Shown in pieces: positions 1 through 64,000 of a DNA stretch of 64,000 nucleotides; position 1 is the stretch's first letter, and every line of letters begins with the position of its first letter. Where the stretch lies: the IMG/VR virus record IMGVR_UViG_3300009159_008407; one strand, 5' to 3'. This stretch comes from an uncultured virus (IMG/VR IMGVR_UViG_3300009159_008407) (taxonomy: Duplodnaviria; Heunggongvirae; Uroviricota; Caudoviricetes). Below the pieces are notes generated by a model. That model did no database searches, was not told where the DNA came from, and saw only the letters and a program-made list of their open reading frames with translations. Both the position numbers and the translations under genes were made by a program.

Positions 1-16
1 CTTATCGATCATTGGT

Positions 17-262
17 TTGACTTTCATACTTAAGTATGGTTCTATATTCAATTACCCACGTAATGAATTAAGGAAATTGAGTCCATACTTTGAGGAACTA
101 TTTAAATGTTCCTTATGTTTGGGATTCTGGTCAGGCCTAATTGTTGGTTTGACATCAAAGGAAAACTTGTTGTTATTTCCTTTCTATGGTGCAGCAATTT
201 CCTTCTTTGCTGATCATTTCCTGGAACTCATTCAAACAACCATTAGTAAGCTTGAACGTTAA
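17..262 (+). CDS. small membrane protein, DUF1360-like (may start upstream of window)
   Basis: CSLCLGFW motif plus hydrophobic segments. Confidence 0.5.
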   Translation: MTFILKYGSIFNYPRNELRKLSPYFEELFKCSLCLGFWSGLIVGLTSKENLLLFPFYGAAISFFADHFLELIQTTISKLER

Positions 263-600
263 TTTCCCTTAACGGCTTTTATTAGCTTTCCTAATACGTA
301 AACGCAGTAGTCCATATTTTCGGCTGCTGCGTTTTCCATTTCTTGGTTTAATAATTTAACAACAGCACTACGAGAGATATTTCCTACTACTTCTTCCTCA
401 CTTTCAATAGGAGATGTTCCTAAAGGTGCTTGAACATATGCAGGTTTATCCGGAGAGGTTGTTGGTATTGGTCTTTGGTAAGTGTAAGCTTTAGATGTTC
501 TACCAACATTTGATTGGGTGTAATTAGCTAGAGGTGTATCAATGCTAACACCATTATAACCACCTTCATAAATTTGTTGAATTTTTCTTAAATCAGACAT
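259..600 (-). CDS. hypothetical protein
   Basis: 113-aa ORF, TAAATA just upstream on minus strand. Confidence 0.6.
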   Translation of the reverse strand: MSDLRKIQQIYEGGYNGVSIDTPLANYTQSNVGRTSKAYTYQRPIPTTSPDKPAYVQAPLGTSPIESEEEVVGNISRSAVVKLLNQEMENAAAENMDYCVYVLGKLIKAVKGN

Positions 601-632
601 TGTTTTATATATTTAATAGTATATATTGAAGT

Positions 633-1085
633 ATGGATAAAAATGTTACATGGGATGAAATTACATCTCTAATTGTGCAGAGTGATATTAAGGAAAAATA
701 TAAAGATGTCGACATTATTGCTTGTATTGGTACAGGGGGAATGGTACCTGGTGTCATTATTTCGAAGATTCTCGACAAGCCTATTATCAATCTCGGTGTT
801 AAATCGTATGCAGTTAACAATACTCAAACGTATAACGCTCAGTGGTATCAAAATTTTGTGTTTAGAAAGTCAAAACACCACAACGTTCTAGTAGTTGATG
901 ACATTAATGACACTGGTCACACTTTAATTACTGTTAATAGTTACTTGATGTCTCTTTTTTATACAGAAAAGCATGTAAATTTTTTAACGGTGTATATGAA
1001 ACCACATACAGTTTTCAATTGTGACTACTTACAAGAGGTAGAAAACGATACATGGATCAAATTCCCTTGGGAGGTAAACAAATGA
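633..1085 (+). CDS. purine phosphoribosyltransferase (Gpt/Hpt-like)
   Basis: PRPP-binding motif VLVVDDINDTGHT; GGMVPG; C-terminal WIKFPWE. Confidence 0.85.
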   Translation: MDKNVTWDEITSLIVQSDIKEKYKDVDIIACIGTGGMVPGVIISKILDKPIINLGVKSYAVNNTQTYNAQWYQNFVFRKSKHHNVLVVDDINDTGHTLITVNSYLMSLFYTEKHVNFLTVYMKPHTVFNCDYLQEVENDTWIKFPWEVNK

Positions 1086-1450
1086 GTGATAGAAAAGTAA
1101 CATGTTTAATTACAGGTCAGTCTGTAATGATGGGTAAGGACTATTTTGCTAAAAAAGCAGAGGAGTATAATGGTGAAGAAAATTTACGCAAGTATTATAT
1201 TAGCAAAAAAGCTAAGAGTTTGGTAAAGCGTGGTTATAATGTAAATGAAATTCGTAAAATTCTTAATGTAGTTGAACCGGGATTACCTGGTGGTGATACT
1301 CAAGATGTTATTGATATAATTAGCTACCATAAAGTTGAAAAGAAAAGTATATCTGAAAAGCGACTTGATAGTGCTCAAAACTTTATGATGCAAGCTTCTG
1401 ATGAAGATGTACAGTTATTCATAAATAATATCAAACAACTTAAATTATGA
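1082..1450 (+). CDS. hypothetical protein
   Basis: ATG overlaps upstream stop; MSDRKVTCLITG start. Confidence 0.6.
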   Translation: MSDRKVTCLITGQSVMMGKDYFAKKAEEYNGEENLRKYYISKKAKSLVKRGYNVNEIRKILNVVEPGLPGGDTQDVIDIISYHKVEKKSISEKRLDSAQNFMMQASDEDVQLFINNIKQLKL

Positions 1451-1674
1451 CAAAAAAATTTATCCCATCTATAGCTGGTAAGAATACAATTAAACTTTTT
1501 GATGCTTTAACTGGTCAGCTCTACAGACAGTTTAATACTGGTGGGTCTATCTCTGGACAACCTATTGTTACAGAGTCTGAAATCTATGTTGAAGTTACTG
1601 AAGCAGGTAATAAAAGAGTAATCAAATATTATTCTCTACCACATTGCGGTCTCAAAAAAACTATTCGTCTTTAA
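1447..1674 (+). CDS. hypothetical protein
   Basis: 75-aa ORF, ATGA overlap with upstream gene. Confidence 0.55.
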   Translation: MTKKFIPSIAGKNTIKLFDALTGQLYRQFNTGGSISGQPIVTESEIYVEVTEAGNKRVIKYYSLPHCGLKKTIRL

Positions 1675-1735
1675 TTAAAAAATATAGGTAAAAACTTGAT
1701 TGTTTAGTGTCATGGTATATACTAAATAGTATACT

Positions 1736-4204
1736 ATGAAAGTACTTAAACGAAACGGTAAGCTACAAATTTTAAACGATAAAAAGATCCACCAATGCGT
1801 GGATCGAGCATGTAAGGGTCTCAAGAATGTAGATCCTTTAACAGTTGTATATAATGCAACTCTAAAACTATATGATGGTGTACCAACTACAGAGATTGAT
1901 AAGTCTCTTGTGTTGTCAGCAAGAGCATTAATCGAACAAGAACCGGAGTATACTCTTGTGGCCGCAAGATTGCTTCTTAATACTCTATATAAAGAAGTAT
2001 TTGGTGAAGGTGTAGATAGTGATGCATTTGAACTTCAATATAAGAAGACATTCATCACTAATCTCAAAGCTTTGGTAAAGGCTGGAACTCTTAATAAAGA
2101 TCTTCTTTCATTCGACCTCAAAGCAATTTCAGCTGCTCTCAATATTAAGAGAGATTATATCTTTGAATATCTCGGCGTTCAAACTATTGTTGATCGCTAT
2201 TTGTGCCGTGTTGATGATAAGCTTGTAGAGTCACCACAAGCATTCTTTATGCGTATTGCAATGGGGTTAGCTCTTGCAGAAAAGCCAGAGGAAAGAACAG
2301 AGTGGGCTATTAAGTTCTACAATGTATTGAGCACGCACGATTACATGGCGTCTACACCAACGTTGTTCTATTCAGGAAATGTTCGTAGTCAGCTCTCTTC
2401 TTGCTTCTTGAATACGTTTGAAGATTCAGTATTTGGTATCTTTGATGGTCTTCATCAGGAAGCTCAGAAGAGTAAGTACGCTGGTGGGCTTGGAATGGAC
2501 TTTACTCTCTTTAGAGCTGGTGGTGCTTTGATTTCTACTACAGGTGGTCAAACGACTGGAGCTGTTTATACTTGGAAATTGTTTAATGATATGCTAATTG
2601 CAATCAATCAAGGAGGAAAGCGAAAGGGTGCTGGTTGTGGTTATTTGGAAACATGGCATTACGATATTGAAGACTTTCTTGAGTTGAGGAAAAATGTCGG
2701 TGAAGAACGTAGACGTACTCATGATATGAATACTGCTAATTGGATTCCAGATTTATTCATGCAACAAGTTGCAGCTGATAGTAATTGGTTTCTTTTCTCC
2801 CCAGAAGAGGCTCCTGAATTGCATGACTTGTTTGGAACAGAATTTGAAGCTAAGTACTGGGAGTATGTTGCAAAAGGAAAGCGTGGTGAGTTGAGATTGT
2901 TCAAAGAGGTAGAGGCAAAAACGCTTTGGAAAAAGATGCTTAAGGCAATTTTTGAAACTGGTCATCCTTGGATCACATTTAAAGACCCTTGTAATATTCG
3001 TTATACTAATCAGCATGAAGGTATAGTGCACTCATCTAACCTTTGTACTGAAATTACTCTTCATACTAAGGCTACTAAATTCAAACCGAATAACGATCGC
3101 GATATTGCTGAGTATGGTGAAACTGCAGTTTGTAATCTTGGTTCAATCAATCTTAAGAATCATCTCATTGTAGATTCAAAAGGTGTTTATACTATTGATT
3201 ACCCGAAGCTGAAAGATACTACAGCTATTGCAATTCGGATGCTTGATAATGTTATCGACATTAACTTCTATCCAACACAAGAAGCTAAAAACTCTAACGT
3301 AAAGCATAGACCGATTGGTCTTGGTTCAATGGGTTGGCATGATATGTTCCACGCTCTTCGAGTTAATTATGATAGTGATACAGCAGTTAAATTATCTGGT
3401 TATATTTCTGAGTTCATTTCATATCATGCAATTCTTGCTAGTAGCCAATTAGCTGAGACACGCGGTAAGTATTCAACGTTTGATGGCTCGCTTTGGAGTA
3501 AGAATGTATTCCCAGTTGACTCATATATTAATTTGATGTCTCAAAGAGACCCAACCTTTAATAAAACTCGTGAAGATTTAGAAAATCATGATTGGGAATC
3601 GGTACGCGAGTCAGTTAGTAAACATGGTATGAGAAATTCTAATGTACTGGCAATTGCTCCTACTGCGACTATTTCATCTATTGTTGGGTGCTCTTCAACA
3701 ACCGAACCGATCTTCTCTAATTTATTCGTTTATCGTACTCTTAGTGGTGAATTTAAAATGATTAATAAGTGGCTTGTAGATGATTTTAAAGCTTTGAATA
3801 TGTGGAATCATACTACGGTTCAGCAACTAGTTGCAGCTGATGGTGATGTAAGTCGAATGAACCTACCAGAAGGTATTCGTGATGAACTAATTGCAAGATA
3901 TAAAACTGCATTCCAAGTAAATCAGTTTAAACTTCTCGATGCAGCAGCTGCTCGTGGTATTTGGATTGACCAAGCAATGTCAGTAAATCTCTTTAACGAT
4001 CAAGTATCTCTAAAATATCTTAATGATATGTATATGCATGCTTGGACTTTAGGATTGAAAACGACTTATTACCTGCGTAATAAAGGTGCATCTTCAATTG
4101 AAAAAGCTTCTGTAAATAGTAATCAAATTTTAAGCTCTATTGGAGATGAAGCTCCAATGAAAGCATGTTTGATTGTTGACCCTACCTGCGAATCATGTCA
4201 ATAA
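1736..4204 (+). CDS. nrdA: ribonucleotide reductase class Ia alpha subunit with ATP cone
   Basis: VLKRNG ATP cone, QLSSCF, SNLCTEI, AIAPTAT, LKTTYY, C-terminal CESCQ. Confidence 0.97.
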   Translation: MKVLKRNGKLQILNDKKIHQCVDRACKGLKNVDPLTVVYNATLKLYDGVPTTEIDKSLVLSARALIEQEPEYTLVAARLLLNTLYKEVFGEGVDSDAFELQYKKTFITNLKALVKAGTLNKDLLSFDLKAISAALNIKRDYIFEYLGVQTIVDRYLCRVDDKLVESPQAFFMRIAMGLALAEKPEERTEWAIKFYNVLSTHDYMASTPTLFYSGNVRSQLSSCFLNTFEDSVFGIFDGLHQEAQKSKYAGGLGMDFTLFRAGGALISTTGGQTTGAVYTWKLFNDMLIAINQGGKRKGAGCGYLETWHYDIEDFLELRKNVGEERRRTHDMNTANWIPDLFMQQVAADSNWFLFSPEEAPELHDLFGTEFEAKYWEYVAKGKRGELRLFKEVEAKTLWKKMLKAIFETGHPWITFKDPCNIRYTNQHEGIVHSSNLCTEITLHTKATKFKPNNDRDIAEYGETAVCNLGSINLKNHLIVDSKGVYTIDYPKLKDTTAIAIRMLDNVIDINFYPTQEAKNSNVKHRPIGLGSMGWHDMFHALRVNYDSDTAVKLSGYISEFISYHAILASSQLAETRGKYSTFDGSLWSKNVFPVDSYINLMSQRDPTFNKTREDLENHDWESVRESVSKHGMRNSNVLAIAPTATISSIVGCSSTTEPIFSNLFVYRTLSGEFKMINKWLVDDFKALNMWNHTTVQQLVAADGDVSRMNLPEGIRDELIARYKTAFQVNQFKLLDAAAARGIWIDQAMSVNLFNDQVSLKYLNDMYMHAWTLGLKTTYYLRNKGASSIEKASVNSNQILSSIGDEAPMKACLIVDPTCESCQ

Positions 4205-4425
4205 ACTTCCCTCAACCGTTTCTGGAAGAGTTGACAGATGATGAACACTCTTTGCTCTGCAGTATTTTAAACCAAGGTAAGTCCGTGGTTTATGAACTGG
4301 CCTACTGCAGAGCAGGAGTGGTTCTCAACAATTTAAATAAAGCGCAATTAACTGAAGAAGGTGAAGTTACACGTAAAAGTATTTTAAACAAATATAACCA
4401 ATACATGGGAAAGCCGATAGAATAA
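4195..4425 (+). CDS. hypothetical protein
   Basis: 76-aa ORF between nrdA and nrdB. Confidence 0.5.
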   Translation: MSINFPQPFLEELTDDEHSLLCSILNQGKSVVYELAYCRAGVVLNNLNKAQLTEEGEVTRKSILNKYNQYMGKPIE

Positions 4426-4433
4426 ATAATAAT

Positions 4434-5435
4434 ATGAGCGAAAAAACGGGATTAATTCTAGGTAAAGAAAAAGAGGGTGTGAATCAAATTTTACCACATA
4501 AACATAAATGGGCATGGGATTTGTATAAGATTGGTAAACGTAATAATTGGGATCCAGAAGAAATTCCAATGAACGTTGATATTAATAATTGGCGGGGTAA
4601 TAAGTTGACTGATGCAGAAAAATTGGTAGTACGACGTACGCTTGGATTCTTCGCAGGATCTGAGTCGTTAGTAGGAAATAATTTAGTATCTCTCTTTAGA
4701 CATATTACTGATCCAGAGTGTCGTCAATATATGGCACGGCAGATTTGGGAAGAATGCTTGCATAACGATACAGTTGTTTATATTTGCGATTCTTTGAGTC
4801 TTGATCTTAAGGAAGTATATGAAGCGTACGCGACAGTACCATCTATTAAAGCTAAAGATGATTTCTTAATGTCCATTACAAAGAATCTTAAACATGATGT
4901 TGATACATCAACCGTGGAAGGTGTTCGTGAAGTCATTAAGGCAGCCTTTATTTACTGGGTTATTTGTGAAGGTACGTTTTTCTTCTCTGGTTTTGCAATG
5001 TTGCTTGCATTGAAATCAAAATTACCTGGTGTTGGTGAGCAAATTGAGTATACTCTTCGTGATGAATCTAATCATATCAAGTTCGGTTGCTCACTTATTC
5101 GTCAGATTATTAATCAGATGCCAGAAGTTTGGACTGAAGATTTCCAAAATCTACTTGTTGGTTATTTAAAAGAGGCAGTTGCACTTGAGATCGCTTATGC
5201 GAAGGATGTGTTGCCTGTTGGGATCTTAGGTTTGAATTCGAATATGTTCATTGACTATATGCAATATATCGGTAACAGGAGACTTGAAAGTATTGGTATT
5301 TCATATCGTTTTGAAAATGATAAAAATCCATTCGATTTCTTATCAGAAGTTCAAGATTTAATTAAGGCTAAAAACTTCTTTGAATCGAAAGTAACTGATT
5401 ATCAATCTGCAGGAGCATTAGATGATGACTTTTAA
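4434..5435 (+). CDS. nrdB: ribonucleotide reductase beta subunit
   Basis: WDPEEI, EECLH, EGTFFFSGF, RDESNH, NFFE motifs. Confidence 0.96.
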   Translation: MSEKTGLILGKEKEGVNQILPHKHKWAWDLYKIGKRNNWDPEEIPMNVDINNWRGNKLTDAEKLVVRRTLGFFAGSESLVGNNLVSLFRHITDPECRQYMARQIWEECLHNDTVVYICDSLSLDLKEVYEAYATVPSIKAKDDFLMSITKNLKHDVDTSTVEGVREVIKAAFIYWVICEGTFFFSGFAMLLALKSKLPGVGEQIEYTLRDESNHIKFGCSLIRQIINQMPEVWTEDFQNLLVGYLKEAVALEIAYAKDVLPVGILGLNSNMFIDYMQYIGNRRLESIGISYRFENDKNPFDFLSEVQDLIKAKNFFESKVTDYQSAGALDDDF

Positions 5436-5469
5436 TTAGTCTTTGTTAATATTACTTTAATCAACGGTC

Positions 5470-5490
5470 CCCGATAGCATTGCTATCGGG
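5470..5490 (+). terminator. stable hairpin after nrdB
   Basis: CCCGATAGCA-T-TGCTATCGGG inverted repeat; no clear U-tract. Confidence 0.5.
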
Positions 5491-5507
5491 ATTCCCATAA
5501 ATATAAG

Positions 5508-6116
5508 ATGCTAGATAATCTTGATCCAGACTTACGTACATCAGTTATTGGTTTTATTTCAGGGTTGCTTGGTGTCTTTTTAATTTTTGTAAAAAAGATA
5601 CTTAACAATCTTAGTGATAAAATTTTTACTAAACGTGATGCCGTAGTAGAAACATTAAATGTGGGTAAACTAATAAAGGACTGCTTAACAAATTTGTTAG
5701 TTGACTGGGATGCAGGTAGAGCATTTATTGTACAATTTCATAATGGTGGTAGTTTCTTTACAGGTGGATCAATGCAGAAGTTTTCAATCACTCATGAAGA
5801 GATTGCTCCAGGTGTTCACCCAATGCATAAGGTGTTGCAAAATATTATTATAACAAATGCATCTTGGATCGGAGATGTTCTTGATGGTACTTTCGTTGTA
5901 CCGAGCGTTAAAAAACTTCAAGATGTTACAACAAGAACATTCTTTGAAGAGTTTGGTGTTGAGTCTGTTATAGGTATACCTCTTAAGAAGGATAATAGAG
6001 TAGTTGGTATTTTAATGCTGCAATTTATTTTAAAACAACCTAAACTTGATGATGCTTGTTTGATTAAACTCGCTGATCAATGTAAAAATATTCCATCGTT
6101 GTTATTACACTGCTAA
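5508..6116 (+). CDS. N-terminal TM helix + GAF-like domain protein (candidate T4 T-type holin)
   Basis: hydrophobic residues about 14-29, FHNGG, GVESVIGIPLKKDNRVVGILML GAF-like signature. Confidence 0.55.
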   Translation: MLDNLDPDLRTSVIGFISGLLGVFLIFVKKILNNLSDKIFTKRDAVVETLNVGKLIKDCLTNLLVDWDAGRAFIVQFHNGGSFFTGGSMQKFSITHEEIAPGVHPMHKVLQNIIITNASWIGDVLDGTFVVPSVKKLQDVTTRTFFEEFGVESVIGIPLKKDNRVVGILMLQFILKQPKLDDACLIKLADQCKNIPSLLLHC

Positions 6117-6137
6117 AATATAAATAATATTAATAAC

Positions 6138-6785
6138 ATGAAACAACGCTCTATTTGGTTAAATGGTGGTGATGAAACAAAACAAGAACAACCTATTCAA
6201 AATATTATTCGTATAGAAGGTATTAATGGGGAAGAAGAAGCGATAACATCTCACATTAGAGGCTCTGAAAATGAAATTGCATTTTATGGTGAAATTAATA
6301 CTGTTACAGCTGGTGAGATTTGTAGATTGTTAAATGAAACAGATTTAAGATTACAAAATACTAAAAATATGTTAGGAGCTGATTATGATCCTACTTTACA
6401 TTTTAGAATTAGATCTGATGGAGGAAGCCTTTTTGATAGCCTTGCTATTTTAGATAGAATGGCTTACCTCAAAACAAAAATATATACTTACGTGGAGGGT
6501 GGTGCAGCAAGTGGTGCGACTCTTATTAGTGTTGCTGGTAAGCGTCGCTTCATCGGTAAAAATTCATTTATGTTAATCCATCAGTTGTCTGCTGGTTCGT
6601 ATGGTAATTTTCAACAGCTAGAAGATCAGCAAGCAAATTATAAACGATTGATGACATCTATCAAGGACATCTATAAAACATACACTAAGATGCTAATGAA
6701 GAAGCTTGATGAAATTCTTAAACATGACCTATGGCTTACAGCTAAGGAGTGTTTGGAATATGGGATGGTAGATGAAATTATATAG
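6138..6785 (+). CDS. ClpP-like serine protease
   Basis: FYGEI, SDGGS, GGAASGA (Ser), MLIHQ (His), DLWLTAKECLEYGMVD. Confidence 0.88.
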   Translation: MKQRSIWLNGGDETKQEQPIQNIIRIEGINGEEEAITSHIRGSENEIAFYGEINTVTAGEICRLLNETDLRLQNTKNMLGADYDPTLHFRIRSDGGSLFDSLAILDRMAYLKTKIYTYVEGGAASGATLISVAGKRRFIGKNSFMLIHQLSAGSYGNFQQLEDQQANYKRLMTSIKDIYKTYTKMLMKKLDEILKHDLWLTAKECLEYGMVDEII

Positions 6786-6818
6786 TTGATCTTCGAGCTT
6801 TTTAGATCATAATATAAT

Positions 6819-7769
6819 ATGGATAAAAAGCTCTATTATGACGACATCGCTCTAGTACCAAGATTTTCAACTGCTACTTCTAGATCTGAATTAGATGTAT
6901 CAACTAATCTAAGTGATCGTTCAATTAATCTTCCAGTAATACCAGCTAACATGAAATGCGTTATCGATACAAAGATAGCGCATTTTCTATCTGAACATGA
7001 TTACTTTTATATCATGCATCGATTTGATATGGATAATTATGAGTTTGTTGAAAATTGTAACAAATATAATTGGAATCTTATTTCTATTTCAGTTGGTGTA
7101 AAGGAGTCAGATAAAATTGCACTTACCAACATCGCTGGCTCTAAGCTTAGAGTAGATTATATCACTATCGATATTGCACATGGTCATAGTGTATTGATGA
7201 AAGATATGATCAAATTTATAAGAGATCTCTTACCAGAAGTTAAAATCATTGCTGGTAACATTTGCACCAAACATGCTTATTATGATTTAGTTTTATGGGG
7301 TGCAGATATTATTAAAGTTGGTGTTGGACCTGGAGCAGCATGCACCACAAAGCTCAAAACAGGATTTACTTACCCAATGTTTAGTTGTATAAGTGAAATT
7401 GATACTTATAGAACGGAAAATGATTTACATATACCAATTATTGCAGATGGTGGTATTGAACATAATGGTGATATTACTAAAGCATTAGTAGCTGGAGCTG
7501 ATTATGTAATGTGTGGTAAATTGTTTAGTGAATGTATTGATTCACCCGCACCACTTATCAATGGCCAAAAACATTATTTTGGCTCAGCATCAGAACATAA
7601 TAAAGGTCATTCAAAAAATATTGAAGGTAAACTTCTTCAGCTTAATCAAAATGGAATGACATTTGAAGATAAGCTTCAAGAAATTAAACAAGATTTACAA
7701 AGTGCTTTATCCTATTCTGGTTGTAAAGATCTTTCGCAAATGTGGATGGTGGAGTGGATTTTAATCTAA
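6819..7769 (+). CDS. guaC: GMP reductase
   Basis: PANM, DIAHGHS, KVGVGPGAACTTK, IADGG, YFGSAS, DLQSALSYSG. Confidence 0.92.
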   Translation: MDKKLYYDDIALVPRFSTATSRSELDVSTNLSDRSINLPVIPANMKCVIDTKIAHFLSEHDYFYIMHRFDMDNYEFVENCNKYNWNLISISVGVKESDKIALTNIAGSKLRVDYITIDIAHGHSVLMKDMIKFIRDLLPEVKIIAGNICTKHAYYDLVLWGADIIKVGVGPGAACTTKLKTGFTYPMFSCISEIDTYRTENDLHIPIIADGGIEHNGDITKALVAGADYVMCGKLFSECIDSPAPLINGQKHYFGSASEHNKGHSKNIEGKLLQLNQNGMTFEDKLQEIKQDLQSALSYSGCKDLSQMWMVEWILI

Positions 7770-7777
7770 TTTATAGA

Positions 7778-9121
7778 CTAAGGAGTTAAACTATAACTCT
7801 TATCAGTACCACGAAAATTTAAAAAGGTATTTAGGATTCTTGCTAAAAACACATTTAACCAATTACCCTTATCATATTTTGCCCCATCAGCAATTGCTTC
7901 ACTAGCAACAGCAAAATCTGCTCTATTAATACCTCTATCAATTGCTTCTTGTCTCATTACATTGTTGACACTTTTAGTACTAGTACTCTCTAATAGTCTC
8001 ATTGGTACAGAAGGAAATTCATGACCATGTGGTAAAAGTTGTATAGCATTATTGCCTTGGAAACCTAAAAATATTTTTATAGGTACAACTTTAGTACCAG
8101 CTGCAAGTGGTCCTAATGCAAACGGTGGGGATTGCGGTACAGTATTATAGGATAATGGGTATGTTGGTTGATTCGTTTGAACGTAATCGGGAAAATAAGG
8201 CCACTGACTACTAGCTGGTCCACTAGGTGACCCATTGATAGTAGCAGTTGGGGTATTTAATCTTTTTATTACAGCTAATTCAGCATTAAGTACGGTGGAT
8301 GCTAACATGTTAGCAGCTACACCACCAATAACAGCTACCCCAGCTATCCAACTACCAAACACTAGCTGACCTTCAGCTCCTTCACTAGTAAACCCAACTA
8401 TGGTTTGTTGAATTTCTCTAGGACCTGTAATATGGTTAACAAATAATTCACCTTCGGAATATATACCTCCTTGAACAATTACATTACCAGAAACACCTAA
8501 TGTGCTATCCACCACAACTTGCGCATCACTTTTAATATTTACAAAGCTGCCTTCAATAGTAACGTTAGAGTTACCTGTTATGTTTACACTTTCACCACCA
8601 ATTAAGGTTTGAGTTGTACTACCAACTTTTGTAACCGTTTCACTAATTAAGCTAGCACTACCACCTGATACTAGATGCACACCACCACCACCAGCTTTTA
8701 CAGAAAATCTGTTACCTACATCCACATTATAATTACCACATGGGAATGCAGACCAGTTATCAACTTCTTGAACTATGGGTACTCCACCATCTTGAGATCT
8801 TGTACCTGTTGGTGATACTACAATACCAGCTTTAACACGTTTGCCTTTTGGAACAACTACACCTTGTGGTGTACTATTTGGAGCAGCACCAACTATAGTG
8901 TGTTTATTTCTAATAATATTTTCTACATAATTACCACCAGTACCAAAATCTTTTTCAATTTCATTGAATTTCTTCTGCTTAGAAGAAATTAACGTTGATA
9001 TTCCTTGCTTTTCTGTATTAGGTGGTGCAGAACTACCTTCTACAATTTGAGGTATTGCAACATTTAAAACTTCTATTTTAGGGGGTGCATTTAATGGTGG
9101 TGGGTTTGGTAATGCAATCAT
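7778..9121 (-). CDS. baseplate spike-like protein (gp5 C-terminal-like)
   Basis: Val/Gly-rich beta-strand repeats, HGH motif near C terminus, downstream of gp5 OB-fold ORF. Confidence 0.55.
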   Translation of the reverse strand: MIALPNPPPLNAPPKIEVLNVAIPQIVEGSSAPPNTEKQGISTLISSKQKKFNEIEKDFGTGGNYVENIIRNKHTIVGAAPNSTPQGVVVPKGKRVKAGIVVSPTGTRSQDGGVPIVQEVDNWSAFPCGNYNVDVGNRFSVKAGGGGVHLVSGGSASLISETVTKVGSTTQTLIGGESVNITGNSNVTIEGSFVNIKSDAQVVVDSTLGVSGNVIVQGGIYSEGELFVNHITGPREIQQTIVGFTSEGAEGQLVFGSWIAGVAVIGGVAANMLASTVLNAELAVIKRLNTPTATINGSPSGPASSQWPYFPDYVQTNQPTYPLSYNTVPQSPPFALGPLAAGTKVVPIKIFLGFQGNNAIQLLPHGHEFPSVPMRLLESTSTKSVNNVMRQEAIDRGINRADFAVASEAIADGAKYDKGNWLNVFLARILNTFLNFRGTDKSYSLTP

Positions 9122-9127
9122 ATAAAA

Positions 9128-9907
9128 TTAGTTTGTTGGTTTAGATGTATCTCTTTTTTGAAGTGTAGCCTGAGTTGGATTTATTTGAGGTAATGAATAT
9201 AAATTTGGATTATTAACAGCACTTCCTATCGCTTTCGTTACACCAAAAAGAGCAGTTGAAGCTGTATTTACAGCTCCACTTAATAGTTTAGTAGCTTCAG
9301 CCCCAGTTGTACTTAACGCACCACCTACAGCACCACCAACACTAGCTCCAGCTTGTGTTAACAAATAACCTGGTATCTCTGCAGCCTTATATACACCAGC
9401 TGCTAATTGAGCATTAGCTTGATCAATTACTCTAGTAACACCATTAACTGAATCGGTAACTACATTTTTAATATCTTTAAGCGGTGAAGTAATATCACCA
9501 ATAGCATTTGATACACCTCTAAGCGCATCATTAGCTAACGTTTGAACTGCTGAAGTAACAGCACTTGTAGCTAATGATGTAGCTGCATTTCTAAGTATTC
9601 GACCTATAGATAATTGTATCTTCAATGTTATATTATTCAGTATTTCACCTGAAGCTATTTTACGTTGTAATTCATTTATACCAACTGCTGGTGAATAAAT
9701 TATACCATCAACAGCACCTTGTAATGAATTAAGACTATTAATAGTATTTTGAATGGTTTCAGCTATAGGAGCTGAAATACCAGTTGCTAGTTGACAAAAT
9801 GACCCTGCTCCGCTAAGTGCTGGGTTTGCAGCTGTAGGTGCAACGTTTTGCCCTACGCCATTATTTTGTAATGTTTTAGGATTGGGATATGAGCCGCTAT
9901 TTGCCAT
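9128..9907 (-). CDS. Ala/Gly-rich putative virion protein
   Basis: 259-aa ORF inside baseplate cluster. Confidence 0.55.
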   Translation of the reverse strand: MANSGSYPNPKTLQNNGVGQNVAPTAANPALSGAGSFCQLATGISAPIAETIQNTINSLNSLQGAVDGIIYSPAVGINELQRKIASGEILNNITLKIQLSIGRILRNAATSLATSAVTSAVQTLANDALRGVSNAIGDITSPLKDIKNVVTDSVNGVTRVIDQANAQLAAGVYKAAEIPGYLLTQAGASVGGAVGGALSTTGAEATKLLSGAVNTASTALFGVTKAIGSAVNNPNLYSLPQINPTQATLQKRDTSKPTN

Positions 9908-9910
9908 AGG

Positions 9911-10330
9911 TTATGCTAAATTGGTTAAATTATTGTAATCCACACCAGGTAATATTGGATATGCTGGTATTTTGGTATCCGGTAATAAGTTAGCAGCTGC
10001 TATTGAGGCAAACTCATCAGCCCATCTGCTATATGCATTTTTTATTAATGCATCAGCTGGACCAACAAACAATATCATATCACCGTTATCGACTCGTGTT
10101 TCTTTGGTACCATTTACATATACGTTATCATCACCACCTACAGATACAAATCTATCCATTATAGTGGTTAATCGATGGGTAATGGGGGTAAATTCACTTA
10201 TACCGGATGAGTCTGTAACTTTACTATTACCATGATAATCACCTTCAGCTACATATGGGTTGTTCGAAGAATTTGAAACAACCTTTTTCTCAGCTAAAGT
10301 ATTAGTTACTGTACCTCCATCACTTGGCAT
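9911..10330 (-). CDS. gp5-like middle segment
   Basis: DRFVSVGGDDNVYVNG repeat pattern resembling gp5/VgrG beta-helix. Confidence 0.5.
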   Translation of the reverse strand: MPSDGGTVTNTLAEKKVVSNSSNNPYVAEGDYHGNSKVTDSSGISEFTPITHRLTTIMDRFVSVGGDDNVYVNGTKETRVDNGDMILFVGPADALIKNAYSRWADEFASIAAANLLPDTKIPAYPILPGVDYNNLTNLA

Positions 10331-10338
10331 AAAAATAT

Positions 10339-10989
10339 TTAGGCAATTGCTGTAGTTTGTCCATCCGCTTTATTAACATTTGCAGCTAAAAATATCTGTC
10401 TATATTGTAATGCGTCTGGTATTGCTGCTATATAAACTGGGTAATTTATATTACCACTGAAAAATTGAAGTAGAAGTGTACTACCAACTCTTGGTACAGA
10501 AAATACTCCTTTGGGTAAATTTGTTAAATCTGGAGCTCTACTATAAGGATTTGGATCCGCATTTCTAACAAATGTATTGCTGGGGTTGCTATAACCACCA
10601 CCAGTATTAATCACACCTTGTAATGATGTGTAATTTTGTGCTGGGTTTTTAATTGCTTCTAAACCTATGCATGGATTTTCTGTAACAGATGCTTTACCAG
10701 ATGCAGCATCATACATACCCATGCCTACATCCCCAACTATAGGTGAAGTAGCTGTAGCCCAAGGACAAAAACTTTTGAGATATTCAATAACATCAGGAGT
10801 TAAACTAGTAGTGATATTATCACCTATAAATCTAAATTGTGAACTAGATTGCCCTTTGAATAGTGCTTGTAAACTAGCACTATGAATGTCGGGTATAAAC
10901 ACTTGCACTCTACCACTATAAGGTATTTCTCTATCGTAATTATCAATTACGATACCTTTGTGTATTCCATAATCTGCGGTTAAATCCAT
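10339..10989 (-). CDS. baseplate hub gp5/VgrG N-terminal OB-fold protein
   Basis: GIVIDNYD..GRVQVFIP..PWA..FSVPRVGS..FFSGNINYPVY pattern. Confidence 0.8.
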   Translation of the reverse strand: MDLTADYGIHKGIVIDNYDREIPYSGRVQVFIPDIHSASLQALFKGQSSSQFRFIGDNITTSLTPDVIEYLKSFCPWATATSPIVGDVGMGMYDAASGKASVTENPCIGLEAIKNPAQNYTSLQGVINTGGGYSNPSNTFVRNADPNPYSRAPDLTNLPKGVFSVPRVGSTLLLQFFSGNINYPVYIAAIPDALQYRQIFLAANVNKADGQTTAIA

Positions 10990-10999
10990 ATTATTATTA

Positions 11000-11770
11000 T
11001 TATTCTGCTACTGGTACTGCTTGCACTATAGTTTGTCTTACTGGTATTGATTGGAAGTTTGTATAAGGTCTATATCTAAAATTATAATTTCTAAAAGTAT
11101 TTCTACCCTGTAAAGGTCCTTCAGTGCCATATATAGTCATATTATTAACTCTACCTAATTGTATTCTAGCTTTATTAACCCTTTCAGCTTCTGCCTTTAA
11201 AAAATTATCTGCAATACCTGGTACATTTATTCCTGATACTAAATCATCACTCTTTCTACTCAATGATTCAAGCTGACTTATTTTACCAAATGCTAAATCA
11301 TTGTAAATATCACTATTAACAATATTGCGTTGTAATTGAGTTGATAGTTTGTTATATACTTTTGCACGTATACAAGCACCAATTTGCGCGCCTACATATT
11401 GACATCTTTCACTTTGATTGAACCCATCAAACATATCAGCTGCTAACTCTTTAGTATCCCTATAAAGACCAGTTAAAAGACTTTCAACACCACAAACAGA
11501 TTTTGTGATACCGCTAGCTAGCTGTGATATTTCTGTAAGTTTATTTGTATACTTACCTATCACATTTTGGACCTGGGATGAAATATTATCAGCAATAGCA
11601 ATGAAGTTACTTTTAATACCTTCTAATGCTATTGAAGTAAACTCACCTAGTATATTAGCACCAAGTATGTTACCAAGAACTGATGGTAAACATGAAATAT
11701 TTTCCAATACACCAGTAGCATAACTTTTAATTTGCTTTGCATCTGATAGAAGCTGATTTACGTATGCCAT
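11000..11770 (-). CDS. hypothetical (probable virion) protein
   Basis: 256-aa ORF with TAAATA 5 nt upstream. Confidence 0.6.
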   Translation of the reverse strand: MAYVNQLLSDAKQIKSYATGVLENISCLPSVLGNILGANILGEFTSIALEGIKSNFIAIADNISSQVQNVIGKYTNKLTEISQLASGITKSVCGVESLLTGLYRDTKELAADMFDGFNQSERCQYVGAQIGACIRAKVYNKLSTQLQRNIVNSDIYNDLAFGKISQLESLSRKSDDLVSGINVPGIADNFLKAEAERVNKARIQLGRVNNMTIYGTEGPLQGRNTFRNYNFRYRPYTNFQSIPVRQTIVQAVPVAE

Positions 11771-11817
11771 AAAATTATTTAGTTGAAATTATCTATATCA
11801 AAACTATAATGATATAT

Positions 11818-12621
11818 ATGTTAATATCACATGAATCACCAATATCAATGTTACCGTTATCTTACGGTTATAACGACTATGATTACGCTTTAGTCCACTT
11901 ATTTGAAAAATATCCAGACTATTATCAATTTTTTAAAACAAGTCTACAAATTGGTAGAGAAGTTTTACTTGATAATTCAATTTTCGAACTAGGAGTTGCT
12001 TTTGATAGCAGTAAATTTTACAATTATATTGTTGACTTAAAGCCTTCATATTATGTTGTACCTGATGTGTTGGAAGATGCAATAGGAACTATTGAGTCAT
12101 TTATCAGGTGGGATAAGGAACATAATCATGAACCGATTAAACATATACCACGAATTGGTGTTGTACAAGGAAAGACATTTACTGAACTTGCTGATTGTTA
12201 TGACTTCATGTCAAAACATGCAGATTACATTGCAATTAGTTTTGACTATTCTTATTATCAGATTACAGGTTTCGGGTCAAACAAGCTAGAAAAGCAGAGA
12301 AATGGTCGCATTAAGCTATTAGAAGACTTTGTTAAGTATGGTATTTGGAATAGAAAAAAACCTCACCATCTTTTAGGTTGTTCTTTACCGAATGAATTTG
12401 GTCATTATACACTTGATTATAACTTCAGTAATATTCGATCTGTTGATACCTCCAATCCGGTTGTAGCAGGTATACATAATATGAGATATATGAAAGGTGT
12501 TGGTCTTGTTGATAAACTTAGCATCAAACTTTGTGATCTTATTGACTATAAAGTAACTGAAACTAATAAGAAAAATATTTTGTTTAATGTTGATGAATTT
12601 AAAACTATCAATTTTCTATGA
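11818..12621 (+). CDS. TGT/DpdA-like guanine transglycosylase
   Basis: TGT-fold motif order LLDNS / VVPDV / GVVQG / HLLG / SVDTS; start moved to ATG 11818 because 11809 overlaps the TATAAT box. Confidence 0.7.
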   Translation: MLISHESPISMLPLSYGYNDYDYALVHLFEKYPDYYQFFKTSLQIGREVLLDNSIFELGVAFDSSKFYNYIVDLKPSYYVVPDVLEDAIGTIESFIRWDKEHNHEPIKHIPRIGVVQGKTFTELADCYDFMSKHADYIAISFDYSYYQITGFGSNKLEKQRNGRIKLLEDFVKYGIWNRKKPHHLLGCSLPNEFGHYTLDYNFSNIRSVDTSNPVVAGIHNMRYMKGVGLVDKLSIKLCDLIDYKVTETNKKNILFNVDEFKTINFL

Positions 12622-13166
12622 TTGTTAAATTAACAAAAAAGGAATGTTTGAATCTTGCAGAGTCAATTGATAGTAAAACTAAAACCTATTTAGTTGATGA
12701 CTGTATTGCAACATGGGATAGAAAAGATCTTTGGCACCAATTACCATTCGCATACATTGAACAGAAACAAATCATAAGTGTGATGTTTGCAAATGTTGAA
12801 GAGTGTTCTAATGGTGAGGAAATTCTTTATATTCAAAGAGTGTTTACGTTACCTGAATTTAGACAAAAGGGATATTTTAGAAAAATCTTTAATGAAGTAT
12901 ATTCTACATATCATAAAAAGGGGTGTAGGTATCTCAAATTATTTGTTGATAAGGATGCTTATAAAGCATATAAAGCAATGAAATTTATTATGAATGAAAA
13001 AACTAGTGATGATAAATATTATTTTGTTTTTATTCCAATGATTCATCAAGTATTAGAGTATAATAACTTCATCAATTCACTTGCACCCAAACAATTATTT
13101 TTAAGTGAATCTGCATATTATTTTTATCTTGATATGCACGAAAAGTATAATATAATTGAATTATGA
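12618..13166 (+). CDS. GNAT-family acyltransferase
   Basis: YIQRVFTLPEFRQKGY acetyl-CoA motif A; AYKAYKAMKF motif B. Confidence 0.8.
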   Translation: MIVKLTKKECLNLAESIDSKTKTYLVDDCIATWDRKDLWHQLPFAYIEQKQIISVMFANVEECSNGEEILYIQRVFTLPEFRQKGYFRKIFNEVYSTYHKKGCRYLKLFVDKDAYKAYKAMKFIMNEKTSDDKYYFVFIPMIHQVLEYNNFINSLAPKQLFLSESAYYFYLDMHEKYNIIEL

Positions 13167-13723
13167 TTATTTCATTTACAGGAGCTCAATCTACAGGTAA
13201 ATCTACCCTTCTTACTAATTGCATGGAGGAATTTGGAGATAAATTTATTTATTTTCCAGAGATTACGCGTCAACTTAGATCTGAATGCGGGGTTGCAATT
13301 AACGAAGCTGGTGATAGCACAACGCAAAATCTTATTACTGCAGAGCATATCAAAAATATGCTTAAAGCTAGTAGGCAAGATACAATTCTAGATAGATGTA
13401 TTCTAGATGGTCTTGTTTATACGATGTATTTGCATTTTGATAAAAAGCAAGTAGATGAATTAACGTTAGCGTTTTCTATTAAAATTTTCAATGAGTTAAT
13501 AGATAAGGTTGATGTAATTTTTTATACTGATCCAAAAGATGTACTTTTAGTTGATGATGGTGAACGTAGTATTGACGTTAACTTCAGAAATAAAATTATT
13601 GAAATTTTTGAATGGGTAATCAAAGAATATAAAATAAAAAACGTAGTAAAACTTTCTGGTACAGTAGAGGAAAGAATGCATACTATTAAAAATACACTAC
13701 TGCAAAAAGGAATTAATTTATGA
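13163..13723 (+). CDS. P-loop nucleotide kinase (AAA_28/dNMP kinase-like)
   Basis: GAQSTGKST, DRCILDGLVY, DDGER. Confidence 0.8.
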   Translation: MIISFTGAQSTGKSTLLTNCMEEFGDKFIYFPEITRQLRSECGVAINEAGDSTTQNLITAEHIKNMLKASRQDTILDRCILDGLVYTMYLHFDKKQVDELTLAFSIKIFNELIDKVDVIFYTDPKDVLLVDDGERSIDVNFRNKIIEIFEWVIKEYKIKNVVKLSGTVEERMHTIKNTLLQKGINL

Positions 13724-14637
13724 AAACAGAAAAACTAGATAACTCAAATATTGATGTTCACCTTGGTAAGACATCTCAATATAAATCATTATATGATAAT
13801 TCTCTTCTTGTAAGGGAACCTCGTAGTAATAATCGTAAGCATCTTGGTATTGATGATGACAAACTTCCATTTGTTGGTTATGATACATGGAATGCTTATG
13901 AAATCTCAGCATTAACTTATAATGGGTTACCTGTTACCGGTATTGCAAAAATTGTATATTCTTGTGATAGTAAATATATTGTTGAATCGAAATCCCTTAA
14001 GTTGTACTTCAATTCATACAACATGACTAAACTTGCAGTCACACCTGATGATGTAAGGGAAAAGATAGAAGCTCTAGCTAGTAAAGATCTTTCTAACCTT
14101 TTAGAAACAGAAGTTAATGTTAAGATCTTTTCAGATCAAGAAATTGTTTTTGAAACGGTTAATTTGTCGGATGAATATTATAATCAGTTCGTTACTATTG
14201 AAAGTGAATATGAACATCAATTGACTGATGAGTTTAATGTTTATCAAGAAACTCCTGAGTTGATTGAGATGGTACCAAGTACTGGTATTACTAAGAAGTT
14301 TCATAGTGCTCTTCTTAAATCTAATTGTCGTGTAACTTCTCAACCGGATTGGGGAGATGTTTATATTACGTATAAAGGTAAATGGGATGTTGACCCAGTA
14401 TCACTTCTAAAGTATATTGTTTCATTCCGCGATGAATGTCACTTTCATGAAGAAATTTGTGAAACTATTTACAAACGTTTGTCTGATTGTTTGCAACCAG
14501 ATGAGCTGAGTGTAATATGTCTATATGCACGTCGTGGTGGTATTGATATTAATCCAGAACGAGTATCACATGAAAGTATGCTGCATTGTACGCTAAGTAA
14601 TGAGGAATTTGCACATGCAAAGACTCCAAAGCAGTAA
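13720..14637 (+). CDS. queF: NADPH-dependent preQ0 reductase QueF (bimodular type)
   Basis: DTWNAYE, ESKSLKLYFNS, KSNCRVTSQPDWG, FHEE, YARRGGIDINP. Confidence 0.95.
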   Translation: MKTEKLDNSNIDVHLGKTSQYKSLYDNSLLVREPRSNNRKHLGIDDDKLPFVGYDTWNAYEISALTYNGLPVTGIAKIVYSCDSKYIVESKSLKLYFNSYNMTKLAVTPDDVREKIEALASKDLSNLLETEVNVKIFSDQEIVFETVNLSDEYYNQFVTIESEYEHQLTDEFNVYQETPELIEMVPSTGITKKFHSALLKSNCRVTSQPDWGDVYITYKGKWDVDPVSLLKYIVSFRDECHFHEEICETIYKRLSDCLQPDELSVICLYARRGGIDINPERVSHESMLHCTLSNEEFAHAKTPKQ

Positions 14638-14652
14638 TTCCATCTGAACATA

Positions 14653-14688
14653 AAAAAAGCCCGATGAATTAATTCATCGGGCTTTTTT
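14653..14688. terminator. bidirectional intrinsic terminator
   Basis: perfect 36-bp palindrome AAAAAAGCCCGATGAATTAATTCATCGGGCTTTTTT between convergent genes. Confidence 0.9.
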
Positions 14689-14697
14689 GTATATGAA

Positions 14698-15234
14698 TTA
14701 GGCTTCGTAACCTTGACGAAGTCTTACTTGACGACCAACTGTACGGTAAACAACATTTGTTGATGTTAAACCGCTAAATGTAGCTGTATAATCACCATCA
14801 GTTGCTAAAATAACTAAAGGATTATCAAGTTGACTTGTGCTTAAAGCAACAGCTGATGTACCTCTTGCAGAAATATTAATGTTAGTAGTAACATAGTTTG
14901 GATCATTGAACTTAATAGTAGCGGTAATAGTAGATGTACTCTGTGTAAATGTGGATGTATCAACTTTACCGTATACAACAACAGCACCAAGTCTTGTACC
15001 TTGCGTTAAACTGATACCAATAGGTGTAGCACTAACACCGTTAAGAGTAGCATTTGGAGTAAGAGTAAACGCTACAGACAAGTTACTTACTGTTGTGGTT
15101 CCACTCAACGAAGGCACAACAAGAGTGGTAGCAGCTGAAAGAGAAAGAGTACCACTAATAGCAGATGTTGCAGGAGTACGTGTAACAGTTTGAACTGTAC
15201 GGTTAGAAAGCGGTAGAAGATAGTCGTAAGGCAT
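14698..15234 (-). CDS. Ser/Thr-rich putative head decoration protein
   Basis: follows major capsid gene, TAAATA upstream, beta-rich composition. Confidence 0.55.
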   Translation of the reverse strand: MPYDYLLPLSNRTVQTVTRTPATSAISGTLSLSAATTLVVPSLSGTTTVSNLSVAFTLTPNATLNGVSATPIGISLTQGTRLGAVVVYGKVDTSTFTQSTSTITATIKFNDPNYVTTNINISARGTSAVALSTSQLDNPLVILATDGDYTATFSGLTSTNVVYRTVGRQVRLRQGYEA

Positions 15235-15269
15235 ATTAATATTTATGCTTCGTTGGGTATTTTTTACAT

Positions 15270-15302
15270 AAAAAACCCTTGGTGTAGCAATCCACCAAGG
15301 GT
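15270..15302 (-). terminator. intrinsic terminator after major capsid gene
   Basis: ACCCTTGGTG/CACCAAGGGT stem followed by T-run on minus strand. Confidence 0.8.
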
Positions 15303-15326
15303 ATAAAACATTAAGTTTTAGAATTA

Positions 15327-16850
15327 TTACATGTAAACAGACTGTACACCAGGAGTGAACGCAGTACCTAGACCTGTTACAATTACAATGTGGTAATAGA
15401 GATTTGCACCAAAGATGTTATCGACAACACCATAACGTGTAAGCAAGCCTACGCGTGGGGCGAAATCGTTTGGACCGATAGTTCTCTGTACCATGATTGG
15501 AATGTAAGGGCAATAGATGATACCTGTATCATAAAATTCAGGACCTTTGTAACCTAGGAGAGCATATTCAAGCGCTGTTGTGCGACCTGAAGGATTGCCG
15601 TATCCTGTGGTTGAGCCGTAGCCGGGGTTCTGAACTTCTGTACGTGTATCACGGTATACTGTGAATCTACCACCAACTGTACCTACCTTAGCAATACCTA
15701 CACCTTGTGTGTTGACGTTACCATCAACAGACATCCATTGGAATTCAGGTAGCATTTCAAGAATAGCGCACACACGTGGTGTTGCTACAATGAAGTTTGC
15801 TGCCCCTCTTCTGTTACGGACGGCGATTCGGTTTGCTTCGATAATAAGTTTCTGATAGAAATCACGATTGCGTTCTGCTAACCAGCGACCGTCAGCTGAG
15901 GCTGGACTCCAGAAGGAGTAGCCTGCTGTTGCACCACCGTTAAGAGCTGATTGGATCATTCTCATGACCATTTCACGGTCGATTTCTGCTTGAATTTCAT
16001 ACGACATAGCGTTAGTTAATTCAGCATCGATATCGATACCATTCATGTTCTTGAGATCCTGCTCTAATTCGATGGACCAGCGAGCACCCAATCTACGGGT
16101 ACCTGCTTCAACTGATGTCTTTTCAAAGCTTACTTCTACTGTAGGAATGTTGGAGTTGATTTCGAAATTCTTAAGAATTTCGGCAACACCTTGATCAGGA
16201 CCTAGGAACGAGAACGCAGAACCACTTCCAAGACCACTAAGGTATTGAGAAGAAGTGCCTGTGAAGCGAGTTTCTAAGAACTGGAATCCTAATTCGTTGT
16301 CACCATATGGTGTGTTCTGACCAGTGTAGGATACACCTTGCTGGTTATGAGCTGCACCTGTGGACGACGCTGCAGTAGGAGGTGTACCATTGGTAAAGTA
16401 GCCATCTGTGAGATTAGCACCACCAAGGGTTTGTGTTCCATACTTGTAGCGAAGAGCGAATGCAAGTCCTACTGGACCTGTCATAGGCTGTACACCAACG
16501 ATTTCGTTCGAAATAAGCTCTGGGAATGTACGTCTGATCATCGGAATAAGGATCTTAGGTAAGCGCGCGTCACCTGTAGCATAGTTGTCACCATTTGGTA
16601 CAGCACCACCGTATTGGTTCACATTTACTGAACCGTTACTGAATGCTGAACCGGTGCCACCGGCTTGGTTGGACTCACGAAAACAGAACTGTTCTTGGTT
16701 TTCAAGAAGTACTGCTGTCGTGTAGCGCTTATAAGAATCCTCGATTGGAGCAACTGTGCTAGACGTATAGTCTAATACAGGAGCCCATTTTTCAAGAAGA
16801 GCGTCAGCTCTTGATTGATCGATGAAGGACTGTGGAGCGTTGATTTTCAT
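15327..16850 (-). CDS. gp23: major capsid protein, T4 gp23 family (start could be 16862)
   Basis: LLEKWAPVL, LENQ, GVQPMTGPVGLAFALR, YCPYIP, TRYG. Confidence 0.97.
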   Translation of the reverse strand: MKINAPQSFIDQSRADALLEKWAPVLDYTSSTVAPIEDSYKRYTTAVLLENQEQFCFRESNQAGGTGSAFSNGSVNVNQYGGAVPNGDNYATGDARLPKILIPMIRRTFPELISNEIVGVQPMTGPVGLAFALRYKYGTQTLGGANLTDGYFTNGTPPTAASSTGAAHNQQGVSYTGQNTPYGDNELGFQFLETRFTGTSSQYLSGLGSGSAFSFLGPDQGVAEILKNFEINSNIPTVEVSFEKTSVEAGTRRLGARWSIELEQDLKNMNGIDIDAELTNAMSYEIQAEIDREMVMRMIQSALNGGATAGYSFWSPASADGRWLAERNRDFYQKLIIEANRIAVRNRRGAANFIVATPRVCAILEMLPEFQWMSVDGNVNTQGVGIAKVGTVGGRFTVYRDTRTEVQNPGYGSTTGYGNPSGRTTALEYALLGYKGPEFYDTGIIYCPYIPIMVQRTIGPNDFAPRVGLLTRYGVVDNIFGANLYYHIVIVTGLGTAFTPGVQSVYM

Positions 16851-16923
16851 ACGTTTTATCATTTTGGACTCATGGGATTGGATACCCAAGCAACTCAAGT
16901 CATATGACTGACTTCATTAAATC

Positions 16924-17769
16924 TTACTTCCTATCAAGTTGACCTAGATAAGAAGAAATTAGCGGATTATGCTTAATCCCTCTGTTGTTTTCTGTAACAA
17001 CTTTAGGAGCATCGCTCTTAACAGTGCGATTGTTGAATGCTTGTTCCTTAATGGTTTCAAGCTGTTCAGCATCTCTCTTGTCATAGAGTTTTGATACATA
17101 ATCAAAATTTTCTTGTACAAACTTAAGATCTTTATCAGAGAGAATCTTTTTAATATATTCATTCTTTGATGCAGTCATTTTAGCGACTTTTGATTCGATG
17201 AATAAATTCTTATTCATGTCGTCAATTTTTCTCTTAAGTTGATTGTTTTCTTTCACAAGCTTTTGTGATTGTTGGGTAGCTTCATCAATTTGTTGCTTAC
17301 CTTCAACAACCGCATCTTTGATTGACTCTTTCATAAGAGCTGAATCAACTGCTAGTGTTTTTCTCAAACCTTCAAGAATAGCAAGTGCTTGCTTATTCTT
17401 AGTAGCTTCTTCAATTGCAGCTACTGGAATAGCTTCACTGATATAAGCTTCAAGGTATGTGGAAATATTATCTACGATTTGTGATTTGAAAGTAGAAGCG
17501 TTTTCATTAAGCTCACCTTCATATTTTTTGACAATTTTAATAAGCTTTACAGCGTTATTTTTGTCAATAGCTTCAACAACTTTTGTAAGCTTATCGGAAT
17601 GATCTTTGTTGATAGCCTCTAGAAGTGACTTTAATTTTGAAGCGTAAAGTTCGTCTTGTTTAGTAAGAGCTGATTCAACGTGAAGATTAAGCTTTTGTGT
17701 AAATGCTTTTTCAATTGCATTAACTGACTCTTCTGATAAGATGTTCTGTGGGATTAGGTCCTTAAGCAT
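16924..17769 (-). CDS. gp22: prohead core scaffold protein
   Basis: coiled-coil Lys/Glu-rich protein between gp21 and gp23. Confidence 0.8.
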   Translation of the reverse strand: MLKDLIPQNILSEESVNAIEKAFTQKLNLHVESALTKQDELYASKLKSLLEAINKDHSDKLTKVVEAIDKNNAVKLIKIVKKYEGELNENASTFKSQIVDNISTYLEAYISEAIPVAAIEEATKNKQALAILEGLRKTLAVDSALMKESIKDAVVEGKQQIDEATQQSQKLVKENNQLKRKIDDMNKNLFIESKVAKMTASKNEYIKKILSDKDLKFVQENFDYVSKLYDKRDAEQLETIKEQAFNNRTVKSDAPKVVTENNRGIKHNPLISSYLGQLDRK

Positions 17770-17774
17770 AAATT

Positions 17775-18050
17775 TTAAAAAAGTGTTGGCTTCATAGCTT
17801 GAGAAATTCTCTTCATGAGCTTATTCTCAATTACTTGCTTCAAATATTTATTAGCTTCAGCATACTTTTCTTCGCTTATACACTTAATAAAGTTTGCAAT
17901 TAAAACATTTTCTTTAATAACTTTCTTTTTCTTTGGTTTTTTAGCATCCTTAGCTGCTTTTTTCATCGATTCTTTTTTGTTACCATCTTTGTCAAGATCG
18001 ATATAGTCAGGTTTACTACCCTTTTTAGAAGTCTTTTTAGCCTTTGCCAT
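17775..18050 (-). CDS. small basic prohead-associated protein
   Basis: KPDYIDLDKDGNKKE DxDxDG motif; position in head module. Confidence 0.6.
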   Translation of the reverse strand: MAKAKKTSKKGSKPDYIDLDKDGNKKESMKKAAKDAKKPKKKKVIKENVLIANFIKCISEEKYAEANKYLKQVIENKLMKRISQAMKPTLF

Positions 18051-18058
18051 ATAGTTAT

Positions 18059-18721
18059 TTATAGTCTAGAGATGAATTTTAAGATCTGTTCAGTGAGAAA
18101 TTTATCTACATTATTTCTAGGTAATGAACCAATACTTTTTTGAAGTGTGTCATAAGCTTCTTCAAACTTACCATCTAATGCAAGAACAAATTGTTTTGAT
18201 TCTAAAATACCATTAACAAAAGCTTTTGGGCATGATGGATCAGCAACACAATCAACTGCAATAAGTCTCATGTTACGAACTGTATTATACTTTGAACTTT
18301 CTTCTAAAGTTCCTAAAGCACGTGAAGACATACCAACCTTCACACCATCATTAATAAGTGACTTAACGATTAACCCACAAGGTGTGGATAATACTTTCGA
18401 CTTACCAACGTAAATATTCCCTTCACAATACATTTCTGTAACAAGGTGACAAGCTCTTTCAAGATCAACGTCTGCAGATGTAGGATGATTAAGTTCACCC
18501 ATTGCACGTTGTGTCTTAATCATTTCTTCATTATAACGTCTTACTTCGCGTTCAAGTTCATCTTTTGGGTACCTACGATTATTCTTATTAACATCTTCTG
18601 CCATCATATAAGGGCCTTTGATATATAAAGACGACGGAGCGTTTCTATTTTGTTCTTCGTAGATATATTCGAATTCTTCTTTAATTGGTTTTTCTACTAG
18701 TAGGTTTAGACGCATTGCCAT
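18059..18721 (-). CDS. gp21: prohead core protease
   Basis: NKNNRRYP, GELNHP, GMSSRALG, DCVADPS. Confidence 0.95.
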   Translation of the reverse strand: MAMRLNLLVEKPIKEEFEYIYEEQNRNAPSSLYIKGPYMMAEDVNKNNRRYPKDELEREVRRYNEEMIKTQRAMGELNHPTSADVDLERACHLVTEMYCEGNIYVGKSKVLSTPCGLIVKSLINDGVKVGMSSRALGTLEESSKYNTVRNMRLIAVDCVADPSCPKAFVNGILESKQFVLALDGKFEEAYDTLQKSIGSLPRNNVDKFLTEQILKFISRL

Positions 18722-18725
18722 ATAC

Positions 18726-19178
18726 TTATTTATTTACTGTTAAGTGTTTTTCTGTGATAATAATAAACTCTAGGTCCTTTTTATTGCACCATTCACGAGC
18801 TGCTTGCCATTTAGCTTGGTTAGTTATATACATCGTTTGTTCGTAAATCAGATTAGATTTCTTACGATAATTGGTTTTAGGTGGTAGTAGTTGACCAGAT
18901 GGTTTTATCTCCACAAGATACCTTTTTATCTTACCACTACCCTCTTTTATTTGCACAAAATTATCTACAAAGTATCGATGCATTTTACCATCTAATGGAT
19001 TCAAATATGGAATGATAATATTTTCAGATCCCCACTTTAATACATTTTCATTAAAATCGCAGAACTTCATAAATCGTAATTCTAAAGACGATCTATAAAA
19101 TGCCTTAGTACCAATAAACTTGTTTATATTTTTTGGTATGAAAACACCTTGAGTATATTTTGAATTTTTCTTCATCAT
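18726..19178 (-). CDS. gp4: head completion protein (TnsA-like nuclease fold)
   Basis: YRSSLE, WGSE, HRYFVD, VEIKP, NQAKW, IITE. Confidence 0.92.
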   Translation of the reverse strand: MMKKNSKYTQGVFIPKNINKFIGTKAFYRSSLELRFMKFCDFNENVLKWGSENIIIPYLNPLDGKMHRYFVDNFVQIKEGSGKIKRYLVEIKPSGQLLPPKTNYRKKSNLIYEQTMYITNQAKWQAAREWCNKKDLEFIIITEKHLTVNK

Positions 19179-20323
19179 TAACCGACAAAGAACATTATAG
19201 GATCATTATCACCGAAACCTGGAGATGCGCCTTCGTAGAGTTTTTTCTCAAGTTCAGCTTTTTCACTCTTACCTTCTTCTAATAAATCGTAGTTAAGTGA
19301 TCCACCACCAAGTAGTGCTACCTGACCAAATTTACCTCTAACTCTACCAACAGAAATTTTACTCAATGCAAGAGCATATTGATATATCCAAGGCTCCATA
19401 ATCATATCACGTATGGCTTTTTCAACATAACATGTAAGAACAGCATAGAACTGAGATGTACCTGATGGTTGTGGGAAGATTTTAAGAATCTGTGTTCTGT
19501 CGTTAAATTCATATGAGCGTTTTGTAGCTAAAACTTTCTCTCTCATATCAATCCACTCTTTCATTGTATACCATGATACAAGGTCAAACCCATAATTACC
19601 TAATGCATATGAAAAATATGTCTGTTGTGCTAATGTTTGCTCTAATGTAAACAAGGTATTAATACCCTGATTGCTACCTTCTTCTAAACTAGTTATACTA
19701 ATAACCTTTCTATAATCTAGAACATCATAATCATATATAGAGTTAATTCTTAAACCTGGAACAGCCTGTTGCTGTACAGTTGGTGTTGGTACAAATGATG
19801 ATTTGAATGAGCTAGATAACGGTCCGCTTAATGCTATAATTTCATTATATGTTGGTACACTTATAAGTTCATATGTAGAAATACCATTAGTGAATACACT
19901 TAACGAAGATGATGAGGTAAATACAGAGCTTGATATTGCAGATGTACATACATAAGCTGTATTGGAAACAGTATAATAAAACGATGAACTTGGTTGTGTA
20001 ATTAAATGACTATTTTGTTCTGCTTGAGTTAACCCGGTTCTAGCTAGCGTATAAAGCTTATCTATAGGTAGGCCTACGTCATGTTCATATAATCTTGAAT
20101 CGAAAATCAAATACTCTTTAGTGTACCCAGCATATTTTGTAAACATTTCAATAGCTATCGAAATGTTCTCATAGAGTTGATCTTTATGAATTTCAACCGT
20201 TACTAACGGGTAACCCATTGAACGTAAAATTCTATCACCTAACCTATCAAATGTTGTAATCTTTGAATTAAGATTAGTAGACTGAAACGCTGAAATAGGG
20301 GTTATTGTACAAGGTAAGCTCAT
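19178..20323 (-). CDS. gp13: neck protein
   Basis: MGYPLVTVEI, WIYQYALALSK, RGKF, GGGSLN, PIMFFVG. Confidence 0.88.
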   Translation of the reverse strand: MSLPCTITPISAFQSTNLNSKITTFDRLGDRILRSMGYPLVTVEIHKDQLYENISIAIEMFTKYAGYTKEYLIFDSRLYEHDVGLPIDKLYTLARTGLTQAEQNSHLITQPSSSFYYTVSNTAYVCTSAISSSVFTSSSSLSVFTNGISTYELISVPTYNEIIALSGPLSSSFKSSFVPTPTVQQQAVPGLRINSIYDYDVLDYRKVISITSLEEGSNQGINTLFTLEQTLAQQTYFSYALGNYGFDLVSWYTMKEWIDMREKVLATKRSYEFNDRTQILKIFPQPSGTSQFYAVLTCYVEKAIRDMIMEPWIYQYALALSKISVGRVRGKFGQVALLGGGSLNYDLLEEGKSEKAELEKKLYEGASPGFGDNDPIMFFVG

Positions 20324-20332
20324 TTATGTTAT

Positions 20333-22108
20333 TTAAGCTGTTGGAGCTTCACTAGCTGGAGGAGCTTCTGGTGGTGGTGCTTCACCCTCTGGTGGTGCTT
20401 CACCACCTACTTCTGCTGGACCACCTCCAAATGACGGAGGTAAGCCTCCTCCACCACCTCCTCCTCCACCACCGAGATCAGCGCCTCCTTCTGCTGGAGG
20501 AGCTCCTGCTTCGATAGCTTCCTTCCAGTTAGGACCAGAATTACCAATTTGTTGTAATTCCCATTGGAACTCTGCATCTTTTCTAAGATACTCTCTATTA
20601 GCAAGAACCTGGAGGTCTGTCCAATTAAGATATCTTTTTTGAGCGTATGTCTTAGAAATAAATTCACTTTGTGTGATATTATTGTAAGTTGTTGTTTTAA
20701 GTTCCATCTTTTGATTTTCTCTCAAATCGTAGAAGTTAGTTGGAGCATTAAAATCTACACTTAAATTAGTTTCTTTTAATTCATATTCATCCCAAATATT
20801 TTTAAGTTTGAGATGGGTAATGAATGTCTTTTTGATTGCTGAGGAAAATCTTTGCTGCATTCTAATAACAAAACGTGCAAATTTAAGTTCTTCTCTTAAA
20901 ATTTCACTACCATCTCTAAATGCATCTTGGGGGTCAAGTCTTGATGTTGGTACTTTAAGTGATCTATATAGCTTTTTGATAAAGTACATCAAATCAGATA
21001 ATTCACCAAGATTAGCACCACCAGGAAGTTGTTTTACATCTGTACCTTCTGATCCTTGACGCTTTGCAAACCAGAATGCATCTAGCATTGATTGTGGTGT
21101 AAATTTTTGTACTGCATCACCTTGATCAACATCAAACGTCTTTGTTGACCAATAATTCTGAATAAGCTTACGAAGATATGCTTCTGCTTTTGGTGGTGGC
21201 ATATTACCAACATCAACGTTGAATACAAGACGTTCTGGTGCTCTTACCATTCGGTAAATAACAATAGCATCTTCAATTAGAGAAAGCTGTCTATAAGCTC
21301 TTCTTGCATTTTCTAAAATTGGTAAAACAAATGTTCTATTTTCATCATATATACCAGAGTTGATATATGTAATCTGATTTTCATCCATTGGGATATAATC
21401 ATATTTTTCCACCTTTTGAGGTTGCTTAGGATCAAGAATAGGTTTTTTATAAATATAACCTTTGATCATAAGGTTTTGTAAGTTGTTATATACAGGGTCG
21501 CAAAGTTCAGATGGTATATTAACGAACCCTAAAATACCTTGATCTGAATAATCTTTATGAATAATATTTTCAAAAAATACTTCACCTTCAGTAAGAAATT
21601 GTCTGATATACGACCAACCTTTACTTTCAAAATCAAAATATTCTACAATTTTATTAAACTCTTTTGTTATAGTTTGTTGTTGATCATCTGTAAGTTTTAT
21701 GTCCCTAAACTCCAAATTTACAATATTACCATTTTCATCTTTGTTAACAAATTCATCACAAATTTCATCTAATGCATCAGCGACATCAGAATATGCTGCC
21801 ATAATTCGATAATCACGTAATCTACCAGCTTTGTCTGAATTAACGTTGGAATAAAGAACAGATTGAAGACTTTTATCAGCAGCAAATAGACCACCGCCAG
21901 GCTCACCTTGATTTCCAATAGCTATCGAATTATTTGCTAATGCCTCAGAGCGCTTTGGTCCATTTTTTGCAAAAACCTCATACTTGGGATTTTTTTCTTG
22001 GATGTTATCTACTTCTTTGTATGAGTAAGGCAACCTTTGTGCAATATAGGTCATTAGACCCCTACCAAATGTTGATGATTTACCTGTATTGTTTTCTTGC
22101 ATTGCCAT
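20333..22108 (-). CDS. gp20: portal vertex protein
   Basis: EDAIVIYRMVRAPERLVFNVDVGNMP, LPGGANLGE, REELKF. Confidence 0.96.
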   Translation of the reverse strand: MAMQENNTGKSSTFGRGLMTYIAQRLPYSYKEVDNIQEKNPKYEVFAKNGPKRSEALANNSIAIGNQGEPGGGLFAADKSLQSVLYSNVNSDKAGRLRDYRIMAAYSDVADALDEICDEFVNKDENGNIVNLEFRDIKLTDDQQQTITKEFNKIVEYFDFESKGWSYIRQFLTEGEVFFENIIHKDYSDQGILGFVNIPSELCDPVYNNLQNLMIKGYIYKKPILDPKQPQKVEKYDYIPMDENQITYINSGIYDENRTFVLPILENARRAYRQLSLIEDAIVIYRMVRAPERLVFNVDVGNMPPPKAEAYLRKLIQNYWSTKTFDVDQGDAVQKFTPQSMLDAFWFAKRQGSEGTDVKQLPGGANLGELSDLMYFIKKLYRSLKVPTSRLDPQDAFRDGSEILREELKFARFVIRMQQRFSSAIKKTFITHLKLKNIWDEYELKETNLSVDFNAPTNFYDLRENQKMELKTTTYNNITQSEFISKTYAQKRYLNWTDLQVLANREYLRKDAEFQWELQQIGNSGPNWKEAIEAGAPPAEGGADLGGGGGGGGGGLPPSFGGGPAEVGGEAPPEGEAPPPEAPPASEAPTA

Positions 22109-22125
22109 ATTATTATATATTTAAC

Positions 22126-23259
22126 TCAAATAAGTGTAAAAACAATGTTTCTTGATTGATATGATGAATCCCAACCAACTTCATTTGCAACAACTATTGT
22201 AAAATCACCTGTTTGTTGGGTATATGGTAAGGTGAAAAATAATAATTTATCGCTAACTATTGTATAATCATCAATAAGAAACCCACTTACTGTGCCTTGT
22301 TCGATTGTAGATATAGATGTGAATCCTGGGTATAAGCTAGTATTATTTGACGATAACATCAAATATAAAACATCACTATCTTTATACCATTCACCACCCA
22401 CCGAAAATGTTAGATTTGATAACTGATTACGTACTGTTGTATTTTGAGTAATTTCAACTTGAGCTTTAGAGCTAAAGGATGTTCTAGCATTAATACTTCT
22501 AACAGAAGGTATACCAGATATAGAAAATGATTCTGTTACACCTGTTAAATTCATACCAGAAAGTGTAAAATAAGAATTTTGTGTTAGAGCAGGACCTGAT
22601 TTAGCTGTTAGGTTATAAAAATTTGTATCGATAACAAAAATATTTGATGCTTCTTCGAACTTTTTAAATAACCAACCTTTTATTGTAAAGGTTGTGTCAG
22701 CAACAATATTATATTTGTCAGATGATGTAAGCTCTATAGGTGGGTTAAGATTGATATTACCATCCCATAATACCTCGGATCTTATCTCACCATAATAGCT
22801 TAACCCAGCTGATTCTGGTACCTTCCATGAAATTATAATATACGGGTTATTATATGGAACAAAATTAGATAAAATCTGATCAATATCAGATTGGAATTTT
22901 GCAATTATAGAAAGTGAAACTGTTATATTAACAGGTGTTGGTGTAGGTATCTTACTAAATGTTGCGCTATTTCGGTTATATATCTTTTGCATATAGAACC
23001 CATCCAATTTATTAAACACGCGGTCATTATCACGCGATATATTCGTCATGTTAACAGCTACTACAGGGAGTGTAATATTATGCTGTTCATTTATGATGTC
23101 ATACAGAACACGCTGTTTTGGAGCTAGTACATATCTTACTTCAATATTTGTTCTAGGTACTCTATCATTATCATACCTTTTAATAATACAATCATTAAAC
23201 GCAGCTAGAAACTGCGTAAGTAAGTCCTTGATTTCAAAATGATATGTGTAATTCTTCAC
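22126..23259 (-). CDS. gp15: tail terminator/sheath stabiliser with C-terminal extension
   Basis: FNDCIIKR, YVLAPKQR, TLPVV, QILSNFVPY, FTIKGWLF. Confidence 0.82.
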   Translation of the reverse strand: MKNYTYHFEIKDLLTQFLAAFNDCIIKRYDNDRVPRTNIEVRYVLAPKQRVLYDIINEQHNITLPVVAVNMTNISRDNDRVFNKLDGFYMQKIYNRNSATFSKIPTPTPVNITVSLSIIAKFQSDIDQILSNFVPYNNPYIIISWKVPESAGLSYYGEIRSEVLWDGNINLNPPIELTSSDKYNIVADTTFTIKGWLFKKFEEASNIFVIDTNFYNLTAKSGPALTQNSYFTLSGMNLTGVTESFSISGIPSVRSINARTSFSSKAQVEITQNTTVRNQLSNLTFSVGGEWYKDSDVLYLMLSSNNTSLYPGFTSISTIEQGTVSGFLIDDYTIVSDKLLFFTLPYTQQTGDFTIVVANEVGWDSSYQSRNIVFTLI

Positions 23260-23270
23260 CTAAATATTTA

Positions 23271-24905
23271 TCAGACAAATCGGTCGATAAAATATTTAGG
23301 TAAAATATTAGTGTTATTTTTTAATACATTGAGTACAGTTGCATCTAAAATATAAGTTACACAATGATCATCTTTTGATCTGATACCTCTTCCGCATGCT
23401 TGAATAAGTGAACATAACATTTTATTTTCATACCATTTTTTATCTGCATCAAATAACATTTTAATTCTCTGATCTGTTAATGGTAGGTATGGAGCTTTTA
23501 CAATAATCTGAAAACGAGCTAAATCATCTTTTAAATCTACACCATGAGTAAGAGATGGTGATACCAAGATAGTTGGATCTTCAGTTTCATAATGAAGTTT
23601 AAGAATTTCATCATTCATTACACCTTGTTCACGATACAAAAACCTTTTTTGACCACATTTAGCTTTAATAGCATTTGTAATAGCTAATGTATGGGTATGA
23701 ATAATACCTTTATCATTTTTATGCATATCACAAATGCTTTGTATCATATCAACCACTATTGGTAAAGTTGACTTCATTGAATATGCGTTTAATTTATGTT
23801 TTGCATTAACATAAATCGGAGCTTTTTTACTATCAAATGGTGATGTTACATCAATAAATTTAAAGTTTTCAATACCCAAAGTTTTTGCAAAAAGCTTTTC
23901 ATCAATAATAGTAGCAGACATCAATACAATTTTTTTACCATAATCAAAAAGATATTTTGTAAGCCTGTCTACTTTAAGTGGTGTAAATGTAACAATATTG
24001 CCGTTTTTCTTTTCAATTAAATACTCACAATCATTCCAAGACTCAATAAGCAATTGAAGTTTGCTATTTAGATTTTTTAACCCGAGCATCTTCTTCTTTT
24101 CGTTTTCGAGATAGTTAGTTAACTTGTTATTACCTTTAATAGTCAACTCGATTGCCTTTACCTTCTCTTGAAGGGATAATGCAAGTGATTCAACACCACG
24201 ATATGCTTTTGCATAATCACCTGCTGGAATACTACTAGAATAAAAATTCACATCACATTCATCAAGAAAATCTGTATCAATATTACAAGTGAATTGTTTT
24301 ACAAATTCATCTTCTAGTTCTGATGCTTCATCACAAATAATATAATCTCGATGCTTTACATGGTTAGGTAAAGAGAAAAACATTTTATAGTTTAGAGTTG
24401 CAAACGGACTTATAACTGCCTCGTTTCTATCTCTATAATAGGTACAGAAATCTTTTCTCCAACATTCATCTCTTAAGTTTTTAATATGAACACAAGGTGC
24501 TGTTTCAACGGAGTAATTTTTATCTACCTCACAAAGGTAGTTACTTTTACCTTTTAAAACTTTTACATCATCAAAAAATTGCTTGTATTGATCCTGAAGA
24601 CCTTTCGTTACAGTTAATGCGAAACAACCGAATGGTTGCTTTTCAGTTTCATTAACGCAATCATATTCATACTCACCATCCTGCTTATATGCAAGATAAG
24701 ATGTAATAAGATCTCTAAATTCTTTAGAGCATTGATTGGAAGCGTTAGCTACAGTTTTTGATATAAAGGACTTACCAGTACCGGTAGGTGCTCTTACCAC
24801 AACAAATTTATGACCCTCTAAAAATGCTTGCTCAATATTATTGAGTACAGTTTGTTGAGCTTCGTTAGGTTTATATCCAGATGGAAAACAATTAATTAAT
24901 TTCAC
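23271..24905 (-). CDS. DinG/Rad3-like SF2 helicase
   Basis: APTGTGKS, GKSNYLC, DEAS, MSAT, GVDL, QACGRGIR; Cys cluster. Confidence 0.9.
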   Translation of the reverse strand: MKLINCFPSGYKPNEAQQTVLNNIEQAFLEGHKFVVVRAPTGTGKSFISKTVANASNQCSKEFRDLITSYLAYKQDGEYEYDCVNETEKQPFGCFALTVTKGLQDQYKQFFDDVKVLKGKSNYLCEVDKNYSVETAPCVHIKNLRDECWRKDFCTYYRDRNEAVISPFATLNYKMFFSLPNHVKHRDYIICDEASELEDEFVKQFTCNIDTDFLDECDVNFYSSSIPAGDYAKAYRGVESLALSLQEKVKAIELTIKGNNKLTNYLENEKKKMLGLKNLNSKLQLLIESWNDCEYLIEKKNGNIVTFTPLKVDRLTKYLFDYGKKIVLMSATIIDEKLFAKTLGIENFKFIDVTSPFDSKKAPIYVNAKHKLNAYSMKSTLPIVVDMIQSICDMHKNDKGIIHTHTLAITNAIKAKCGQKRFLYREQGVMNDEILKLHYETEDPTILVSPSLTHGVDLKDDLARFQIIVKAPYLPLTDQRIKMLFDADKKWYENKMLCSLIQACGRGIRSKDDHCVTYILDATVLNVLKNNTNILPKYFIDRFV

Positions 24906-24927
24906 ACCTTTATTATAGCTTATACAT

Positions 24928-25269
24928 TCATTCAGTCAACATATATAAAAAACTATCATACATTTTATTAGAAGTTTTTTTATCTGTTGTTTTGAGTTTA
25001 TAATATAACTCAGAATTATTACTATTACAGAAACTACTCAATGTATATTCAAATGCTAATGAATTAGTTGTTTCATGAATTTTATAAGGATATGGTACTT
25101 CAAATACTTTGATTTCGTTATCAATTAGTAAATTAAATTTAATAAAGAACTGTTTTATTGTAAAAATTTTCAGCTTACCCCTTTTAATTACCTTGTTATT
25201 AAGTTTAAAGGTAATTGGTTTAAGTAAGAAGTTGTTTATTTTTTTCTCGATAGCATCTTTATTTCTCAT
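24928..25269 (-). CDS. hypothetical protein
   Basis: 113-aa ORF coupled to upstream gene. Confidence 0.6.
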   Translation of the reverse strand: MRNKDAIEKKINNFLLKPITFKLNNKVIKRGKLKIFTIKQFFIKFNLLIDNEIKVFEVPYPYKIHETTNSLAFEYTLSSFCNSNNSELYYKLKTTDKKTSNKMYDSFLYMLTE

Positions 25270-25637
25270 GACATCATAAAATTAATTTTTTGCTGTGCAG
25301 TCATTAACCGTAAATTATTATTAAAATACTCCCAGAATTTATCATCACCAGGAATTTTATTTAAAACAATAACAGTTTCTGCTGGTATGTTTCTAAAATC
25401 TTGCATTATAATATCCCAAACAATAACTAAACCTTCTGACTCAGGATTGAATTTTGGAGCTTGTACTGGGGCTCTATAACCTAAAGAAATTAAGCCGTTA
25501 TTGGAGTTCAGAATATTATTGCTTTTTGTGCATACCATTCTACGTGTTATTGGTTTACCCTTTACTGGTAACCTTCTAACAAATCTTAGATCTAGCACAT
25601 TATCAGCTAATAAAGAATCTAACTCAGATGTTGTCAT
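25266..25637 (-). CDS. WYL_2/Sm-like SH3-barrel protein
   Basis: LRFVRR..RRMVCT..VWDI..DFRNI pattern. Confidence 0.6.
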   Translation of the reverse strand: MTTSELDSLLADNVLDLRFVRRLPVKGKPITRRMVCTKSNNILNSNNGLISLGYRAPVQAPKFNPESEGLVIVWDIIMQDFRNIPAETVIVLNKIPGDDKFWEYFNNNLRLMTAQQKINFMMS

Positions 25638-26037
25638 CTGTTTCTAAAGGTTTACAAATACCAAAAATACGCTGTTCATTTAAAAACATACCCTTTTTGA
25701 GTAACCCATAACCTTCAACTTCAATATTAGCAACTGTAATTCCTTTATCGTTTGGAAAAATTACAATATCACCTTTTTTGGTGAACTTAACATTGGGACC
25801 CACAAGGATAACTTCAGCTTTTCTCCATGCAGCTCTAACTGCATTAGCTTTGATGAATATTGAACCTCGTTTAATAAGATCACCATCATCTGCCTCCATG
25901 TCAATATATTTGACAAGAATGATATCATCAAAAATGAAGGTGAGCTTATGTTCTTGTAAACCGAAGTCACCTTCACTATGTGAACTTAAATCAATTACAC
26001 TTTTTTGTGTTGGTAAAATATCAATATCTGCAGGCAT
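25624..26037 (-). CDS. GroES-like co-chaperonin (gp31 analogue)
   Basis: DDIILV, GSIFI, AEVILVGPNV, KGDIVIFP, LNEQRIFG. Confidence 0.8.
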   Translation of the reverse strand: MPADIDILPTQKSVIDLSSHSEGDFGLQEHKLTFIFDDIILVKYIDMEADDGDLIKRGSIFIKANAVRAAWRKAEVILVGPNVKFTKKGDIVIFPNDKGITVANIEVEGYGLLKKGMFLNEQRIFGICKPLETDDNI

Positions 26038-26053
26038 ACAGATAGTTAATCAA

Positions 26054-26398
26054 TTATTTCAACATATCAACGTATAAATCTAATTCTCTTTTTGAAAGAA
26101 ATTCTCTCTTTATAGGTTGAACATCATCAGCTTCTTTTTTCGTCTTTTTGATATATGATATCTTTTTAAATTTTAACTTAGGTAAAAAGTAAAAATAAAA
26201 ATCAAATAAAGCAGTTTTATCATCAAATGGTAAACTACGATTTAAAAAATTATTAACATATACAGCAAGTTCTTTGTTATACATAGAGGTCCATCTATTA
26301 ATCATAAATGGACCCCCGAATGTATTTTCGTCTTCTAAATTCAAATCAATTTTTTTCTTTGAATAAAGAATACTATTAAGAATGTCAAATATTGTCAT
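26054..26398 (-). CDS. gp62: clamp loader small subunit-like
   Basis: IFDILNSI, PFMINRWTS, FDFY, ISYIKK. Confidence 0.7.
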   Translation of the reverse strand: MTIFDILNSILYSKKKIDLNLEDENTFGGPFMINRWTSMYNKELAVYVNNFLNRSLPFDDKTALFDFYFYFLPKLKFKKISYIKKTKKEADDVQPIKREFLSKRELDLYVDMLK

Positions 26399-26592
26399 TC
26401 AATGCTAGCTTGATATTATCGTTTACCTTTACGTAAAACTGTTTCATAATATCGTTAAGTGCTTTATTACCAGCAGCTGGATCCATTGTGATTACATCGT
26501 TACGATTAAGCTTAATCGTATACTCGACACTTTTATCATTAAGGGTTACGGTTGTGGTGATTGTTACTACGTTTTGTTCTGTTGTTTTTCAT
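26385..26592 (-). pseudogene. small protein-like frame out of register with its ATG
   Basis: stop-free frame 26588-26385 (KTTEQNVVTI...LALNDNI) is one base off ATG at 26592 within an A5 run. Confidence 0.4.
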
Positions 26593-26593
26593 A

Positions 26594-27175
26594 TTAAACT
26601 ATTACTTTAGCGGTTGCGATAAAAATATCCTGTGTCATGTTATAAAACTCTGTCTCAACTTCAGCCATAAATTCTAAACACTGCTCAATTGGTAAATTCG
26701 TTGAGTATGCAAAATTAGGAGCTAGTGGACCTGCAACGATATTTATTCCAGTATGACCAATAGCAACATTATCTTTACTATATGTAATACTCACACTCGC
26801 TTTACCTTTTTCTTGCTCAGTACCATCACTACCAATAAACTTATCATACACCATAATATCATCACCTCTTACAGATATACTCTTTGAGATGTACTTATAA
26901 AGTATGCTAGCGATTTTAGTATTAAACAATCTCTGAAAGCAGACTGCACCAAAAGCATCTAGGTTAGGTATCTCCCAACAAAAATTCATAGCACCTTGAC
27001 TCACAATATAATCGTTAGACATAGAGTCTTCTAAGTCAATAAGATTTGTTGATACCATCATAGGACCTACAAATGAAACAATATCACCTGTAGCTCTAAT
27101 ATTTTTCTTCAAATATCTATATGCAAATCTTTCATGAATTAGAGAGCCGTCATAATTTTTTTCTTCAATATACAT
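26594..27175 (-). CDS. DUF366-like protein (class II aaRS/biotin-lipoate ligase-like fold)
   Basis: DIVSFVGPM, IDLED, FQRLF, RGDD, KASVSI, HTGINI. Confidence 0.7.
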   Translation of the reverse strand: MYIEEKNYDGSLIHERFAYRYLKKNIRATGDIVSFVGPMMVSTNLIDLEDSMSNDYIVSQGAMNFCWEIPNLDAFGAVCFQRLFNTKIASILYKYISKSISVRGDDIMVYDKFIGSDGTEQEKGKASVSITYSKDNVAIGHTGINIVAGPLAPNFAYSTNLPIEQCLEFMAEVETEFYNMTQDIFIATAKVIV

Positions 27176-27208
27176 ACCTTATTATAATATAAGACTATCG
27201 AAGTTCAA

Positions 27209-27685
27209 TTATCTTTTTAAATTTAAATATGTTGGGCCGTTATGATTTATCATTTCAGATACGATGGTGCTGATATCTTCTTTTTTATCAGGCCAGTACT
27301 TAATAATTTTATCGAATGTTTCTAATACAGATTTATCATCACCAGCATAGTGTGTGAACCCATCATGAGCATAATCATTATCTCTACCAGTACCTACTAG
27401 TTTAACGTTACATTTTTCATGATTGAGGTGGTTACGAATCAACTCGTATGGTCTACACAGCAAAAAAGGTGTAATACTATATACAATTGGAATTTTACCA
27501 GAGTCAGCAAGACCAACAGCCATTCCTAGCATAAGCTGTTCTGATGCTCCAATAGTCATTGCTCTATCAGGGTATTTCTTAATTATGTTATCAAATATTT
27601 TATATCCAAGATCAGCTGTAATAAAAAATACATCTTTATTATTATCCATCTGGGTTTCTATAGCTTCGGCGAATTTATATCTCAT
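27209..27685 (-). CDS. transketolase-like pyrimidine-binding subunit
   Basis: TADLG, GASEQ, RPYELIR, GFTH, GPTYL. Confidence 0.88.
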   Translation of the reverse strand: MRYKFAEAIETQMDNNKDVFFITADLGYKIFDNIIKKYPDRAMTIGASEQLMLGMAVGLADSGKIPIVYSITPFLLCRPYELIRNHLNHEKCNVKLVGTGRDNDYAHDGFTHYAGDDKSVLETFDKIIKYWPDKKEDISTIVSEMINHNGPTYLNLKR

Positions 27686-27690
27686 TATGT

Positions 27691-28347
27691 TTAATATAAC
27701 TTAAGATTGTTGAGTGTTTCTTCACTAGTAATTTTCACGTAATGTGCTTCGATACCCTTTTCATTTAAGTAAGGTACCGATGTTAAATGTTTTGATGTAT
27801 CCACAAACGTTACATTTTTTAGTTTATAGCTAGTAATAATTCGTTTTAATGTTTGTATGTTAACATTATCATATGCACTAATACCATTAGCATTAACATA
27901 TACATTGAGATTTGGTACATTCACCTTTGTCAAAAAATATAAACTCTCCCAGATACTACCCTCACAACATTCACCATCAGATATAATACAATGTACATGT
28001 CTTGTATTATCAGCTAACGCTGCACCAATAGCAATAGGTAATCCTAAACCAAGACTACCTGTTGAACAGAAGATGTTATTTTCGGAGTCTTTCGTTGGGT
28101 GGATACCATGTTTTGTTAAAAGATATTCTGCGTCTTTTCCCTCGTATGCCTCTTGACAAACATACTGGGCTAACCCAGCATGTCCGTTAGATAAAATTAC
28201 AACATCGTTTTCAGACTTCGTTTCATAAATGTGAAATAATATAGGTAGTGTGGTCAAACAACTACTAAGATGTGATAACTCATGTTTAAACGTAATGTCT
28301 AATACTTTGTTATATAGGGTTTTGAATTTTTTATTTAATTTTTTCAT
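27691..28347 (-). CDS. transketolase-like TPP-binding subunit
   Basis: HLSS, LSNGH, STGSLGLGL, SDGECCEGSIWE..N. Confidence 0.88.
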   Translation of the reverse strand: MKKLNKKFKTLYNKVLDITFKHELSHLSSCLTTLPILFHIYETKSENDVVILSNGHAGLAQYVCQEAYEGKDAEYLLTKHGIHPTKDSENNIFCSTGSLGLGLPIAIGAALADNTRHVHCIISDGECCEGSIWESLYFLTKVNVPNLNVYVNANGISAYDNVNIQTLKRIITSYKLKNVTFVDTSKHLTSVPYLNEKGIEAHYVKITSEETLNNLKLY

Positions 28348-29086
28348 TGAGCCAATTTACTACATCAGTATTAAACAATTGATCAAACTTAGGTTTAGCA
28401 CCACCACGTGCAACATGATAACATTTAAGCGGTTTACCTCTAATAAATGGTTTACCATCTACAATCGTGCATTCCTTTTCAAGGTTAAGAGATGAACAAC
28501 CATAATAGCTGTGTCTATTTACGTCATTTGGGGTCCAACCACCATCAAGAACTTTAAAGTTAAAATTTCCGAATTCTACGACTAAGTTTAATACATCATT
28601 ATCCTTACATGTCATATGATCTGCATGTTTAACAGATGCCTTTTCGTATGTATCCCAAAAGTTTTTACTTGTAGATGCAACTAATCCAGCTTGAATATAT
28701 TTTTGATCTGGTACTATATTGTAAAATTTACTATTATAGGATTCAATTTTTAAGCTAACATTTTCATAATAGTTGAAGTTTGATGGAGCAGCAACATCAA
28801 AATCACCTGCTAAAATTTCATCTAACCTATCGAAGAAAAAATGGTCTGCATCAATATTGACCACCAAATCATAATCGTTATAAAATAATTTAGCTGCAGA
28901 TGCTTTCATCTTAAACAAATCCAAACTAGGAATCGATTTACGTAGCTCAGCAATTTCTTTATCACCAACTACAAATAGTGGTATATCTGGGTGGAAATGT
29001 TTAAAGCTTTTTTCAAATAAATTATATTCAATACCGCTGTAATTTTTATAGCTGTCCTGTAAAATTGTAAAAAAACAAGTTTTCAT
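28331..29086 (-). CDS. GT-A glycosyltransferase (GT8-like)
   Basis: DAD DxD motif, YIQAGLV, DNDVLN, YHVA. Confidence 0.7.
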   Translation of the reverse strand: MKTCFFTILQDSYKNYSGIEYNLFEKSFKHFHPDIPLFVVGDKEIAELRKSIPSLDLFKMKASAAKLFYNDYDLVVNIDADHFFFDRLDEILAGDFDVAAPSNFNYYENVSLKIESYNSKFYNIVPDQKYIQAGLVASTSKNFWDTYEKASVKHADHMTCKDNDVLNLVVEFGNFNFKVLDGGWTPNDVNRHSYYGCSSLNLEKECTIVDGKPFIRGKPLKCYHVARGGAKPKFDQLFNTDVVNWLNEKIK

Positions 29087-29787
29087 TTATATGCTAATAC
29101 ATTGAGGTTATTATTAAGAAATTCACTATTCATAAATTTAATTTTATACCCCATTCCTGTAAACTTGGAAATTACATCTATTGGGTTAACTCCTGGTGAT
29201 GGGTGTAACTCAATATAAATATTTTTACACATTTCAGCAACTTCAACAAATGATGGATCACCTAAAACTGCAAACTGTTCACCACCTTCAATATCAAGTT
29301 TAAGTAAGTCGATTTGTGATTCACCAGTAGCTTTAATATAATCAATAATCTTAACACAATTTACACTAGTACCGTGTGATGCAATTCTATTGGTTGTGGT
29401 ATTAGATGAATCAACCATAAAGGTACATTGACCATTGTAATTGTTAAATGCAACTTCACTAAATCGAATATTTTTAATATCTAACAACCCGCTTAACTTC
29501 CTCAAAACATCAAGGTGGTTGGTAGTTGGTTCAACAGCATAAATTTTTTTGCACGCTTTATGTAAAAATAGTGAAAACAATCCAATATTAGTACCACCAT
29601 CAATTACAATAGCGTCGTTATTTTCAAAAATTTTCAAAAAGTCAGGATCATTATAATGACCACTATTAATTTCTTTTTCAATAATATGTTTTGTATATGA
29701 ACTACCATTAGTATAGTAGCTGATAAATTCATCACATAATGATAAATCAATTGGTGTGGAATTTAATACATTGAGCTCAATTTTCAT
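29083..29787 (-). CDS. FkbM-family methyltransferase
   Basis: VIDGGTNIGLFS, YAVEP, LLKLDIEGGE, IELH. Confidence 0.88.
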   Translation of the reverse strand: MKIELNVLNSTPIDLSLCDEFISYYTNGSSYTKHIIEKEINSGHYNDPDFLKIFENNDAIVIDGGTNIGLFSLFLHKACKKIYAVEPTTNHLDVLRKLSGLLDIKNIRFSEVAFNNYNGQCTFMVDSSNTTTNRIASHGTSVNCVKIIDYIKATGESQIDLLKLDIEGGEQFAVLGDPSFVEVAEMCKNIYIELHPSPGVNPIDVISKFTGMGYKIKFMNSEFLNNNLNVLAYK

Positions 29788-30589
29788 AATCATATATAAA
29801 CTCTTTTAACCCGCTTTCAACTGTATATTCACATTTAAAATTTAAAATGTTATAAGACTTAGTTGTATCACATATCCACGTTTGAGAATCACACTGTTTA
29901 ATATCATTTAAAAATTTAACTGATGCAACGCTAGGGTTAATTATTTTTAGCATTATGTTTAAAATATCAGCATTAGAATAAGATATACCAGACCCCACAT
30001 TAAAAATTTCACCTTTTGTTTTTGTGGAGTCGATAATTAACTCAATACATCTAACAAAATCTTTAATATAAATGAAATCATGATCACCTTTAATTAAACT
30101 GATATCAGTTTTATCTATCAACTTTTTACGTAGTGTTGGTATTAGTCGTCTTTCAGGTTCATTTTTACCATAAACACTAAACGGTCTAACAACACATATA
30201 TCTTTATTATAATCAATTGATGTCTGTATACACTTTTGGGTACCCCATAATTTTGAAGCAGCATAATATGTAACAGGTATACATTCCATACTCTCATTCA
30301 TTGGTTTATTAACAATACCGTATTCTGATGACGATCCAAAATAAATCATTTTAACATCATTAACTTTAACCCAATCAAGTATGCTCTCTGTTAGTTTAAT
30401 ATTACTGACATACATCTGTGATTCATTATAAATCTCGCCTGCACTATGAATAATTATATCTGGTTTTAAATTATTAAGAGTATCAATAACACTCTCACCT
30501 CTTTTATATTTGTAATAATTATGTTGAGGTAATAACTCAACAATGCTTTTACCTAAAAATCCAGTCGATCCTGTAATGTATATTTTCAT
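29777..30589 (-). CDS. NAD-dependent epimerase/dehydratase
   Basis: ITGSTGFLG, GSSSEYG, YAASK, RPFSVYG, DFIYIKD. Confidence 0.9.
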   Translation of the reverse strand: MKIYITGSTGFLGKSIVELLPQHNYYKYKRGESVIDTLNNLKPDIIIHSAGEIYNESQMYVSNIKLTESILDWVKVNDVKMIYFGSSSEYGIVNKPMNESMECIPVTYYAASKLWGTQKCIQTSIDYNKDICVVRPFSVYGKNEPERRLIPTLRKKLIDKTDISLIKGDHDFIYIKDFVRCIELIIDSTKTKGEIFNVGSGISYSNADILNIMLKIINPSVASVKFLNDIKQCDSQTWICDTTKSYNILNFKCEYTVESGLKEFIYDYEN

Positions 30590-31407
30590 AATTTATCACA
30601 CATTTCAATAAAATTAGCTACCATCTTTAAATCTAGTTCCTGTACATCTAGACAATGATCTGTTACTTTATCTATTGTATCTATAGCCCATTGCTTTTCA
30701 TCTAACCCAAAAGCAATTCCATATTTATTAAATGGAAAATATTCTTTCCATAAATCTGATGGTGTTTTTGTATTAGGTATTACTATTGTAATACAACCAC
30801 ATAAAGCAGCAAGAGTTACCCAAAAACACTCATTATCATAACAATAAAAATATTTACACCTATTTAACATCTGAGCTGCTTCAATCCAATTGTTATCAAA
30901 CTTACTAAAGTCAACAGAGTTATCTGGGTGTTGTTTGGTGGTAATTCCCCCTTTCTTTATAAAAAACATTGACTCAATATCTCTTGTCTGATTTGTATTT
31001 TTAAATAAATCATAGTCAATAAACGTACACCTCATATGACCATCCACTCTATCTTCGTATTCAAAAAATGGTGAATATTTAAACACTAAATCAGTATCAA
31101 GTTTTTTATCATAATATCCCTTACCCACTCCTGCACATTTACCAGGTGTATTTAATATCCATCTAGCTACGTGTTTAAATTTAAAGGGGTTACCATGTAC
31201 AATTTCTGGATACACAACAACCCATTCATCTGCATTCATTTCCCTCCCACCTATAAATGGAGCATTTAATTTATGATGAGATTCTCTTGATGTAACATAA
31301 GCTTCACGACCTAATTTTATTATATCGTTACAGAGTTTATGCATAGCAACTATACCACCACTTGATGGCATAAAACATTCAATACTTACTAAAAATTTTT
31401 TTTTCAT
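30586..31407 (-). CDS. putative GT-B glycosyltransferase (WavQ-like)
   Basis: SGGIVAMHKL, VVYPEI..GNP, RWIL, YCYD, AALCGC. Confidence 0.65.
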   Translation of the reverse strand: MKKKFLVSIECFMPSSGGIVAMHKLCNDIIKLGREAYVTSRESHHKLNAPFIGGREMNADEWVVVYPEIVHGNPFKFKHVARWILNTPGKCAGVGKGYYDKKLDTDLVFKYSPFFEYEDRVDGHMRCTFIDYDLFKNTNQTRDIESMFFIKKGGITTKQHPDNSVDFSKFDNNWIEAAQMLNRCKYFYCYDNECFWVTLAALCGCITIVIPNTKTPSDLWKEYFPFNKYGIAFGLDEKQWAIDTIDKVTDHCLDVQELDLKMVANFIEMCDKL

Positions 31408-32096
31408 AAATTACCCCATTTGCTATAAAATACACCAGCTTGTTTATGTGTCATTGAATTTAATTTTTCTTTATTTGTAACTGTATCATGTGAACTACTA
31501 TTATCATGATAAACTCGTGATGATACAACTAAAGCATGCTTTACATTATTAGCTTCTAGCGTCTTACCATAGTCATTATCCTGATACCAAAATGCAAATG
31601 CTTCATCAAATAATTTGCATTTATCTAGTATACTTCTATGTAAAACTATACACCAACCAGCTATTTCATGTGCAGCTCTATAGCCGAAATAACTGTTATT
31701 ATTACCCGCTAACCCATGAATTGGGTGCCAGTTAGGTTCATACGGAGATAAAGATAAAACATCTGGATTATCTTTTTGAAATATCATTAATTTTGTAAAC
31801 CAATTTTTTGTAAAAATGACATCATTATTTGATATTACTATCCAGTCAGATTCTGTTTTAGTTAAACCAAAATTTAAAAATCTATTATAATTAAATTCTT
31901 CATTAGGTGTTATAACAGTTGAATTATGATATAAAAATCCCTTGTCTAAATAGTTTGTATTTGTTTCAACAATTATCTCATTAAATTTATAAGAAGTTTC
32001 ACTAGCTCTTAGTGTGTTTAATGCTCTCGTTGTTAGACCGTAATGTTTAAAATCTGTTGTATTAGATAATATAATTATATCTATTGTTTTACTCAT
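31404..32096 (-). CDS. GT2-family glycosyltransferase
   Basis: FNYNRFLNFG, SNNDV, FDE..FWYQDND. Confidence 0.8.
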   Translation of the reverse strand: MSKTIDIIILSNTTDFKHYGLTTRALNTLRASETSYKFNEIIVETNTNYLDKGFLYHNSTVITPNEEFNYNRFLNFGLTKTESDWIVISNNDVIFTKNWFTKLMIFQKDNPDVLSLSPYEPNWHPIHGLAGNNNSYFGYRAAHEIAGWCIVLHRSILDKCKLFDEAFAFWYQDNDYGKTLEANNVKHALVVSSRVYHDNSSSHDTVTNKEKLNSMTHKQAGVFYSKWGNL

Positions 32097-32098
32097 AA

Positions 32099-32818
32099 TT
32101 ATAATAACTCCTTTACATCTTTATAGTATTGTATTCTTACTTGTTCACCTATTGTCTTTAACATTTTATTTGGGTGTGTACCACCAAAATCGACATCTGT
32201 GTCACCTTTTGTTGCATCATATGATTGAACCCGCCATGACATACCTTCATAATGTATAAATTTTTTATATCTTAAATCAAAATCTCCAATTAATAACTCA
32301 TTATTGATTACATCTTCAAACATCGTTGAACCTATGTTATAAACTTTATCGTTGGTCAGTCTACTTAATTTAGTTCGCTCTTCATCAAAAAATTTTATTC
32401 CAAATTTGTTTAAATTTTCACTATCAATAAAACAAAAACTAGGGTCAACTCTAGGATATAATTGCTTACCACCTTCATTATATACCACACGACCAGCTAG
32501 AGTTAAATTATTATCTACAAATTTATTAAAAATACCTGATATATCGGATGTTATAATAACATCTGAATCTAATAATAAAACATATTTGGTTGTTATTTGT
32601 TGTAGTCCAAAATTTACACCACGACCGTGAACTTCACCCTTAAAGTTTAAAAATTTAATACCATTTTCAATTAATATTTTTTCAGAATTATCATCAGATG
32701 ATGTATTAATAACTACAAATTCAACATCCAAACAACTATATTTATCAATAGATTTTTTTAAATTTACAATCAAATCTGGTGTATTATAATTACAAGTTAA
32801 AATAGTGAGATTATGCAT
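32099..32818 (-). CDS. GT2-family glycosyltransferase
   Basis: TCNYNT, HGRGVN, LLLDSDV. Confidence 0.78.
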   Translation of the reverse strand: MHNLTILTCNYNTPDLIVNLKKSIDKYSCLDVEFVVINTSSDDNSEKILIENGIKFLNFKGEVHGRGVNFGLQQITTKYVLLLDSDVIITSDISGIFNKFVDNNLTLAGRVVYNEGGKQLYPRVDPSFCFIDSENLNKFGIKFFDEERTKLSRLTNDKVYNIGSTMFEDVINNELLIGDFDLRYKKFIHYEGMSWRVQSYDATKGDTDVDFGGTHPNKMLKTIGEQVRIQYYKDVKELL

Positions 32819-32820
32819 AT

Positions 32821-33600
32821 TCAAAAAATTTGTTTTATTAGCTTTAATTTGTTTGTTATACATTCAGTTGTAGCAAGAGGTATATGTGTGGGTATAAACT
32901 GGTGTTTGTTTGCGAATATATTCATAGCTTCTTGTACTTTCTGACTGTGATCTGGTTTTGACGAAATTGTGGATTTTTCTATACACCACTCTTCATCGCC
33001 TAAATATTCCCAGGAATTTTCAATATCAGCAAAATACCAAAAAGGTGGATGCATATCAGCTTTTATAATCCTATAAGTATGATCTACATGTTCAAATGCA
33101 TTATAATATGCTTCATCAATTAACCCTACCTGCTTTATACATGTTCGAGTATAAAAGGAAAATGCTCCTACGCAGTGAGGGTATAACGGTAGCTTAATTT
33201 TACCATAATCAATTATTACTCTTGGATTAGGTTTACCACCTGGCCACGATTTATTCATCATACCATGTTGCGAGAAATTGAAATGTTGTATACCTGTGAT
33301 TTTTGAAGCTTCAATATATCGCTCAAAAACAGACATATCTTTGATAAATATATCATCTTCAATCAAAAATAAATAATCACATCCTTTTTCCATGAGATAT
33401 GATAATGCTTTATTTTTTGACTTACCAACACCTAGGTTAGTTTTATTTTCAATCAATTTACCGTTACCGATATCAAATGGTAACGGATTACCATCATTTA
33501 CTACTACAACCTCATCTATCTGCGCAGGTATCAATGAATTAATACACTTGCGTAAAAGCTCTGGTCTATTATAGGTTATAATACCTACCCCAATTTTCAT
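32821..33600 (-). CDS. GT2-family glycosyltransferase
   Basis: IITYNR, VVVNDG, GVGKSKN, IEDD, EHVD. Confidence 0.85.
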   Translation of the reverse strand: MKIGVGIITYNRPELLRKCINSLIPAQIDEVVVVNDGNPLPFDIGNGKLIENKTNLGVGKSKNKALSYLMEKGCDYLFLIEDDIFIKDMSVFERYIEASKITGIQHFNFSQHGMMNKSWPGGKPNPRVIIDYGKIKLPLYPHCVGAFSFYTRTCIKQVGLIDEAYYNAFEHVDHTYRIIKADMHPPFWYFADIENSWEYLGDEEWCIEKSTISSKPDHSQKVQEAMNIFANKHQFIPTHIPLATTECITNKLKLIKQIF

Positions 33601-33648
33601 ATTTTAATTTAATATACAATCGATTGAATTCAACATAAATATATTTGT

Positions 33649-34308
33649 ATGCAGACAAATGGTAAAGATATTTACGTGAACATCAAAGAGCTACCTCTTA
33701 TCAATCAAGTACAAGCTGGTGATTTTTTTATTGTTGAAACAACAGCTGGGACTAATATTGTAGATTTTTCTAATATTATTATACCACCTGAAAACACCAC
33801 TTTTTACGGTGAAATTGAACAACTTCAAACTGATGTAAATGCTTTATCAACTCTTTATGTTTTGCAAAATGCATTAATCGCTACTGTATCAGGCATTTTA
33901 GATACTAAAATTGACACTGTATCTGCGGAACTCACCACTCAAGTTGAAAACTTATCCACTGTATATTATCAAAACTTTCTATTTGTACAAGGAGGTGGTA
34001 CATGGCGCGCTAGTGCAGATTCCCTTGCATCACAACAAGGTGTAAGATGCTCTTATCAGAGAAATGATGTAGGCAATTATACTATATTTTTTAATGATAC
34101 TATTGCTGCGTGTAATGCTTCATCAGACCGAGATGTTACAATTGTTACTAGTGTAGCTGAAAACATAGCGACAATTGAAACCTACAACCTTTCGTATGTA
34201 TTTGATGTATCAGGTGGATCTAGTGCATTTTCACCTATTACTGCAATCGATACAACTTTACTTAGAGAACCAGCAGATGCTCTGCTATTAACTGTAATAG
34301 CATTCTAA
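33649..34308 (+). CDS. putative virion fibre/structural protein
   Basis: TAAATA upstream; IKELP..GDFFIV N-terminus, coiled-coil, GNYTIFF. Confidence 0.5.
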   Translation: MQTNGKDIYVNIKELPLINQVQAGDFFIVETTAGTNIVDFSNIIIPPENTTFYGEIEQLQTDVNALSTLYVLQNALIATVSGILDTKIDTVSAELTTQVENLSTVYYQNFLFVQGGGTWRASADSLASQQGVRCSYQRNDVGNYTIFFNDTIAACNASSDRDVTIVTSVAENIATIETYNLSYVFDVSGGSSAFSPITAIDTTLLREPADALLLTVIAF

Positions 34309-34310
34309 TA

Positions 34311-35048
34311 TTACTTTGTTTTTTTAATCTCGTCAGTTAGCTTAATAATTTCATCATCGTGAGTTTTTTGCTCTTTTTGATCTTTGAGTAATTGCTCCAT
34401 AATCTCTAACTGTTCACTACTAAAGATACTATGCTCTTCACCGTAAGGATCACCGCTTTCACTAACGTAATCTCCAATAGTTAAAAGTCTGTTTTCTCTT
34501 GAACCATAAACATCAATAACACAAGGTGAATCATTTTTAGGCCAAAATACATCAGCATCAAAATTAGTTTTAAATTGATCAATAATATCTTTAAATATTT
34601 GATCAATTTGATCCCTATAGATGATACTTACATCTCTAAATTCATCATCAACGATACCAAAATCACATTTATCAGCAGGTATATAAAAGATAATATCGAT
34701 ATTTCTCATCGACTCTTTTACCATATCAATAGTTTCATCGACAAACTTACCTTCAATAGAACCAGGGTGATGTCTATATGCCCAAAGAGTATATACAAGA
34801 TTATCTAAGAGACAGCGATCATAAACAATTTTATCACCTTGTTTATTTTTCTTGATCTCACCATACATCCAATCACGGATTATACGTTGGGTTTCTTGAG
34901 TTGTGTTTGAAGAATGGGTAAGTTTATTCTCTTTAATTACATCTCTATAACCTTTATCTAAAGTTTTATATTGTGGCCAACATGTTAAAAAGTCTTTTAC
35001 TAAAGTTGACTTACCTGTGTTTTGAGCTCCGGAAAACGCGATACGCAT
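34311..35048 (-). CDS. P-loop nucleotide kinase (paralog of 13163..13723)
   Basis: GAQNTGKST, DRCLLDNLVY, DDEFR. Confidence 0.8.
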   Translation of the reverse strand: MRIAFSGAQNTGKSTLVKDFLTCWPQYKTLDKGYRDVIKENKLTHSSNTTQETQRIIRDWMYGEIKKNKQGDKIVYDRCLLDNLVYTLWAYRHHPGSIEGKFVDETIDMVKESMRNIDIIFYIPADKCDFGIVDDEFRDVSIIYRDQIDQIFKDIIDQFKTNFDADVFWPKNDSPCVIDVYGSRENRLLTIGDYVSESGDPYGEEHSIFSSEQLEIMEQLLKDQKEQKTHDDEIIKLTDEIKKTK

Positions 35049-35087
35049 AATCTTATATAATAGTGTCAGTTAAAAATTCAATACCGT

Positions 35088-35444
35088 TTATTTGAGTGTT
35101 AACAAATAAAGTAAATGATTAAATTCACCCTCAATTTCATCCTTTAAATTGAGCAAATCGTTATCTTGTTCAGTAAGAGCATCAGAAAGTTCAGACATTA
35201 GTTGGTCTCTATAGTCTTTAATTGTAGTTGCAAGCTCAGGCTTGTATGTGAAAGCTTTAAATTTATACTCTATCTGATCTGTAGGTCTACCGTATTTGCC
35301 GTAATATGTTTCAATTAGTTTATCAAATAAACCATCTAAGGATTCATAAGCTTCACCTAAAGCTTTATGTTCAGCATAACTACGAGTCTGCCAGTGAAAG
35401 ATTTTAATCTGATTTAAGATTACTAAAAATGGGGTTATTTTCAT
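35088..35444 (-). CDS. ferritin/Dps-like four-helix protein (DUF5856-like)
   Basis: HWQT.SYAEHKAL..YE, D..IE, DE, LYLLTL. Confidence 0.75.
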   Translation of the reverse strand: MKITPFLVILNQIKIFHWQTRSYAEHKALGEAYESLDGLFDKLIETYYGKYGRPTDQIEYKFKAFTYKPELATTIKDYRDQLMSELSDALTEQDNDLLNLKDEIEGEFNHLLYLLTLK

Positions 35445-35447
35445 TTG

Positions 35448-36068
35448 TTATTTAGTTATATTGTAAATGTAGTGATCAGACGTTTGTATTTTGCGATTAT
35501 TCTCTACAGAATATATATTCGTATCAATAATATATCCAGGATTTTTTTCAATGCGATTTTTAATCCAAGCATCATCATACCAAATTATCCTATTGTTTGG
35601 GTATGCAAAAAAATTACCTTCATCCATTTTAAAAACATGAGCACATTTATGCTCTGGTGTTTCAGAAAAATTAAAGTCTGTATTAGCTTTATTTTCCCAA
35701 GACCAATCCAAAGTAAACATATATGTACCTTCTAACTTTTTTTGCTTATAGGTTATCAATTCAGCTCTGAGACCAGCAAGTCTATGTCTTACTTGCACAT
35801 CAACATATGGAGAAAAACAATCCCAATACATATGTTCGTTAAGTGGTCGAACTGGAGCATCTTTTTTCCAGCAAAATGCAGTGATAGGTCTACGAGTCCA
35901 ATTAACACCATTTTCTAAAAATGCTTCAAAAAGTGGTACTCGTTTTTCAATTGAAGCAACGCTATGCACATCACATAATGTAAAATCATTATGACCTGTT
36001 AAATGATTAAACATATATTCATTACGAATATAGCATGTTATGGTTGGTATATTATGATTTAGATACAT
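35448..36068 (-). CDS. conserved hypothetical phage protein
   Basis: YLNHNIP, WDCFS, YMFTLDW, EHKC, AYPNNRI. Confidence 0.7.
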   Translation of the reverse strand: MYLNHNIPTITCYIRNEYMFNHLTGHNDFTLCDVHSVASIEKRVPLFEAFLENGVNWTRRPITAFCWKKDAPVRPLNEHMYWDCFSPYVDVQVRHRLAGLRAELITYKQKKLEGTYMFTLDWSWENKANTDFNFSETPEHKCAHVFKMDEGNFFAYPNNRIIWYDDAWIKNRIEKNPGYIIDTNIYSVENNRKIQTSDHYIYNITK

Positions 36069-36071
36069 ATA

Positions 36072-36830
36072 TTAAACTTTTAGTGCACGATCCCAAACCA
36101 ACAAATGAAGTCGTGGACTAAAATTAACGTTCATTGCTTTTGCATATTCTGCAACTGCTGGGGCTTTCTCAATATGTTCTTGCCGAGAACCACAACAAGG
36201 CATAAACCAAATTCGTGATGTTAACACATTAATACCTTTATCATCTTTAACATATTTACTCCAAATTTCTTCAATATCTTTATCAGAAGAAACAACAAAT
36301 TTAAATCCAGATCCATGAACTGCATGCCATCTCAATACTTCTGGCTTATAAGTTTTATCTTCAGGATCACCATTATGTCTAAGTTTAGGTGATGTGGTGA
36401 ATGTAGCATCAAATATATCTTTCCATATTGGATCTGGAATTAATGTTGCATTAGTTTCAAAATCAATAAGTGGACACATACCGAGTTTTTCTACTAAGTA
36501 CTCAACAAATTTAATTAATTGTTTTTCTTGAATAAGAGGTTCACCTCCAGTTAATTTTAAAATTGCACCATTCCTAAGTCTATCTGCAAAATTTTGATTA
36601 ACAAAAAATTCTTCCCAAATATCTTTGAATGACATTTTATTTTTTACTGACCATGAGACATATGAATCACAACCATGAGGTGAGCTTTCTGATGCAAAAC
36701 CTTTGCAAGTTAAGTTACACATCGACATTCTCATAAACACAGAAGGCTGCCCAATGTATTCACCTTCTCCCTCTAAAGTATAAAACAATTTATCGTCAGA
36801 TAAAAATATAGTTTCGTTTTCTAAATCCAT
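36072..36830 (-). CDS. queE: 7-carboxy-7-deazaguanine synthase (radical SAM)
   Basis: FYTLEGEG, CNLTC...CDS, TGGEP, ETN, SPK, PRLH. Confidence 0.9.
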   Translation of the reverse strand: MDLENETIFLSDDKLFYTLEGEGEYIGQPSVFMRMSMCNLTCKGFASESSPHGCDSYVSWSVKNKMSFKDIWEEFFVNQNFADRLRNGAILKLTGGEPLIQEKQLIKFVEYLVEKLGMCPLIDFETNATLIPDPIWKDIFDATFTTSPKLRHNGDPEDKTYKPEVLRWHAVHGSGFKFVVSSDKDIEEIWSKYVKDDKGINVLTSRIWFMPCCGSRQEHIEKAPAVAEYAKAMNVNFSPRLHLLVWDRALKV

Positions 36831-36896
36831 ATTTATATTATAATTGACACTTTCAAAAACTCAACATTTTTACTGTAAAATACTCTAAATATTTGT

Positions 36897-37673
36897 ATGA
36901 CCAAAAAACCTCGACGTCGGGATGAAAATCCTGAGTTAGTTGCAGAAATTTATGAAAACATTAATAAAAATGCTGTACTAAATTATGAGATAAAAACACC
37001 GTTCCAGTTTAATGATAAACATAAAGAGTTTTTGCAGTTATTACAGACAAATAAAACGAAAATGGTATTTGTAGACGGACCTGCAGGTACAGCTAAGACA
37101 TATATTGCTGTCTTAGCTGGTTTACATCTTTTAAAAGAACATTATATTGATCAAATTTTTTATATCAGATCAATTGTAGAATCTGCATCAAAGCAGATGG
37201 GATCACTTCCTGGTGAAGTAAATGATAAATTTTTACCGTGGTCAATGCCACTAATTGAAAAAATTACAGAAATTAGCAGCAAATCTACAGCTGATAACCT
37301 CTATAAAAGTGAGATGATTAAAGGTATACCTGTTAACTATTGTCGTGGTCTTACCTTTAATCGATCTCTTGTAATCGTTGATGAATCACAAAATTTAAGT
37401 AAAGAAGAACTAACTACCATTCTTACTAGATTTGGACATAAATCCAAGTACGTAATCGTTGGTGACACATTTCAAACAGATATTAGAAATTCTGGATTTA
37501 GAGATGTGCTCAACGCATTCAATACACCATTTAGTAAAGATAATGAGATCTATTGCTTAAAGTTTGGTATAAACGAAATTGTACGTTCTGAAATACTAAA
37601 ACATATTGTTAAAGTATTAGAAGGTATACCTAAATATCATCCCCACCTCGTTCCAGCAAATAATCCTGAGTAA
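36897..37673 (+). CDS. phoH: PhoH-family ATPase
   Basis: GPAGTAKT, LPG, RGLTF, DESQN, TRFG, GD..Q.D, IVRS. Confidence 0.92.
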   Translation: MTKKPRRRDENPELVAEIYENINKNAVLNYEIKTPFQFNDKHKEFLQLLQTNKTKMVFVDGPAGTAKTYIAVLAGLHLLKEHYIDQIFYIRSIVESASKQMGSLPGEVNDKFLPWSMPLIEKITEISSKSTADNLYKSEMIKGIPVNYCRGLTFNRSLVIVDESQNLSKEELTTILTRFGHKSKYVIVGDTFQTDIRNSGFRDVLNAFNTPFSKDNEIYCLKFGINEIVRSEILKHIVKVLEGIPKYHPHLVPANNPE

Positions 37674-38311
37674 TTACCACTAGTTGCTCGCTTACCTACT
37701 GGAGCTGCATTACTTTCTGTAGCTACCTGTTCTTTTTCTACTTCAGCTACCTGTTGTTCTACATGTTGCTGTGCTTTTTTAGCTTCATTTTCAAGATATG
37801 TTTTTACAATAGCTTCAGCATCTTCTGTAGTTGGTGTAAAAATTGAATTATCTACATAACGAGGATTAGAATAAATTGCTGAGTTTCTATCATGTTCAAA
37901 TACTTCAACTTTTTCAACCCAACGTAGTTCACCATATTTTGATTTTAAATAATTAGTTGCAACTTCGAAGCAAATTTCAGCAACTCTTTCAGCACCAACA
38001 CCTCTTTCGAAAATACGAAGATCAACAATACCTTTTTCATTAAGGGCTTTAAAATCTTCTAGATGAGGATCATCTGCTGCTACACAAAGAGTATGATCAA
38101 AGATACCATTTAATGTATTTTTAATCTCATCAAGTTCACCAAAGTCAATAATCCAATTACGACCATCTAAAAATGGACCTGCGAAATTAAACTTTGCTTT
38201 TAATTCATAACCATGAATTTTTGAACAATGACTATGTGTTGCTCTCCACTGACGGAATGCACAAGAACCAAGACTAATTAATTTTGTTGAAGAATATATA
38301 CTGCTACTCAT
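37637..38311 (-). CDS. queD: 6-carboxytetrahydropterin synthase
   Basis: SHCSKIHGY, WIIDFG, FDHT, GAE, EVFEH. Confidence 0.85.
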   Translation of the reverse strand: MSSSIYSSTKLISLGSCAFRQWRATHSHCSKIHGYELKAKFNFAGPFLDGRNWIIDFGELDEIKNTLNGIFDHTLCVAADDPHLEDFKALNEKGIVDLRIFERGVGAERVAEICFEVATNYLKSKYGELRWVEKVEVFEHDRNSAIYSNPRYVDNSIFTPTTEDAEAIVKTYLENEAKKAQQHVEQQVAEVEKEQVATESNAAPVGKRATSGNYSGLFAGTRWG

Positions 38312-38459
38312 ACATTTATTATAGCTGGTATTTTTATCTTTTCAACTTTTTTTTTATTAGATGTTATGACTTTATTTAATATGGTATGAGATCAAAAATC
38401 AACTGACTATTTTTTTATTATTTTTATCTTGAATATTGTAATTAATAAGCCATAATATA

Positions 38460-39071
38460 GTGAATATGAGTCAAAAATATGATATTAAACAAGCAGAGCA
38501 AGCTTACGGTCAATTTCTAAGTGCACTTGGCTTCGATTGGCAAAATCATCCGCATATGGAAGATACACCTCGTCGAGTTACTAAAGCATGGGTTAACGAT
38601 CTAGCAGCAGGTTGCTTTATGGATGAACCTAAAATTACTGCATTTACTAATGATGGTCAATATGATGGTATGGTATGTCAAACTAATATACCTGTTGTGA
38701 GTATGTGTGCACATCATAACTTACCTTTCTTTGGATATGCTCACGTAGCTTATCTACCAGATCCAGATGGTAAAGTAATTGGTTTATCTAAACTAAATCG
38801 TATTGTTGATTATTTTTCACGCAGACCTTCTGTACAAGAAAATTTAACGATGAGTATTCACAAATATATTAGTGATTTATGTATTAATAATAAAGGTGTT
38901 GCAATTATGGTTGAAGCAAATCATACTTGTTGTTCTTTGAGAGGTATTAAACAAAATTCAACTATGCGTACAGCTCGTATGTCTGGTTCATTCCATGAGA
39001 CGGGTGATAATAGTAGAAATGAATTTTATAAATTTATTGAATTTGCTCAAGGTAGTAGATCTTTGGTTTAG
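38460..39071 (+). CDS. folE: GTP cyclohydrolase I
   Basis: DTPRRV, SMCAHHNLPF, GLSKLNR, VQE, HTCCSLRG. Confidence 0.95.
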   Translation: MNMSQKYDIKQAEQAYGQFLSALGFDWQNHPHMEDTPRRVTKAWVNDLAAGCFMDEPKITAFTNDGQYDGMVCQTNIPVVSMCAHHNLPFFGYAHVAYLPDPDGKVIGLSKLNRIVDYFSRRPSVQENLTMSIHKYISDLCINNKGVAIMVEANHTCCSLRGIKQNSTMRTARMSGSFHETGDNSRNEFYKFIEFAQGSRSLV

Positions 39072-39092
39072 GAAATAAAATATAATTCAGTT

Positions 39093-39635
39093 ATGAATAT
39101 TTTTGTAACTGATAAAGATCCTGTTGTATCTGCAATCAATCTTTGCGATCAACATGCAAGATCTAAAATGATTATTGAGTCCTGCATTATGCTTCAAAAC
39201 GCATTTTCGCAGGACTCGTTGTCTCATGAGACATGTCCTAGAACTAAAGCTGGGTCAGTACGTCGTAGAGGTAAAGGTTATGCAAAGCATCAATGTACTC
39301 TTTGGACGATTGAATCTCAAGCAAATTTTGAGTGGTTACTTGACCATGCTCTTGCGATGGTTGATGAACGTAATTTTAGATGGGTTGGTAGCCCAGAACA
39401 TTTTAGTTCAATATTTTTAAAATGGTGTGATCAAAATCGAAATCATACTATTGTTGAGCAACGTGGTTTAACACCATTTACGGTTGCAATTAGTAAGGAT
39501 AGTAAATGCCGTCAAACTAAAGGTTTTGATAAGCTATCTGTTATTGATCAATATAAGCAATATATTATACACGATAAAGATTTTGCAACTTGGACAAAGA
39601 GAAAACAACCTTGTTGGTATCAGAAAATATCATAA
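39093..39635 (+). CDS. pyrimidine-dimer glycosylase/DenV-like protein
   Basis: MNIFVTD.DP..SA..LCD.H..KMI.E..ML, HQCT.W, Y.QY..K..FATW. Confidence 0.75.
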   Translation: MNIFVTDKDPVVSAINLCDQHARSKMIIESCIMLQNAFSQDSLSHETCPRTKAGSVRRRGKGYAKHQCTLWTIESQANFEWLLDHALAMVDERNFRWVGSPEHFSSIFLKWCDQNRNHTIVEQRGLTPFTVAISKDSKCRQTKGFDKLSVIDQYKQYIIHDKDFATWTKRKQPCWYQKIS

Positions 39636-39765
39636 GGAAAGTCGTTATAATAAAGGTGTAAAGAATGAAAGTAGTAATACAATTAATTTAATACAACTTC
39701 ACAAATTTACTAAAAAGTGCATTTTTGATGTGGATAATTAGGCCGTCTGATATAAATAATTTCAG

Positions 39766-39864
39766 ATGAACCAAAATCTAACATATCTCAAACAGCGCGC
39801 CTTTAGTAAAGGTTGCGAGGGATATGATTGGTCTATTCCGATGCCTCAATCGATTTTAAGATAA
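39766..39864 (+). CDS. 32-aa peptide at head of tRNA region
   Basis: TATAAATA (39751) 7 nt upstream of ATG; MNQNLTYLKQRAFSKGCEGYDWSIPMPQSILR. Confidence 0.4.
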   Translation: MNQNLTYLKQRAFSKGCEGYDWSIPMPQSILR

Positions 39865-39925
39865 TAATTAAAAAAGATAGTTGAGATAAAGGAAATAGAT
39901 TATAATATTAGAATAATAAATAAGG

Positions 39926-40062
39926 TTCACGACGAGGGATAACCAAAATAGCCCAAGAGCTCGCAGAATGCGACGGAGATGAAAGTCTACAGTGATTAAT
40001 AATAAAGAAAAATAGCATATGGGTTTGTAACGATATCGTGAAGTTGCCTGGTGTAGCCACCA
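39926..40062 (+). ncRNA. candidate structured RNA ending in CCA
   Basis: TTCACGA/TCGTGAA stem, TCGCA/TGCGA hairpin, TGGTG/CACCA hairpin. Confidence 0.35.
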
Positions 40063-40079
40063 AAAACTATCTATTTTAA

Positions 40080-40155
40080 CCCTGTGAAGCAAATCTGGAG
40101 ATTGCGCTCGCCTGAAGAGTGAGACGGTAAGGTTCGATTCCTTACACAGGGACCA
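40080..40155 (+). tRNA. tRNA-Phe(GAA)
   Basis: cloverleaf, loop CTGAAGA, encoded CCA. Confidence 0.9.
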
Positions 40156-40160
40156 TTTAT

Positions 40161-40248
40161 GGGGTAGCGCTGAAGTTGGAGAGTCAGGACAGACTGTAAA
40201 TCTGTAGCCTCTGCGGCTGAGTTGGTTCGAATCCAACCTACCCCACCA
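40161..40248 (+). tRNA. tRNA-Tyr(GTA)
   Basis: loop CTGTAAA, long variable arm, CCA. Confidence 0.92.
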
Positions 40249-40253
40249 TTTAT

Positions 40254-40320
40254 GTCGGCTTCTACCCGACCTCTGAAGTTCAGACTTTCGGTGATCTGAA
40301 GTAAAAGAAAACACCGTCCA
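40254..40320 (+). ncRNA. pseudoknotted CCA-terminated non-tRNA element A
   Basis: GTCGG/CCGAC hairpin; TTCAGA/TCTGAA stem whose loop CGGTG complements 3' CACCG; ends TCCA. Confidence 0.55.
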
Positions 40321-40326
40321 ATTTAT

Positions 40327-40418
40327 GGAAGAATGGCTGAGCCTGGTTTAAGGCGGCGCACTTGAAATGCGTTGAGGCCTAAAAACCTCCGTGAGTTCGA
40401 ATCTCACTTCTTCCTCCA
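40327..40418 (+). tRNA. tRNA-Ser(TGA)
   Basis: loop CTTGAAA, long variable arm, CCA. Confidence 0.93.
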
Positions 40419-40419
40419 T

Positions 40420-40493
40420 GCGTTATGGATGTGATGGCTGCATATGACCTTGCCAAGGTTATTGAATGGGCTCGAATCCCATATAACGCTCCA
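40420..40493 (+). tRNA. tRNA-Gly(GCC)
   Basis: loop TTGCCAA, U73, CCA. Confidence 0.85.
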
Positions 40494-40501
40494 ATTTTTA
40501 T

Positions 40502-40585
40502 GCTGGATTACCCAAGTGGCCAAAGGGGATGGTTTTGTAAACCATTGCGATAGCTTCGTGAGTTCGAATCTCACATCCAGCTCCA
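40502..40585 (+). tRNA. tRNA-Thr(TGT) with extended variable arm
   Basis: loop TTTGTAA, CCA. Confidence 0.88.
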
Positions 40586-40594
40586 ATTTCAAAA

Positions 40595-40669
40595 GCGGTG
40601 TAAATGTTAATGGCTGCACACCTGACTTCCAATCAGAAGGAGAGGGTTCGATTCCCTCACACCGCACCA
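40595..40669 (+). tRNA. tRNA-Gly(TCC)
   Basis: loop CTTCCAA, CCA. Confidence 0.88.
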
Positions 40670-40676
40670 ATTTCAA

Positions 40677-40753
40677 CAGGATATAGCGCAGTCTGGTAGC
40701 GCACTCGCCTTGGAAGTGAGTGGTCGTTGGTTCGAATCCAACTATCCTGACCA
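40677..40753 (+). tRNA. tRNA-Pro(TGG)
   Basis: loop CTTGGAA, canonical D/T arms, CCA. Confidence 0.93.
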
Positions 40754-40755
40754 AT

Positions 40756-40847
40756 TTAGGCGGCAGGTCAATGGCCATTTATGATGTGTGTGGGAGCCAG
40801 ATATTGATTATTGATGCATAGATAGCGGAATAAGCACATCAGCCTAA
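40756..40847 (+). ncRNA. structured non-tRNA element B
   Basis: TTAGGC/GCCTAA closing stem, TGATGTG/CACATCA stem, possible GTCAATG/TATTGAT loop-loop pairing. Confidence 0.5.
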
Positions 40848-40858
40848 TTAATTTTCAA

Positions 40859-40935
40859 CAGGATATAGTTGTAGCCTGGTAGCACACTAGATTTGGGATC
40901 TAGAAGCGCGAGTTCAAATCTCGCTATCCTGACCA
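40859..40935 (+). tRNA. tRNA-Pro(TGG), second copy
   Basis: loop TTTGGGA, same acceptor stem as first copy, CCA. Confidence 0.88.
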
Positions 40936-40940
40936 GTTTA

Positions 40941-41023
40941 TAAGATCGGCCCGGAGCATACCCGATAAAAAGGCACTTAGAAAGAAACCTTCGCATAGCG
41001 AAAACTTACCAAAGACCGGCCCA
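40941..41023 (+). ncRNA. pseudoknotted CCA-terminated non-tRNA element C
   Basis: TAAG/CTTA, ATCGG/CCGAT, AAGG/CCTT, TCGC/GCGA stems; loop CCGG complements 3' CCGG; ends CCCA. Confidence 0.5.
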
Positions 41024-41026
41024 TAT

Positions 41027-41120
41027 GGAGAGTTAACTAGACAAGGCGCTAGGGATGTTTGCTAAACATCACGCACTTCCTAAAAAGAGGTGTGCGGGGC
41101 AGGACCGCAGCTCTCCTCCA
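41027..41120 (+). tRNA. tRNA-Ser(GCT), atypical T loop
   Basis: loop TTGCTAA, long variable arm, T loop GGCAGGA, CCA. Confidence 0.85.
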
Positions 41121-41123
41121 TTT

Positions 41124-41203
41124 TTGTAGAGCAGCAATGCTAGTGTGTGGCCGAAAGACTGATGGTGAGGCGTTTCGGGTAAAACCTCGCAACCATCCTA
41201 CAA
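41124..41203 (+). ncRNA. four-way-junction RNA with kissing loops, element D
   Basis: four helices with no unpaired junction bases, GCAA tetraloop, CCGAAA/TTTCGG loop complementarity. Confidence 0.65.
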
Positions 41204-41211
41204 TTTCAAAT

Positions 41212-41286
41212 GCCCCTGTAGCTGAGCAGCTTTAGCAATGGACCGATAAACCATAGACGTTGGTGCAAATCCAACTAGGGGTGCAA
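41212..41286 (+). tRNA. tRNA-Ile(GAT), degenerate
   Basis: loop CCGATAA (C33), A:A mismatch in anticodon stem, ends CAA not CCA. Confidence 0.6.
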
Positions 41287-41294
41287 ATTTCAAA

Positions 41295-41368
41295 CCTTCT
41301 GTAGCTGAGTGGTTTAGCTCTGTCTTGATAAGGCAGCGACGCAGGTTCAATTCCTGCCAGAAGGACCA
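41295..41368 (+). tRNA. tRNA-Ile(GAT)
   Basis: loop TTGATAA, CCA. Confidence 0.9.
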
Positions 41369-41374
41369 ATTTAT

Positions 41375-41450
41375 ATCCGGTAATGTTCCAAGGCTGGCGA
41401 CTTAGACTCCAAATCTGAGTGGGTGGGTTCGATTCCCACACCGGGTGCCA
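41375..41450 (+). tRNA. tRNA-Trp(CCA)
   Basis: loop CTCCAAA, G73, CCA. Confidence 0.9.
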
Positions 41451-41458
41451 TTTTAAAT

Positions 41459-41533
41459 GCCTCGTTAGTGTAATGGAAAGCACGTTTCGCTACGAACGAA
41501 AAAGTAGGAGTTCGAATCTTCTATGAGGTACCA
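41459..41533 (+). tRNA. tRNA-Arg(ACG)
   Basis: loop CTACGAA, CCA. Confidence 0.9.
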
Positions 41534-41537
41534 TTTC

Positions 41538-41612
41538 CGCGCAATAGTGTAAGGTAAAGCACGCTGGCCACACTGGTGCCAGAGGAAGGGTGAAAAGCCT
41601 GATGCGCCACCA
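41538..41612 (+). tRNA. tRNA-like gene with 9-nt anticodon loop, identity undetermined
   Basis: intact D arm and CTGGC/GCCAG stem, loop CACACTGGT, degenerate T arm, ACCA end. Confidence 0.55.
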
Positions 41613-41620
41613 TTTCAAAT

Positions 41621-41697
41621 ACTCTCGATGCTACAGTAGATCGGCACCCGGCTCTTAACCGGATATGATGAGGTTGCAACTACCTCCGAGAGTACCA
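41621..41697 (+). tRNA. tRNA-Lys(CTT)
   Basis: loop CTCTTAA, T loop TGCAACT, CCA. Confidence 0.85.
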
Positions 41698-41706
41698 ATT
41701 TCAAAT

Positions 41707-41783
41707 GCCCGTATAGCACAACTGGTAGATGCATATGATTTAGGATCATAATGTTGGGGGTTCGAATCCCTCTACGGGTACCA
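41707..41783 (+). tRNA. tRNA-Leu(TAG), short variable arm
   Basis: loop TTTAGGA, CCA. Confidence 0.9.
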
Positions 41784-41792
41784 ATTTCAAAT

Positions 41793-41867
41793 GGCTCCTT
41801 AGTGTAATGGTTAGCACAGAAGATTTTGAATCTTTTAGTCCAAGTTCGAGTCTTGGGGGAGCTGCCA
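41793..41867 (+). tRNA. tRNA-Gln(TTG)
   Basis: loop TTTTGAA, CCA. Confidence 0.9.
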
Positions 41868-41876
41868 ATTTCAAAA

Positions 41877-41950
41877 GCCTCTATAATTCAATGGTAGAAT
41901 GATCGTTTCATACGCGATAAACGCTGGTTCGATTCCAGCTAGAGGCACCA
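41877..41950 (+). tRNA. tRNA-Met(CAT) elongator (or Ile2)
   Basis: loop TTCATAC, CCA. Confidence 0.85.
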
Positions 41951-41959
41951 ATTTCAAAA

Positions 41960-42036
41960 CATCCTAAAGCCACAGTAGACCGGCACCGGACTTTTAATCC
42001 GGTATGGTGAGGTTGCAACTACCTCTGGGATGACCA
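41960..42036 (+). tRNA. tRNA-Lys(TTT)
   Basis: loop CTTTTAA, T loop TGCAACT, CCA. Confidence 0.85.
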
Positions 42037-42082
42037 ATTTCAAAAGGAAATAAGTTATAATAAAAGAGTAATTAATTTAAAT

Positions 42083-42159
42083 GACGGTGTAGATTAGTTG
42101 GTTAAATCGTCACGCTTTCAACGTGAAGACCGCGGGTTCGATCCCCGTCGCCGTTACCA
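42083..42159 (+). tRNA. tRNA-Glu(TTC)
   Basis: loop CTTTCAA, CCA. Confidence 0.92.
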
Positions 42160-42168
42160 ATTTCAAAT

Positions 42169-42246
42169 AGAGCTGAAGTCAAACAGCATTGACACTCGCC
42201 TGTCGAGCGAGATATAGAGTGGGGGCAGCACCCATCAGCTCTGCCA
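42169..42246 (+). tRNA. tRNA-Asp(GTC), atypical T loop
   Basis: loop CTGTCGA, G73, T loop GGCAGCA, CCA. Confidence 0.85.
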
Positions 42247-42255
42247 ATTTCAAAT

Positions 42256-42329
42256 TGCAGGTAAGTGGTCTAGTGACCATTCTGGGCTCATAACCCATAG
42301 AGCGCGGTGCGATTCCCGACCTGCATCCA
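42256..42329 (+). tRNA. initiator tRNA-fMet(CAT)
   Basis: GGG/CCC anticodon-stem pairs around CTCATAA, CCA. Confidence 0.82.
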
Positions 42330-42334
42330 ATTTT

Positions 42335-42682
42335 ATGAAACAACCAATCTTCGTTATCAATAAAAGTAAAATCAAAGAGATAGTTGAGCATCAGTGTAAG
42401 TTTACAGGAATTCCTTATTCTCTAGATTGGGGTCATATTAAATCAATTGAAGAACTTTTTGAAAAACTCGATAACGAGGCAACTGAATTTGGGTGTATTA
42501 GAATGCATCGAGTTCATGATTGCATCTACAGCTTTGAGTCACATAAGATGATTACCAATGCAAATAGAATGCTCGATAGAGTTTTTGCATTGTGTAAAAT
42601 ATACAGAGAAGATTTAAACAAAATTTTAGTTGAACAACAATTAGACAGAATATATATTGTTGCAGATAAAAATCCCCAGTAG
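42335..42682 (+). CDS. hypothetical protein inside tRNA array
   Basis: 115-aa ORF; its TAG lies inside tRNA-Asn. Confidence 0.65.
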   Translation: MKQPIFVINKSKIKEIVEHQCKFTGIPYSLDWGHIKSIEELFEKLDNEATEFGCIRMHRVHDCIYSFESHKMITNANRMLDRVFALCKIYREDLNKILVEQQLDRIYIVADKNPQ

Positions 42683-42747
42683 CTCAGTGGTAGAGCGGAC
42701 GGCTGTTAACCGTCATGTCGTACGTTCGAACCGTACCTGGGGAGCCA
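42673..42747 (+). tRNA. tRNA-Asn(GTT)
   Basis: canonical cloverleaf, loop CTGTTAA, CCA. Confidence 0.95.
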
Positions 42748-42789
42748 ATTTAATAGTTGATTCAGATAGGAAAGATATTATAATAAAGT

Positions 42790-42987
42790 ATGACAAAAAC
42801 ATATGACCAACTTAAAGAACTAACTGAAGCTTTTGCAATTGATGATGAAAAATTCATCAACGGTAAATCATCTGCAAGTACAAACGCACGAAAGCGTCTA
42901 CAAGAGATTATCGTACTAGCTAAAGCTCGTCGTAATGAAATTACAGCAGAGAAAAATGCTCGTAAAGAGACAAAAGTTTCAGAGTAG
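42790..42987 (+). CDS. Hc1/histone H1-like small basic protein
   Basis: EKF..GKSSASTNARKRLQEI...K..R.EI pattern. Confidence 0.75.
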   Translation: MTKTYDQLKELTEAFAIDDEKFINGKSSASTNARKRLQEIIVLAKARRNEITAEKNARKETKVSE

Positions 42988-42994
42988 GTAAATT

Positions 42995-43069
42995 GCCCGA
43001 ATAGCTCAACGATAGAGCGCCCGCCTTACACGCGGATTGTTGTAGGTTTGAATCCTACTTCGGGTACCA
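42995..43069 (+). tRNA. tRNA-Val(TAC)
   Basis: loop CTTACAC, CCA. Confidence 0.9.
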
Positions 43070-43075
43070 TTTTAT

Positions 43076-43150
43076 GGGGCGTTAGTGATAATGGTAGCAC
43101 ATGATCCTTGCACGGTTGAAGAAAGGGTTCGAATCCCTTACGCTCCACCA
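43076..43150 (+). tRNA. tRNA-Ala(TGC)
   Basis: G3-U70 pair, loop CTTGCAC, CCA. Confidence 0.92.
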
Positions 43151-43153
43151 ATT

Positions 43154-43498
43154 TTGATAGTAAGGAAAGACGCAGGTTGCGTGTAATGAGAAAATAATGT
43201 GAGGGGCCGGGTAAGACCTGAAATGCATTGCAATGCAAAGTATGATAATACTGGACGGAAGCATTATGAAGTGTATATTACAAACGGAGAATGGGCAGAG
43301 AGGGATCTGTAGATAGACCAGATACTCTTGGATACCTCACCGGCTATCGATATTCAGAAATATTCAACTAACTGTCAGTTTCGTTGCTGTTCCTGGCACT
43401 TTGGCTGTTCAGATTCACGTCTGACTGGGTGCGCTTGCACAAGCTCATTGAATGGTTTCTGAGGCACTCGTTGAATTAGCTACTCAATAGAGTGTCAA
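43154..43498 (+). ncRNA. about 345-nt structured RNA candidate, element E
   Basis: GC-richer than coding DNA, long-range stems, followed by the tRNA spacer ATTTTCAAAT. Confidence 0.5.
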
Positions 43499-43510
43499 CA
43501 ATTTTCAAAT

Positions 43511-43585
43511 GCGCAATGAGCCAGCTGATGTAGGTGGCGGTCTGCAAAATCGCTTAGCAGGGTTTGATTCCCTGATTGCGCTCCA
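43511..43585 (+). tRNA. tRNA-Cys(GCA)
   Basis: loop CTGCAAA, U73, CCA. Confidence 0.88.
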
Positions 43586-43593
43586 ATTTAAAT

Positions 43594-43668
43594 GCCTGGT
43601 TCGTTCAACGGATAGGACAAGGCTCTTCTAAAGCCTTTATGTGGGTTCGATTCCCGCACCAGGTACCA
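43594..43668 (+). tRNA. tRNA-Arg(TCT)
   Basis: loop CTTCTAA, CCA. Confidence 0.92.
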
Positions 43669-43677
43669 CTTTCAAAA

Positions 43678-43752
43678 TCTCTTCGTATCATAAAAGTAAT
43701 GTCATCGCCTGTGAAGCGATCTAAGATGGAGCATTACCATCCAAGAGAACCA
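43678..43752 (+). tRNA. tRNA-His(GTG), atypical
   Basis: loop CTGTGAA; A73, no encoded G-1, T loop AGCATTA, CCA. Confidence 0.7.
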
Positions 43753-43760
43753 CTTTCAAT

Positions 43761-43837
43761 GCCCTGGTAGCACAATTGGTAGATGCATCGGATTTAAGAT
43801 CCGTGTGTTGTCGGTTCGAATCCGACTCAGGGTACCA
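43761..43837 (+). tRNA. tRNA-Leu(TAA), short variable arm
   Basis: loop TTTAAGA, CCA. Confidence 0.9.
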
Positions 43838-43846
43838 ATTTACTAC

Positions 43847-44089
43847 ATGAAAGAAGAAGAAACATTACAACAAATGCTCAACAAGTGTTTACGAAGAAAC
43901 ATAGTATTTGATTTTCATGGACGAAAATGTAGAGCAAATTTAAATCTAACATTACAATACATTGCATCCTTAGATTTTGAGGGCAGTGATATTTCTAAAG
44001 AGTATGTGGATTACCCCTCATTGCAAGACATTAATTTCTTTATGAAAGTTGAAAAATATCTTAAAGCTGAAGGGTTCTTCGATATATGA
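43847..44089 (+). CDS. hypothetical protein
   Basis: ATG just after tRNA-Leu; MKEEETLQQ. Confidence 0.6.
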   Translation: MKEEETLQQMLNKCLRRNIVFDFHGRKCRANLNLTLQYIASLDFEGSDISKEYVDYPSLQDINFFMKVEKYLKAEGFFDI

Positions 44090-44094
44090 TCATC

Positions 44095-44962
44095 TGGCAG
44101 TTGCAATGAGGTATTTATAAATTTAAAATCTAACAAATTTTTATATAAATATATGCATGATGGATTCACGCAGAAATATTCTCAAAAAAATGATTGGTAC
44201 ATTGATAGCTTCTTTTGCTAAACCAATACAAGCTTTACCTGCAGCAAAAAGACTTTCATCTGTTGGCAGCGGATTAAAAGGTGCTACAATCAACATTGGT
44301 AGATTTAAAAAAGGCGATTGGTATAATATTTTTTCGACTATTACCACTAGTGATAACGCAAAAATATTTGCACAAAAAGCAAATCAACAATTGAGTTCAA
44401 TCAAAATAAATGATGAATTAGCAAAAGCAATTGTGAATTATGTTGCAAAAGATGGGGATACATTTGCAGATTATGTACAAGAAACACTATTAGATAAATT
44501 TCCAAGTAATAAAAATTTTACACCAGAAGATGTCGAACAATTTGTGCAGCACCCTCTAGACAAAGCCATGGAGTTTTTAAAAGATCCTAAATATCATTCA
44601 GCCGGTGACATTTATTTTAAAAACGCAATGGGTGAACCAAGAGTATTGTACCCTGCTGAAAAAATGATAGATAAAGGGTTATTTCACGGTGATCGAGAAA
44701 TAATAAGCACTATTGATTCAGTTATCAACGATGCAATCAAGGTTGTCAAGAGTGAAATGGGTGAAAAGAAAAAAGAAAAAGCATATGCTAACAGCATTGA
44801 ATACTCTCCAGCAGATTATCTTGGAGGTGCGCCGCAGGGTGGTTCTGAACAGCACGGATACAAACTTGCAGTTGATCATCACACCACTGACATGAAAAAT
44901 TTAATTGCACTGTATGAACAGGTGCAACAACATCATTGATGGTTGGCTGTTGCAATGAGGTA
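44095..44962. repeat. 19-bp direct repeat TGGCWGTTGCAATGAGGTA at 44095-44113 and 44944-44962
   Basis: 18/19 identity, flanking one ORF. Confidence 0.8.
44157..44939 (+). CDS. hypothetical protein with twin-arginine-like N terminus
   Basis: SRRNILKK + short hydrophobic stretch; TATAAATA upstream. Confidence 0.7.
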   Translation: MMDSRRNILKKMIGTLIASFAKPIQALPAAKRLSSVGSGLKGATINIGRFKKGDWYNIFSTITTSDNAKIFAQKANQQLSSIKINDELAKAIVNYVAKDGDTFADYVQETLLDKFPSNKNFTPEDVEQFVQHPLDKAMEFLKDPKYHSAGDIYFKNAMGEPRVLYPAEKMIDKGLFHGDREIISTIDSVINDAIKVVKSEMGEKKKEKAYANSIEYSPADYLGGAPQGGSEQHGYKLAVDHHTTDMKNLIALYEQVQQHH

Positions 44963-45013
44963 CAAGCCCAACGCAATGCCAAAAATTCCTAAAATTATAA
45001 ATAAATAGTCCAT
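44933..45013 (-). CDS. 26-aa hydrophobic peptide
   Basis: MDYLFIILGIFGIALGLYLIATANHQ. Confidence 0.45.
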   Translation of the reverse strand: MDYLFIILGIFGIALGLYLIATANHQ

Positions 45014-45030
45014 AAGGACTGCAGTTCAAG

Positions 45031-45117
45031 CTAAGGCAAAACTTTTGCTATAGCGATGAAGATTGCAGTAATGCAAAAAAGTCCTAAAAACATTTCTAAT
45101 ATTTCAAGGACATTCAT
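45031..45117 (-). CDS. 28-aa hydrophobic peptide
   Basis: MNVLEILEMFLGLFCITAIFIAIAKVLP, TAAATA 5 nt upstream. Confidence 0.5.
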   Translation of the reverse strand: MNVLEILEMFLGLFCITAIFIAIAKVLP

Positions 45118-45223
45118 ATCATTATTTATGTTTGGTGTTAGATCAAAATTTAAAACAATAGTGGAACTCTAAAGGAAATACATTATAATAGTAGTAAGTA
45201 ACAAAACAATTACTACAAAATAT

Positions 45224-46240
45224 ATGACAAATACATTAGAACAAGTAAAAGACAAAGTAAAGCAACACACAATCGTACCTTTTAATACTCAGCATATTAC
45301 ATGTGAGCATAATCGACTTATTATCGCTGATAAGTACTCAACGACCAATACCAGGCGAATTATGGATGCAATCGGTATTCGTACAAATCTTTCAAAAGAG
45401 ATTTTTGCAAAGCCAGCAGAAAATTGGGATTCAATTCGTACCGCATTGAATACTATTGATAAAAATAAGCAGTTTACCTGTATTGTTGATCACAATAATA
45501 ACGTTAATACGCTAGTTAATTCTAACGTAAAAGAAAATACTCAACTCAATTTTGATGAACGTCTTGATGAGCTCTTCAATACTATTGACGAAAATATTAA
45601 TCACAACCTGCAACGTATCGAATGGAATAGCGAAACGTGTAATGTAGAAGTGCATACTGTTGGTGGTGATGATATTAATTGCGGCCTCGGTGATCTTTGG
45701 AAGTTCGGAGCAACCTCTATTATTGGTCACGCAAGTCAGCAATTTGCAAATTACTTTTTGCGTCTTATGTGCACAAATGGTATGACTACTCGTGAGCAAC
45801 TTGCATATCGTGTGGCAGCTGTTAGTAAGAATATCGGTAAGCAATTTTTGAAATTCGCTAATAACGATAGTATAATTAGCAGTGTTAAACCTCGCGTTGA
45901 TGCTCTACGAAATGCTCGAGCCTCTCTATATGAAGTCAATTGTGTTGCAAGTCAACTTAATAAAGAATCTCGTGAACGTTTTATGCCTCAATATTCAAGT
46001 ATTGTTGCTGACTTCCATAACGCTGGTCATTCAGTTGATAACTTTAGCGCAAAACGTCAGAAGTTTATTTATACAGATGAAAATCTATATGATGTATTCA
46101 ACCTTGCTACCAATCTTGCAAGTCATGAACGTAGTGTTATTGGTAATGATACTGCAATGCGCTTGAATAAATCTGCTGGTGAAATCTTTACTAATGGACC
46201 AAATCTCAAGTTTAACTTACTTGATATTTACAATAAGTAA
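45224..46240 (+). CDS. DUF932-like early protein
   Basis: RLMCTNGM motif, NLYDVFNLAT..ASH; AGGAAA-N5-TATAAT promoter. Confidence 0.65.
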   Translation: MTNTLEQVKDKVKQHTIVPFNTQHITCEHNRLIIADKYSTTNTRRIMDAIGIRTNLSKEIFAKPAENWDSIRTALNTIDKNKQFTCIVDHNNNVNTLVNSNVKENTQLNFDERLDELFNTIDENINHNLQRIEWNSETCNVEVHTVGGDDINCGLGDLWKFGATSIIGHASQQFANYFLRLMCTNGMTTREQLAYRVAAVSKNIGKQFLKFANNDSIISSVKPRVDALRNARASLYEVNCVASQLNKESRERFMPQYSSIVADFHNAGHSVDNFSAKRQKFIYTDENLYDVFNLATNLASHERSVIGNDTAMRLNKSAGEIFTNGPNLKFNLLDIYNK

Positions 46241-46297
46241 GTTAAAAGTGGTTGCAGGTTAATCACGTAAAACCCCTGCATTAAATAAATAACATAG

Positions 46298-46891
46298 ATG
46301 ATAACATTTAGTCAATTTTATTTTAACGAGAGTTACGAACTTGCAGAACCAAACTTCAATACAATTGAAGAGTTTTTGCAATCGATTACCACCGACACTA
46401 GAACTGGTAAACCGATGACTTTAAAAGAATTCGCTGATAAAGTGTCTTATCTATCTTTATATACGATGAATAAACATGGAATAGGACCATCTGGTGAACA
46501 TCGTGATAAAAAATTATCAAAGCTACTACAAACATTAAGTTTGTTTTTCCATCAAAACATCATGTGGCCAGTAACACAACCGTTAAGAGCTAAAATGAAT
46601 GAGTTGCATGCGGAACCTGAGTTTAATAAAAAACGTCATTCATTAATGAGACAGAAAATGGAAGCAAGACGTAATGGTGATACATCATTGCTCGATCAAC
46701 TAGATCATGAACTATCTAGTTTAAGAAATCCTAATCGTGATCAAATTGACGATTTTAATGATCAGATTAATGCTGCTGGAGAAAAAGCTAAAAATACAGC
46801 TATAACATCAGAATATTTTACACCTCAAACTGAGGAAGCTGGACAAACATACCAGCATATTTACAACGATTTTGAAGATTTAAAAAACTAA
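46298..46891 (+). CDS. hypothetical, probable internal head protein
   Basis: MITFSQFYFNE N terminus; TAAATA upstream. Confidence 0.6.
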   Translation: MITFSQFYFNESYELAEPNFNTIEEFLQSITTDTRTGKPMTLKEFADKVSYLSLYTMNKHGIGPSGEHRDKKLSKLLQTLSLFFHQNIMWPVTQPLRAKMNELHAEPEFNKKRHSLMRQKMEARRNGDTSLLDQLDHELSSLRNPNRDQIDDFNDQINAAGEKAKNTAITSEYFTPQTEEAGQTYQHIYNDFEDLKN

Positions 46892-46929
46892 TAGTTGATC
46901 TGTAAAATAAAGACATTAAATTTAATAAC

Positions 46930-47025
46930 ACTCCAGTAGCTCAATTGGCAGAGCGGAAAGCTTATACCTTTCGTATGGCCCAGATTAGGCCGCGGTTGTC
47001 GGTTCGATCCCGGCCTGGAGTACCA
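46930..47025 (+). tRNA. tRNA-Ile(TAT) with long variable arm
   Basis: ACTCCAG/CTGGAGT acceptor, loop CTTATAC, GGCC-CAGATTA-GGCC variable arm, CCA. Confidence 0.88.
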
Positions 47026-47043
47026 TTTAGATTAAATAAAGGT

Positions 47044-47238
47044 ATGATTACCTTTGCTGAATACTTCAATATTACCGAAAAGAAGAGCGTTCACGATCCT
47101 GTTAGACCAGGTATACTAAAGAGACAGACAAAAGGTAAGATGACTTGTTCTAAAGCGAGAGCGTTAAAATCTAAACAGAAGAACAAAGGTAACAATACAG
47201 CTAAAGCTGCTCAGAGATACTTAAACTATCATTGTTAA
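47044..47238 (+). CDS. small basic probable internal head protein
   Basis: MITFAEYFNITE start; TAAATA upstream. Confidence 0.65.
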   Translation: MITFAEYFNITEKKSVHDPVRPGILKRQTKGKMTCSKARALKSKQKNKGNNTAKAAQRYLNYHC

Positions 47239-47644
47239 TGCAAAGTTTAAGTATCTCTTTTACTAAATTTTCTTCATAACCCCTTTCAAAACGGAAAACA
47301 TTTGTTGCTTCAGATGAAGCAACTTCCTGGAATAATAAATCTGTATCTGCATATTTTCCTGACCCAGGATGAACGCAATACACTATAATATCTGGTGTAA
47401 ATATTTTTCGTAATTCTTTTGTAGGACAAATAAAGTCACAAACAACAACTTTATCACCACAATTATCAGCTAAAAGCTTCATACAAAAAGCTTGACGGGT
47501 TCGACCGGTAATAGTAAAATCAGTGTTACGAGTTAATTCTCTAATGAAATCACCGTTAAAGTGAGAGAACTCAATATGCTCTCTCAAATATTTGGTAAAA
47601 AAACTTTTACCACTTCCACTACGACCACAAATTAAAATTTTCAA
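47201..47644 (-). CDS. adenylylsulfate-kinase-like P-loop kinase
   Basis: GRSGSGKS, NGD.IR, DF...GR.RQ, CDFICPT. Confidence 0.75.
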   Translation of the reverse strand: MKILICGRSGSGKSFFTKYLREHIEFSHFNGDFIRELTRNTDFTITGRTRQAFCMKLLADNCGDKVVVCDFICPTKELRKIFTPDIIVYCVHPGSGKYADTDLLFQEVASSEATNVFRFERGYEENLVKEILKLCINNDSLSISEQL

Positions 47645-47647
47645 AAC

Positions 47648-48088
47648 TCAATAGTCTACTTCGATATTGTTATCAAAAATATTTTTAGCGTCTACATCTA
47701 TTAGAGCATCTAATTCATCTCTAATAAAGTCTTTACCAATGAGTACAGGGTATTCATTACTAGCTCTATTACCAATAGAGAATTTTACATTATCAAATTC
47801 TCTATCTCCAATTTTTATATCAAACTCAACAACTGGTCTTTCTTCGAAGTTACCTGCACCGACGTTAATCTTAATATGATTTGCAATTGGTTTGGTGATG
47901 GTTCTACCATTAATTGTATTAAACGTAACTGTGTCATCTTTAACAGATACATTATCACCATGCAATACGTTAAAAGCACCGTTACCACTATCAACTTTAG
48001 CTTGTACTTCACCGATATCATTAATGTAAATGGTTTCAATTAAACCAATTACCGTTTTTTCGTTAAAATATTTTTTGAAATTAATCAT
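47648..48088 (-). CDS. retropepsin-like protease (RimK-associated type)
   Basis: AKVDSGN, EERPVV, R....YPVLIG. Confidence 0.8.
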   Translation of the reverse strand: MINFKKYFNEKTVIGLIETIYINDIGEVQAKVDSGNGAFNVLHGDNVSVKDDTVTFNTINGRTITKPIANHIKINVGAGNFEERPVVEFDIKIGDREFDNVKFSIGNRASNEYPVLIGKDFIRDELDALIDVDAKNIFDNNIEVDY

Positions 48089-48089
48089 A

Positions 48090-48428
48090 TTATTCGCAGC
48101 CGCATCCTTTATTTTGGTGTTCATAATCTAACCAATGATACACAGAAGAGATATAATCAGATGCTTTAGTAATTTTAGAAGCTACCCAACCTTCAAGCCC
48201 ATCTGTTTGGTCTACCATATCGTAAAGCTTTTGAGAATACTCTGCAAGCTTTTTAAGATCAGCTTTTGCCATATGAATCTCACTAGGATCACTTTCATCC
48301 ACGTTGTGACCTTCTGAATCACTAGCCATACCAGGCATATGGGTTTCTGGTGATAGATTAGATGCCCTTGTTATAAAAATAGCATTTTCATATAAAGCAG
48401 CAATAGAAATTTTATCCTTTTTATCCAT
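48090..48428 (-). CDS. hypothetical protein
   Basis: MAKADL..LEGWVASKITKASDYISSV motif; TAAATA upstream. Confidence 0.65.
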   Translation of the reverse strand: MDKKDKISIAALYENAIFITRASNLSPETHMPGMASDSEGHNVDESDPSEIHMAKADLKKLAEYSQKLYDMVDQTDGLEGWVASKITKASDYISSVYHWLDYEHQNKGCGCE

Positions 48429-48432
48429 ATAG

Positions 48433-49035
48433 TTATTTAATACGTTCTCTTATTGCATTATAAGTTTTATTTACTAAAATACTCGGTATCATACGAGACA
48501 TACCCTGCTTGAAAAGATCTATATCATTATCGAGAGCAGCTTTTCTGAGCTTTGAAGCACTCATACCTTCAACTCCCTCAGAATCTGGGTCTCTTTCACC
48601 TGCTGATTCAAACTTATAATCTTTAAATTGAAAAGGAATATTACCTTTTGAATCAGGTTTACCGTTATATTTAGCAACCAAACCTTCAAACTCTGGAATT
48701 CGATCACTACCAGCAATATGTACCACGTTCGTATACCCTTTATCTTGCAAATCTTTTAGCACAGAAATTAAATTAGCACCAGATTCCAAAATTTGAATAT
48801 TTGGTGGTGTCATATACTTTAGGATTTCTTCTTTCTCTTTAAAAGATAGTGGGTCCTTTTTGTTGTTTTGTGTATGTGACGGTACCAGAAATCCATCACC
48901 GTTAACACTCTTTGTTACATCAGCTAGTTTATTAATAAGCTTCTCGTGACCAACAGTAGGTGGGTTATAGCGACCATATGCTATAACAGCGGTTTTATCT
49001 GTTTGCTCTAAAAAGAATTGTTTAAATGTATTCAT
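48433..49035 (-). CDS. HIGH-superfamily (cytidylyltransferase-like) nucleotidyltransferase
   Basis: GRYNPPTVGH, DPL, GSDR, SAGERDPD, MSASKLR. Confidence 0.85.
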   Translation of the reverse strand: MNTFKQFFLEQTDKTAVIAYGRYNPPTVGHEKLINKLADVTKSVNGDGFLVPSHTQNNKKDPLSFKEKEEILKYMTPPNIQILESGANLISVLKDLQDKGYTNVVHIAGSDRIPEFEGLVAKYNGKPDSKGNIPFQFKDYKFESAGERDPDSEGVEGMSASKLRKAALDNDIDLFKQGMSRMIPSILVNKTYNAIRERIK

Positions 49036-50315
49036 TGTTGGGTTGGTGGTATAACCTGAGCTCCAGGTCTACCAGATTGGAAGTTAGCTGCTGAAAATTC
49101 TTTTCGATCTACAAATTTTGTAATATCTGGACCACCCTTTGTTCTGGAAACAGCAAATCCTTCTGGTTGTGTTGTTTTCCATGCATTAGGACCTGCATCT
49201 AAATATGTACCAAGTGATGAATTTTTAGTCATCTCATTAAAGATTTTAACAAGATTATTTTTAAGCATCGCGATTGTTTTAGTAACATCAAAAACCAACT
49301 TAATAGACTTGCGTAAACCTTTAAGTTCATTTGTTGTAGCCTGTAGTTGTGCTTGTTTTCTAGTTTTACCTGCTTCACTTTTCAATGCATTAATTTCTTT
49401 TTGATATCTACTAGCAATATAATTAACAAACTGCTGCGAAGAAATATTTGTATTATCTAAAAACTTACCTGTACGAATTTCAGAGTTAATGTATGCTTTT
49501 AATTCCATTGCATACTTTTGAATGCCTTGAAAATCAATCTGATTAAGAACTTTTTGAATTTGAGCTTTCTTATTATCAACATCTTTTAAAAGCATACCCA
49601 TGATCCGTTGATTTGGATTAGCTTGTTTGTCAATTAAAACATTGAATACAAATACACTATTCGAACGAGAAAATTCAGATGGTGAAGTGGTATATTTTTT
49701 AACCTTTAAAATACCACCAACAACTTCATATTCAATATGGATTGCAACACCAATCTTAGCGTTTTGAATATCTCTACCATACGGACTATCTGGAGAAACA
49801 GCATATTTGATAGTATTAGGCTTGAAAGCTATAAAATTATTGTAGTTAGTAACACCATCAATTGTATTTGGTTTTTCCATCTGCTTGATTTGATCATCAA
49901 ACATATAATCCATTTGATATATACCTTTAAGGTTGAGAGATGGTAAGTACTGTAAAGCTAGTTTAAGTTTTTCAGCTAAACCTGGACTTGAACTATGATT
50001 AACATCAATATCTTCAACTGTATAATTAATCTTTGGATTTTTTGCAAATGCAGATTTACTAGCAACGAAAAATTTACCTTTTGGATCTTTACCTGCTACA
50101 ATAGCTGGTGAACCATCGAACTTGGTACTTATTTTATAGTCTGTTTCACTAACAAAATATTCAATAGCTTTATCGATATATTCAAGAGCTTCCATAACAC
50201 CGTCTTCACCCTTATTGATAATGTTTTCTTCTAGGTGGTCGATATGTTTTACAGCGCCTTCGACCTCTTCGAAGAACTCTAACAATAAATTGTGATGTTG
50301 TTTAAATGTAATCAT
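49032..50315 (-). CDS. ATP-dependent ligase-like protein (DUF6267-like)
   Basis: HIDHLEE, KFDG (motif I-like), EGFAV, KFVDR.EFS. Confidence 0.7.
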   Translation of the reverse strand: MITFKQHHNLLLEFFEEVEGAVKHIDHLEENIINKGEDGVMEALEYIDKAIEYFVSETDYKISTKFDGSPAIVAGKDPKGKFFVASKSAFAKNPKINYTVEDIDVNHSSSPGLAEKLKLALQYLPSLNLKGIYQMDYMFDDQIKQMEKPNTIDGVTNYNNFIAFKPNTIKYAVSPDSPYGRDIQNAKIGVAIHIEYEVVGGILKVKKYTTSPSEFSRSNSVFVFNVLIDKQANPNQRIMGMLLKDVDNKKAQIQKVLNQIDFQGIQKYAMELKAYINSEIRTGKFLDNTNISSQQFVNYIASRYQKEINALKSEAGKTRKQAQLQATTNELKGLRKSIKLVFDVTKTIAMLKNNLVKIFNEMTKNSSLGTYLDAGPNAWKTTQPEGFAVSRTKGGPDITKFVDRKEFSAANFQSGRPGAQVIPPTQQ

Positions 50316-50317
50316 GA

Positions 50318-51361
50318 TTATATTTTTTTCGTAGCTGGTGATATTTTTGCAATTGGTGCAATCATAGATCGTAAGTCTTTTATACCATGATTACCACCAC
50401 GACTACCACTGTATCTTGCATACAATACTGGTTCATAATCACCACTAGGTAATTCATCAGGATATATATGGTGTTTAGACTGTATTTCGAATTCATTTTT
50501 ACCAATTTCCACTAACTTTAAATCACCTTGATATACAGCATTAACATTATTAATACCAAATGCTTCATTAGCATTTGTACCAAAAATAGCAAATTTTTTG
50601 AGATCAGGATTTTTTATTTTCATATATACTGAACTCTTAGGTGTCATACCATTTGGATATAGCTCTTTAAGCTTAGATACAAACTTTTTAACCTCATCAT
50701 CATTGCATATGTTTTCTCCAGATTGGCATGATGTACCACCGTACTGTTGATAATCTTTTGCAGACTTACCGTCTTTATGGGATATATATAACACAGGTTT
50801 ACCTTTATATGTTAGTGAAAAGTCACTCTTTGGTGTACCTGGTGTACTCGCAACACCATCTACTTTCTGTTTATATCCATTAATGTTGACTATTATATTA
50901 TCTTTATCGCTTCTAGCTATTAAACTATCAATTTGTTCGGCTAAACTAGCAATTACAGAATCTTCAGCTCTAGTACCAAATCCTTTACCTTTACCTATTA
51001 CTATTGGATATTCATTACCATTTTCATCTTTTACTATGTATGTTACTAATTGACTAGATGTACTCCCAGGTGTACCTGGTTTTTTAACATCCACTACCTG
51101 TAAGTTAGCTAATTTTAATATATCATATAACTTCTCGGTACTATATTCACCAACAACCGGTTGTAAACGAATATCCTTACCTGCTTTAACTGTAACAGTT
51201 TTATCTATAGCTGATATTTTAGCAGCTATTTGCGCTTTCGATGCAGGTGGTTTTAACTTAGAATTTATAATCGATTTATTATAAATTTCATCTAATCTTA
51301 CAATAGGTGTATGTTTACCATTGTACACCTGTTCGTAAAGTTTTGTTAAATTATATTCCAT
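50318..51361 (-). CDS. putative PD-(D/E)xK restriction-like nuclease
   Basis: E...GTPKSDF...YISHK...YQQYGG. Confidence 0.6.
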   Translation of the reverse strand: MEYNLTKLYEQVYNGKHTPIVRLDEIYNKSIINSKLKPPASKAQIAAKISAIDKTVTVKAGKDIRLQPVVGEYSTEKLYDILKLANLQVVDVKKPGTPGSTSSQLVTYIVKDENGNEYPIVIGKGKGFGTRAEDSVIASLAEQIDSLIARSDKDNIIVNINGYKQKVDGVASTPGTPKSDFSLTYKGKPVLYISHKDGKSAKDYQQYGGTSCQSGENICNDDEVKKFVSKLKELYPNGMTPKSSVYMKIKNPDLKKFAIFGTNANEAFGINNVNAVYQGDLKLVEIGKNEFEIQSKHHIYPDELPSGDYEPVLYARYSGSRGGNHGIKDLRSMIAPIAKISPATKKI

Positions 51362-51734
51362 ATTTATTATCAATTTCTGCTGTTTCGTAATCAGATTTAT
51401 TTGACACTAACGTAGTTTCAAACTTTTTAAGCATATCTCTTGCATTACCTTCATCAATGGAGTCAATATCAAAATTTACAATCATTGATCTTGTAGACTC
51501 ATCTGGTTCAGATGTTACAACAGTTTGTAATAATGTTATAAGTTTTTTAATCATATTCACTTCACCCTGAGAAGTAAGTTTTAAAACTTCTTGTTGTTCA
51601 GGAGCTTGTGGTTCCGTTGCCATTGTTGGATCAGCTTGTGTTAGATCTGTAGGAGCAGCTGCTTCAGCTTCTGGGAATGGTGCAGCTTCTAAAAGAGAAT
51701 ATGCTTGTTCAAAAATTTTAAGGGTCTTTTTCAT
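51351..51734 (-). CDS. hypothetical protein
   Basis: 127-aa acidic ORF. Confidence 0.6.
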   Translation of the reverse strand: MKKTLKIFEQAYSLLEAAPFPEAEAAAPTDLTQADPTMATEPQAPEQQEVLKLTSQGEVNMIKKLITLLQTVVTSEPDESTRSMIVNFDIDSIDEGNARDMLKKFETTLVSNKSDYETAEIDNKYGI

Positions 51735-51741
51735 AATATTT

Positions 51742-52110
51742 TTATCTTAAACTAGAGATCCATTTATCTGCCCATGTTGAAATACCATCAGCAATTTTCT
51801 GCTTTGCATCGTTTATTTTTTTAGCTGATTTATTCTGACCAAAAATTCCAGTTTTTTGATCTGGTATACTAAGAAGGGCTCCTAATGCACTAGTTGTTCT
51901 TGCTGCACCATCTGCAGTAAAATCTTCTGCTTCTTCTTCATTAGCTTTACGATCACGTTTATTTAAAATTAATAAACCATCTGCTGCAACCTCATATGGT
52001 ATTTTTAGTGCATCACATAATTTTTTAATAGAATTAACAACTGTATCGTTAGGATCTTTAAATCCATCAGTTGGGTTATTCATTTCTAGCAGCTTTAAAA
52101 ACTTCGACAT
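51742..52110 (-). CDS. hypothetical protein
   Basis: MSKFLKLLE start; TAAATA upstream. Confidence 0.6.
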   Translation of the reverse strand: MSKFLKLLEMNNPTDGFKDPNDTVVNSIKKLCDALKIPYEVAADGLLILNKRDRKANEEEAEDFTADGAARTTSALGALLSIPDQKTGIFGQNKSAKKINDAKQKIADGISTWADKWISSLR

Positions 52111-52121
52111 GAAATTATTTA

Positions 52122-52655
52122 TTATTTCAACCAGAATTTAACCTTCACATCCTCTTTATATATTTCTGAAAGCTTTTTTAATCCACACTTTTCTAAAAAT
52201 ATATATACTTTTTCTGATTTAATATTTTTACTCTTTATTGCACTATTAAGATTTTCAACAAGATATGCGTCAGTATCCAATATTTCATAATATGTTTTAA
52301 ATGAATGTATATCGCTAACAATATTAATATTGAGTTTATTTTTGATATCCTTTATAAACTTAATAAAAAACTTCAAAAATATTTTAACGTCATTATCACC
52401 GATAAGGCAGCAACTTGCAAGCTTAAGTTTATCCACGTAAAAAACTTTTGTATCTAATATTTTTATTTTTAGATAATAATCTATTACACTCTCTATTATT
52501 GAATGGTAGAAAAGCTTTTGCACATCTTTGTTAGTTATGTCATTTTGCAAATCATATATATTCAATGTATTAAGATATTTTTTACAGCAATGTTTATCGA
52601 TAAAAGATAAAAAATCGATAATATGTACACCACACCTATTATATACCTGAATCAT
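52122..52655 (-). CDS. hypothetical protein
   Basis: 177-aa ORF coupled to upstream gene. Confidence 0.6.
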   Translation of the reverse strand: MIQVYNRCGVHIIDFLSFIDKHCCKKYLNTLNIYDLQNDITNKDVQKLFYHSIIESVIDYYLKIKILDTKVFYVDKLKLASCCLIGDNDVKIFLKFFIKFIKDIKNKLNINIVSDIHSFKTYYEILDTDAYLVENLNSAIKSKNIKSEKVYIFLEKCGLKKLSEIYKEDVKVKFWLK

Positions 52656-53068
52656 TTATCTATTATATGACTCTTCGGCGCTTTTCCAATACGACAATTT
52701 ATAATTCCATTATAAAATTTTTCTGATACAAGAACATCAGCCTCAAACTGAGCTTTAGTTTCATAATATGATAACTCCCACTTGCTGGTACAAAAACGTA
52801 CTATTTGAAATTTAAAATTATCTTTACTATGTTTACTAATATCAGCATTTAAATCATTTGAAGAGCCTGTATATGCACGCCAATCTGTTTCTACCTCTTT
52901 ATGACGCTTATTTTTCTTACCTTTAAGAGGTGGCATCTTTTTTACAGATATCATTTGCTTTTTACCTATATAACATTTACCATCAACTAGATTCGTTATT
53001 TTATACACAAACCCATATGGAGTTTCAGGTATATGTATATCGCATGTCCAATGTCCTAAGTCTGTCAT
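52652..53068 (-). CDS. GIY-YIG (Seg-like) nuclease domain protein
   Basis: GFVYKITN...YIGKK, YTGSS, YYE, FYN. Confidence 0.8.
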   Translation of the reverse strand: MTDLGHWTCDIHIPETPYGFVYKITNLVDGKCYIGKKQMISVKKMPPLKGKKNKRHKEVETDWRAYTGSSNDLNADISKHSKDNFKFQIVRFCTSKWELSYYETKAQFEADVLVSEKFYNGIINCRIGKAPKSHIIDK

Positions 53069-53310
53069 TTAGTTTTACGCTTTTTGCGTCTCTTCTTACT
53101 TATACCACTTCTGCGTTGTACTCCACTCAAAGCTTTAGGCACTCTAGCATCACCTGGTGCATAGATAGAATCATTTGATGTATATCTACCTTCATTAGGA
53201 TTATAGATACCACCGTCTTTATCAACTGCACCACCGAAGACAGAGCTAGCTCCTCCAGCTACATTATCTTCTTCTATAAGGGATAAAAAAATATTTTTGA
53301 AAGTTGACAT
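53065..53310 (-). CDS. hypothetical protein, basic C terminus
   Basis: MSTFKNIFLSLIEE; YAPGDARVP; TATAAATA upstream. Confidence 0.6.
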   Translation of the reverse strand: MSTFKNIFLSLIEEDNVAGGASSVFGGAVDKDGGIYNPNEGRYTSNDSIYAPGDARVPKALSGVQRRSGISKKRRKKRKTK

Positions 53311-53336
53311 TTCGATATTAGTATTTATAATTAGAT

Positions 53337-53732
53337 ATGAGTCTATTAAGTAAATATATAAAAGAGGTTGAGCAAGACCTCGCGTTAAATGATTTTAATA
53401 TTAAAGAAACTCAACTAAGACTACCAGCTCGTAAACACTTTTGGGTAGCAAGACTTATTGAAGCAAAACGTGATCTCCAAAATCTAATTGAAAAGGAAAA
53501 AAAGTTAACTAAAAAACTTTCCGTTAAAGTAAAGGAGCAAGCACCAGTACATCTTACTGATAAAGCTGTTAATGCACTTATTGATGAGCAAGAAGAAATG
53601 GCATCAATTAAAGAACAAAAGCGTGATCTTTCCAACGTCATTGAATACCTCGAAAAGGTTGAAAAAATACTTGCAAGTATGCACTGGGAAGTAAAAAATA
53701 TTATTGACCTCAATAAACTCGAAACATTATGA
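53337..53732 (+). CDS. uvsY: recombination mediator UvsY-like
   Basis: helical 131-aa protein before uvsW; DL, P..KH.W, YLE, WEVKNII. Confidence 0.7.
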   Translation: MSLLSKYIKEVEQDLALNDFNIKETQLRLPARKHFWVARLIEAKRDLQNLIEKEKKLTKKLSVKVKEQAPVHLTDKAVNALIDEQEEMASIKEQKRDLSNVIEYLEKVEKILASMHWEVKNIIDLNKLETL

Positions 53733-55144
53733 AATTTGATATTAAAGGTCATAAGCTTATTTTTCAATGTGAAACTAGTTTATTCAATCAGGTAAGAGAA
53801 CATTTTAGTTGTCCGTATGAAGGTCATTCTTTTATGAAAAGAAAGAATAGATTCATGCCTAGTCGTAAGTATTATATTACACCCACCGGTCAATGTGAGA
53901 TGGGGTTATTTTGGGAGATAAACAAATATCTTCATGAGTGTAATATTATTGCACCTGAATCTTGCATCACGAAAGAATTATCAGATTATCTAGGTAAACA
54001 GTACGATTCAAAGTTCTATAACAATTTAAAAGCTGATGGTAACACCCTAAGAGAGTATCAGGAAGATGCAGTTAAACTAGCTTTAAAGTATGGTCGTGGT
54101 ATATGCTTAATGGGAACAGGTGCAGGTAAAACCATAACGACTGCAACTTTAGTAGAAAATTATTACTTAAATTCCCCTAATAAAAACACGTTTAAATGTC
54201 TTGTAGTTGTACCTGATCTTGGTTTAGTTACTCAAACATACAATGATTTCCTATCATATGGTATTTCTTTCAAAACAACTAAATGGACAGGAAAACATTT
54301 ACCTGATTTAACATCTAACGTGTTTGTAGTCAATCTTGGTATTTTACAAAGTAAATTTGAGGAAAACAAGTGGCTGGAACATGTAGATCTGTTGATCGTT
54401 GATGAGTGTCATAAAGGAAAGGCAGAAGTTACAGGAAAGATTATTTCCAAGATCAAAACACCACACAAGTATGGTTTTACAGGAACATTACCTGATAAGA
54501 GTGGAGATAGGTGGTCTGTACTTGGAAAACTTGGTCCAGTCATATTTGAAAAGAATTCTTATGATTTAAGACAGGAAAATTTCCTTACAAACGTGGATGT
54601 TAAGTGTGTAAACTTACATTACAAGCCTGTTCCTAAAATGAATTATCGTGCGGAACTAGATTTCCTTTACGAATCAGAATTTAGGAACAACACAATTAAG
54701 GAAATTGCAACCAAATTTCCTAAAAATATCCTCATTCTCATCAACCATATTCGGCATGGGGAAATTCTAATGGAAAAATTCCAAGGTATTTCCAAAAAGG
54801 TTTTCTTTATTCAAGGGAAAGTTGAGGTGGGGGAACGGGAAAGAATTAAGGAAATCATTGAAAAACATGATGATGTTGTGTGTATAGCCCTCAGTTCTAT
54901 CTTTTCAACAGGTGTAAATATCAAGAATTTACACATGATCATGTTTGCGGCCGGTGGTAAAGCCTTCATTCGTACAGTTCAGTCCATTGGTCGTGGCTTG
55001 CGACTACACCCTTCCAAGAATAAATTGTATATTTTTGATTTAATTGACAACCTTCGTTATGGTTCTGACCATGGAGATGCAAGAAAAGACATTTATCAAC
55101 GAGAAAAAATACAGTTTGTTGAAAAAAATATTAGAGAACCTTGA
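53729..55144 (+). CDS. uvsW: UvsW SF2 helicase
   Basis: LREYQ, TGAGKT, DECH, GFTGT, STGVNI, QSIGRGLR. Confidence 0.93.
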   Translation: MKFDIKGHKLIFQCETSLFNQVREHFSCPYEGHSFMKRKNRFMPSRKYYITPTGQCEMGLFWEINKYLHECNIIAPESCITKELSDYLGKQYDSKFYNNLKADGNTLREYQEDAVKLALKYGRGICLMGTGAGKTITTATLVENYYLNSPNKNTFKCLVVVPDLGLVTQTYNDFLSYGISFKTTKWTGKHLPDLTSNVFVVNLGILQSKFEENKWLEHVDLLIVDECHKGKAEVTGKIISKIKTPHKYGFTGTLPDKSGDRWSVLGKLGPVIFEKNSYDLRQENFLTNVDVKCVNLHYKPVPKMNYRAELDFLYESEFRNNTIKEIATKFPKNILILINHIRHGEILMEKFQGISKKVFFIQGKVEVGERERIKEIIEKHDDVVCIALSSIFSTGVNIKNLHMIMFAAGGKAFIRTVQSIGRGLRLHPSKNKLYIFDLIDNLRYGSDHGDARKDIYQREKIQFVEKNIREP

Positions 55145-55173
55145 TTTATTATAAACCTATCGTATATTAAGCT

Positions 55174-55632
55174 ATGAGTTCCAAAAAAGAAAAGAAAGAA
55201 CACTACGTAAACTCTGATGATTTCAAAAGAGAACTTCAAAAGTATTACGACTCTGATGTAATGACAGAGATATTAGGTGTGTATATCAAGAAAATTGCAA
55301 CAGGCCTTAGCTATTTACCCAATTTTATCAATTATACCTATAAGGATGACATGATAGGTGATGCTCTCATCAAGATGTACAGTGCTGTAAAGAATAAAAA
55401 GTATAATTTTGCGTCTGGTTCTAACCCTTTCTCGTATTTTACCACTATTGCATTTCATGCTTTCATTAATAGGATTAAGAAAGAGCAGAAACATCATCAA
55501 ACTATCACTAATTACAAGTCTCAAGTGTATGAATCTATGATGACTGATCCAGAAATGTCGAGTTACATATATGTAAAACCTGAAAATGATAACGACGATA
55601 TGGATTCTTATTATAACGAAAATGATCAATAA
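55174..55632 (+). CDS. gp55: late-transcription sigma factor
   Basis: HYVN, NFINYTYKDDMIGDA, NPFSYFT.IA..AF..RI.KE. Confidence 0.93.
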   Translation: MSSKKEKKEHYVNSDDFKRELQKYYDSDVMTEILGVYIKKIATGLSYLPNFINYTYKDDMIGDALIKMYSAVKNKKYNFASGSNPFSYFTTIAFHAFINRIKKEQKHHQTITNYKSQVYESMMTDPEMSSYIYVKPENDNDDMDSYYNENDQ

Positions 55633-56677
55633 GCCAAGAGTAGCAATCTTTTCAGATCTTCATTTAGGTGTTCATGGTAATTCTAACCAATGGCATGATA
55701 TTGCATTAAATTGGTGTCGTTGGTTCGTTGAAGATTTAAAACGTAATAATATCAAAGATATTATATTTTGTGGTGATTGGTATCATAATAGAAGTGAAAT
55801 TTCTGTTGATACATTAACAGTATCAGCTGAAGTGTTTAAATTATTGAGTGAGTTTAATCTCACTGTAATAACTGGTAACCATGATATGTATTTTAAGCAT
55901 CGAACTGATGTACATTCACTTAATATTGTGAAAGGTAAAGAAAATGTAAATGTTATTGACAAACCATTCGTCTTAGAACGTTTTGATAAAACATTAGCAT
56001 TTTTACCTTGGGGGTTTTCTGTAAATGATGTACCTAACGGTGATATATTATTCGGACATCTCGAAATTGAATCTTTTAAAATGAATTCAATGAAAGATTG
56101 CGATGAAGGTATGAAAGCTAGTGATTTATTACGTAAGTTTAATCTTATTATTTCAGGTCACTTTCATACAAGACATGAACGCAATTTTGGAGCAGGTAAT
56201 ATCCTTTATACAGGTAATCCTTTTGAGATGGATTTCGGTGATTGTGGTAACGATAAAGGTTATTACATCCTTAATATTGAAACTACCGAGTTACAGTTTA
56301 TTCATAATAACATTTCACCAAAATATAAAAAACTATCTTTGAGTGAAATGGTTAATGCTGGTACTATTGATAACTATATTAGAACTACCTTCAATAGTAA
56401 TTTTGTAAAACTAAAGGTTGATAAAAATATTAGTTCTGAAGATATGGATTTTTTGCATAGTAAACTACTACAACTTAAACCAGCAAGTTTTACTGTGGAG
56501 TATGATTTTGATTACAACAAACTAATCACAAAAGATACGTTCTTATCGGATGCTTTATCTGATAGTATTAATATACCTAATGCAATTGAAGAATTTATTA
56601 ATTTACTGGATATTGAAGATAAAAAATTTATATTAGATTATACTCTTAACCTTTATGGTAAGTGCACTACAGTATGA
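55622..56677 (+). CDS. gp47: recombination nuclease, Mre11/SbcD-like
   Basis: SDLHLG, GDWY, GNHD, GHLE, SGHFH. Confidence 0.93.
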   Translation: MINKPRVAIFSDLHLGVHGNSNQWHDIALNWCRWFVEDLKRNNIKDIIFCGDWYHNRSEISVDTLTVSAEVFKLLSEFNLTVITGNHDMYFKHRTDVHSLNIVKGKENVNVIDKPFVLERFDKTLAFLPWGFSVNDVPNGDILFGHLEIESFKMNSMKDCDEGMKASDLLRKFNLIISGHFHTRHERNFGAGNILYTGNPFEMDFGDCGNDKGYYILNIETTELQFIHNNISPKYKKLSLSEMVNAGTIDNYIRTTFNSNFVKLKVDKNISSEDMDFLHSKLLQLKPASFTVEYDFDYNKLITKDTFLSDALSDSINIPNAIEEFINLLDIEDKKFILDYTLNLYGKCTTV

Positions 56678-58479
56678 AAAAAGTAATATTTAAAAGTCTT
56701 AAAATTCAAAACTATCTCTCAGTTGGTAATAATCCTGTATGTATCGATTTTAAAAAGGGTATCAATCTAGTTACCGGTATCAATAAAGATAAACCTGATC
56801 GTAGAAATGCTATCGGTAAATCTACTGTTGCTGATGCTTTGTACTTTGGTATTTTTGGAGATCCTTTGCGTGAAATTAAAAAGGATCTTATTGTTAACAA
56901 TATTACAGGTGGTACAACTACAATTGAAATTGAATGCGATGTAGTTACCCCTAAAGAGACTAATACGTATAAGCTTATACGTAAACTTAACCCATCAAAG
57001 GTATATATCTATAAAGATGGTGAAGATGCAACTAGAGATACTATATCAAATACAAACAAGTATATTTGTGATACTCTAAGTGCTACCCCTTCTTTATTTC
57101 AGAATTGTGTTATTATGACAGTTAATAATGCAATACCTTTCATGGCTAAAAATAAAGTAGAAAAGCGCAAGTTTATTGAAGATATTTTTGGCTTGGAAGT
57201 GTTTAGTCAGATGATCTCTGAGTTACGTGGTGAATATAACAACATATCAAAGGAGTATGATCTTGAACAAGCAAAATTTTCTGAAGTTAACAGATCTACT
57301 TTTGATTATAAAAAACAAAGACAGAAAATTTTAGATCACCGTACCCAAAAACATCAAGTTTATTTACAACGTCAACAAGAAAATGATGATACATGGGGTA
57401 AACTTGACGCTAAACTTGCTGGAATGGTTTTTTGGGATAGTAGTATAATACAAGAAAATATTAGTAAACTACAAACTGGTATTAAAAAATGTGAAAGTGT
57501 AATTACCGATAAAAATTTATTAGTTGGTGAATATACAACTAGAATTAAAACTTTAAAAAGCACGTATGAAAAGATCGGTACGGATCAAGAAGAGTGTCCT
57601 GTATGTTTAAGATCAATTAAAGATCACGACGCAAAATATATTAAAGAAGAAAAGGTTAAGATTGAGATCGAAATCGATAATCTAACTAAATTACTCAAAG
57701 CAACAAAGGATGAAATTATTTCAATACAGCAAAAGAAAGATGCTGTTAATAAAAAATTGAAAGATGAAGAAGGTAAAATTGCAAAAAATAAACTTCTCAA
57801 TCAAGAAGAAAAAAATATTTTAGAAAAGATTCAACAGATCAAAAAATGGCAAGAATCACTAATTGATGATATAAATCAGGTTACTGGTACATCAACTGAG
57901 TTTGATGGTATTATTGAAGATACTGAAAAACGTTTAAGTGAATTAGATCAAACTATTATTCAAAAGAAGCAGCAAATTCAAATGCTTGATGTTGTAAAAT
58001 ATGTCATCAGTGAAGAAGGTGTTAAATCTTATATTGTAAATAAATTGCTTGAACTTCTTAATAGCCGATTGCTTTATTATCTCAAGAAATTAGATAGTAA
58101 TGCAATTTGTTATTTTAATGAATTTTTCGAAGAGGAGTTAGTTAATGATAAGAATAAAATCTGTTCATACTTTAATTTTTCAGGTGCTGAACGCAAGAGT
58201 GTAGACTTAGCATGCTTATTTACGTTTTCAGATTTAAGAAGAATGCAAGGTGGGGTACAATACAATATTGCATTTTATGATGAACTATTTGATTCGTCAT
58301 TCGATGAAAAGGGTATTGAACTTATAAGTGATTTACTTAAAGAACGTTCAGATCAATTTGATGAATGTATCTATATCATATCACATAGACTTGAATCACT
58401 TAAATCTGTAACAGGTGAAGTCATTTTCTTAGAAAAAGAAAATGGTATTACTAATAGGGTTGAGTTTAAAGATATCTGA
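56674..58479 (+). CDS. gp46: recombination ATPase, Rad50/SbcC-like
   Basis: NAIGKST, CPVC zinc hook, FSGAE, YDELFDSS, ISH. Confidence 0.93.
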   Translation: MKKVIFKSLKIQNYLSVGNNPVCIDFKKGINLVTGINKDKPDRRNAIGKSTVADALYFGIFGDPLREIKKDLIVNNITGGTTTIEIECDVVTPKETNTYKLIRKLNPSKVYIYKDGEDATRDTISNTNKYICDTLSATPSLFQNCVIMTVNNAIPFMAKNKVEKRKFIEDIFGLEVFSQMISELRGEYNNISKEYDLEQAKFSEVNRSTFDYKKQRQKILDHRTQKHQVYLQRQQENDDTWGKLDAKLAGMVFWDSSIIQENISKLQTGIKKCESVITDKNLLVGEYTTRIKTLKSTYEKIGTDQEECPVCLRSIKDHDAKYIKEEKVKIEIEIDNLTKLLKATKDEIISIQQKKDAVNKKLKDEEGKIAKNKLLNQEEKNILEKIQQIKKWQESLIDDINQVTGTSTEFDGIIEDTEKRLSELDQTIIQKKQQIQMLDVVKYVISEEGVKSYIVNKLLELLNSRLLYYLKKLDSNAICYFNEFFEEELVNDKNKICSYFNFSGAERKSVDLACLFTFSDLRRMQGGVQYNIAFYDELFDSSFDEKGIELISDLLKERSDQFDECIYIISHRLESLKSVTGEVIFLEKENGITNRVEFKDI

Positions 58480-58493
58480 CATAAATTTATGAT

Positions 58494-59693
58494 ATGTTTC
58501 CATCACCGTTTGTATCACCATTTATTCCAGTTCAAGGTGCTAAATTAGCTCAACCACCCACACCACCGAGGGAAAATATAGCACCACGTGAACTTTCTTT
58601 ACCACGTGTTATCAATTATCTTGCTGATTATAGTGGTTGTGGTCACTGGAGGGTTATTTGGCCAGAACAAATTTTAAACGGTAATGGTGCGATGATTTCA
58701 CAATCTAATACTTGTATGGTATTTGAACCAAAGTGGTATGAAGGTGTTACAGCAATTAAAATTCAAAGACAAGCTACAACAGATCAAAAACGATTTATTG
58801 AATACCTAAAATCAATTCAAAAGCAGTGTGGTTTTAAAATTATTTACGAAGTTGATGATGTAGTTTTCAGAGAAGATATTCCAGATTATAATAAGTTTAA
58901 ATTTGCTTTTGATAATGATGAAGTAAGACAAAACTGCATTGATATTATTAACATGGCTGATGAAGTTACTGTAACATGTGATTACATGAGAGATTTGTAT
59001 AGGGAGAAGACAGGTAAACAAGAAATTACAGTCATTCCTAACTTCCCTCCATTTTTCTGGATGGGTTATTTCTTCAACCATTCAAAGGTTTGTAATTCAC
59101 TAGATAAAAACCACAAAAAACCACGCATTCTATATACAGGATCAGGTGCACATTATGATGTAGATAATAAAGTAGGTGGTAAAGATGACTTTGAACATGT
59201 AATCAAAGCAGTTATTGATACAAGAACAAAATATCAATGGGTGTTTATGGGTTCATTCCCACCACCTTTGAAGCCATATATTGAATCTGGTGAGATTGAA
59301 TTCCACCCATGGCAGACCCTTTATCAATATCCAAAGAAAATTTTTGAACTAGATATTAATTTGATGATTGCTCCGTTGCAAGATAACCATTTCAACAGAT
59401 CCAAATCAGATATTAAATTTATTGAAGCATGTCTATTTGGTATACCAGTTATCTGTCAAGATATGGTCACATATAAGGATGCACCACTCAAATTTAAAAC
59501 AGGTGAGCAACTTAAAGAACTTATTGCAGCCACTCTTAAAAATAAACCAAAATATCGTAAGATGTCTATGGAGATGAGACAGGTTGGTGAACAACGCATT
59601 CTTGAAAAGCAAGAAAATATTGGGTGTATTTATGAAGCATATACTACACCATATAATTCACCTGAAAGAAAATACTTGAAGAAATGGAATTAG
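58494..59693 (+). CDS. GT-B glycosyltransferase
   Basis: SGCGHWR..WP, QRQ, YEVDD, VIPN, APLQDN.FN.SKSDIK.IE. Confidence 0.8.
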   Translation: MFPSPFVSPFIPVQGAKLAQPPTPPRENIAPRELSLPRVINYLADYSGCGHWRVIWPEQILNGNGAMISQSNTCMVFEPKWYEGVTAIKIQRQATTDQKRFIEYLKSIQKQCGFKIIYEVDDVVFREDIPDYNKFKFAFDNDEVRQNCIDIINMADEVTVTCDYMRDLYREKTGKQEITVIPNFPPFFWMGYFFNHSKVCNSLDKNHKKPRILYTGSGAHYDVDNKVGGKDDFEHVIKAVIDTRTKYQWVFMGSFPPPLKPYIESGEIEFHPWQTLYQYPKKIFELDINLMIAPLQDNHFNRSKSDIKFIEACLFGIPVICQDMVTYKDAPLKFKTGEQLKELIAATLKNKPKYRKMSMEMRQVGEQRILEKQENIGCIYEAYTTPYNSPERKYLKKWN

Positions 59694-59711
59694 TTCATAT
59701 AATAAGACGAA

Positions 59712-62288
59712 ATGTCTTATAGAAACTGTTTTTACAATAATAATAATCGATCCGTAGAGCTATTTGCGTGGGATAAAGATGGTAATCGTGTGCAGTATAC
59801 TGTATCGCATGATCCTTATTTGTACTTAGAAGACCCTAAAGGTGAAAGTGTATCAATTTATAATACTAAACTCAAGAAGAAATATTTTCGTAACTCATAT
59901 GAGCGTAGTAAATTTTTAAGAGATAGTGGTATTAGAAGGGTGTTTGAAAATATACCACCCGCTCAGCAATACTTACTTGATACATTTTGGCGTGAAAATG
60001 AAAAGCCAGAATTTACTCAGCATCCGATTAAGATCTGCTTTTTAGATATTGAAACTTATTCTGTTGATTCTTTTCCGAATCCAGAAGACCCTACTCATGA
60101 AGTAACTGTAATCACTTGTTATGATAGTTTAAGTAAAGAATTCCATACGTTTGGTATCAAGCCATATAATGGTAGTAACAAGACTGTAAAATACACTCAT
60201 TGTAAAAATGAGAGAGAGTTGTTTATTAATTTTATTGAGTACCTAAAGAAAGATTACCCTGATATTATGTCTGGGTGGAACTCCGAGTTTTTTGATATTC
60301 CATATATCATTAATAGATGTACTCGTATTTTAGGTGAAGAATATACTAAAGAACTTTCACCTCTTGGTAGAGTTCATTATCGGGATATTATTGGTAAGTT
60401 TGGTAGGCAGCAACGCCGATATTATATCGATGGTATGGCTATTCTTGATTATTTGGATATTTACAAACGTTTTTGTTTTAAAGAACGTGATAGTTATAAA
60501 CTAGATAATATTGGTGAAATTGAACTTGGTGAGAAAAAGGTAAACTTAAATGGTATGTCCATTGCTCAATTAACTGATACTGATTGGGATACATTTATTG
60601 ATTATAATATTCAGGACGTTAATATTGTTGTTCGTCTAGAAGAGAAGTTGCAATATGTTAATTTATTAAGAATGTTATCATATGCTGGTCTTTGTACCTT
60701 TGAGCAAGCAATGGGTACCCTTTCAGTTATCAATGGTGCATTGTGTATCAAAGCACGTGAGCTAGGTAAGGTTATATCAACGTTTATTCGTAATGATCCT
60801 GATAGTGTAAATCCTGGTGCATATGTTGCAGAACCTAAAGGTGGTTTTCAAGAAAACATAATCTCTTTTGACGCAAATTCACTATATCCGAACGTTATGA
60901 TTTCACTTAACTTATCACCTGAAACTAAAGTAGGTAAGTTTGAAAAAGTTGACGATGATAATTACATAATTAGGCATGTAAGTGGTAAAACTTTTAATTT
61001 AACTAAAGCTAAATTTGCTGAATTAATTAAAGCAGAAGATCTTGCAATTACTAAAGCAAACTTTTTGTTTACGCAGAAGTTTAAAGGTATTGTTCCTTTA
61101 TTTGTAGATCACTTTTATAATAAACGTGTTGAAATTAAGAAAGAACTTCAAATATATAAAGTTGAATTGAGTAAACTTAAAAAAGGTACTACTGAATATA
61201 GACGAGTATCTGATATGGTTGCTAAACTTAATGCACATCAGATGTGTGTGAAGGTTTTGATTAACTCTTGTTATGGTTATTTTGGTAACAAGCAAGCTCC
61301 TATTGGTGATGATGATATTGCATCTTCTGTAACCTTAACTGGTCAAGCAGTAATTAAAGAGTCTAATATCCTCATTAGAGAATATCTCGAAAATACCGTC
61401 AGTGGTATTACTAAGAATGAACTAGAAGAAGCTATCATATATAATGATACAGATTCTTCTTATGTATCCATTAAGTCTCTCTTTAAAGACAATAAAATCC
61501 AGTTCCTTGATAAGGATGGTAGTATTACTAAAGAAACTCATGAGCAAGTGCAAAATATTGAAAATTTCTTAAATGAAAAAATTAAGATTTGGGGTAAAAA
61601 GAACCTTAATTCAAAAGATTGTCGGTTTGTATTTAAACGTGAAAGTATTGGTGATGTTGGAATATTTTTGCAGAAAAAACGTTATGTATTACATGTGTTA
61701 GATGATGAAGGTATCCCTTGTAATAAATTTAAGTATACTGGAGTGGAAGTAGTACGTACGACTATGCCTAATGCGATTAAACCCTATGCTAAAAAGATTA
61801 TTGAAACGATGATGTTATCGAAATCGCAGATAGAAACTAATAAAGTATTGAATGAAACGTATGATATTTTCAAAAGTCTTTCTATTCAAGATGTTGCGTT
61901 TGTAATGGGTCTAAAAGGATATGAAAAATATTCTGCGCAGTGTAATGAATTTCAAACTGCAAAAGGTATGCCATTACATGTGAAATCGAGTTATTACTAT
62001 AATTTACTTCTTGAAAAGTTTAACCTCGATAACAAATATGAGACTCTTTCATCAGGTGATAAAGTGAGATATTTGTATGTTGAAACTCCTAATAAATATA
62101 TGTTAGAATCTGTTGCATTTAAGAATGAATTCCCTGAAGAGTTTCATCAGTTTTTCAAAATTGACTATGATAAAATGTTTGAGAAAATTCTCTTTCAAGC
62201 AATTGAAAGATTTTATGAAGCTGTAAATTGGAGAATTCGTAAACCTAAAGATAACGTACAAACAGAATTATTTGATTTATTTGGTTGA
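59712..62288 (+). CDS. gp43: family B DNA polymerase
   Basis: DIET, GWN..FFD.PY, SFDANSLYP, K...NS.YG, YNDTDS, KKRY. Confidence 0.97.
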   Translation: MSYRNCFYNNNNRSVELFAWDKDGNRVQYTVSHDPYLYLEDPKGESVSIYNTKLKKKYFRNSYERSKFLRDSGIRRVFENIPPAQQYLLDTFWRENEKPEFTQHPIKICFLDIETYSVDSFPNPEDPTHEVTVITCYDSLSKEFHTFGIKPYNGSNKTVKYTHCKNERELFINFIEYLKKDYPDIMSGWNSEFFDIPYIINRCTRILGEEYTKELSPLGRVHYRDIIGKFGRQQRRYYIDGMAILDYLDIYKRFCFKERDSYKLDNIGEIELGEKKVNLNGMSIAQLTDTDWDTFIDYNIQDVNIVVRLEEKLQYVNLLRMLSYAGLCTFEQAMGTLSVINGALCIKARELGKVISTFIRNDPDSVNPGAYVAEPKGGFQENIISFDANSLYPNVMISLNLSPETKVGKFEKVDDDNYIIRHVSGKTFNLTKAKFAELIKAEDLAITKANFLFTQKFKGIVPLFVDHFYNKRVEIKKELQIYKVELSKLKKGTTEYRRVSDMVAKLNAHQMCVKVLINSCYGYFGNKQAPIGDDDIASSVTLTGQAVIKESNILIREYLENTVSGITKNELEEAIIYNDTDSSYVSIKSLFKDNKIQFLDKDGSITKETHEQVQNIENFLNEKIKIWGKKNLNSKDCRFVFKRESIGDVGIFLQKKRYVLHVLDDEGIPCNKFKYTGVEVVRTTMPNAIKPYAKKIIETMMLSKSQIETNKVLNETYDIFKSLSIQDVAFVMGLKGYEKYSAQCNEFQTAKGMPLHVKSSYYYNLLLEKFNLDNKYETLSSGDKVRYLYVETPNKYMLESVAFKNEFPEEFHQFFKIDYDKMFEKILFQAIERFYEAVNWRIRKPKDNVQTELFDLFG

Positions 62289-62318
62289 TATATCACAATT
62301 ATAATTCATAATATACAT

Positions 62319-62660
62319 ATGAGCGAAAACATTAAAGTTATTATCGACAACGTTGGTAGGTTTATTATTGGTAAAGTTGTATCAGAAACTGATACGGTTT
62401 TGTCTCTTAAGACACCTGTAATTATTCATGTACAACCAAGCCAGACAGGTCAGCTTCAAGTTCAAACTATTCCATTGTTCTTTGGTGAGTTTGTAAAGGA
62501 AAAAGACACAAATGTATGGCACTATACCAAATCAACAATTTCGTATAGCGACGTTGAACTTGATGATAGGTTGCTTAACCAATACTTGGCTATTGCTAAT
62601 CCATCACCAATCATTCAACCGACAGCGGACCCACAGGTTATCAAGTTGTTTGACGATTAA
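62319..62660 (+). CDS. hypothetical protein
   Basis: 113-aa ORF with own TTGA..CATAAT promoter. Confidence 0.7.
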   Translation: MSENIKVIIDNVGRFIIGKVVSETDTVLSLKTPVIIHVQPSQTGQLQVQTIPLFFGEFVKEKDTNVWHYTKSTISYSDVELDDRLLNQYLAIANPSPIIQPTADPQVIKLFDD

Positions 62661-62674
62661 TTAAAAATTATATC

Positions 62675-62709
62675 ACCCCTCTGAGATAATTATCTCAGAG
62701 GGGTTTTTT
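62675..62709 (+). terminator. intrinsic terminator
   Basis: 30-bp palindrome ACCCCTCTGAGATAATTATCTCAGAGGGGT plus T-run. Confidence 0.9.
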
Positions 62710-62744
62710 GTGGATAAATGTAAAATATAGATTATAATAGACTT

Positions 62745-63872
62745 ATGGATAAAGAATTAAAAGCTGCTTTAGATAGTATAGATGAAATCAATCCCTATGC
62801 TACATATTTGGATAAAAATTCCCTTAGTTTGGTTGATGGTTGGATTGATACCGGAAGCTACGTATTGAATGCGTTAATTTCAGGTAAGTTTGATGGTGGT
62901 ATACCAGTAGGTCGTGTAACATTACTTGCAGGTGAATCAATGACAGGTAAGAGTTTATTTGTGCAAAAAATTCTAGCGAATGCGCAAAAGATGGGTAAGA
63001 CGGTACTTATATTTGATACAGAAAATTCGATTGATCCTGTAGGTGCTGAACGTCTTGGTCTTGATATTTCAAAAGTGAAATACATCCCTTCAACAACAAT
63101 TGAAGAAACTCGTAACACAATCTTTAAATTTCTTACAACTGTAAAAGAAAAGAAGCTTGAAGGTAAATTCATCATTGCGATTGACTCTCTAGGTAATCTA
63201 CAGTCACAGATGGAAATGAATCGAATGGAAAAAGAAAGTACTTCCGCTGATATGGGTAGTGCTGCTCGTGCTATGAAATCACTTCTTAAGACATGCAATA
63301 ATATGGGTGCTCTTACTAAGACAACCATTCTTTGTACTAATCATGTGTATGATGATCCATCTGCAATGTTTCCGTCTCTCGAGAAGAATATGCCTGGTGG
63401 TAAGTCTGTAATTTATTTACCGTCTGTATCTGTTCAACTAGCTCGTAAACCTATGAAAGACGATGGAGGTAAGACATTTGATAGTAATATGGTTGCTGGT
63501 CAGAAAAATTATTCTGGTGTTATTATTCGTGCTCTCACACGTAAGAATCGTTTTGTAAAGCAGTATCTCGAGGGTGAGATGTATTTGTCATTCTCATCAG
63601 GTTTAGACAAGTATTACGGTCTTCTTGACTTAGCTGTTGGTATGGGAGCCGTTATTCAAAATGGTGCAACATATGCATTACCAAGTGGTACCAAGCTTGG
63701 GTATTATAAAAATTGGCGTAAAAATGCTAAGCTGTGGGAAGAGGATATCTTACCTAAATTACAAGAAGAAATTACTAAAAATTGGTTGTATAGTAATGGT
63801 AATGAAGTCGAAGCTGATGTACCAGATGAAATCGACGAAATTGACGAACTAGAAGGAGATAAAGATGAATAG
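62745..63872 (+). CDS. uvsX: RecA-like recombinase
   Basis: DTGSYVLN, GESMTGKS, FDTE, IDSLG, NHVY, PGG. Confidence 0.95.
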   Translation: MDKELKAALDSIDEINPYATYLDKNSLSLVDGWIDTGSYVLNALISGKFDGGIPVGRVTLLAGESMTGKSLFVQKILANAQKMGKTVLIFDTENSIDPVGAERLGLDISKVKYIPSTTIEETRNTIFKFLTTVKEKKLEGKFIIAIDSLGNLQSQMEMNRMEKESTSADMGSAARAMKSLLKTCNNMGALTKTTILCTNHVYDDPSAMFPSLEKNMPGGKSVIYLPSVSVQLARKPMKDDGGKTFDSNMVAGQKNYSGVIIRALTRKNRFVKQYLEGEMYLSFSSGLDKYYGLLDLAVGMGAVIQNGATYALPSGTKLGYYKNWRKNAKLWEEDILPKLQEEITKNWLYSNGNEVEADVPDEIDEIDELEGDKDE

Positions 63873-63906
63873 TATCAAAATGCTATATTTTAGTGCTCCG
63901 TGGTGA
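63865..63906 (+). other. thioredoxin-like 5' fragment ending in TGA at the catalytic Cys position
   Basis: MNSIKMLYFSAPW* matches the YFxAxWCxxC start; AGGAG upstream. Confidence 0.65.
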
Positions 63907-63934
63907 AACACACCACGACGCTATAAATAGTTGT

Positions 63935-64000
63935 ATGAATAAAACTAATTTATTGTGGGTTATAGAATATCAAAAATATTTACAGTTCATAAAAAATTGC
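63935..64000 (+). CDS. ORF truncated by window end (possible homing endonuclease)
   Basis: TATAAATA at 63922, ATG 5 nt later, open to window end. Confidence 0.45.
   Translation, partial: MNKTNLLWVIEYQKYLQFIKNC

Follow-up and report, generated by a model that had tools for sequence, protein, structure and literature searches.

Conserved structured RNAs among the tRNA genes of an uncultured T4-like lake-water phage

The DNA analyzed here, a stretch of 64,000 nucleotides from the uncultured virus IMGVR_UViG_3300009159_008407 (the window), comes from a T4-like phage of lake water that carries folded RNA genes among its tRNA genes. No T4-like phage in GenBank has a major capsid protein more than about 33% identical to its own. 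ARAGORN, run on the whole window, finds 22 standard tRNAs in a plus-strand array at 40080-43837, and most pairs of neighboring tRNAs are 1-10 nt apart with no insert between them. Within this array we distinguish seven or eight non-tRNA units of 67-197 nt, which are given here together with a promoter-like motif:

39890..39907, + strand: promoter-like motif AGGAAA-N5-TATAATA, directly upstream of leader RNA U1
39924-40068, + strand: U1, leader RNA of the array (39926-40062 as first delimited)
40254-40320, + strand: U2, conserved candidate H-type pseudoknot module
40756-40847, + strand: U3, 92-nt RNA candidate, compared with one relative
40941-41023, + strand: U4, 83-nt insert ending in CCCA, candidate structure
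41124-41203, + strand: U6, 80-nt three-way-junction RNA, with covariation in relatives
41537-41612, + strand: U7, shaped like a tRNA in the MFE fold (z -0.04), with an acceptor stem, a D arm and a CACCA end
43154-43350, + strand: U13a, multi-helix RNA of roughly 197 nt, from a three-sequence comparison
43354-43496, + strand: U13b, RNA of roughly 143 nt, from a seven-sequence comparison

The original prediction had placed five or six GC-richer inserts lacking a tRNA cloverleaf, in six listed stretches, between the tRNAs. Their composition agrees with this (42.3-50.0% G+C, where the window as a whole has 33.3% and the tRNAs average 50.9%), and five of the stretches do sit in gaps, but 39926-40062 is a leader upstream of the first tRNA. 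The list also changes in two places: 43154-43498 is really two RNAs, each with its own closing terminal stem, and the tRNA-shaped unit at 41537-41612 had been omitted. Neither ARAGORN, in standard, 80%-threshold or mitochondrial mode, nor the Rfam tRNA model at E<=10 recognizes a tRNA in any of the six inserts, and the same searches reveal no T arm, D arm or cloverleaf in them. A mitochondrial-mode call of 'Arg tct' at 40243-40296 is spurious and straddles the 3' end of tRNA-Tyr. Applied to other gaps, the 80%-threshold, mitochondrial and E<=10 settings recovered six odd tRNAs overlooked by standard detectors, and many tRNAs of the same arrays have altered T-loops.

An (A)TTT spacer stands 3' of 21 of the 22 tRNAs, of 6/6 odd tRNAs and of most inserts. 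The sharing of spacers that had been claimed for several inserts is seen at 40254-40320 (ATTTAT), 41124-41203 (AATTTCAAAT) and 43154-43498 (CAATTTTCAAAT), and an A/T spacer begins 3 nt beyond 40756-40847, but 40941-41023 is followed by TAT alone, with no A/T spacer of the tRNA type. A 3'-terminal CCA is found in U1, U2, U4 and U7, as CACCA in U1 and U7. The motif AGGAAA-N5-TATAATA, present in 6 copies in the window (0.67 expected), all on the plus strand between 39070 and 45190, also precedes the leader in relatives (upstream sequence of contig L184) and probably acts as a promoter.

Searches against catalogued RNAs left the inserts unmatched. All 20 matches obtained with Rfam 15 at gathering score are tRNAs; no insert, and none of GOLLD, ROOL, riboswitches, self-cleaving ribozymes, RNase P RNA, tmRNA, 6S or Y RNA-like models, reaches that score, and GOLLD and ROOL find no match at E<=10 either. 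At E<=10, the sole overlap with an insert is tmRNA_permuted at 43123-43207 (13.9 bits vs a gathering score of 47, E 9.9). Among the matches listed when the inserts were compared by blastn with 50,697 phage records, in near and distant modes, there were tRNAs only, and 43140-43520 has no blastn match in GenBank phages. Two patterns tried against 185,579 species genomes gave 0 matches, which, as far as this search reaches, suggests that the RNA families are confined to this phage lineage.

Self-complementary stems had been predicted in each insert. Judged on single sequences they do not exceed chance, as the folding energy of every insert is no better than that of shuffles (MFE z-scores of -1.10 for U1, -1.63 for U2, +0.15 for U3, -0.42 for U4, -0.35 for U6, and -0.93 / -0.11 for the pair in the large gap), but comparison supports structure in four RNAs, and it is only through comparison with relatives that structure shows. 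The relatives compared were contigs of uncultured phages in about 12 groups, and counts below are given out of 13, the window among them. Compensatory changes support a conserved structure for U1, U6, U13a and U13b, whose covariation scores exceed those of all 500 shuffles and of every slid control, in alignments of 3 to 9 related sequences where shuffle counts are not probabilities and where comparisons of paired cells and with slid controls are inflated, the structures having come from the same alignments. Their G-U pairs are compatible with the plus strand only, which is the tRNA strand. The collection of homologs and covariation analysis suggested at the outset thus bore out these four RNAs, but not U2, the helices of which are invariant.

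U1 joins a nearly invariant 5' module (hairpins 39936-39954 and 39961-39973; 8/13 contig groups) to a 3' module (7/13) made of a hairpin of variable sequence and a GGTG-TAGC-CACC hairpin; in the model, a closing stem of GGTT with AACT is possible. Eight sequences pair in 97.9% of the cells of 24 predicted pairs, 8 of which show compensatory changes, and the covariation score is 0.320 vs 0.191 shuffled (0/500) and <=0.113 slid. In U6, P1 (41124-41129 with 41198-41203) encloses the hairpin P2 (41130-41141) and P3/P5 (41161-41172 with 41188-41197). This RNA is single-copy per genome and known from nine distinct copies in 9/13 groups, and L007 has a further copy that is truncated; all 225 of 225 cells of its 25 pairs are paired, five pairs in P1, P2 and P3 carry compensatory changes, and the score is 0.187 vs 0.096 shuffled (0/500) and <=0.071 slid. 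Invariant columns make up 66 of the 89 in the alignment, and some of these are unpaired. One relative with a complete genome and a full array lacks U6, which is therefore dispensable. Across 8 other contig groups U6 shows 88-99% identity, and across 7 the 5' module of U1 shows 85-98%; the flanking coding DNA, compared with L005 and L007, reaches only 76-84%.

Two separate RNAs occupy the large gap. U13a, closed by 43154-43161 with 43343-43350, was compared in the window, L043 (97%) and L041 (75%); 94.8% of the cells of its 58 predicted pairs are paired, 9 pairs show compensatory changes (a number reached by 1/500 shuffles), and the score is 0.259 vs 0.151 shuffled (0/500) and <=0.080 slid. The conserved 3' part of U13b occurs in 9/13 groups, and seven sequences were aligned, with 46 pairs, 93.8% of cells paired, compensatory changes in 14 (0/500 shuffles) and a score of 0.336 vs 0.204 shuffled (0/500) and <=0.137 slid; several of its G-U pairs fit the plus strand only. 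Within its long stem, built partly from spacer-like 5' letters (TTCAGAA), lie a hairpin domain that is swappable and a hairpin with a GCUU loop, and a 3' hairpin presents the 9-nt loop AUU(A/U)GCUAC, in which 1/9 positions varies across the seven sequences.

Loop-loop or pseudoknot pairing, expected in most inserts, can be named as a candidate in two only: 41124-41203, where 41151-41156 may pair with 41173-41178, and 40254-40320, with S1 (40279-40284 with 40295-40300), S2 (40289-40293 with 40312-40316) and a third loop that is rich in A. Because both helices are invariant in each case, covariation cannot test these pseudoknots. The U2 module is 93-100% identical in 4/13 groups (window, L003, L005 and L181), with no compensatory change, and ends in UCCA. 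Its 5' hairpin (40254-40270, a 5-bp stem with the 7-nt loop CUUCUAC) is present only in the window and L003; the loop shares 6/7 letters with the anticodon loop of the phage tRNA-Arg(UCU), a likeness that is within chance once one allows for how many loops and tRNAs were compared.

For U3, the predicted fold is closed by a terminal stem of 40756-40761 with 40842-40847; a second, inner stem joins 40783-40788 to 40835-40840. The one relative, of the L047/L058 type (76-78% identity), keeps 19/19 predicted pairs, two of them through compensatory changes and one through a wobble change, a result equaled by 123/500 shuffles and only suggestive of a conserved structure; a pattern scan gave chance matches only. 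U4 is found, among the 13 groups, only in the window and in the L043 contig (99% identity), and its pattern scan returned 5 unrelated high-GC matches; a relative's RNA-library contig (run X5, 40932-41138, depth 68) carries a slightly different copy. U7, called by no ARAGORN mode or Rfam tRNA model, has an aberrant T arm and, in place of the anticodon arm, an extended hairpin that lacks the 7-nt loop. Its one homolog, in L005, is 96% identical, with no covariation. The D arm of U7 is similar to the one in the neighboring tRNA-Arg.

The arrangement of the units varies among relatives. The tRNA preceding U6 is Ser(GCU) in the window, L003, L043 and L186 but tRNA-Pro in L041, L006/L007 and L047, with the borders of U6 at spacers in each context, and the U2 pseudoknot module lies behind three different 5' modules. 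The set of units changes from relative to relative, and a search with 11 more hand-picked seeds found at least 11 further non-tRNA unit types. Judging from these contexts, the units behave as independent, exchangeable cassettes rather than parts of the adjoining tRNAs. The tRNAs themselves are 78% to 100% identical to those of a single relative, and the arrays of relatives contain ORF-bearing insertions, one of which opens with the 5' part of tRNA-Pro.

Contigs 100% identical to 39669-40100, 40254-40435, 42623-43290, 43169-43395 and 43211-43584 come from lake-water metatranscriptomes, three runs in as many studies; these contigs may derive from contaminating DNA and carry no strand information. 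U1 is covered at 100% identity by contigs from the three studies. Others bridge U2 to tRNA-Ser, span U13a and join it to U13b, and connect U13b to tRNA-Cys. Contig 40254-40435 begins at the first base of U2, and four contig ends (40254, 42328, 43584 and 43752) fall <=1 nt from unit borders, although contigs cannot show RNA ends.

The comparison with the stable RNAs of phage T4 made in the original prediction is apt. T4 rnaC and rnaD abut tRNA-Arg, and the best reading is that the inserts are of the same kind as RNAC (species 1, rnaC; 139 nt) and RNAD (species 2, rnaD; 119 nt), their closest analogs. In both phages small non-tRNA RNAs lie within a T4-type tRNA cluster, on the tRNA strand and few bases from tRNAs; the T4 order (tRNA-Arg, AAT, rnaD, AA, rnaC) likewise leaves few A/T letters between units, and rnaD ends in CACCA, as do U1 and U7. 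The T4 cluster also holds the homing endonuclease gene segB. Unlike those of T4, however, the window's units number seven or eight rather than two, in a set that changes among relatives, and lack the canonical T-arm sequence of RNAC; blastn gave no similarity to rnaC or rnaD (among the matches listed, tRNAs only), and a U6 covariance model found no match in the T4 tRNA region (locus L215). The function of RNAC and RNAD is described as still unknown in two published accounts (PMC3014915, PMC9697503).

Other non-coding RNAs keep similar company. GOLLD and ROOL are large, ornate RNAs often found beside phage tRNA genes, and share with the window's units the tie of a structured non-coding RNA to phage or prophage tRNA clusters, but they measure several hundred nt, compared with 67-197 nt here, and their Rfam models do not match. 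Phage T5 encodes 'tRNA-like stable RNAs', RNA1 and RNA2, which are non-decoding stable RNAs among its tRNA genes; the window's inserts, except U7, are not tRNA-shaped.

The array thus contains conserved, non-tRNA genes on the tRNA strand, four of which fold as conserved structures, and the idea of an uncatalogued structured-RNA repertoire stands: no insert matches an Rfam family at gathering score and four RNAs carry compensatory changes, which supports the inserts as such a repertoire, conserved in this phage lineage. We consider it probable (roughly 0.6) that they are small structured RNA genes in one transcription unit with the phage tRNAs, and that the RNAs are released and act in trans. 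The AGGAAA-N5-TATAATA promoters would yield long precursors in which the tRNAs and these RNAs are strung head to tail, and host endonucleases would cleave the A/U-rich spacers that lie between all units alike. An RNase E-type cut in CCAA/UUU (the slash marking the cut) would fit the cleavage motif best, and units ending in a helix plus CCA would be trimmed by tRNA-end enzymes. Such excision by tRNA processing is suggested by the shared spacers, the cassette borders at spacers and the RNA-library contigs. The compact folds may then persist as free RNAs, acting most likely in trans on a host or phage protein or RNA, because loops and junctions outside the helices vary as little as the stems do.

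It is rather unlikely that the units are instead cis-acting parts of the precursor, a leader and structured spacers with a role in guiding or timing processing, in preventing tRNA misfolding or in protecting ends, and with no life after cleavage. U1 is indeed a leader and not an internal unit, the use of TTCAGAA in the long stem of U13b means that structure and processing site overlap there, the units are always on the tRNA strand and between tRNAs, and the contigs bridging units and tRNAs look precursor-like. Plain spacers, however, would not need invariant unpaired loops and junctions such as those of U6 (66/89 columns) and U13b (1/9 loop positions variable); moreover, one unit occurs beside different tRNAs, most tRNA pairs manage with 1-10 nt and no such element, and a complete relative with a full array lacks U6.

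The original suggestion of decoys for tRNA-targeting defenses, taken broadly as RNAs that act as decoys or sponges for tRNA-cutting or tRNA-binding defenses (such as anticodon nucleases) or for host tRNA-processing enzymes, seems to us quite improbable. The occupation of tRNA slots, the CCA ends of U1, U2, U4 and U7, the U2 loop with its mitochondrial-mode 'Arg tct' call, a variable, cassette-like repertoire of the sort frequent among counter-defense genes, and the many altered T-loops in the same arrays would all suit it. Yet the six inserts have no T arm, D arm or cloverleaf, no defense or anti-defense gene is linked to the units, the U2 hairpin is confined to the window and L003, and by our own estimate each loop has a ~4% chance of agreeing at 6/7 letters with some anticodon loop among about 28, several loops having been viewed. 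We are equally doubtful that some inserts, mainly U4 and perhaps U3 and U7, are non-functional remnants, either decayed tRNA genes or scars of homing endonucleases or recombination. U1, U6, U13a and U13b are not decayed DNA, because they show compensatory changes and conservation above that of coding DNA. Such decay would fit U7, which resembles a tRNA minus its anticodon and T loops, the mosaic arrays with their ORF-bearing insertions, and U4, which folds like shuffles and is otherwise seen in one 99% identical relative; U4 nonetheless keeps 48% G+C in a 33% genome and reaches depth 68 in the relative's RNA-library contig.

The window derives from a T4-type phage, which here encodes a gp23-like major head protein, a portal and a gp43-type DNA polymerase together with UvsX, an SbcCD-like nuclease and ribonucleotide reductase, and whose capsid protein shares only ~33% identity with that of any GenBank phage. 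ARAGORN identified 22 tRNA genes on the + strand (40080-43837), nearly all with a gene-encoded CCA end; an (A)TTT(C/T)AA-type A/T spacer directly follows 21 of them on the 3' side. The original prediction that GC-richer inserts without a tRNA cloverleaf occupy gaps of this array was borne out: the inserts have 42–50% G+C (window, 33.3%; tRNAs, 50.9% on average), and they drew neither an ARAGORN call (standard settings, 80% threshold or mitochondrial mode) nor an Rfam tRNA match at E ≤ 10, the sole exception being a spurious call across the end of tRNA-Tyr (40243-40296). Most inserts do lie between tRNAs, but U1 is a leader 5' of the first one, and the stretch 43154-43498, while indeed structured non-tRNA RNA, consists of two units, U13a and U13b, each with its own terminal stem. 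The inserts in or at this + strand array are as follows:

39924-40068: U1, leader 5' of the first tRNA; conserved structure with compensatory changes
40254-40320: U2, 5' hairpin, then a candidate H-type pseudoknot with an A-rich third loop
40756-40847: U3, with one relative at 76-78% identity
40941-41023: U4, found in the window and one contig at 99% identity only; fold unproven
41124-41203: U6, 80 nt, three-way junction plus pseudoknot candidate; best-sampled unit, nine distinct copies
43154-43350: U13a, 58 pairs, 94.8% paired, 9 compensatory changes, three sequences
43354-43496: U13b, 46 pairs, 93.8% paired, 14 compensatory changes (0/500 shuffles), seven sequences

With a flanking protein as query, we retrieved 39 IMG/VR loci, five of which carried at least three tRNA genes; searching for pairs of array spacers separated by the length of one tRNA gave 19 further stretches, and unit-specific patterns a few contigs. 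Among the matches listed from a metagenome scan with the spacer pattern, five loci had at least three tRNAs, and one useful new contig, near-identical, was found. The comparison set comprised 14 other contigs representing 12 phage types (13 contig groups with the window), including three genomes (184-225 kb) that are complete or nearly so, and comparisons were made on individual loci from these relatives. GenBank phages returned nothing but tRNA matches to the inserts among the matches listed, and species-genome scans with the U6 and U13b patterns gave no match and hence no pointer to a host.

The self-complementary stems of the original prediction were not reflected in folding energy: relative to dinucleotide shuffles, the MFE z was −1.10 for U1, −1.63 for U2, +0.15 for U3, −0.42 for U4, −0.35 for U6, −0.93 for U13a and −0.11 for U13b, compared with −2.74 for a Ser-GCU tRNA of the same array. 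Since single-sequence folding energy was no better than chance, the structural case rests on the relatives, and there the stems of U1, U6, U13a and U13b did show compensatory changes, in which both partners of a pair differ and pairing is kept. The expected covariation among homologs from related arrays was seen for these four units in a covariation score, set against 500 shuffles whose counts are not probabilities and computed on alignments of few, related sequences from which the tested structures were themselves derived. For U1 (eight sequences), the 24 predicted pairs were 97.9% paired, eight of them with compensatory changes, and the covariation score was 0.320 versus 0.191 shuffled (reached in 0/500) and ≤0.113 when pairing partners were slid. 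The 25 pairs of U6 were paired in 225/225 cells, with compensatory changes in three helices and a score of 0.187 versus 0.096 shuffled (0/500) and ≤0.071 slid; the candidate pseudoknot helix was invariant across copies, as were 66 of the 89 alignment columns, unpaired ones included. In U13b, the 3' hairpin has a 9-nt loop that varied at a single position across seven sequences. In all four units the G-U pairs are compatible with the + strand only, and we consider the comparative support sufficient to justify new Rfam entries for them.

Several structural readings were discarded along the way. For the 5' module of U1, an H-type pseudoknot (GGTT with RACC) was dropped, as position 22 covaries with 30 in a plain hairpin. 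In U6, CUGAUG and GAAA were considered as hammerhead elements and rejected by eye: the words lie 2 nt apart, with CUGAUG inside a covarying helix, and ribozyme families gave no Rfam match to U6 at E ≤ 10. A single large RNase P-like or tmRNA-like RNA at 43154-43498 was likewise rejected, given the two terminal stems and a relative (L003) that has the second unit only; RNase P had no Rfam match in this gap.

The remaining inserts offered less to compare. The U2 pseudoknot module recurs at 93-100% identity in 4 of the 13 groups, behind three different 5' modules, and its candidate helices never vary, so that covariation has no power on them. The 5' hairpin of U2 (40254-40270; 5-bp stem) occurs only in the window and L003, and six of the seven letters of its loop, CUUCUAC, match the tRNA-Arg(UCU) anticodon loop encoded by the same phage (43594-43668). 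In U3, 19/19 predicted pairs were kept in the window and its relative, two of them through compensatory changes, but with only two sequences the shuffle control has no power (123/500 shuffles did equally well). Pattern scans yielded four new matches for U3, all chance, five for U4, all in unrelated high-GC DNA, two new contigs for U13b, and known contigs only for U1 and for U13a (three contigs). A U6 covariance model run over 46 loci recovered only source copies or duplicates, and no diverged copy.

The inserts are new, uncatalogued RNA families of the same kind as RNAC and RNAD of T4. In the Rfam covariance-model search, all 20 matches at gathering score were tRNAs and no non-tRNA family was matched; relaxing the threshold to E ≤ 10 brought a single match that overlaps an insert, to permuted tmRNA (13.9 bits, E 9.9). 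Our literature search, which did not extend to subscription journals, returned no description of these RNAs or of non-tRNA RNAs in tRNA arrays of uncultured phages. RNAC and RNAD are the closest known counterparts, and the T4 record places both directly 3' of tRNA-Arg, in a cluster that also contains a homing endonuclease gene. The likeness originally drawn to these stable RNAs holds for kind, but does not extend to homology, as neither blastn (among the matches listed) nor the U6 covariance model detected similarity; T4 rnaD ends in CACCA and T4 rnaC has a canonical T-arm sequence, whereas the inserts described here lack a T arm. According to two papers, the non-tRNA small RNAs of T4 have been known for about fifty years with no function assigned (PMC3014915, PMC9697503).

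The units behave as cassettes. Identity was 88-99% for U6 in eight other groups and 85-98% for the U1 5' module in seven, compared with 76-84% for flanking coding DNA relative to loci L005 and L007; the U1 5' module is nearly invariant in 8/13 groups and the 3' module is present in 7/13. Units change neighbours while their borders stay at spacers: in four contigs U6 lies 3' of the Ser-GCU tRNA, in others 3' of tRNA-Pro, and U13b occurs without U13a in L003 and several other contigs. U6 is single-copy and was found in two of the three near-complete genomes, and its absence from the third marks it as accessory. Eleven hand-picked seeds (X1-X11) mark no fewer than 11 additional kinds of non-tRNA unit that the relatives' arrays have and the window lacks; among the 13 groups we count at least 20 unit types. 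They include:

L182 6566-6722: non-tRNA unit seed
L179 8248-8480: non-tRNA unit seed
L179 11102-11201: non-tRNA unit seed
L179 13551-13650: non-tRNA unit seed

X1, X2, X4 and X5 recur in 4, 3, 3 and 7 groups, respectively, and the other seven are confined to their source contig. One extra type, of ~150 nt, occupies the position of U2 in the window; another measures ~230 nt. Relative to L047/L058, identity was 100% for tRNA-Ala, 97% for tRNA-Ser and tRNA-Gly(GCC) and 78% for tRNA-Trp, a mosaic that points to what may be frequent exchange of single units between arrays. RNAs of tRNA clusters can thus form a variable, cassette-like repertoire and not a fixed pair, and the conservation of their loops, the swapping of their domains and their presence in some complete genomes but not others provide material for asking what this RNA class does.

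We also examined signs of expression. The motif AGGAAA-N5-TATAAT(A/T) has six copies in the window versus 0.67 expected, all in or beside the array:

39070-39087, + strand, motif copy
39635-39652, + strand, motif copy
39890-39907, + strand, motif copy (AGGAAA-N5-TATAATA), immediately 5' of U1
42045-42062, + strand, motif copy
42768-42785, + strand, motif copy
45173-45190, + strand, motif copy

Similar motifs occur in the relatives' arrays, and the sequence is probably a phage promoter type driving the array and neighbouring small genes. Terminator-like sites on the + strand within the array were found only in tRNAs. Seven public runs contain part of the stretch (small shares in three of them), and the contigs of the other four were compared. 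Contigs of 100% identity from three lake-water metatranscriptome runs, belonging to three studies, cover 39669-40100, 40254-40435, 42623-43290, 43169-43395 and 43211-43584, bridging U2 to tRNA-Ser, U13a to U13b and U13b to tRNA-Cys, and a relative's RNA-library contig spans U4 and the Ser-GCU tRNA at a depth of 68. At 40254, 42328, 43584 and 43752, a contig end coincides with a unit border to within 1 nt. Depth was zero over the downstream genes at 43828-44100 in the three lake-water runs, an unevenness that fits RNA better than DNA; contig coverage also has gaps elsewhere (for example 41412-41864). These contigs, which carry no end or strand information and come from libraries that may contain DNA, are a hint of transcription and processing.

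Relaxed ARAGORN searches (80% threshold or mitochondrial mode) recovered from other gaps six real but odd tRNAs that standard ARAGORN and Rfam tRNA at E ≤ 10 had missed; they are listed here with U7, a tRNA-shaped unit:

41027-41120: Ser-GCU tRNA
41537-41612: U7, ending in CACCA; acceptor stem present, D arm similar to that of the adjacent tRNA-Arg
41620-41696: Lys-CUU tRNA
41960-42036: Lys-UUU tRNA
42169-42246: Asp-GUC tRNA
42256-42329: CAU tRNA
43678-43752: His-GUG tRNA

The amino acids missing from the standard set (Ser-AGY, Lys, Asp and His) are exactly those that the odd tRNAs supply. The six inserts are therefore extras and not missing decoders. Standard tRNA finders applied to phage arrays overlook genuine tRNAs and also leave genuine RNA genes without annotation. 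U7 has one homolog (L005, 96%) and is called by no detector; an extended hairpin takes the place of the anticodon arm, and the T arm is aberrant.

We favour, at a probability of about 0.6, the explanation that the inserts encode small structured RNAs that are part of the tRNA precursor, are released from it at the shared spacers and act in trans. A precursor holding both tRNAs and inserts would be cut at these spacers, setting free structured RNAs that would then act elsewhere; the spacer CCAA|UUU agrees with R-N|W-U-U, which we take to be the preference of RNase E. That the inserts instead act in cis in processing of the precursor is conceivable above all for the leader U1, but we judge it unlikely, as a cis role leaves the invariant loops and the freedom of position unexplained. 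The decoy function originally proposed could draw on the CCA ends and on the anticodon-loop look-alike in U2, but that resemblance is within chance, and we give this idea very little credence. Equally slim is the chance that inserts are non-functional remnants, a view that applies only to U4 and, less so, to U3 and U7.

Beyond release and action in trans, the array might be the means by which this phage lineage expresses and processes a swappable RNA library that, with the T-loop-rebuilt tRNAs, counters host systems recognising, cutting or sequestering tRNAs or tRNA-processing enzymes. This is a long shot; if true, the small RNAs encoded in phage tRNA clusters, among them RNAC and RNAD of T4, would constitute one class of RNA anti-defence or takeover factors.

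Many odd tRNAs carry T-loops of the NGCRNNA type in place of TTCRANY on regular 5-bp T stems (for example AGCATTA, AGCGTTA, TGCAACT, GGCAGGA and GGCAGCA), with G replacing U55, and the His tRNA has, by eye, a D-loop GTAATG complementary to CATTAC of its T loop and stem. Odd tRNAs also occur in nine relatives (L003, L181, L187, L198, L200, L203, L204, L210 and L213), where 4-17 calls per array were made in mitochondrial mode only, some surely false. The region 39653-39889 is AT-rich (28.5% G+C), lacks a convincing ORF and is flanked by two promoter-like motifs; RNA-library contigs of 100% identity cover it, starting at 39669 and 39676, ~20 nt past the first motif. ORF-bearing insertions are located within relatives' arrays (L182 7200-7709, L006 3340-3806 and L179 10116-11025). 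The L182 insertion opens with the 5'-most 14 nt of tRNA-Pro and so looks like an interrupted tRNA gene, for which a homing endonuclease or intron may be responsible. Finally, 3 kb beyond the 3' end of the array is a tRNA-Ile(UAU) (46930-47025) that, with 96 nt, exceeds the usual length of Ile tRNAs; relatives, too, have long versions (93-96 nt).

What the first reader, a model, noticed from the sequence alone, without database searches (positions are those of the whole stretch)
41124..41203. Perfect four-way junction RNA with kissing loops (element D)
Seen: P1 TTGTAG/CTACAA, P2 AGCA-GCAA-TGCT (GNRA loop), P3 AGT/ACT and P4 GATGGT-GAGG/CCTC-ACCATC abut with no unpaired junction bases. The P3 loop CCGAAA (41151) complements the P4 loop TTTCGG (41173). 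The element is followed by TTTCAAAT like neighbouring tRNAs. I cannot match it to hammerhead, hairpin, twister or HDV-like cores. Inference: a compact, tRNA-sized tertiary fold with loop-loop docking reminiscent of a tRNA elbow.
Basis: seen in the sequence. Interest (0 to 1): 0.7.

Follow-up and report, generated by a model that had tools for sequence, protein, structure and literature searches.

The report
Folded small RNA among phage tRNAs
An 80-base gene wedged between transfer-RNA genes of an uncultured freshwater phage encodes a small folded RNA that evolution has kept in shape, belongs to no catalogued RNA family, and has no known job.

Summary
The element is real on the + strand. I found 13 distinct full-length close variants (about 88% identical or more) and two diverged relatives in other phage contigs. 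P1, P2 and P4 keep pairing through compensatory changes: in 14 sequences, 393 of 393 cells are paired and 9 pairs changed on both sides, which 0 of 500 shuffles reached. All G.U wobbles lie on the + strand.

- P3 shows only a one-sided change.
- GAGG/CCTC holds in the window only. The pair is broken in 11 of 13 variants, and CCTC is deleted in both diverged relatives. A GCG/CGC helix fits all sequences instead.
- The CCGAAA/TTTCGG "kissing" pair is invariant in all 15 sequences, so it is conserved but untested. With P4 it makes an H-type pseudoknot followed by an A-rich loop.

The fold is no more stable than shuffled sequence (z -0.35). Rfam 15 gave no match at E<=10. The element is not a tRNA, hammerhead or HDV-like ribozyme, and it does not match the T4 or T5 stable RNAs.

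It sits 2-3 nt after a tRNA's 3' end as ARAGORN placed it, 3 nt after the encoded CCA in the window. My best reading is a small RNA released by tRNA-type processing that acts through its invariant pseudoknot core. Its function is unknown.

The parts
41124..41203 (+). The whole 80-nt RNA element (element D)
   Evidence: R1 scores 110.3 bits here and finds no second copy in the window. There are 13 distinct full-length variants in other contigs.
41124..41129 (+). P1, 5' strand (TTGTAG); pairs with 41198-41203
   Evidence: 5 of 7 P1 pairs changed on both sides, and all cells are paired.
41130..41141 (+). P2 hairpin: 4 bp with a GNRA tetraloop (GCAA, 41134-41137)
   Evidence: 3 of 4 pairs changed on both sides. 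The loop is GCAA or GAAA in every sequence that has P2.
41142..41160 (+). P3 (AGT 41142-41144 / ACT 41158-41160) with its 13-nt loop
   Evidence: All cells are paired, but the only change is A-U to G.U in 3 sequences. P3 adds about 0.2 kcal/mol. It is plausible, not proven.
41151..41156 (+). Pseudoknot strand K5' (CCGAAA)
   Evidence: Invariant in 15 of 15 sequences, including scans that left it free. It complements 41173-41178.
41161..41166 (+). P4, 5' strand (GATGGT); pairs with 41192-41197
   Evidence: 2 of 6 pairs changed on both sides, with one G.U intermediate. One cell is unpaired (A.A in L266).
41170..41172 (+).
Evidence: Pairable in 15 of 15 sequences but never varies.
41173..41178 (+). 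Pseudoknot strand K3' (TTTCGG)
   Evidence: Invariant in 15 of 15 sequences. It directly follows GCG, so K could stack on that helix (inference).
41179..41187 (+). A-rich loop (GTAAAACCT) between K3' and CGC
   Evidence: 6 to 9 nt long in the three lineages: TAAATT in L249 and TGCAAT in L266. An A-rich loop here could lie in the minor groove of K, as in classical H-type pseudoknots (inference from recalled general knowledge).
41188..41190 (+). CGC, partner of GCG 41170-41172
41192..41197 (+). P4, 3' strand (ACCATC)
41198..41203 (+). P1, 3' strand (CTACAA)
41027..41120 (+). Upstream non-canonical tRNA-Ser(GCU); its CCA (41118-41120) ends 3 nt before the element
   Evidence: ARAGORN finds it only in mitochondrial mode. 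Default ARAGORN and Rfam miss it. The homolog in L009 is called tRNA-Ser(gct) by ARAGORN with its score threshold lowered (-ps).
41121..41123 (+). 3-nt U-rich spacer between the tRNA's CCA and the element
   Evidence: The spacer reads TTT or ATT in the contexts listed. ARAGORN-based spacing is 3 nt in 5 contexts and 2 nt in 1, out of the 6 where the upstream tRNA is called.
41204..41211 (+). 8-nt spacer TTTCAAAT before tRNA-Ile(GAU) 41212-41284
   Evidence: The distance to the next tRNA varies from 7 to 119 nt among relatives.

Best explanation
Element D is a gene for a small structured non-coding RNA of about 80 nt, read from the + strand as part of the phage's tRNA operon.

I infer that it is cut out of the tRNA precursor by the same host nucleases that mature the flanking tRNAs. 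One cut would fall in the U-rich 3-nt spacer after the upstream CCA. RNase P would cut at the next tRNA. The closing stem P1 would then protect both ends, leaving a stable RNA.

Its scaffold helices (P1, P2 with a GNRA cap, P4) may change sequence as long as they pair. The centre is invariant: AGUGUG...CCGAAAGACUGAUG...GGCGUUUCGG...UCGC. I take this centre to form an H-type pseudoknot (CCGAAA/UUUCGG interlocked with P4 and GCG/CGC, crossed by an A-rich loop), and to be the working surface that binds a partner in trans. That partner would be a protein, another RNA or a small ligand.

Shown: gene-like conservation, strand, helices P1, P2 and P4, and the genomic niche. Inferred: co-transcription, the processing route, the pseudoknot and the trans-acting role. 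The function itself is unknown.
For: Niche:
- It sits inside a + strand array of 23 tRNAs by default ARAGORN, more in relaxed modes.
- It lies 3 nt after the CCA of the upstream tRNA and 8 nt before tRNA-Ile.

Conservation:
- 13 distinct full-length variants came from viral and metagenome contigs.
- Two diverged relatives share only this element and tRNAs with the window. Their 3-kb loci have 44.6% and 36.7% G+C against 33.3% for the window.

Structure:
- 393 of 393 cells are paired.
- 9 pairs changed on both sides (P1 5 of 7, P2 3 of 4, P4 1 of 6), reached by 0 of 500 shuffles. Slid controls gave 0-2.
- With L266 included, P4 has 2 such pairs.

Strand: all 7 G.U cells are G.U on the + strand and would be C.A on the other strand.

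Invariant centre: the CCGAAA/UUUCGG and GCG/CGC columns are unchanged in 15 of 15 sequences. Nearby loop positions vary or carry indels.

Tight coupling to a tRNA 3' end:
- The spacer is 3 nt in 5 and 2 nt in 1 of the 6 contexts where ARAGORN calls the upstream tRNA, which is Pro(UGG) or Ser(GCU). In L249 it is 5 nt after tRNA-Thr.
- Downstream distances vary from 7 to 119 nt.

Cassette behaviour:
- Two paralogous types sit in one contig (L009/L048).
- The element is cleanly absent in the complete 184.5-kb relative G002.

Precedent: the T4 and T5 records annotate small stable RNAs of unknown function in their tRNA regions.

Weak hint of expression: contigs of one lake RNA library (X23) lie on 40932-41138 at depth 68. 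They also cover position 41142, carrying the G seen in 3 of the 5 type-B variants (depth 7 of 10).
Against: - No transcript ends, strand-specific reads or abundance data exist. The RNA-library evidence is from contigs, and DNA carry-over is not excluded.
- The fold is thermodynamically unremarkable: z -0.35 for the window, and -1.0 and -0.29 for the two relatives.
- The pseudoknot has no covariation. A nested P4 extension is preferred by RNAalifold and is about as stable.
- P3 is nearly neutral in energy.
- A complete close relative does without the element, so it is dispensable.
- The family is narrow. Scans of 2.9 million viral contigs found three lineages, and one scan of 185,579 prokaryote genomes found none.
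- The 13 close variants fall into two types, so several compensatory pairs may trace back to only a few events.
- No partner or target was found. The window holds no complementarity of 12 nt or more.
Confidence: 0.5

Rival explanations
1. It is a cis-acting maturation device for the upstream tRNA. The element defines or makes the cut just after the tRNA's CCA. It would do so either as a self-cleaving ribozyme of a new class that cuts at its own 5' edge, or as a folded block that directs a host nuclease. This is the job that HDV-like theta ribozymes do directly behind tRNAs of gut phages.
For: - The spacing to the upstream tRNA 3' end is fixed at 2-3 nt in the 6 called contexts of the D lineage, and 5 nt in L249. 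The downstream spacing is free.
- The invariant, probably pseudoknotted core inside variable helices is the pattern seen in small ribozymes.
- Theta ribozymes show that phages place ribozymes flush behind tRNAs. The paper reports that 568 of 742 tRNA-associated ones lie within 1 nt of the tRNA end (PMC10879173, passages read).
Against: - The L266 relative has no tRNA within its 3-kb locus.
- Only one or two of the more than 25 tRNAs in an array carry the element, and G002 matures the same tRNA-Ser without it.
- No ribozyme family of Rfam 15 matched at E<=10.
- No HDV-like nested double-pseudoknot topology can be drawn in 41096-41235. The scan gave 0 hits against a mean of 0.81 in shuffles.
- The hammerhead core order is not met: GAAA lies 2 nt before CUGAUG, with no room for helices I and III.
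Confidence: 0.15
2. It is a tRNA-shaped mimic or decoy. The RNA copies enough of a tRNA's outline (a 12-bp P1+P4 stack and tRNA length) to be handled by tRNA-binding proteins. It would then occupy a host or phage factor, for example a tRNA-cutting defence nuclease or a modification enzyme, without being able to decode.
For: - It has tRNA size and a tRNA-like place in the array.
- P1 (6 bp) abuts P4 (6 bp). That makes 12 bp, the length of a tRNA acceptor/T stack (sequence; the 7+5 rule is recalled knowledge).
- The L266 relative carries a T-arm-like hairpin CAGG-UGCAAAU-CCUG next to its closing stem. The same loop word occurs in this window's tRNA-Ile.
Against: - There is no tRNA match in Rfam at E<=10, nor in any ARAGORN mode tried.
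- It has no 7-nt anticodon loop, no T-loop, no D-loop, no encoded CCA and no tRNA-type junction linkers.
- P4 continues into a longer hairpin or pseudoknot where a T-loop should be.
- A junction without linkers is expected to form a stacked X rather than an L shape (recalled knowledge).
Confidence: 0.12
3. It is a decayed tRNA gene or a neutral spacer with a chance fold and no function of its own.
For: - The fold is no more stable than shuffled sequence.
- Loose four-way-junction descriptors occur by chance: 9 unrelated stretches in 817 kb on both strands.
- A complete relative lacks the element.
- The 5' part (TGTAG-AGCAGC-AATG) faintly resembles the neighbouring tRNA-Ile with deletions (by eye).
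Against: - 9 pairs show compensatory changes with 100% pairing.
- The GNRA loop is kept while the whole P2 stem is replaced in L249.
- The core is conserved across three phage lineages whose flanks are otherwise unrelated.
- The wobbles are strand-consistent.
Confidence: 0.03

Closest known systems
Phage T4 species 1 and 2 RNAs (rnaC, rnaD) and phage T5 stable RNAs (RNAI, RNAIII, RNAIV, RNA1, RNA2, RNA3, RNA2H, RNAX)
   Same: These are small RNAs of 73-144 nt (RNA2H 172 nt, RNAX 719 nt) encoded inside or at the end of a phage tRNA gene cluster, on the tRNA strand, flush with tRNAs. The records annotate them as stable RNAs of unknown function. The niche and the presumed release by tRNA processing match.
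   Different: No homology. The D models R1 and R2 give nothing better than E 4.4 (R1, filters off) in the T4 region, and no hit at E<=5 (R2, default filters) in the T4 and T5 regions. The sizes and folds differ: T4 rnaC ends in a true T-arm and D has none. A shared 10-mer GACUGAUGGU with T4 rnaD shrinks to GACUGA in the six rnaD relatives aligned and is probably chance.
HDV-like theta ribozymes behind phage tRNAs (PMC10879173)
   Same: A small pseudoknotted RNA placed directly 3' of a phage tRNA. The paper reports them as trimming the tRNA 3' trailer (passages read).
   Different: D cannot form the nested double pseudoknot (P1, P2, P3, P1', P4, P2' in that order): 0 topologies. It has no Rfam HDV match. 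D starts 3 nt after the CCA, not within 1 nt. One relative has no tRNA nearby. Self-cleavage is untested.
tRNA (Rfam RF00005)
   Same: Length, four helices closed by a terminal stem, position and spacing in the array, and a 12-bp P1+P4 stack.
   Different: No anticodon loop, T-loop, D-loop, junction linkers or CCA. No score in Rfam or ARAGORN.
GOLLD and ROOL RNAs (large phage RNAs near tRNA islands; PMC12286853)
   Same: Phage-encoded RNAs of unknown function, often beside tRNA genes, held together by kissing loops and A-minor contacts. Some pairings first read as intramolecular proved to be intermolecular (passages read).
   Different: GOLLD members often exceed 800 nt (passages), and ROOL is about 500 nt or more (recalled). 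D is 80 nt. No Rfam match. Multimer formation by D is pure conjecture.
Classical H-type pseudoknots with an A-rich third loop (frameshift signals, preQ1-I and SAM-II aptamers; recalled, not tested)
   Same: Two interlocked 6-bp helices, with an A-rich loop placed to run along the minor groove of the first.
   Different: D's pseudoknot is embedded in a four-way junction. It is not upstream of any gene, and Rfam models of those classes gave no hit.

Membership tests
tRNA (RF00005) | Cloverleaf scored by the tRNA covariance model or by ARAGORN | tested here: not met
   cmscan found no match at E<=10 in 40930-41215. ARAGORN made no call at 41124-41203 in default, -ps, -ps80, -i or -mt modes.
tRNA (RF00005) | 7-nt anticodon loop on a 5-bp stem, a T-loop, and a 3' NCCA end or a site for its addition | tested here: not met
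   P3 is 3 bp with a 13-nt loop. P4 encloses 25 nt. The 3' end reads CUACAA-UUUCAAAU with no CCA.
Hammerhead ribozyme | Core order CUGANGA, helix II, GAAA, helix III, cleavage site, helix I | tested here: not met
   GAAA (41153-41156) lies 2 nt before CUGAUG (41159-41164), and no helices fit between them. Position 41165, which would be the conserved A9, covaries as a base pair. No Rfam hit.
HDV-like / theta ribozymes | Nested double pseudoknot with P1 starting at the cleavage site and a 3-bp P3 directly before P1's 3' strand | tested here: not met
   My own topology scan of 41096-41235 gave 0 solutions, against a mean of 0.81 in 100 shuffles. No Rfam hit.
HDV-like / theta ribozymes | Self-cleavage at the 5' edge | not testable with these tools
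   This needs an in vitro transcription and cleavage assay.
Twister, twister-sister, pistol, hatchet and hairpin ribozymes | Match to the curated covariance model | tested here: not met
   No family of Rfam 15 reached E<=10 on either strand. Covariance models ignore pseudoknots, so this is not absolute.
T4 rnaC/rnaD and T5 stable RNAs | Sequence and structure homology | tested here: not met
   R1 on the T4 region with filters off: best E 4.4. R2 on the T4 and T5 regions with default filters: no hit at E<=5.
T4 rnaC/rnaD and T5 stable RNAs | Encoded in the tRNA cluster on the tRNA strand, between or after tRNAs | tested here: met
T4 rnaC/rnaD and T5 stable RNAs | Accumulates as a stable processed RNA in infected cells | tested here: inconclusive
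   Only RNA-library contigs overlap the element. There are no ends and no abundance data.
GOLLD / ROOL | Match to the Rfam model; large ornate multi-pseudoknot RNA | tested here: not met
   the element is 80 nt.

The most novel reading that the evidence does not exclude
The invariant pseudoknotted core is the active site of a new class of small self-cleaving ribozyme. It would cut in the 3-nt spacer at its own 5' edge and so release the mature 3' end of the tRNA in front of it. That would be a second, unrelated solution to the task done by HDV-like theta ribozymes.

A second unexcluded reading: the CCGAAA and UUUCGG strands pair between molecules, giving dimers or rings, a miniature of the ROOL and GOLLD assemblies.
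Probability: 0.08. Interest if true: 0.85.

Novelty: new variant of a known kind. Interest (0 to 1): 0.55.

Why it matters
Small stable RNAs in phage tRNA clusters have been known from T4 and T5 for decades (recalled), and their records still annotate them as of unknown function. GOLLD and ROOL show that this niche hides unusual RNA biology.

Element D is short (80 nt) and single-copy. Its helices are supported by covariation and its core is sharply invariant. That makes it a tractable model for asking what such RNAs do and how tRNA processing releases them. The tight 3-nt link to a tRNA's 3' end makes the ribozyme or processing hypothesis cheap to test.

The module also appears in three different scaffolds. 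This suggests that phages exchange folded RNA modules between stable RNAs.

Tried and rejected
- **GenBank phages.** A near search with 4 kb of the array hit only a tRNA-Asn of Acinetobacter phage 133. A distant search with 286 nt around the element found no match at E<=10.
- **Own assembly.** It is not held, so I used the nearest record, G001.
- **Pattern ANCAGNAATGNTNGTGTG.** Too loose: more than 119 chance loci, not used.
- **Pattern TAAAACCTCGCNANCATC.** It found no contigs beyond those already known, plus chance and coding hits.
- My miscounted spacer (14 N instead of 12) gave 25 chance hits. It served only as a background estimate and was corrected.
- Ten contigs with AGTGTG-N7-GACTGATGG proved to be a protein-coding stretch, judged by its third-position variation.
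- **Prokaryote genomes.** 111 pattern hits, none with the D features.
- **More distant relatives.** Phages found through the neighbouring 180-aa protein at 31-55% identity show no R1 match. Of the 10 such loci scanned with ARAGORN, none has more than 3 tRNA calls.
- **RNA libraries.** X6, X17 and X21 gave no useful cover of the element, and contigs cannot show ends or strand.
- **Promoter and terminator scan of the array.** Nothing informative.
- **Base-pairing target in the window.** None of 12 nt or more; one 11-mer, as chance allows.
- **T4 rnaD 10-mer.** Not conserved as such in rnaD relatives.
- **Supplements of PMC10690425.** This paper lists 10,006 candidate viral structured RNAs. The six contig numbers were absent from the 6 files searched. 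Files 1, 2 and 4 could not be searched, so the element may be listed there.
- **Earlier notes of this scan.** None on this genome, and no look-alike by sequence.

Full report
**Setting.** The window is part of an uncultured freshwater phage. The nearest held virus record, G001, shares 95% of the window's sampled words. A second contig carries the region identically. Complete relatives are 184.5 and 224.7 kb long.

The window encodes:
- ribonucleotide reductase, major head and portal proteins, a DNA polymerase and a UvsX-like recombinase;
- GTP cyclohydrolase I, a QueD-like enzyme and PhoH just upstream of a + strand tRNA array.

The array runs from 40080 to 43837, with one further tRNA-Ile(tat) at 46930-47025. 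Default ARAGORN finds 23 tRNAs. Relaxed and mitochondrial modes add several non-canonical ones, among them a tRNA-Ser(GCU) at 41027-41120. Its CCA ends 3 nt before the flagged element. tRNA-Ile(GAU) starts 8 nt after the element.

**The observation.** On its own the fold means little:
- The MFE is -20.5 kcal/mol against -19.4 +/- 3.1 for shuffles, z -0.35.
- A loose descriptor (a closing stem, a 4-bp GNRA hairpin, a 3-bp hairpin and a 5-bp hairpin, with 0-1 junction bases) found 9 unrelated stretches in 817 kb on both strands. One of them has fully abutting helices.
- Rfam 15 found only tRNAs in the window. It found nothing at E<=10 in 40930-41215 on either strand.

**Homologs.** Loci found through the neighbouring 180-aa protein and by DNA patterns gave 13 distinct full-length variants, plus one copy cut by a contig end. 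They come from viral and metagenome contigs and are all close, about 88% identical or more.

The variants form two types:
- Type A (P1 UUGUAG, loop GCAA) follows tRNA-Ser(GCU).
- Type B (P1 UUGCGA or UUGCGG, loop GAAA) follows tRNA-Pro(UGG).

One contig carries both types, 433 nt apart. The complete relative G002 has tRNA-Ser joined directly to the next tRNA, a clean absence of the element plus its spacer.

A scan that fixed only the two complementary hexamers and their spacing found two diverged relatives:
- **L249** (a 90.7-kb contig): 5 nt after a tRNA-Thr by ARAGORN's end. It has a 7-bp P1, a wholly different P2 stem still capped by GAAA, and a loop 3 nt shorter.
- **L266** (a 34-kb contig): no tRNA within 3 kb and no P2. 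Instead it has a T-arm-like hairpin (CAGG-UGCAAAU-CCUG) between P4 and the closing stem.

The two relatives share only the element and tRNAs with the window. A further scan that left both hexamers free recovered the same three lineages and nothing else among viral contigs. It found nothing D-like in 185,579 prokaryote genomes. I found no match in GenBank phages by blastn.

**Structure from comparison** (14 full-length sequences).
- All 393 cells are standard pairs.
- 9 pairs changed on both sides: P1 5 of 7, P2 3 of 4, P4 1 of 6.
- 0 of 500 shuffles reached these values. Sliding the partner by 1-3 columns gave 0-2 such pairs and 28-43% pairing.
- With L266 included in the core alignment, P4 has 2 such pairs, one G.U and one A.A cell.
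- All 7 G.U cells are wobbles on the + strand only, which fixes the coding strand.

P3 is always pairable, but its only change is A-U to G.U. It contributes about 0.2 kcal/mol.

Its second pair is unpaired in 11 of 13 close variants, and CCUC is deleted in L249 and L266. GCG/CGC (41170-41172 with 41188-41190) is pairable in all 15 sequences but never varies.

CCGAAA and UUUCGG are unchanged in all 15 sequences, so there is neither support nor contradiction from covariation. Searches required both hexamers. Searches did not.

RNAalifold prefers a nested extension of P4 (GUUU/AAAC and others) that would compete with this pairing. That extension breaks one pair (G-C at 41167/41190) in both diverged relatives, by my reading. 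Energies do not decide between the two. The extension adds about 7 kcal/mol in most variants. The loop-loop duplex is worth 5-9 kcal/mol before any penalty for closing a pseudoknot.

**Topology.** P4 is real and the two hexamers straddle its 5' strand, so their pairing would be an H-type pseudoknot rather than a kiss of two hairpin loops. UUUCGG follows GCG without a gap, so the two helices could stack. The next 6-9 nt are A-rich and are placed to run along the minor groove of the hexamer helix. This is inference.

These short linkers make the side-by-side "kissing" arrangement strained (my reasoning, not computed).

**What it is not.**
- Not a tRNA. There is no model score, anticodon loop, T-loop or CCA.
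- Not a hammerhead. The core elements are in the wrong order, and the would-be A9 covaries as a pair.
- Not HDV-like. The topology scan gave 0 solutions.
- It does not match the annotated T4 and T5 stable RNAs.

**Expression.** Contigs from one lake RNA library (X23) cover 40932-41138 at depth 68. They also cover position 41142 with a G, the letter that 3 of the 5 type-B variants carry there, at depth 7 of 10. This shows presence in an RNA library and no more.

**Mechanism.** The element keeps a fixed 2-3 nt distance to the 3' end of whatever tRNA precedes it, in 6 of 6 contexts where ARAGORN calls that tRNA (5 nt in L249). Its distance to the next gene is free, from 7 to 119 nt, or a promoter-like stretch followed by an ATG in L249 (the L249 reading is by eye).

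I therefore think its 5' end is made by the nuclease step that trims the upstream tRNA. In E. coli, RNase E cuts U-rich trailers (recalled knowledge). Its 3' side would be freed by RNase P at the next tRNA, and P1 would then shield both ends.

The contrast between freely covarying scaffold helices and an invariant centre points to a working surface that contacts a partner in trans. I put this reading at 0.5. The rivals are a cis-acting or self-cleaving tRNA 3'-maturation device (0.15), a tRNA-shape decoy (0.12) and a neutral remnant (0.03). The remainder is unassigned.

**Literature.**
- Three full-text searches turned up no description of this element.
- I read passages of PMC10690425 (candidate viral structured RNAs), PMC12286853 (GOLLD and ROOL) and PMC10879173 (theta ribozymes).
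- The large supplements of the first paper could not be searched. I therefore cannot say the element is absent from that catalogue.
- Earlier notes of this scan describe other uncatalogued folded RNAs in phage tRNA arrays. None could be tied to this sequence.

**Verdict.** This is a genuine small structured RNA of a new, narrow family in a known niche.

Noticed in passing
window 41027-41120 (+): A non-canonical tRNA-Ser(GCU) with an odd T-loop (GGCAGGA) and a long variable arm. Default ARAGORN and Rfam miss it; ARAGORN finds it only in mitochondrial mode. It directly precedes element D.
   Followed up: partly
window 41534-41620 (+): An unannotated stretch of about 85 nt between tRNA-Arg and a weak tRNA-Lys(CUU) call. 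It ends in ACCA plus the usual spacer and has an acceptor-like GCGCA/TGCGC stem. It is conserved in the relative L007 (8204-8289). It may be another aberrant tRNA or a tRNA-like RNA.
   Followed up: partly
window 40936-41026 and 40754-40858 (+): Two further gaps in the array (91 and 105 nt) with no tRNA call. Contigs of an RNA library (X23) lie on 40932-41138 at depth 68.
   Followed up: no
window 41212-41284 (+): The tRNA-Ile(GAU) just after the element ends in GCA rather than CCA and has the T-loop TGCAAAT. The same loop word appears in the extra hairpin of the L266 relative.
   Followed up: no
L218:3054-3172 (-) (phage T4 rnaD) against window 41157-41166: T4 species 2 RNA contains GACUGAUGGU, identical to 10 nt of D's invariant centre. 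Across six rnaD relatives only GACUGA is invariant (five of six read GACUGAU), so the match is probably chance. The rnaD family has strongly conserved 5' and 3' ends.
   Followed up: partly
window 42790-42987 (+): A 65-aa ORF inside the tRNA array matches the histone H1-like protein Hc1 (Pfam PF07432, E 2.3e-10).
   Followed up: no
window 36897-39071: PhoH, a QueD-like PTPS (37637-38311, - strand) and GTP cyclohydrolase I lie just upstream of the tRNA array. This suggests a 7-deazaguanine pathway in the phage.
   Followed up: no
window 46930-47025 (+): A 96-nt tRNA-Ile(tat) call lies 3 kb beyond the array. It is unusually long, so it may carry an insertion or a long extra arm.
   Followed up: no
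L266:1-328 (-), contig G008: By eye, the D-like core seems to be part of a longer free-standing RNA of about 220 nt. I see an extended -10-like TGGTAGAAT upstream and a GC-rich hairpin with a T-run downstream. The consensus scan did not call either.
   Followed up: partly
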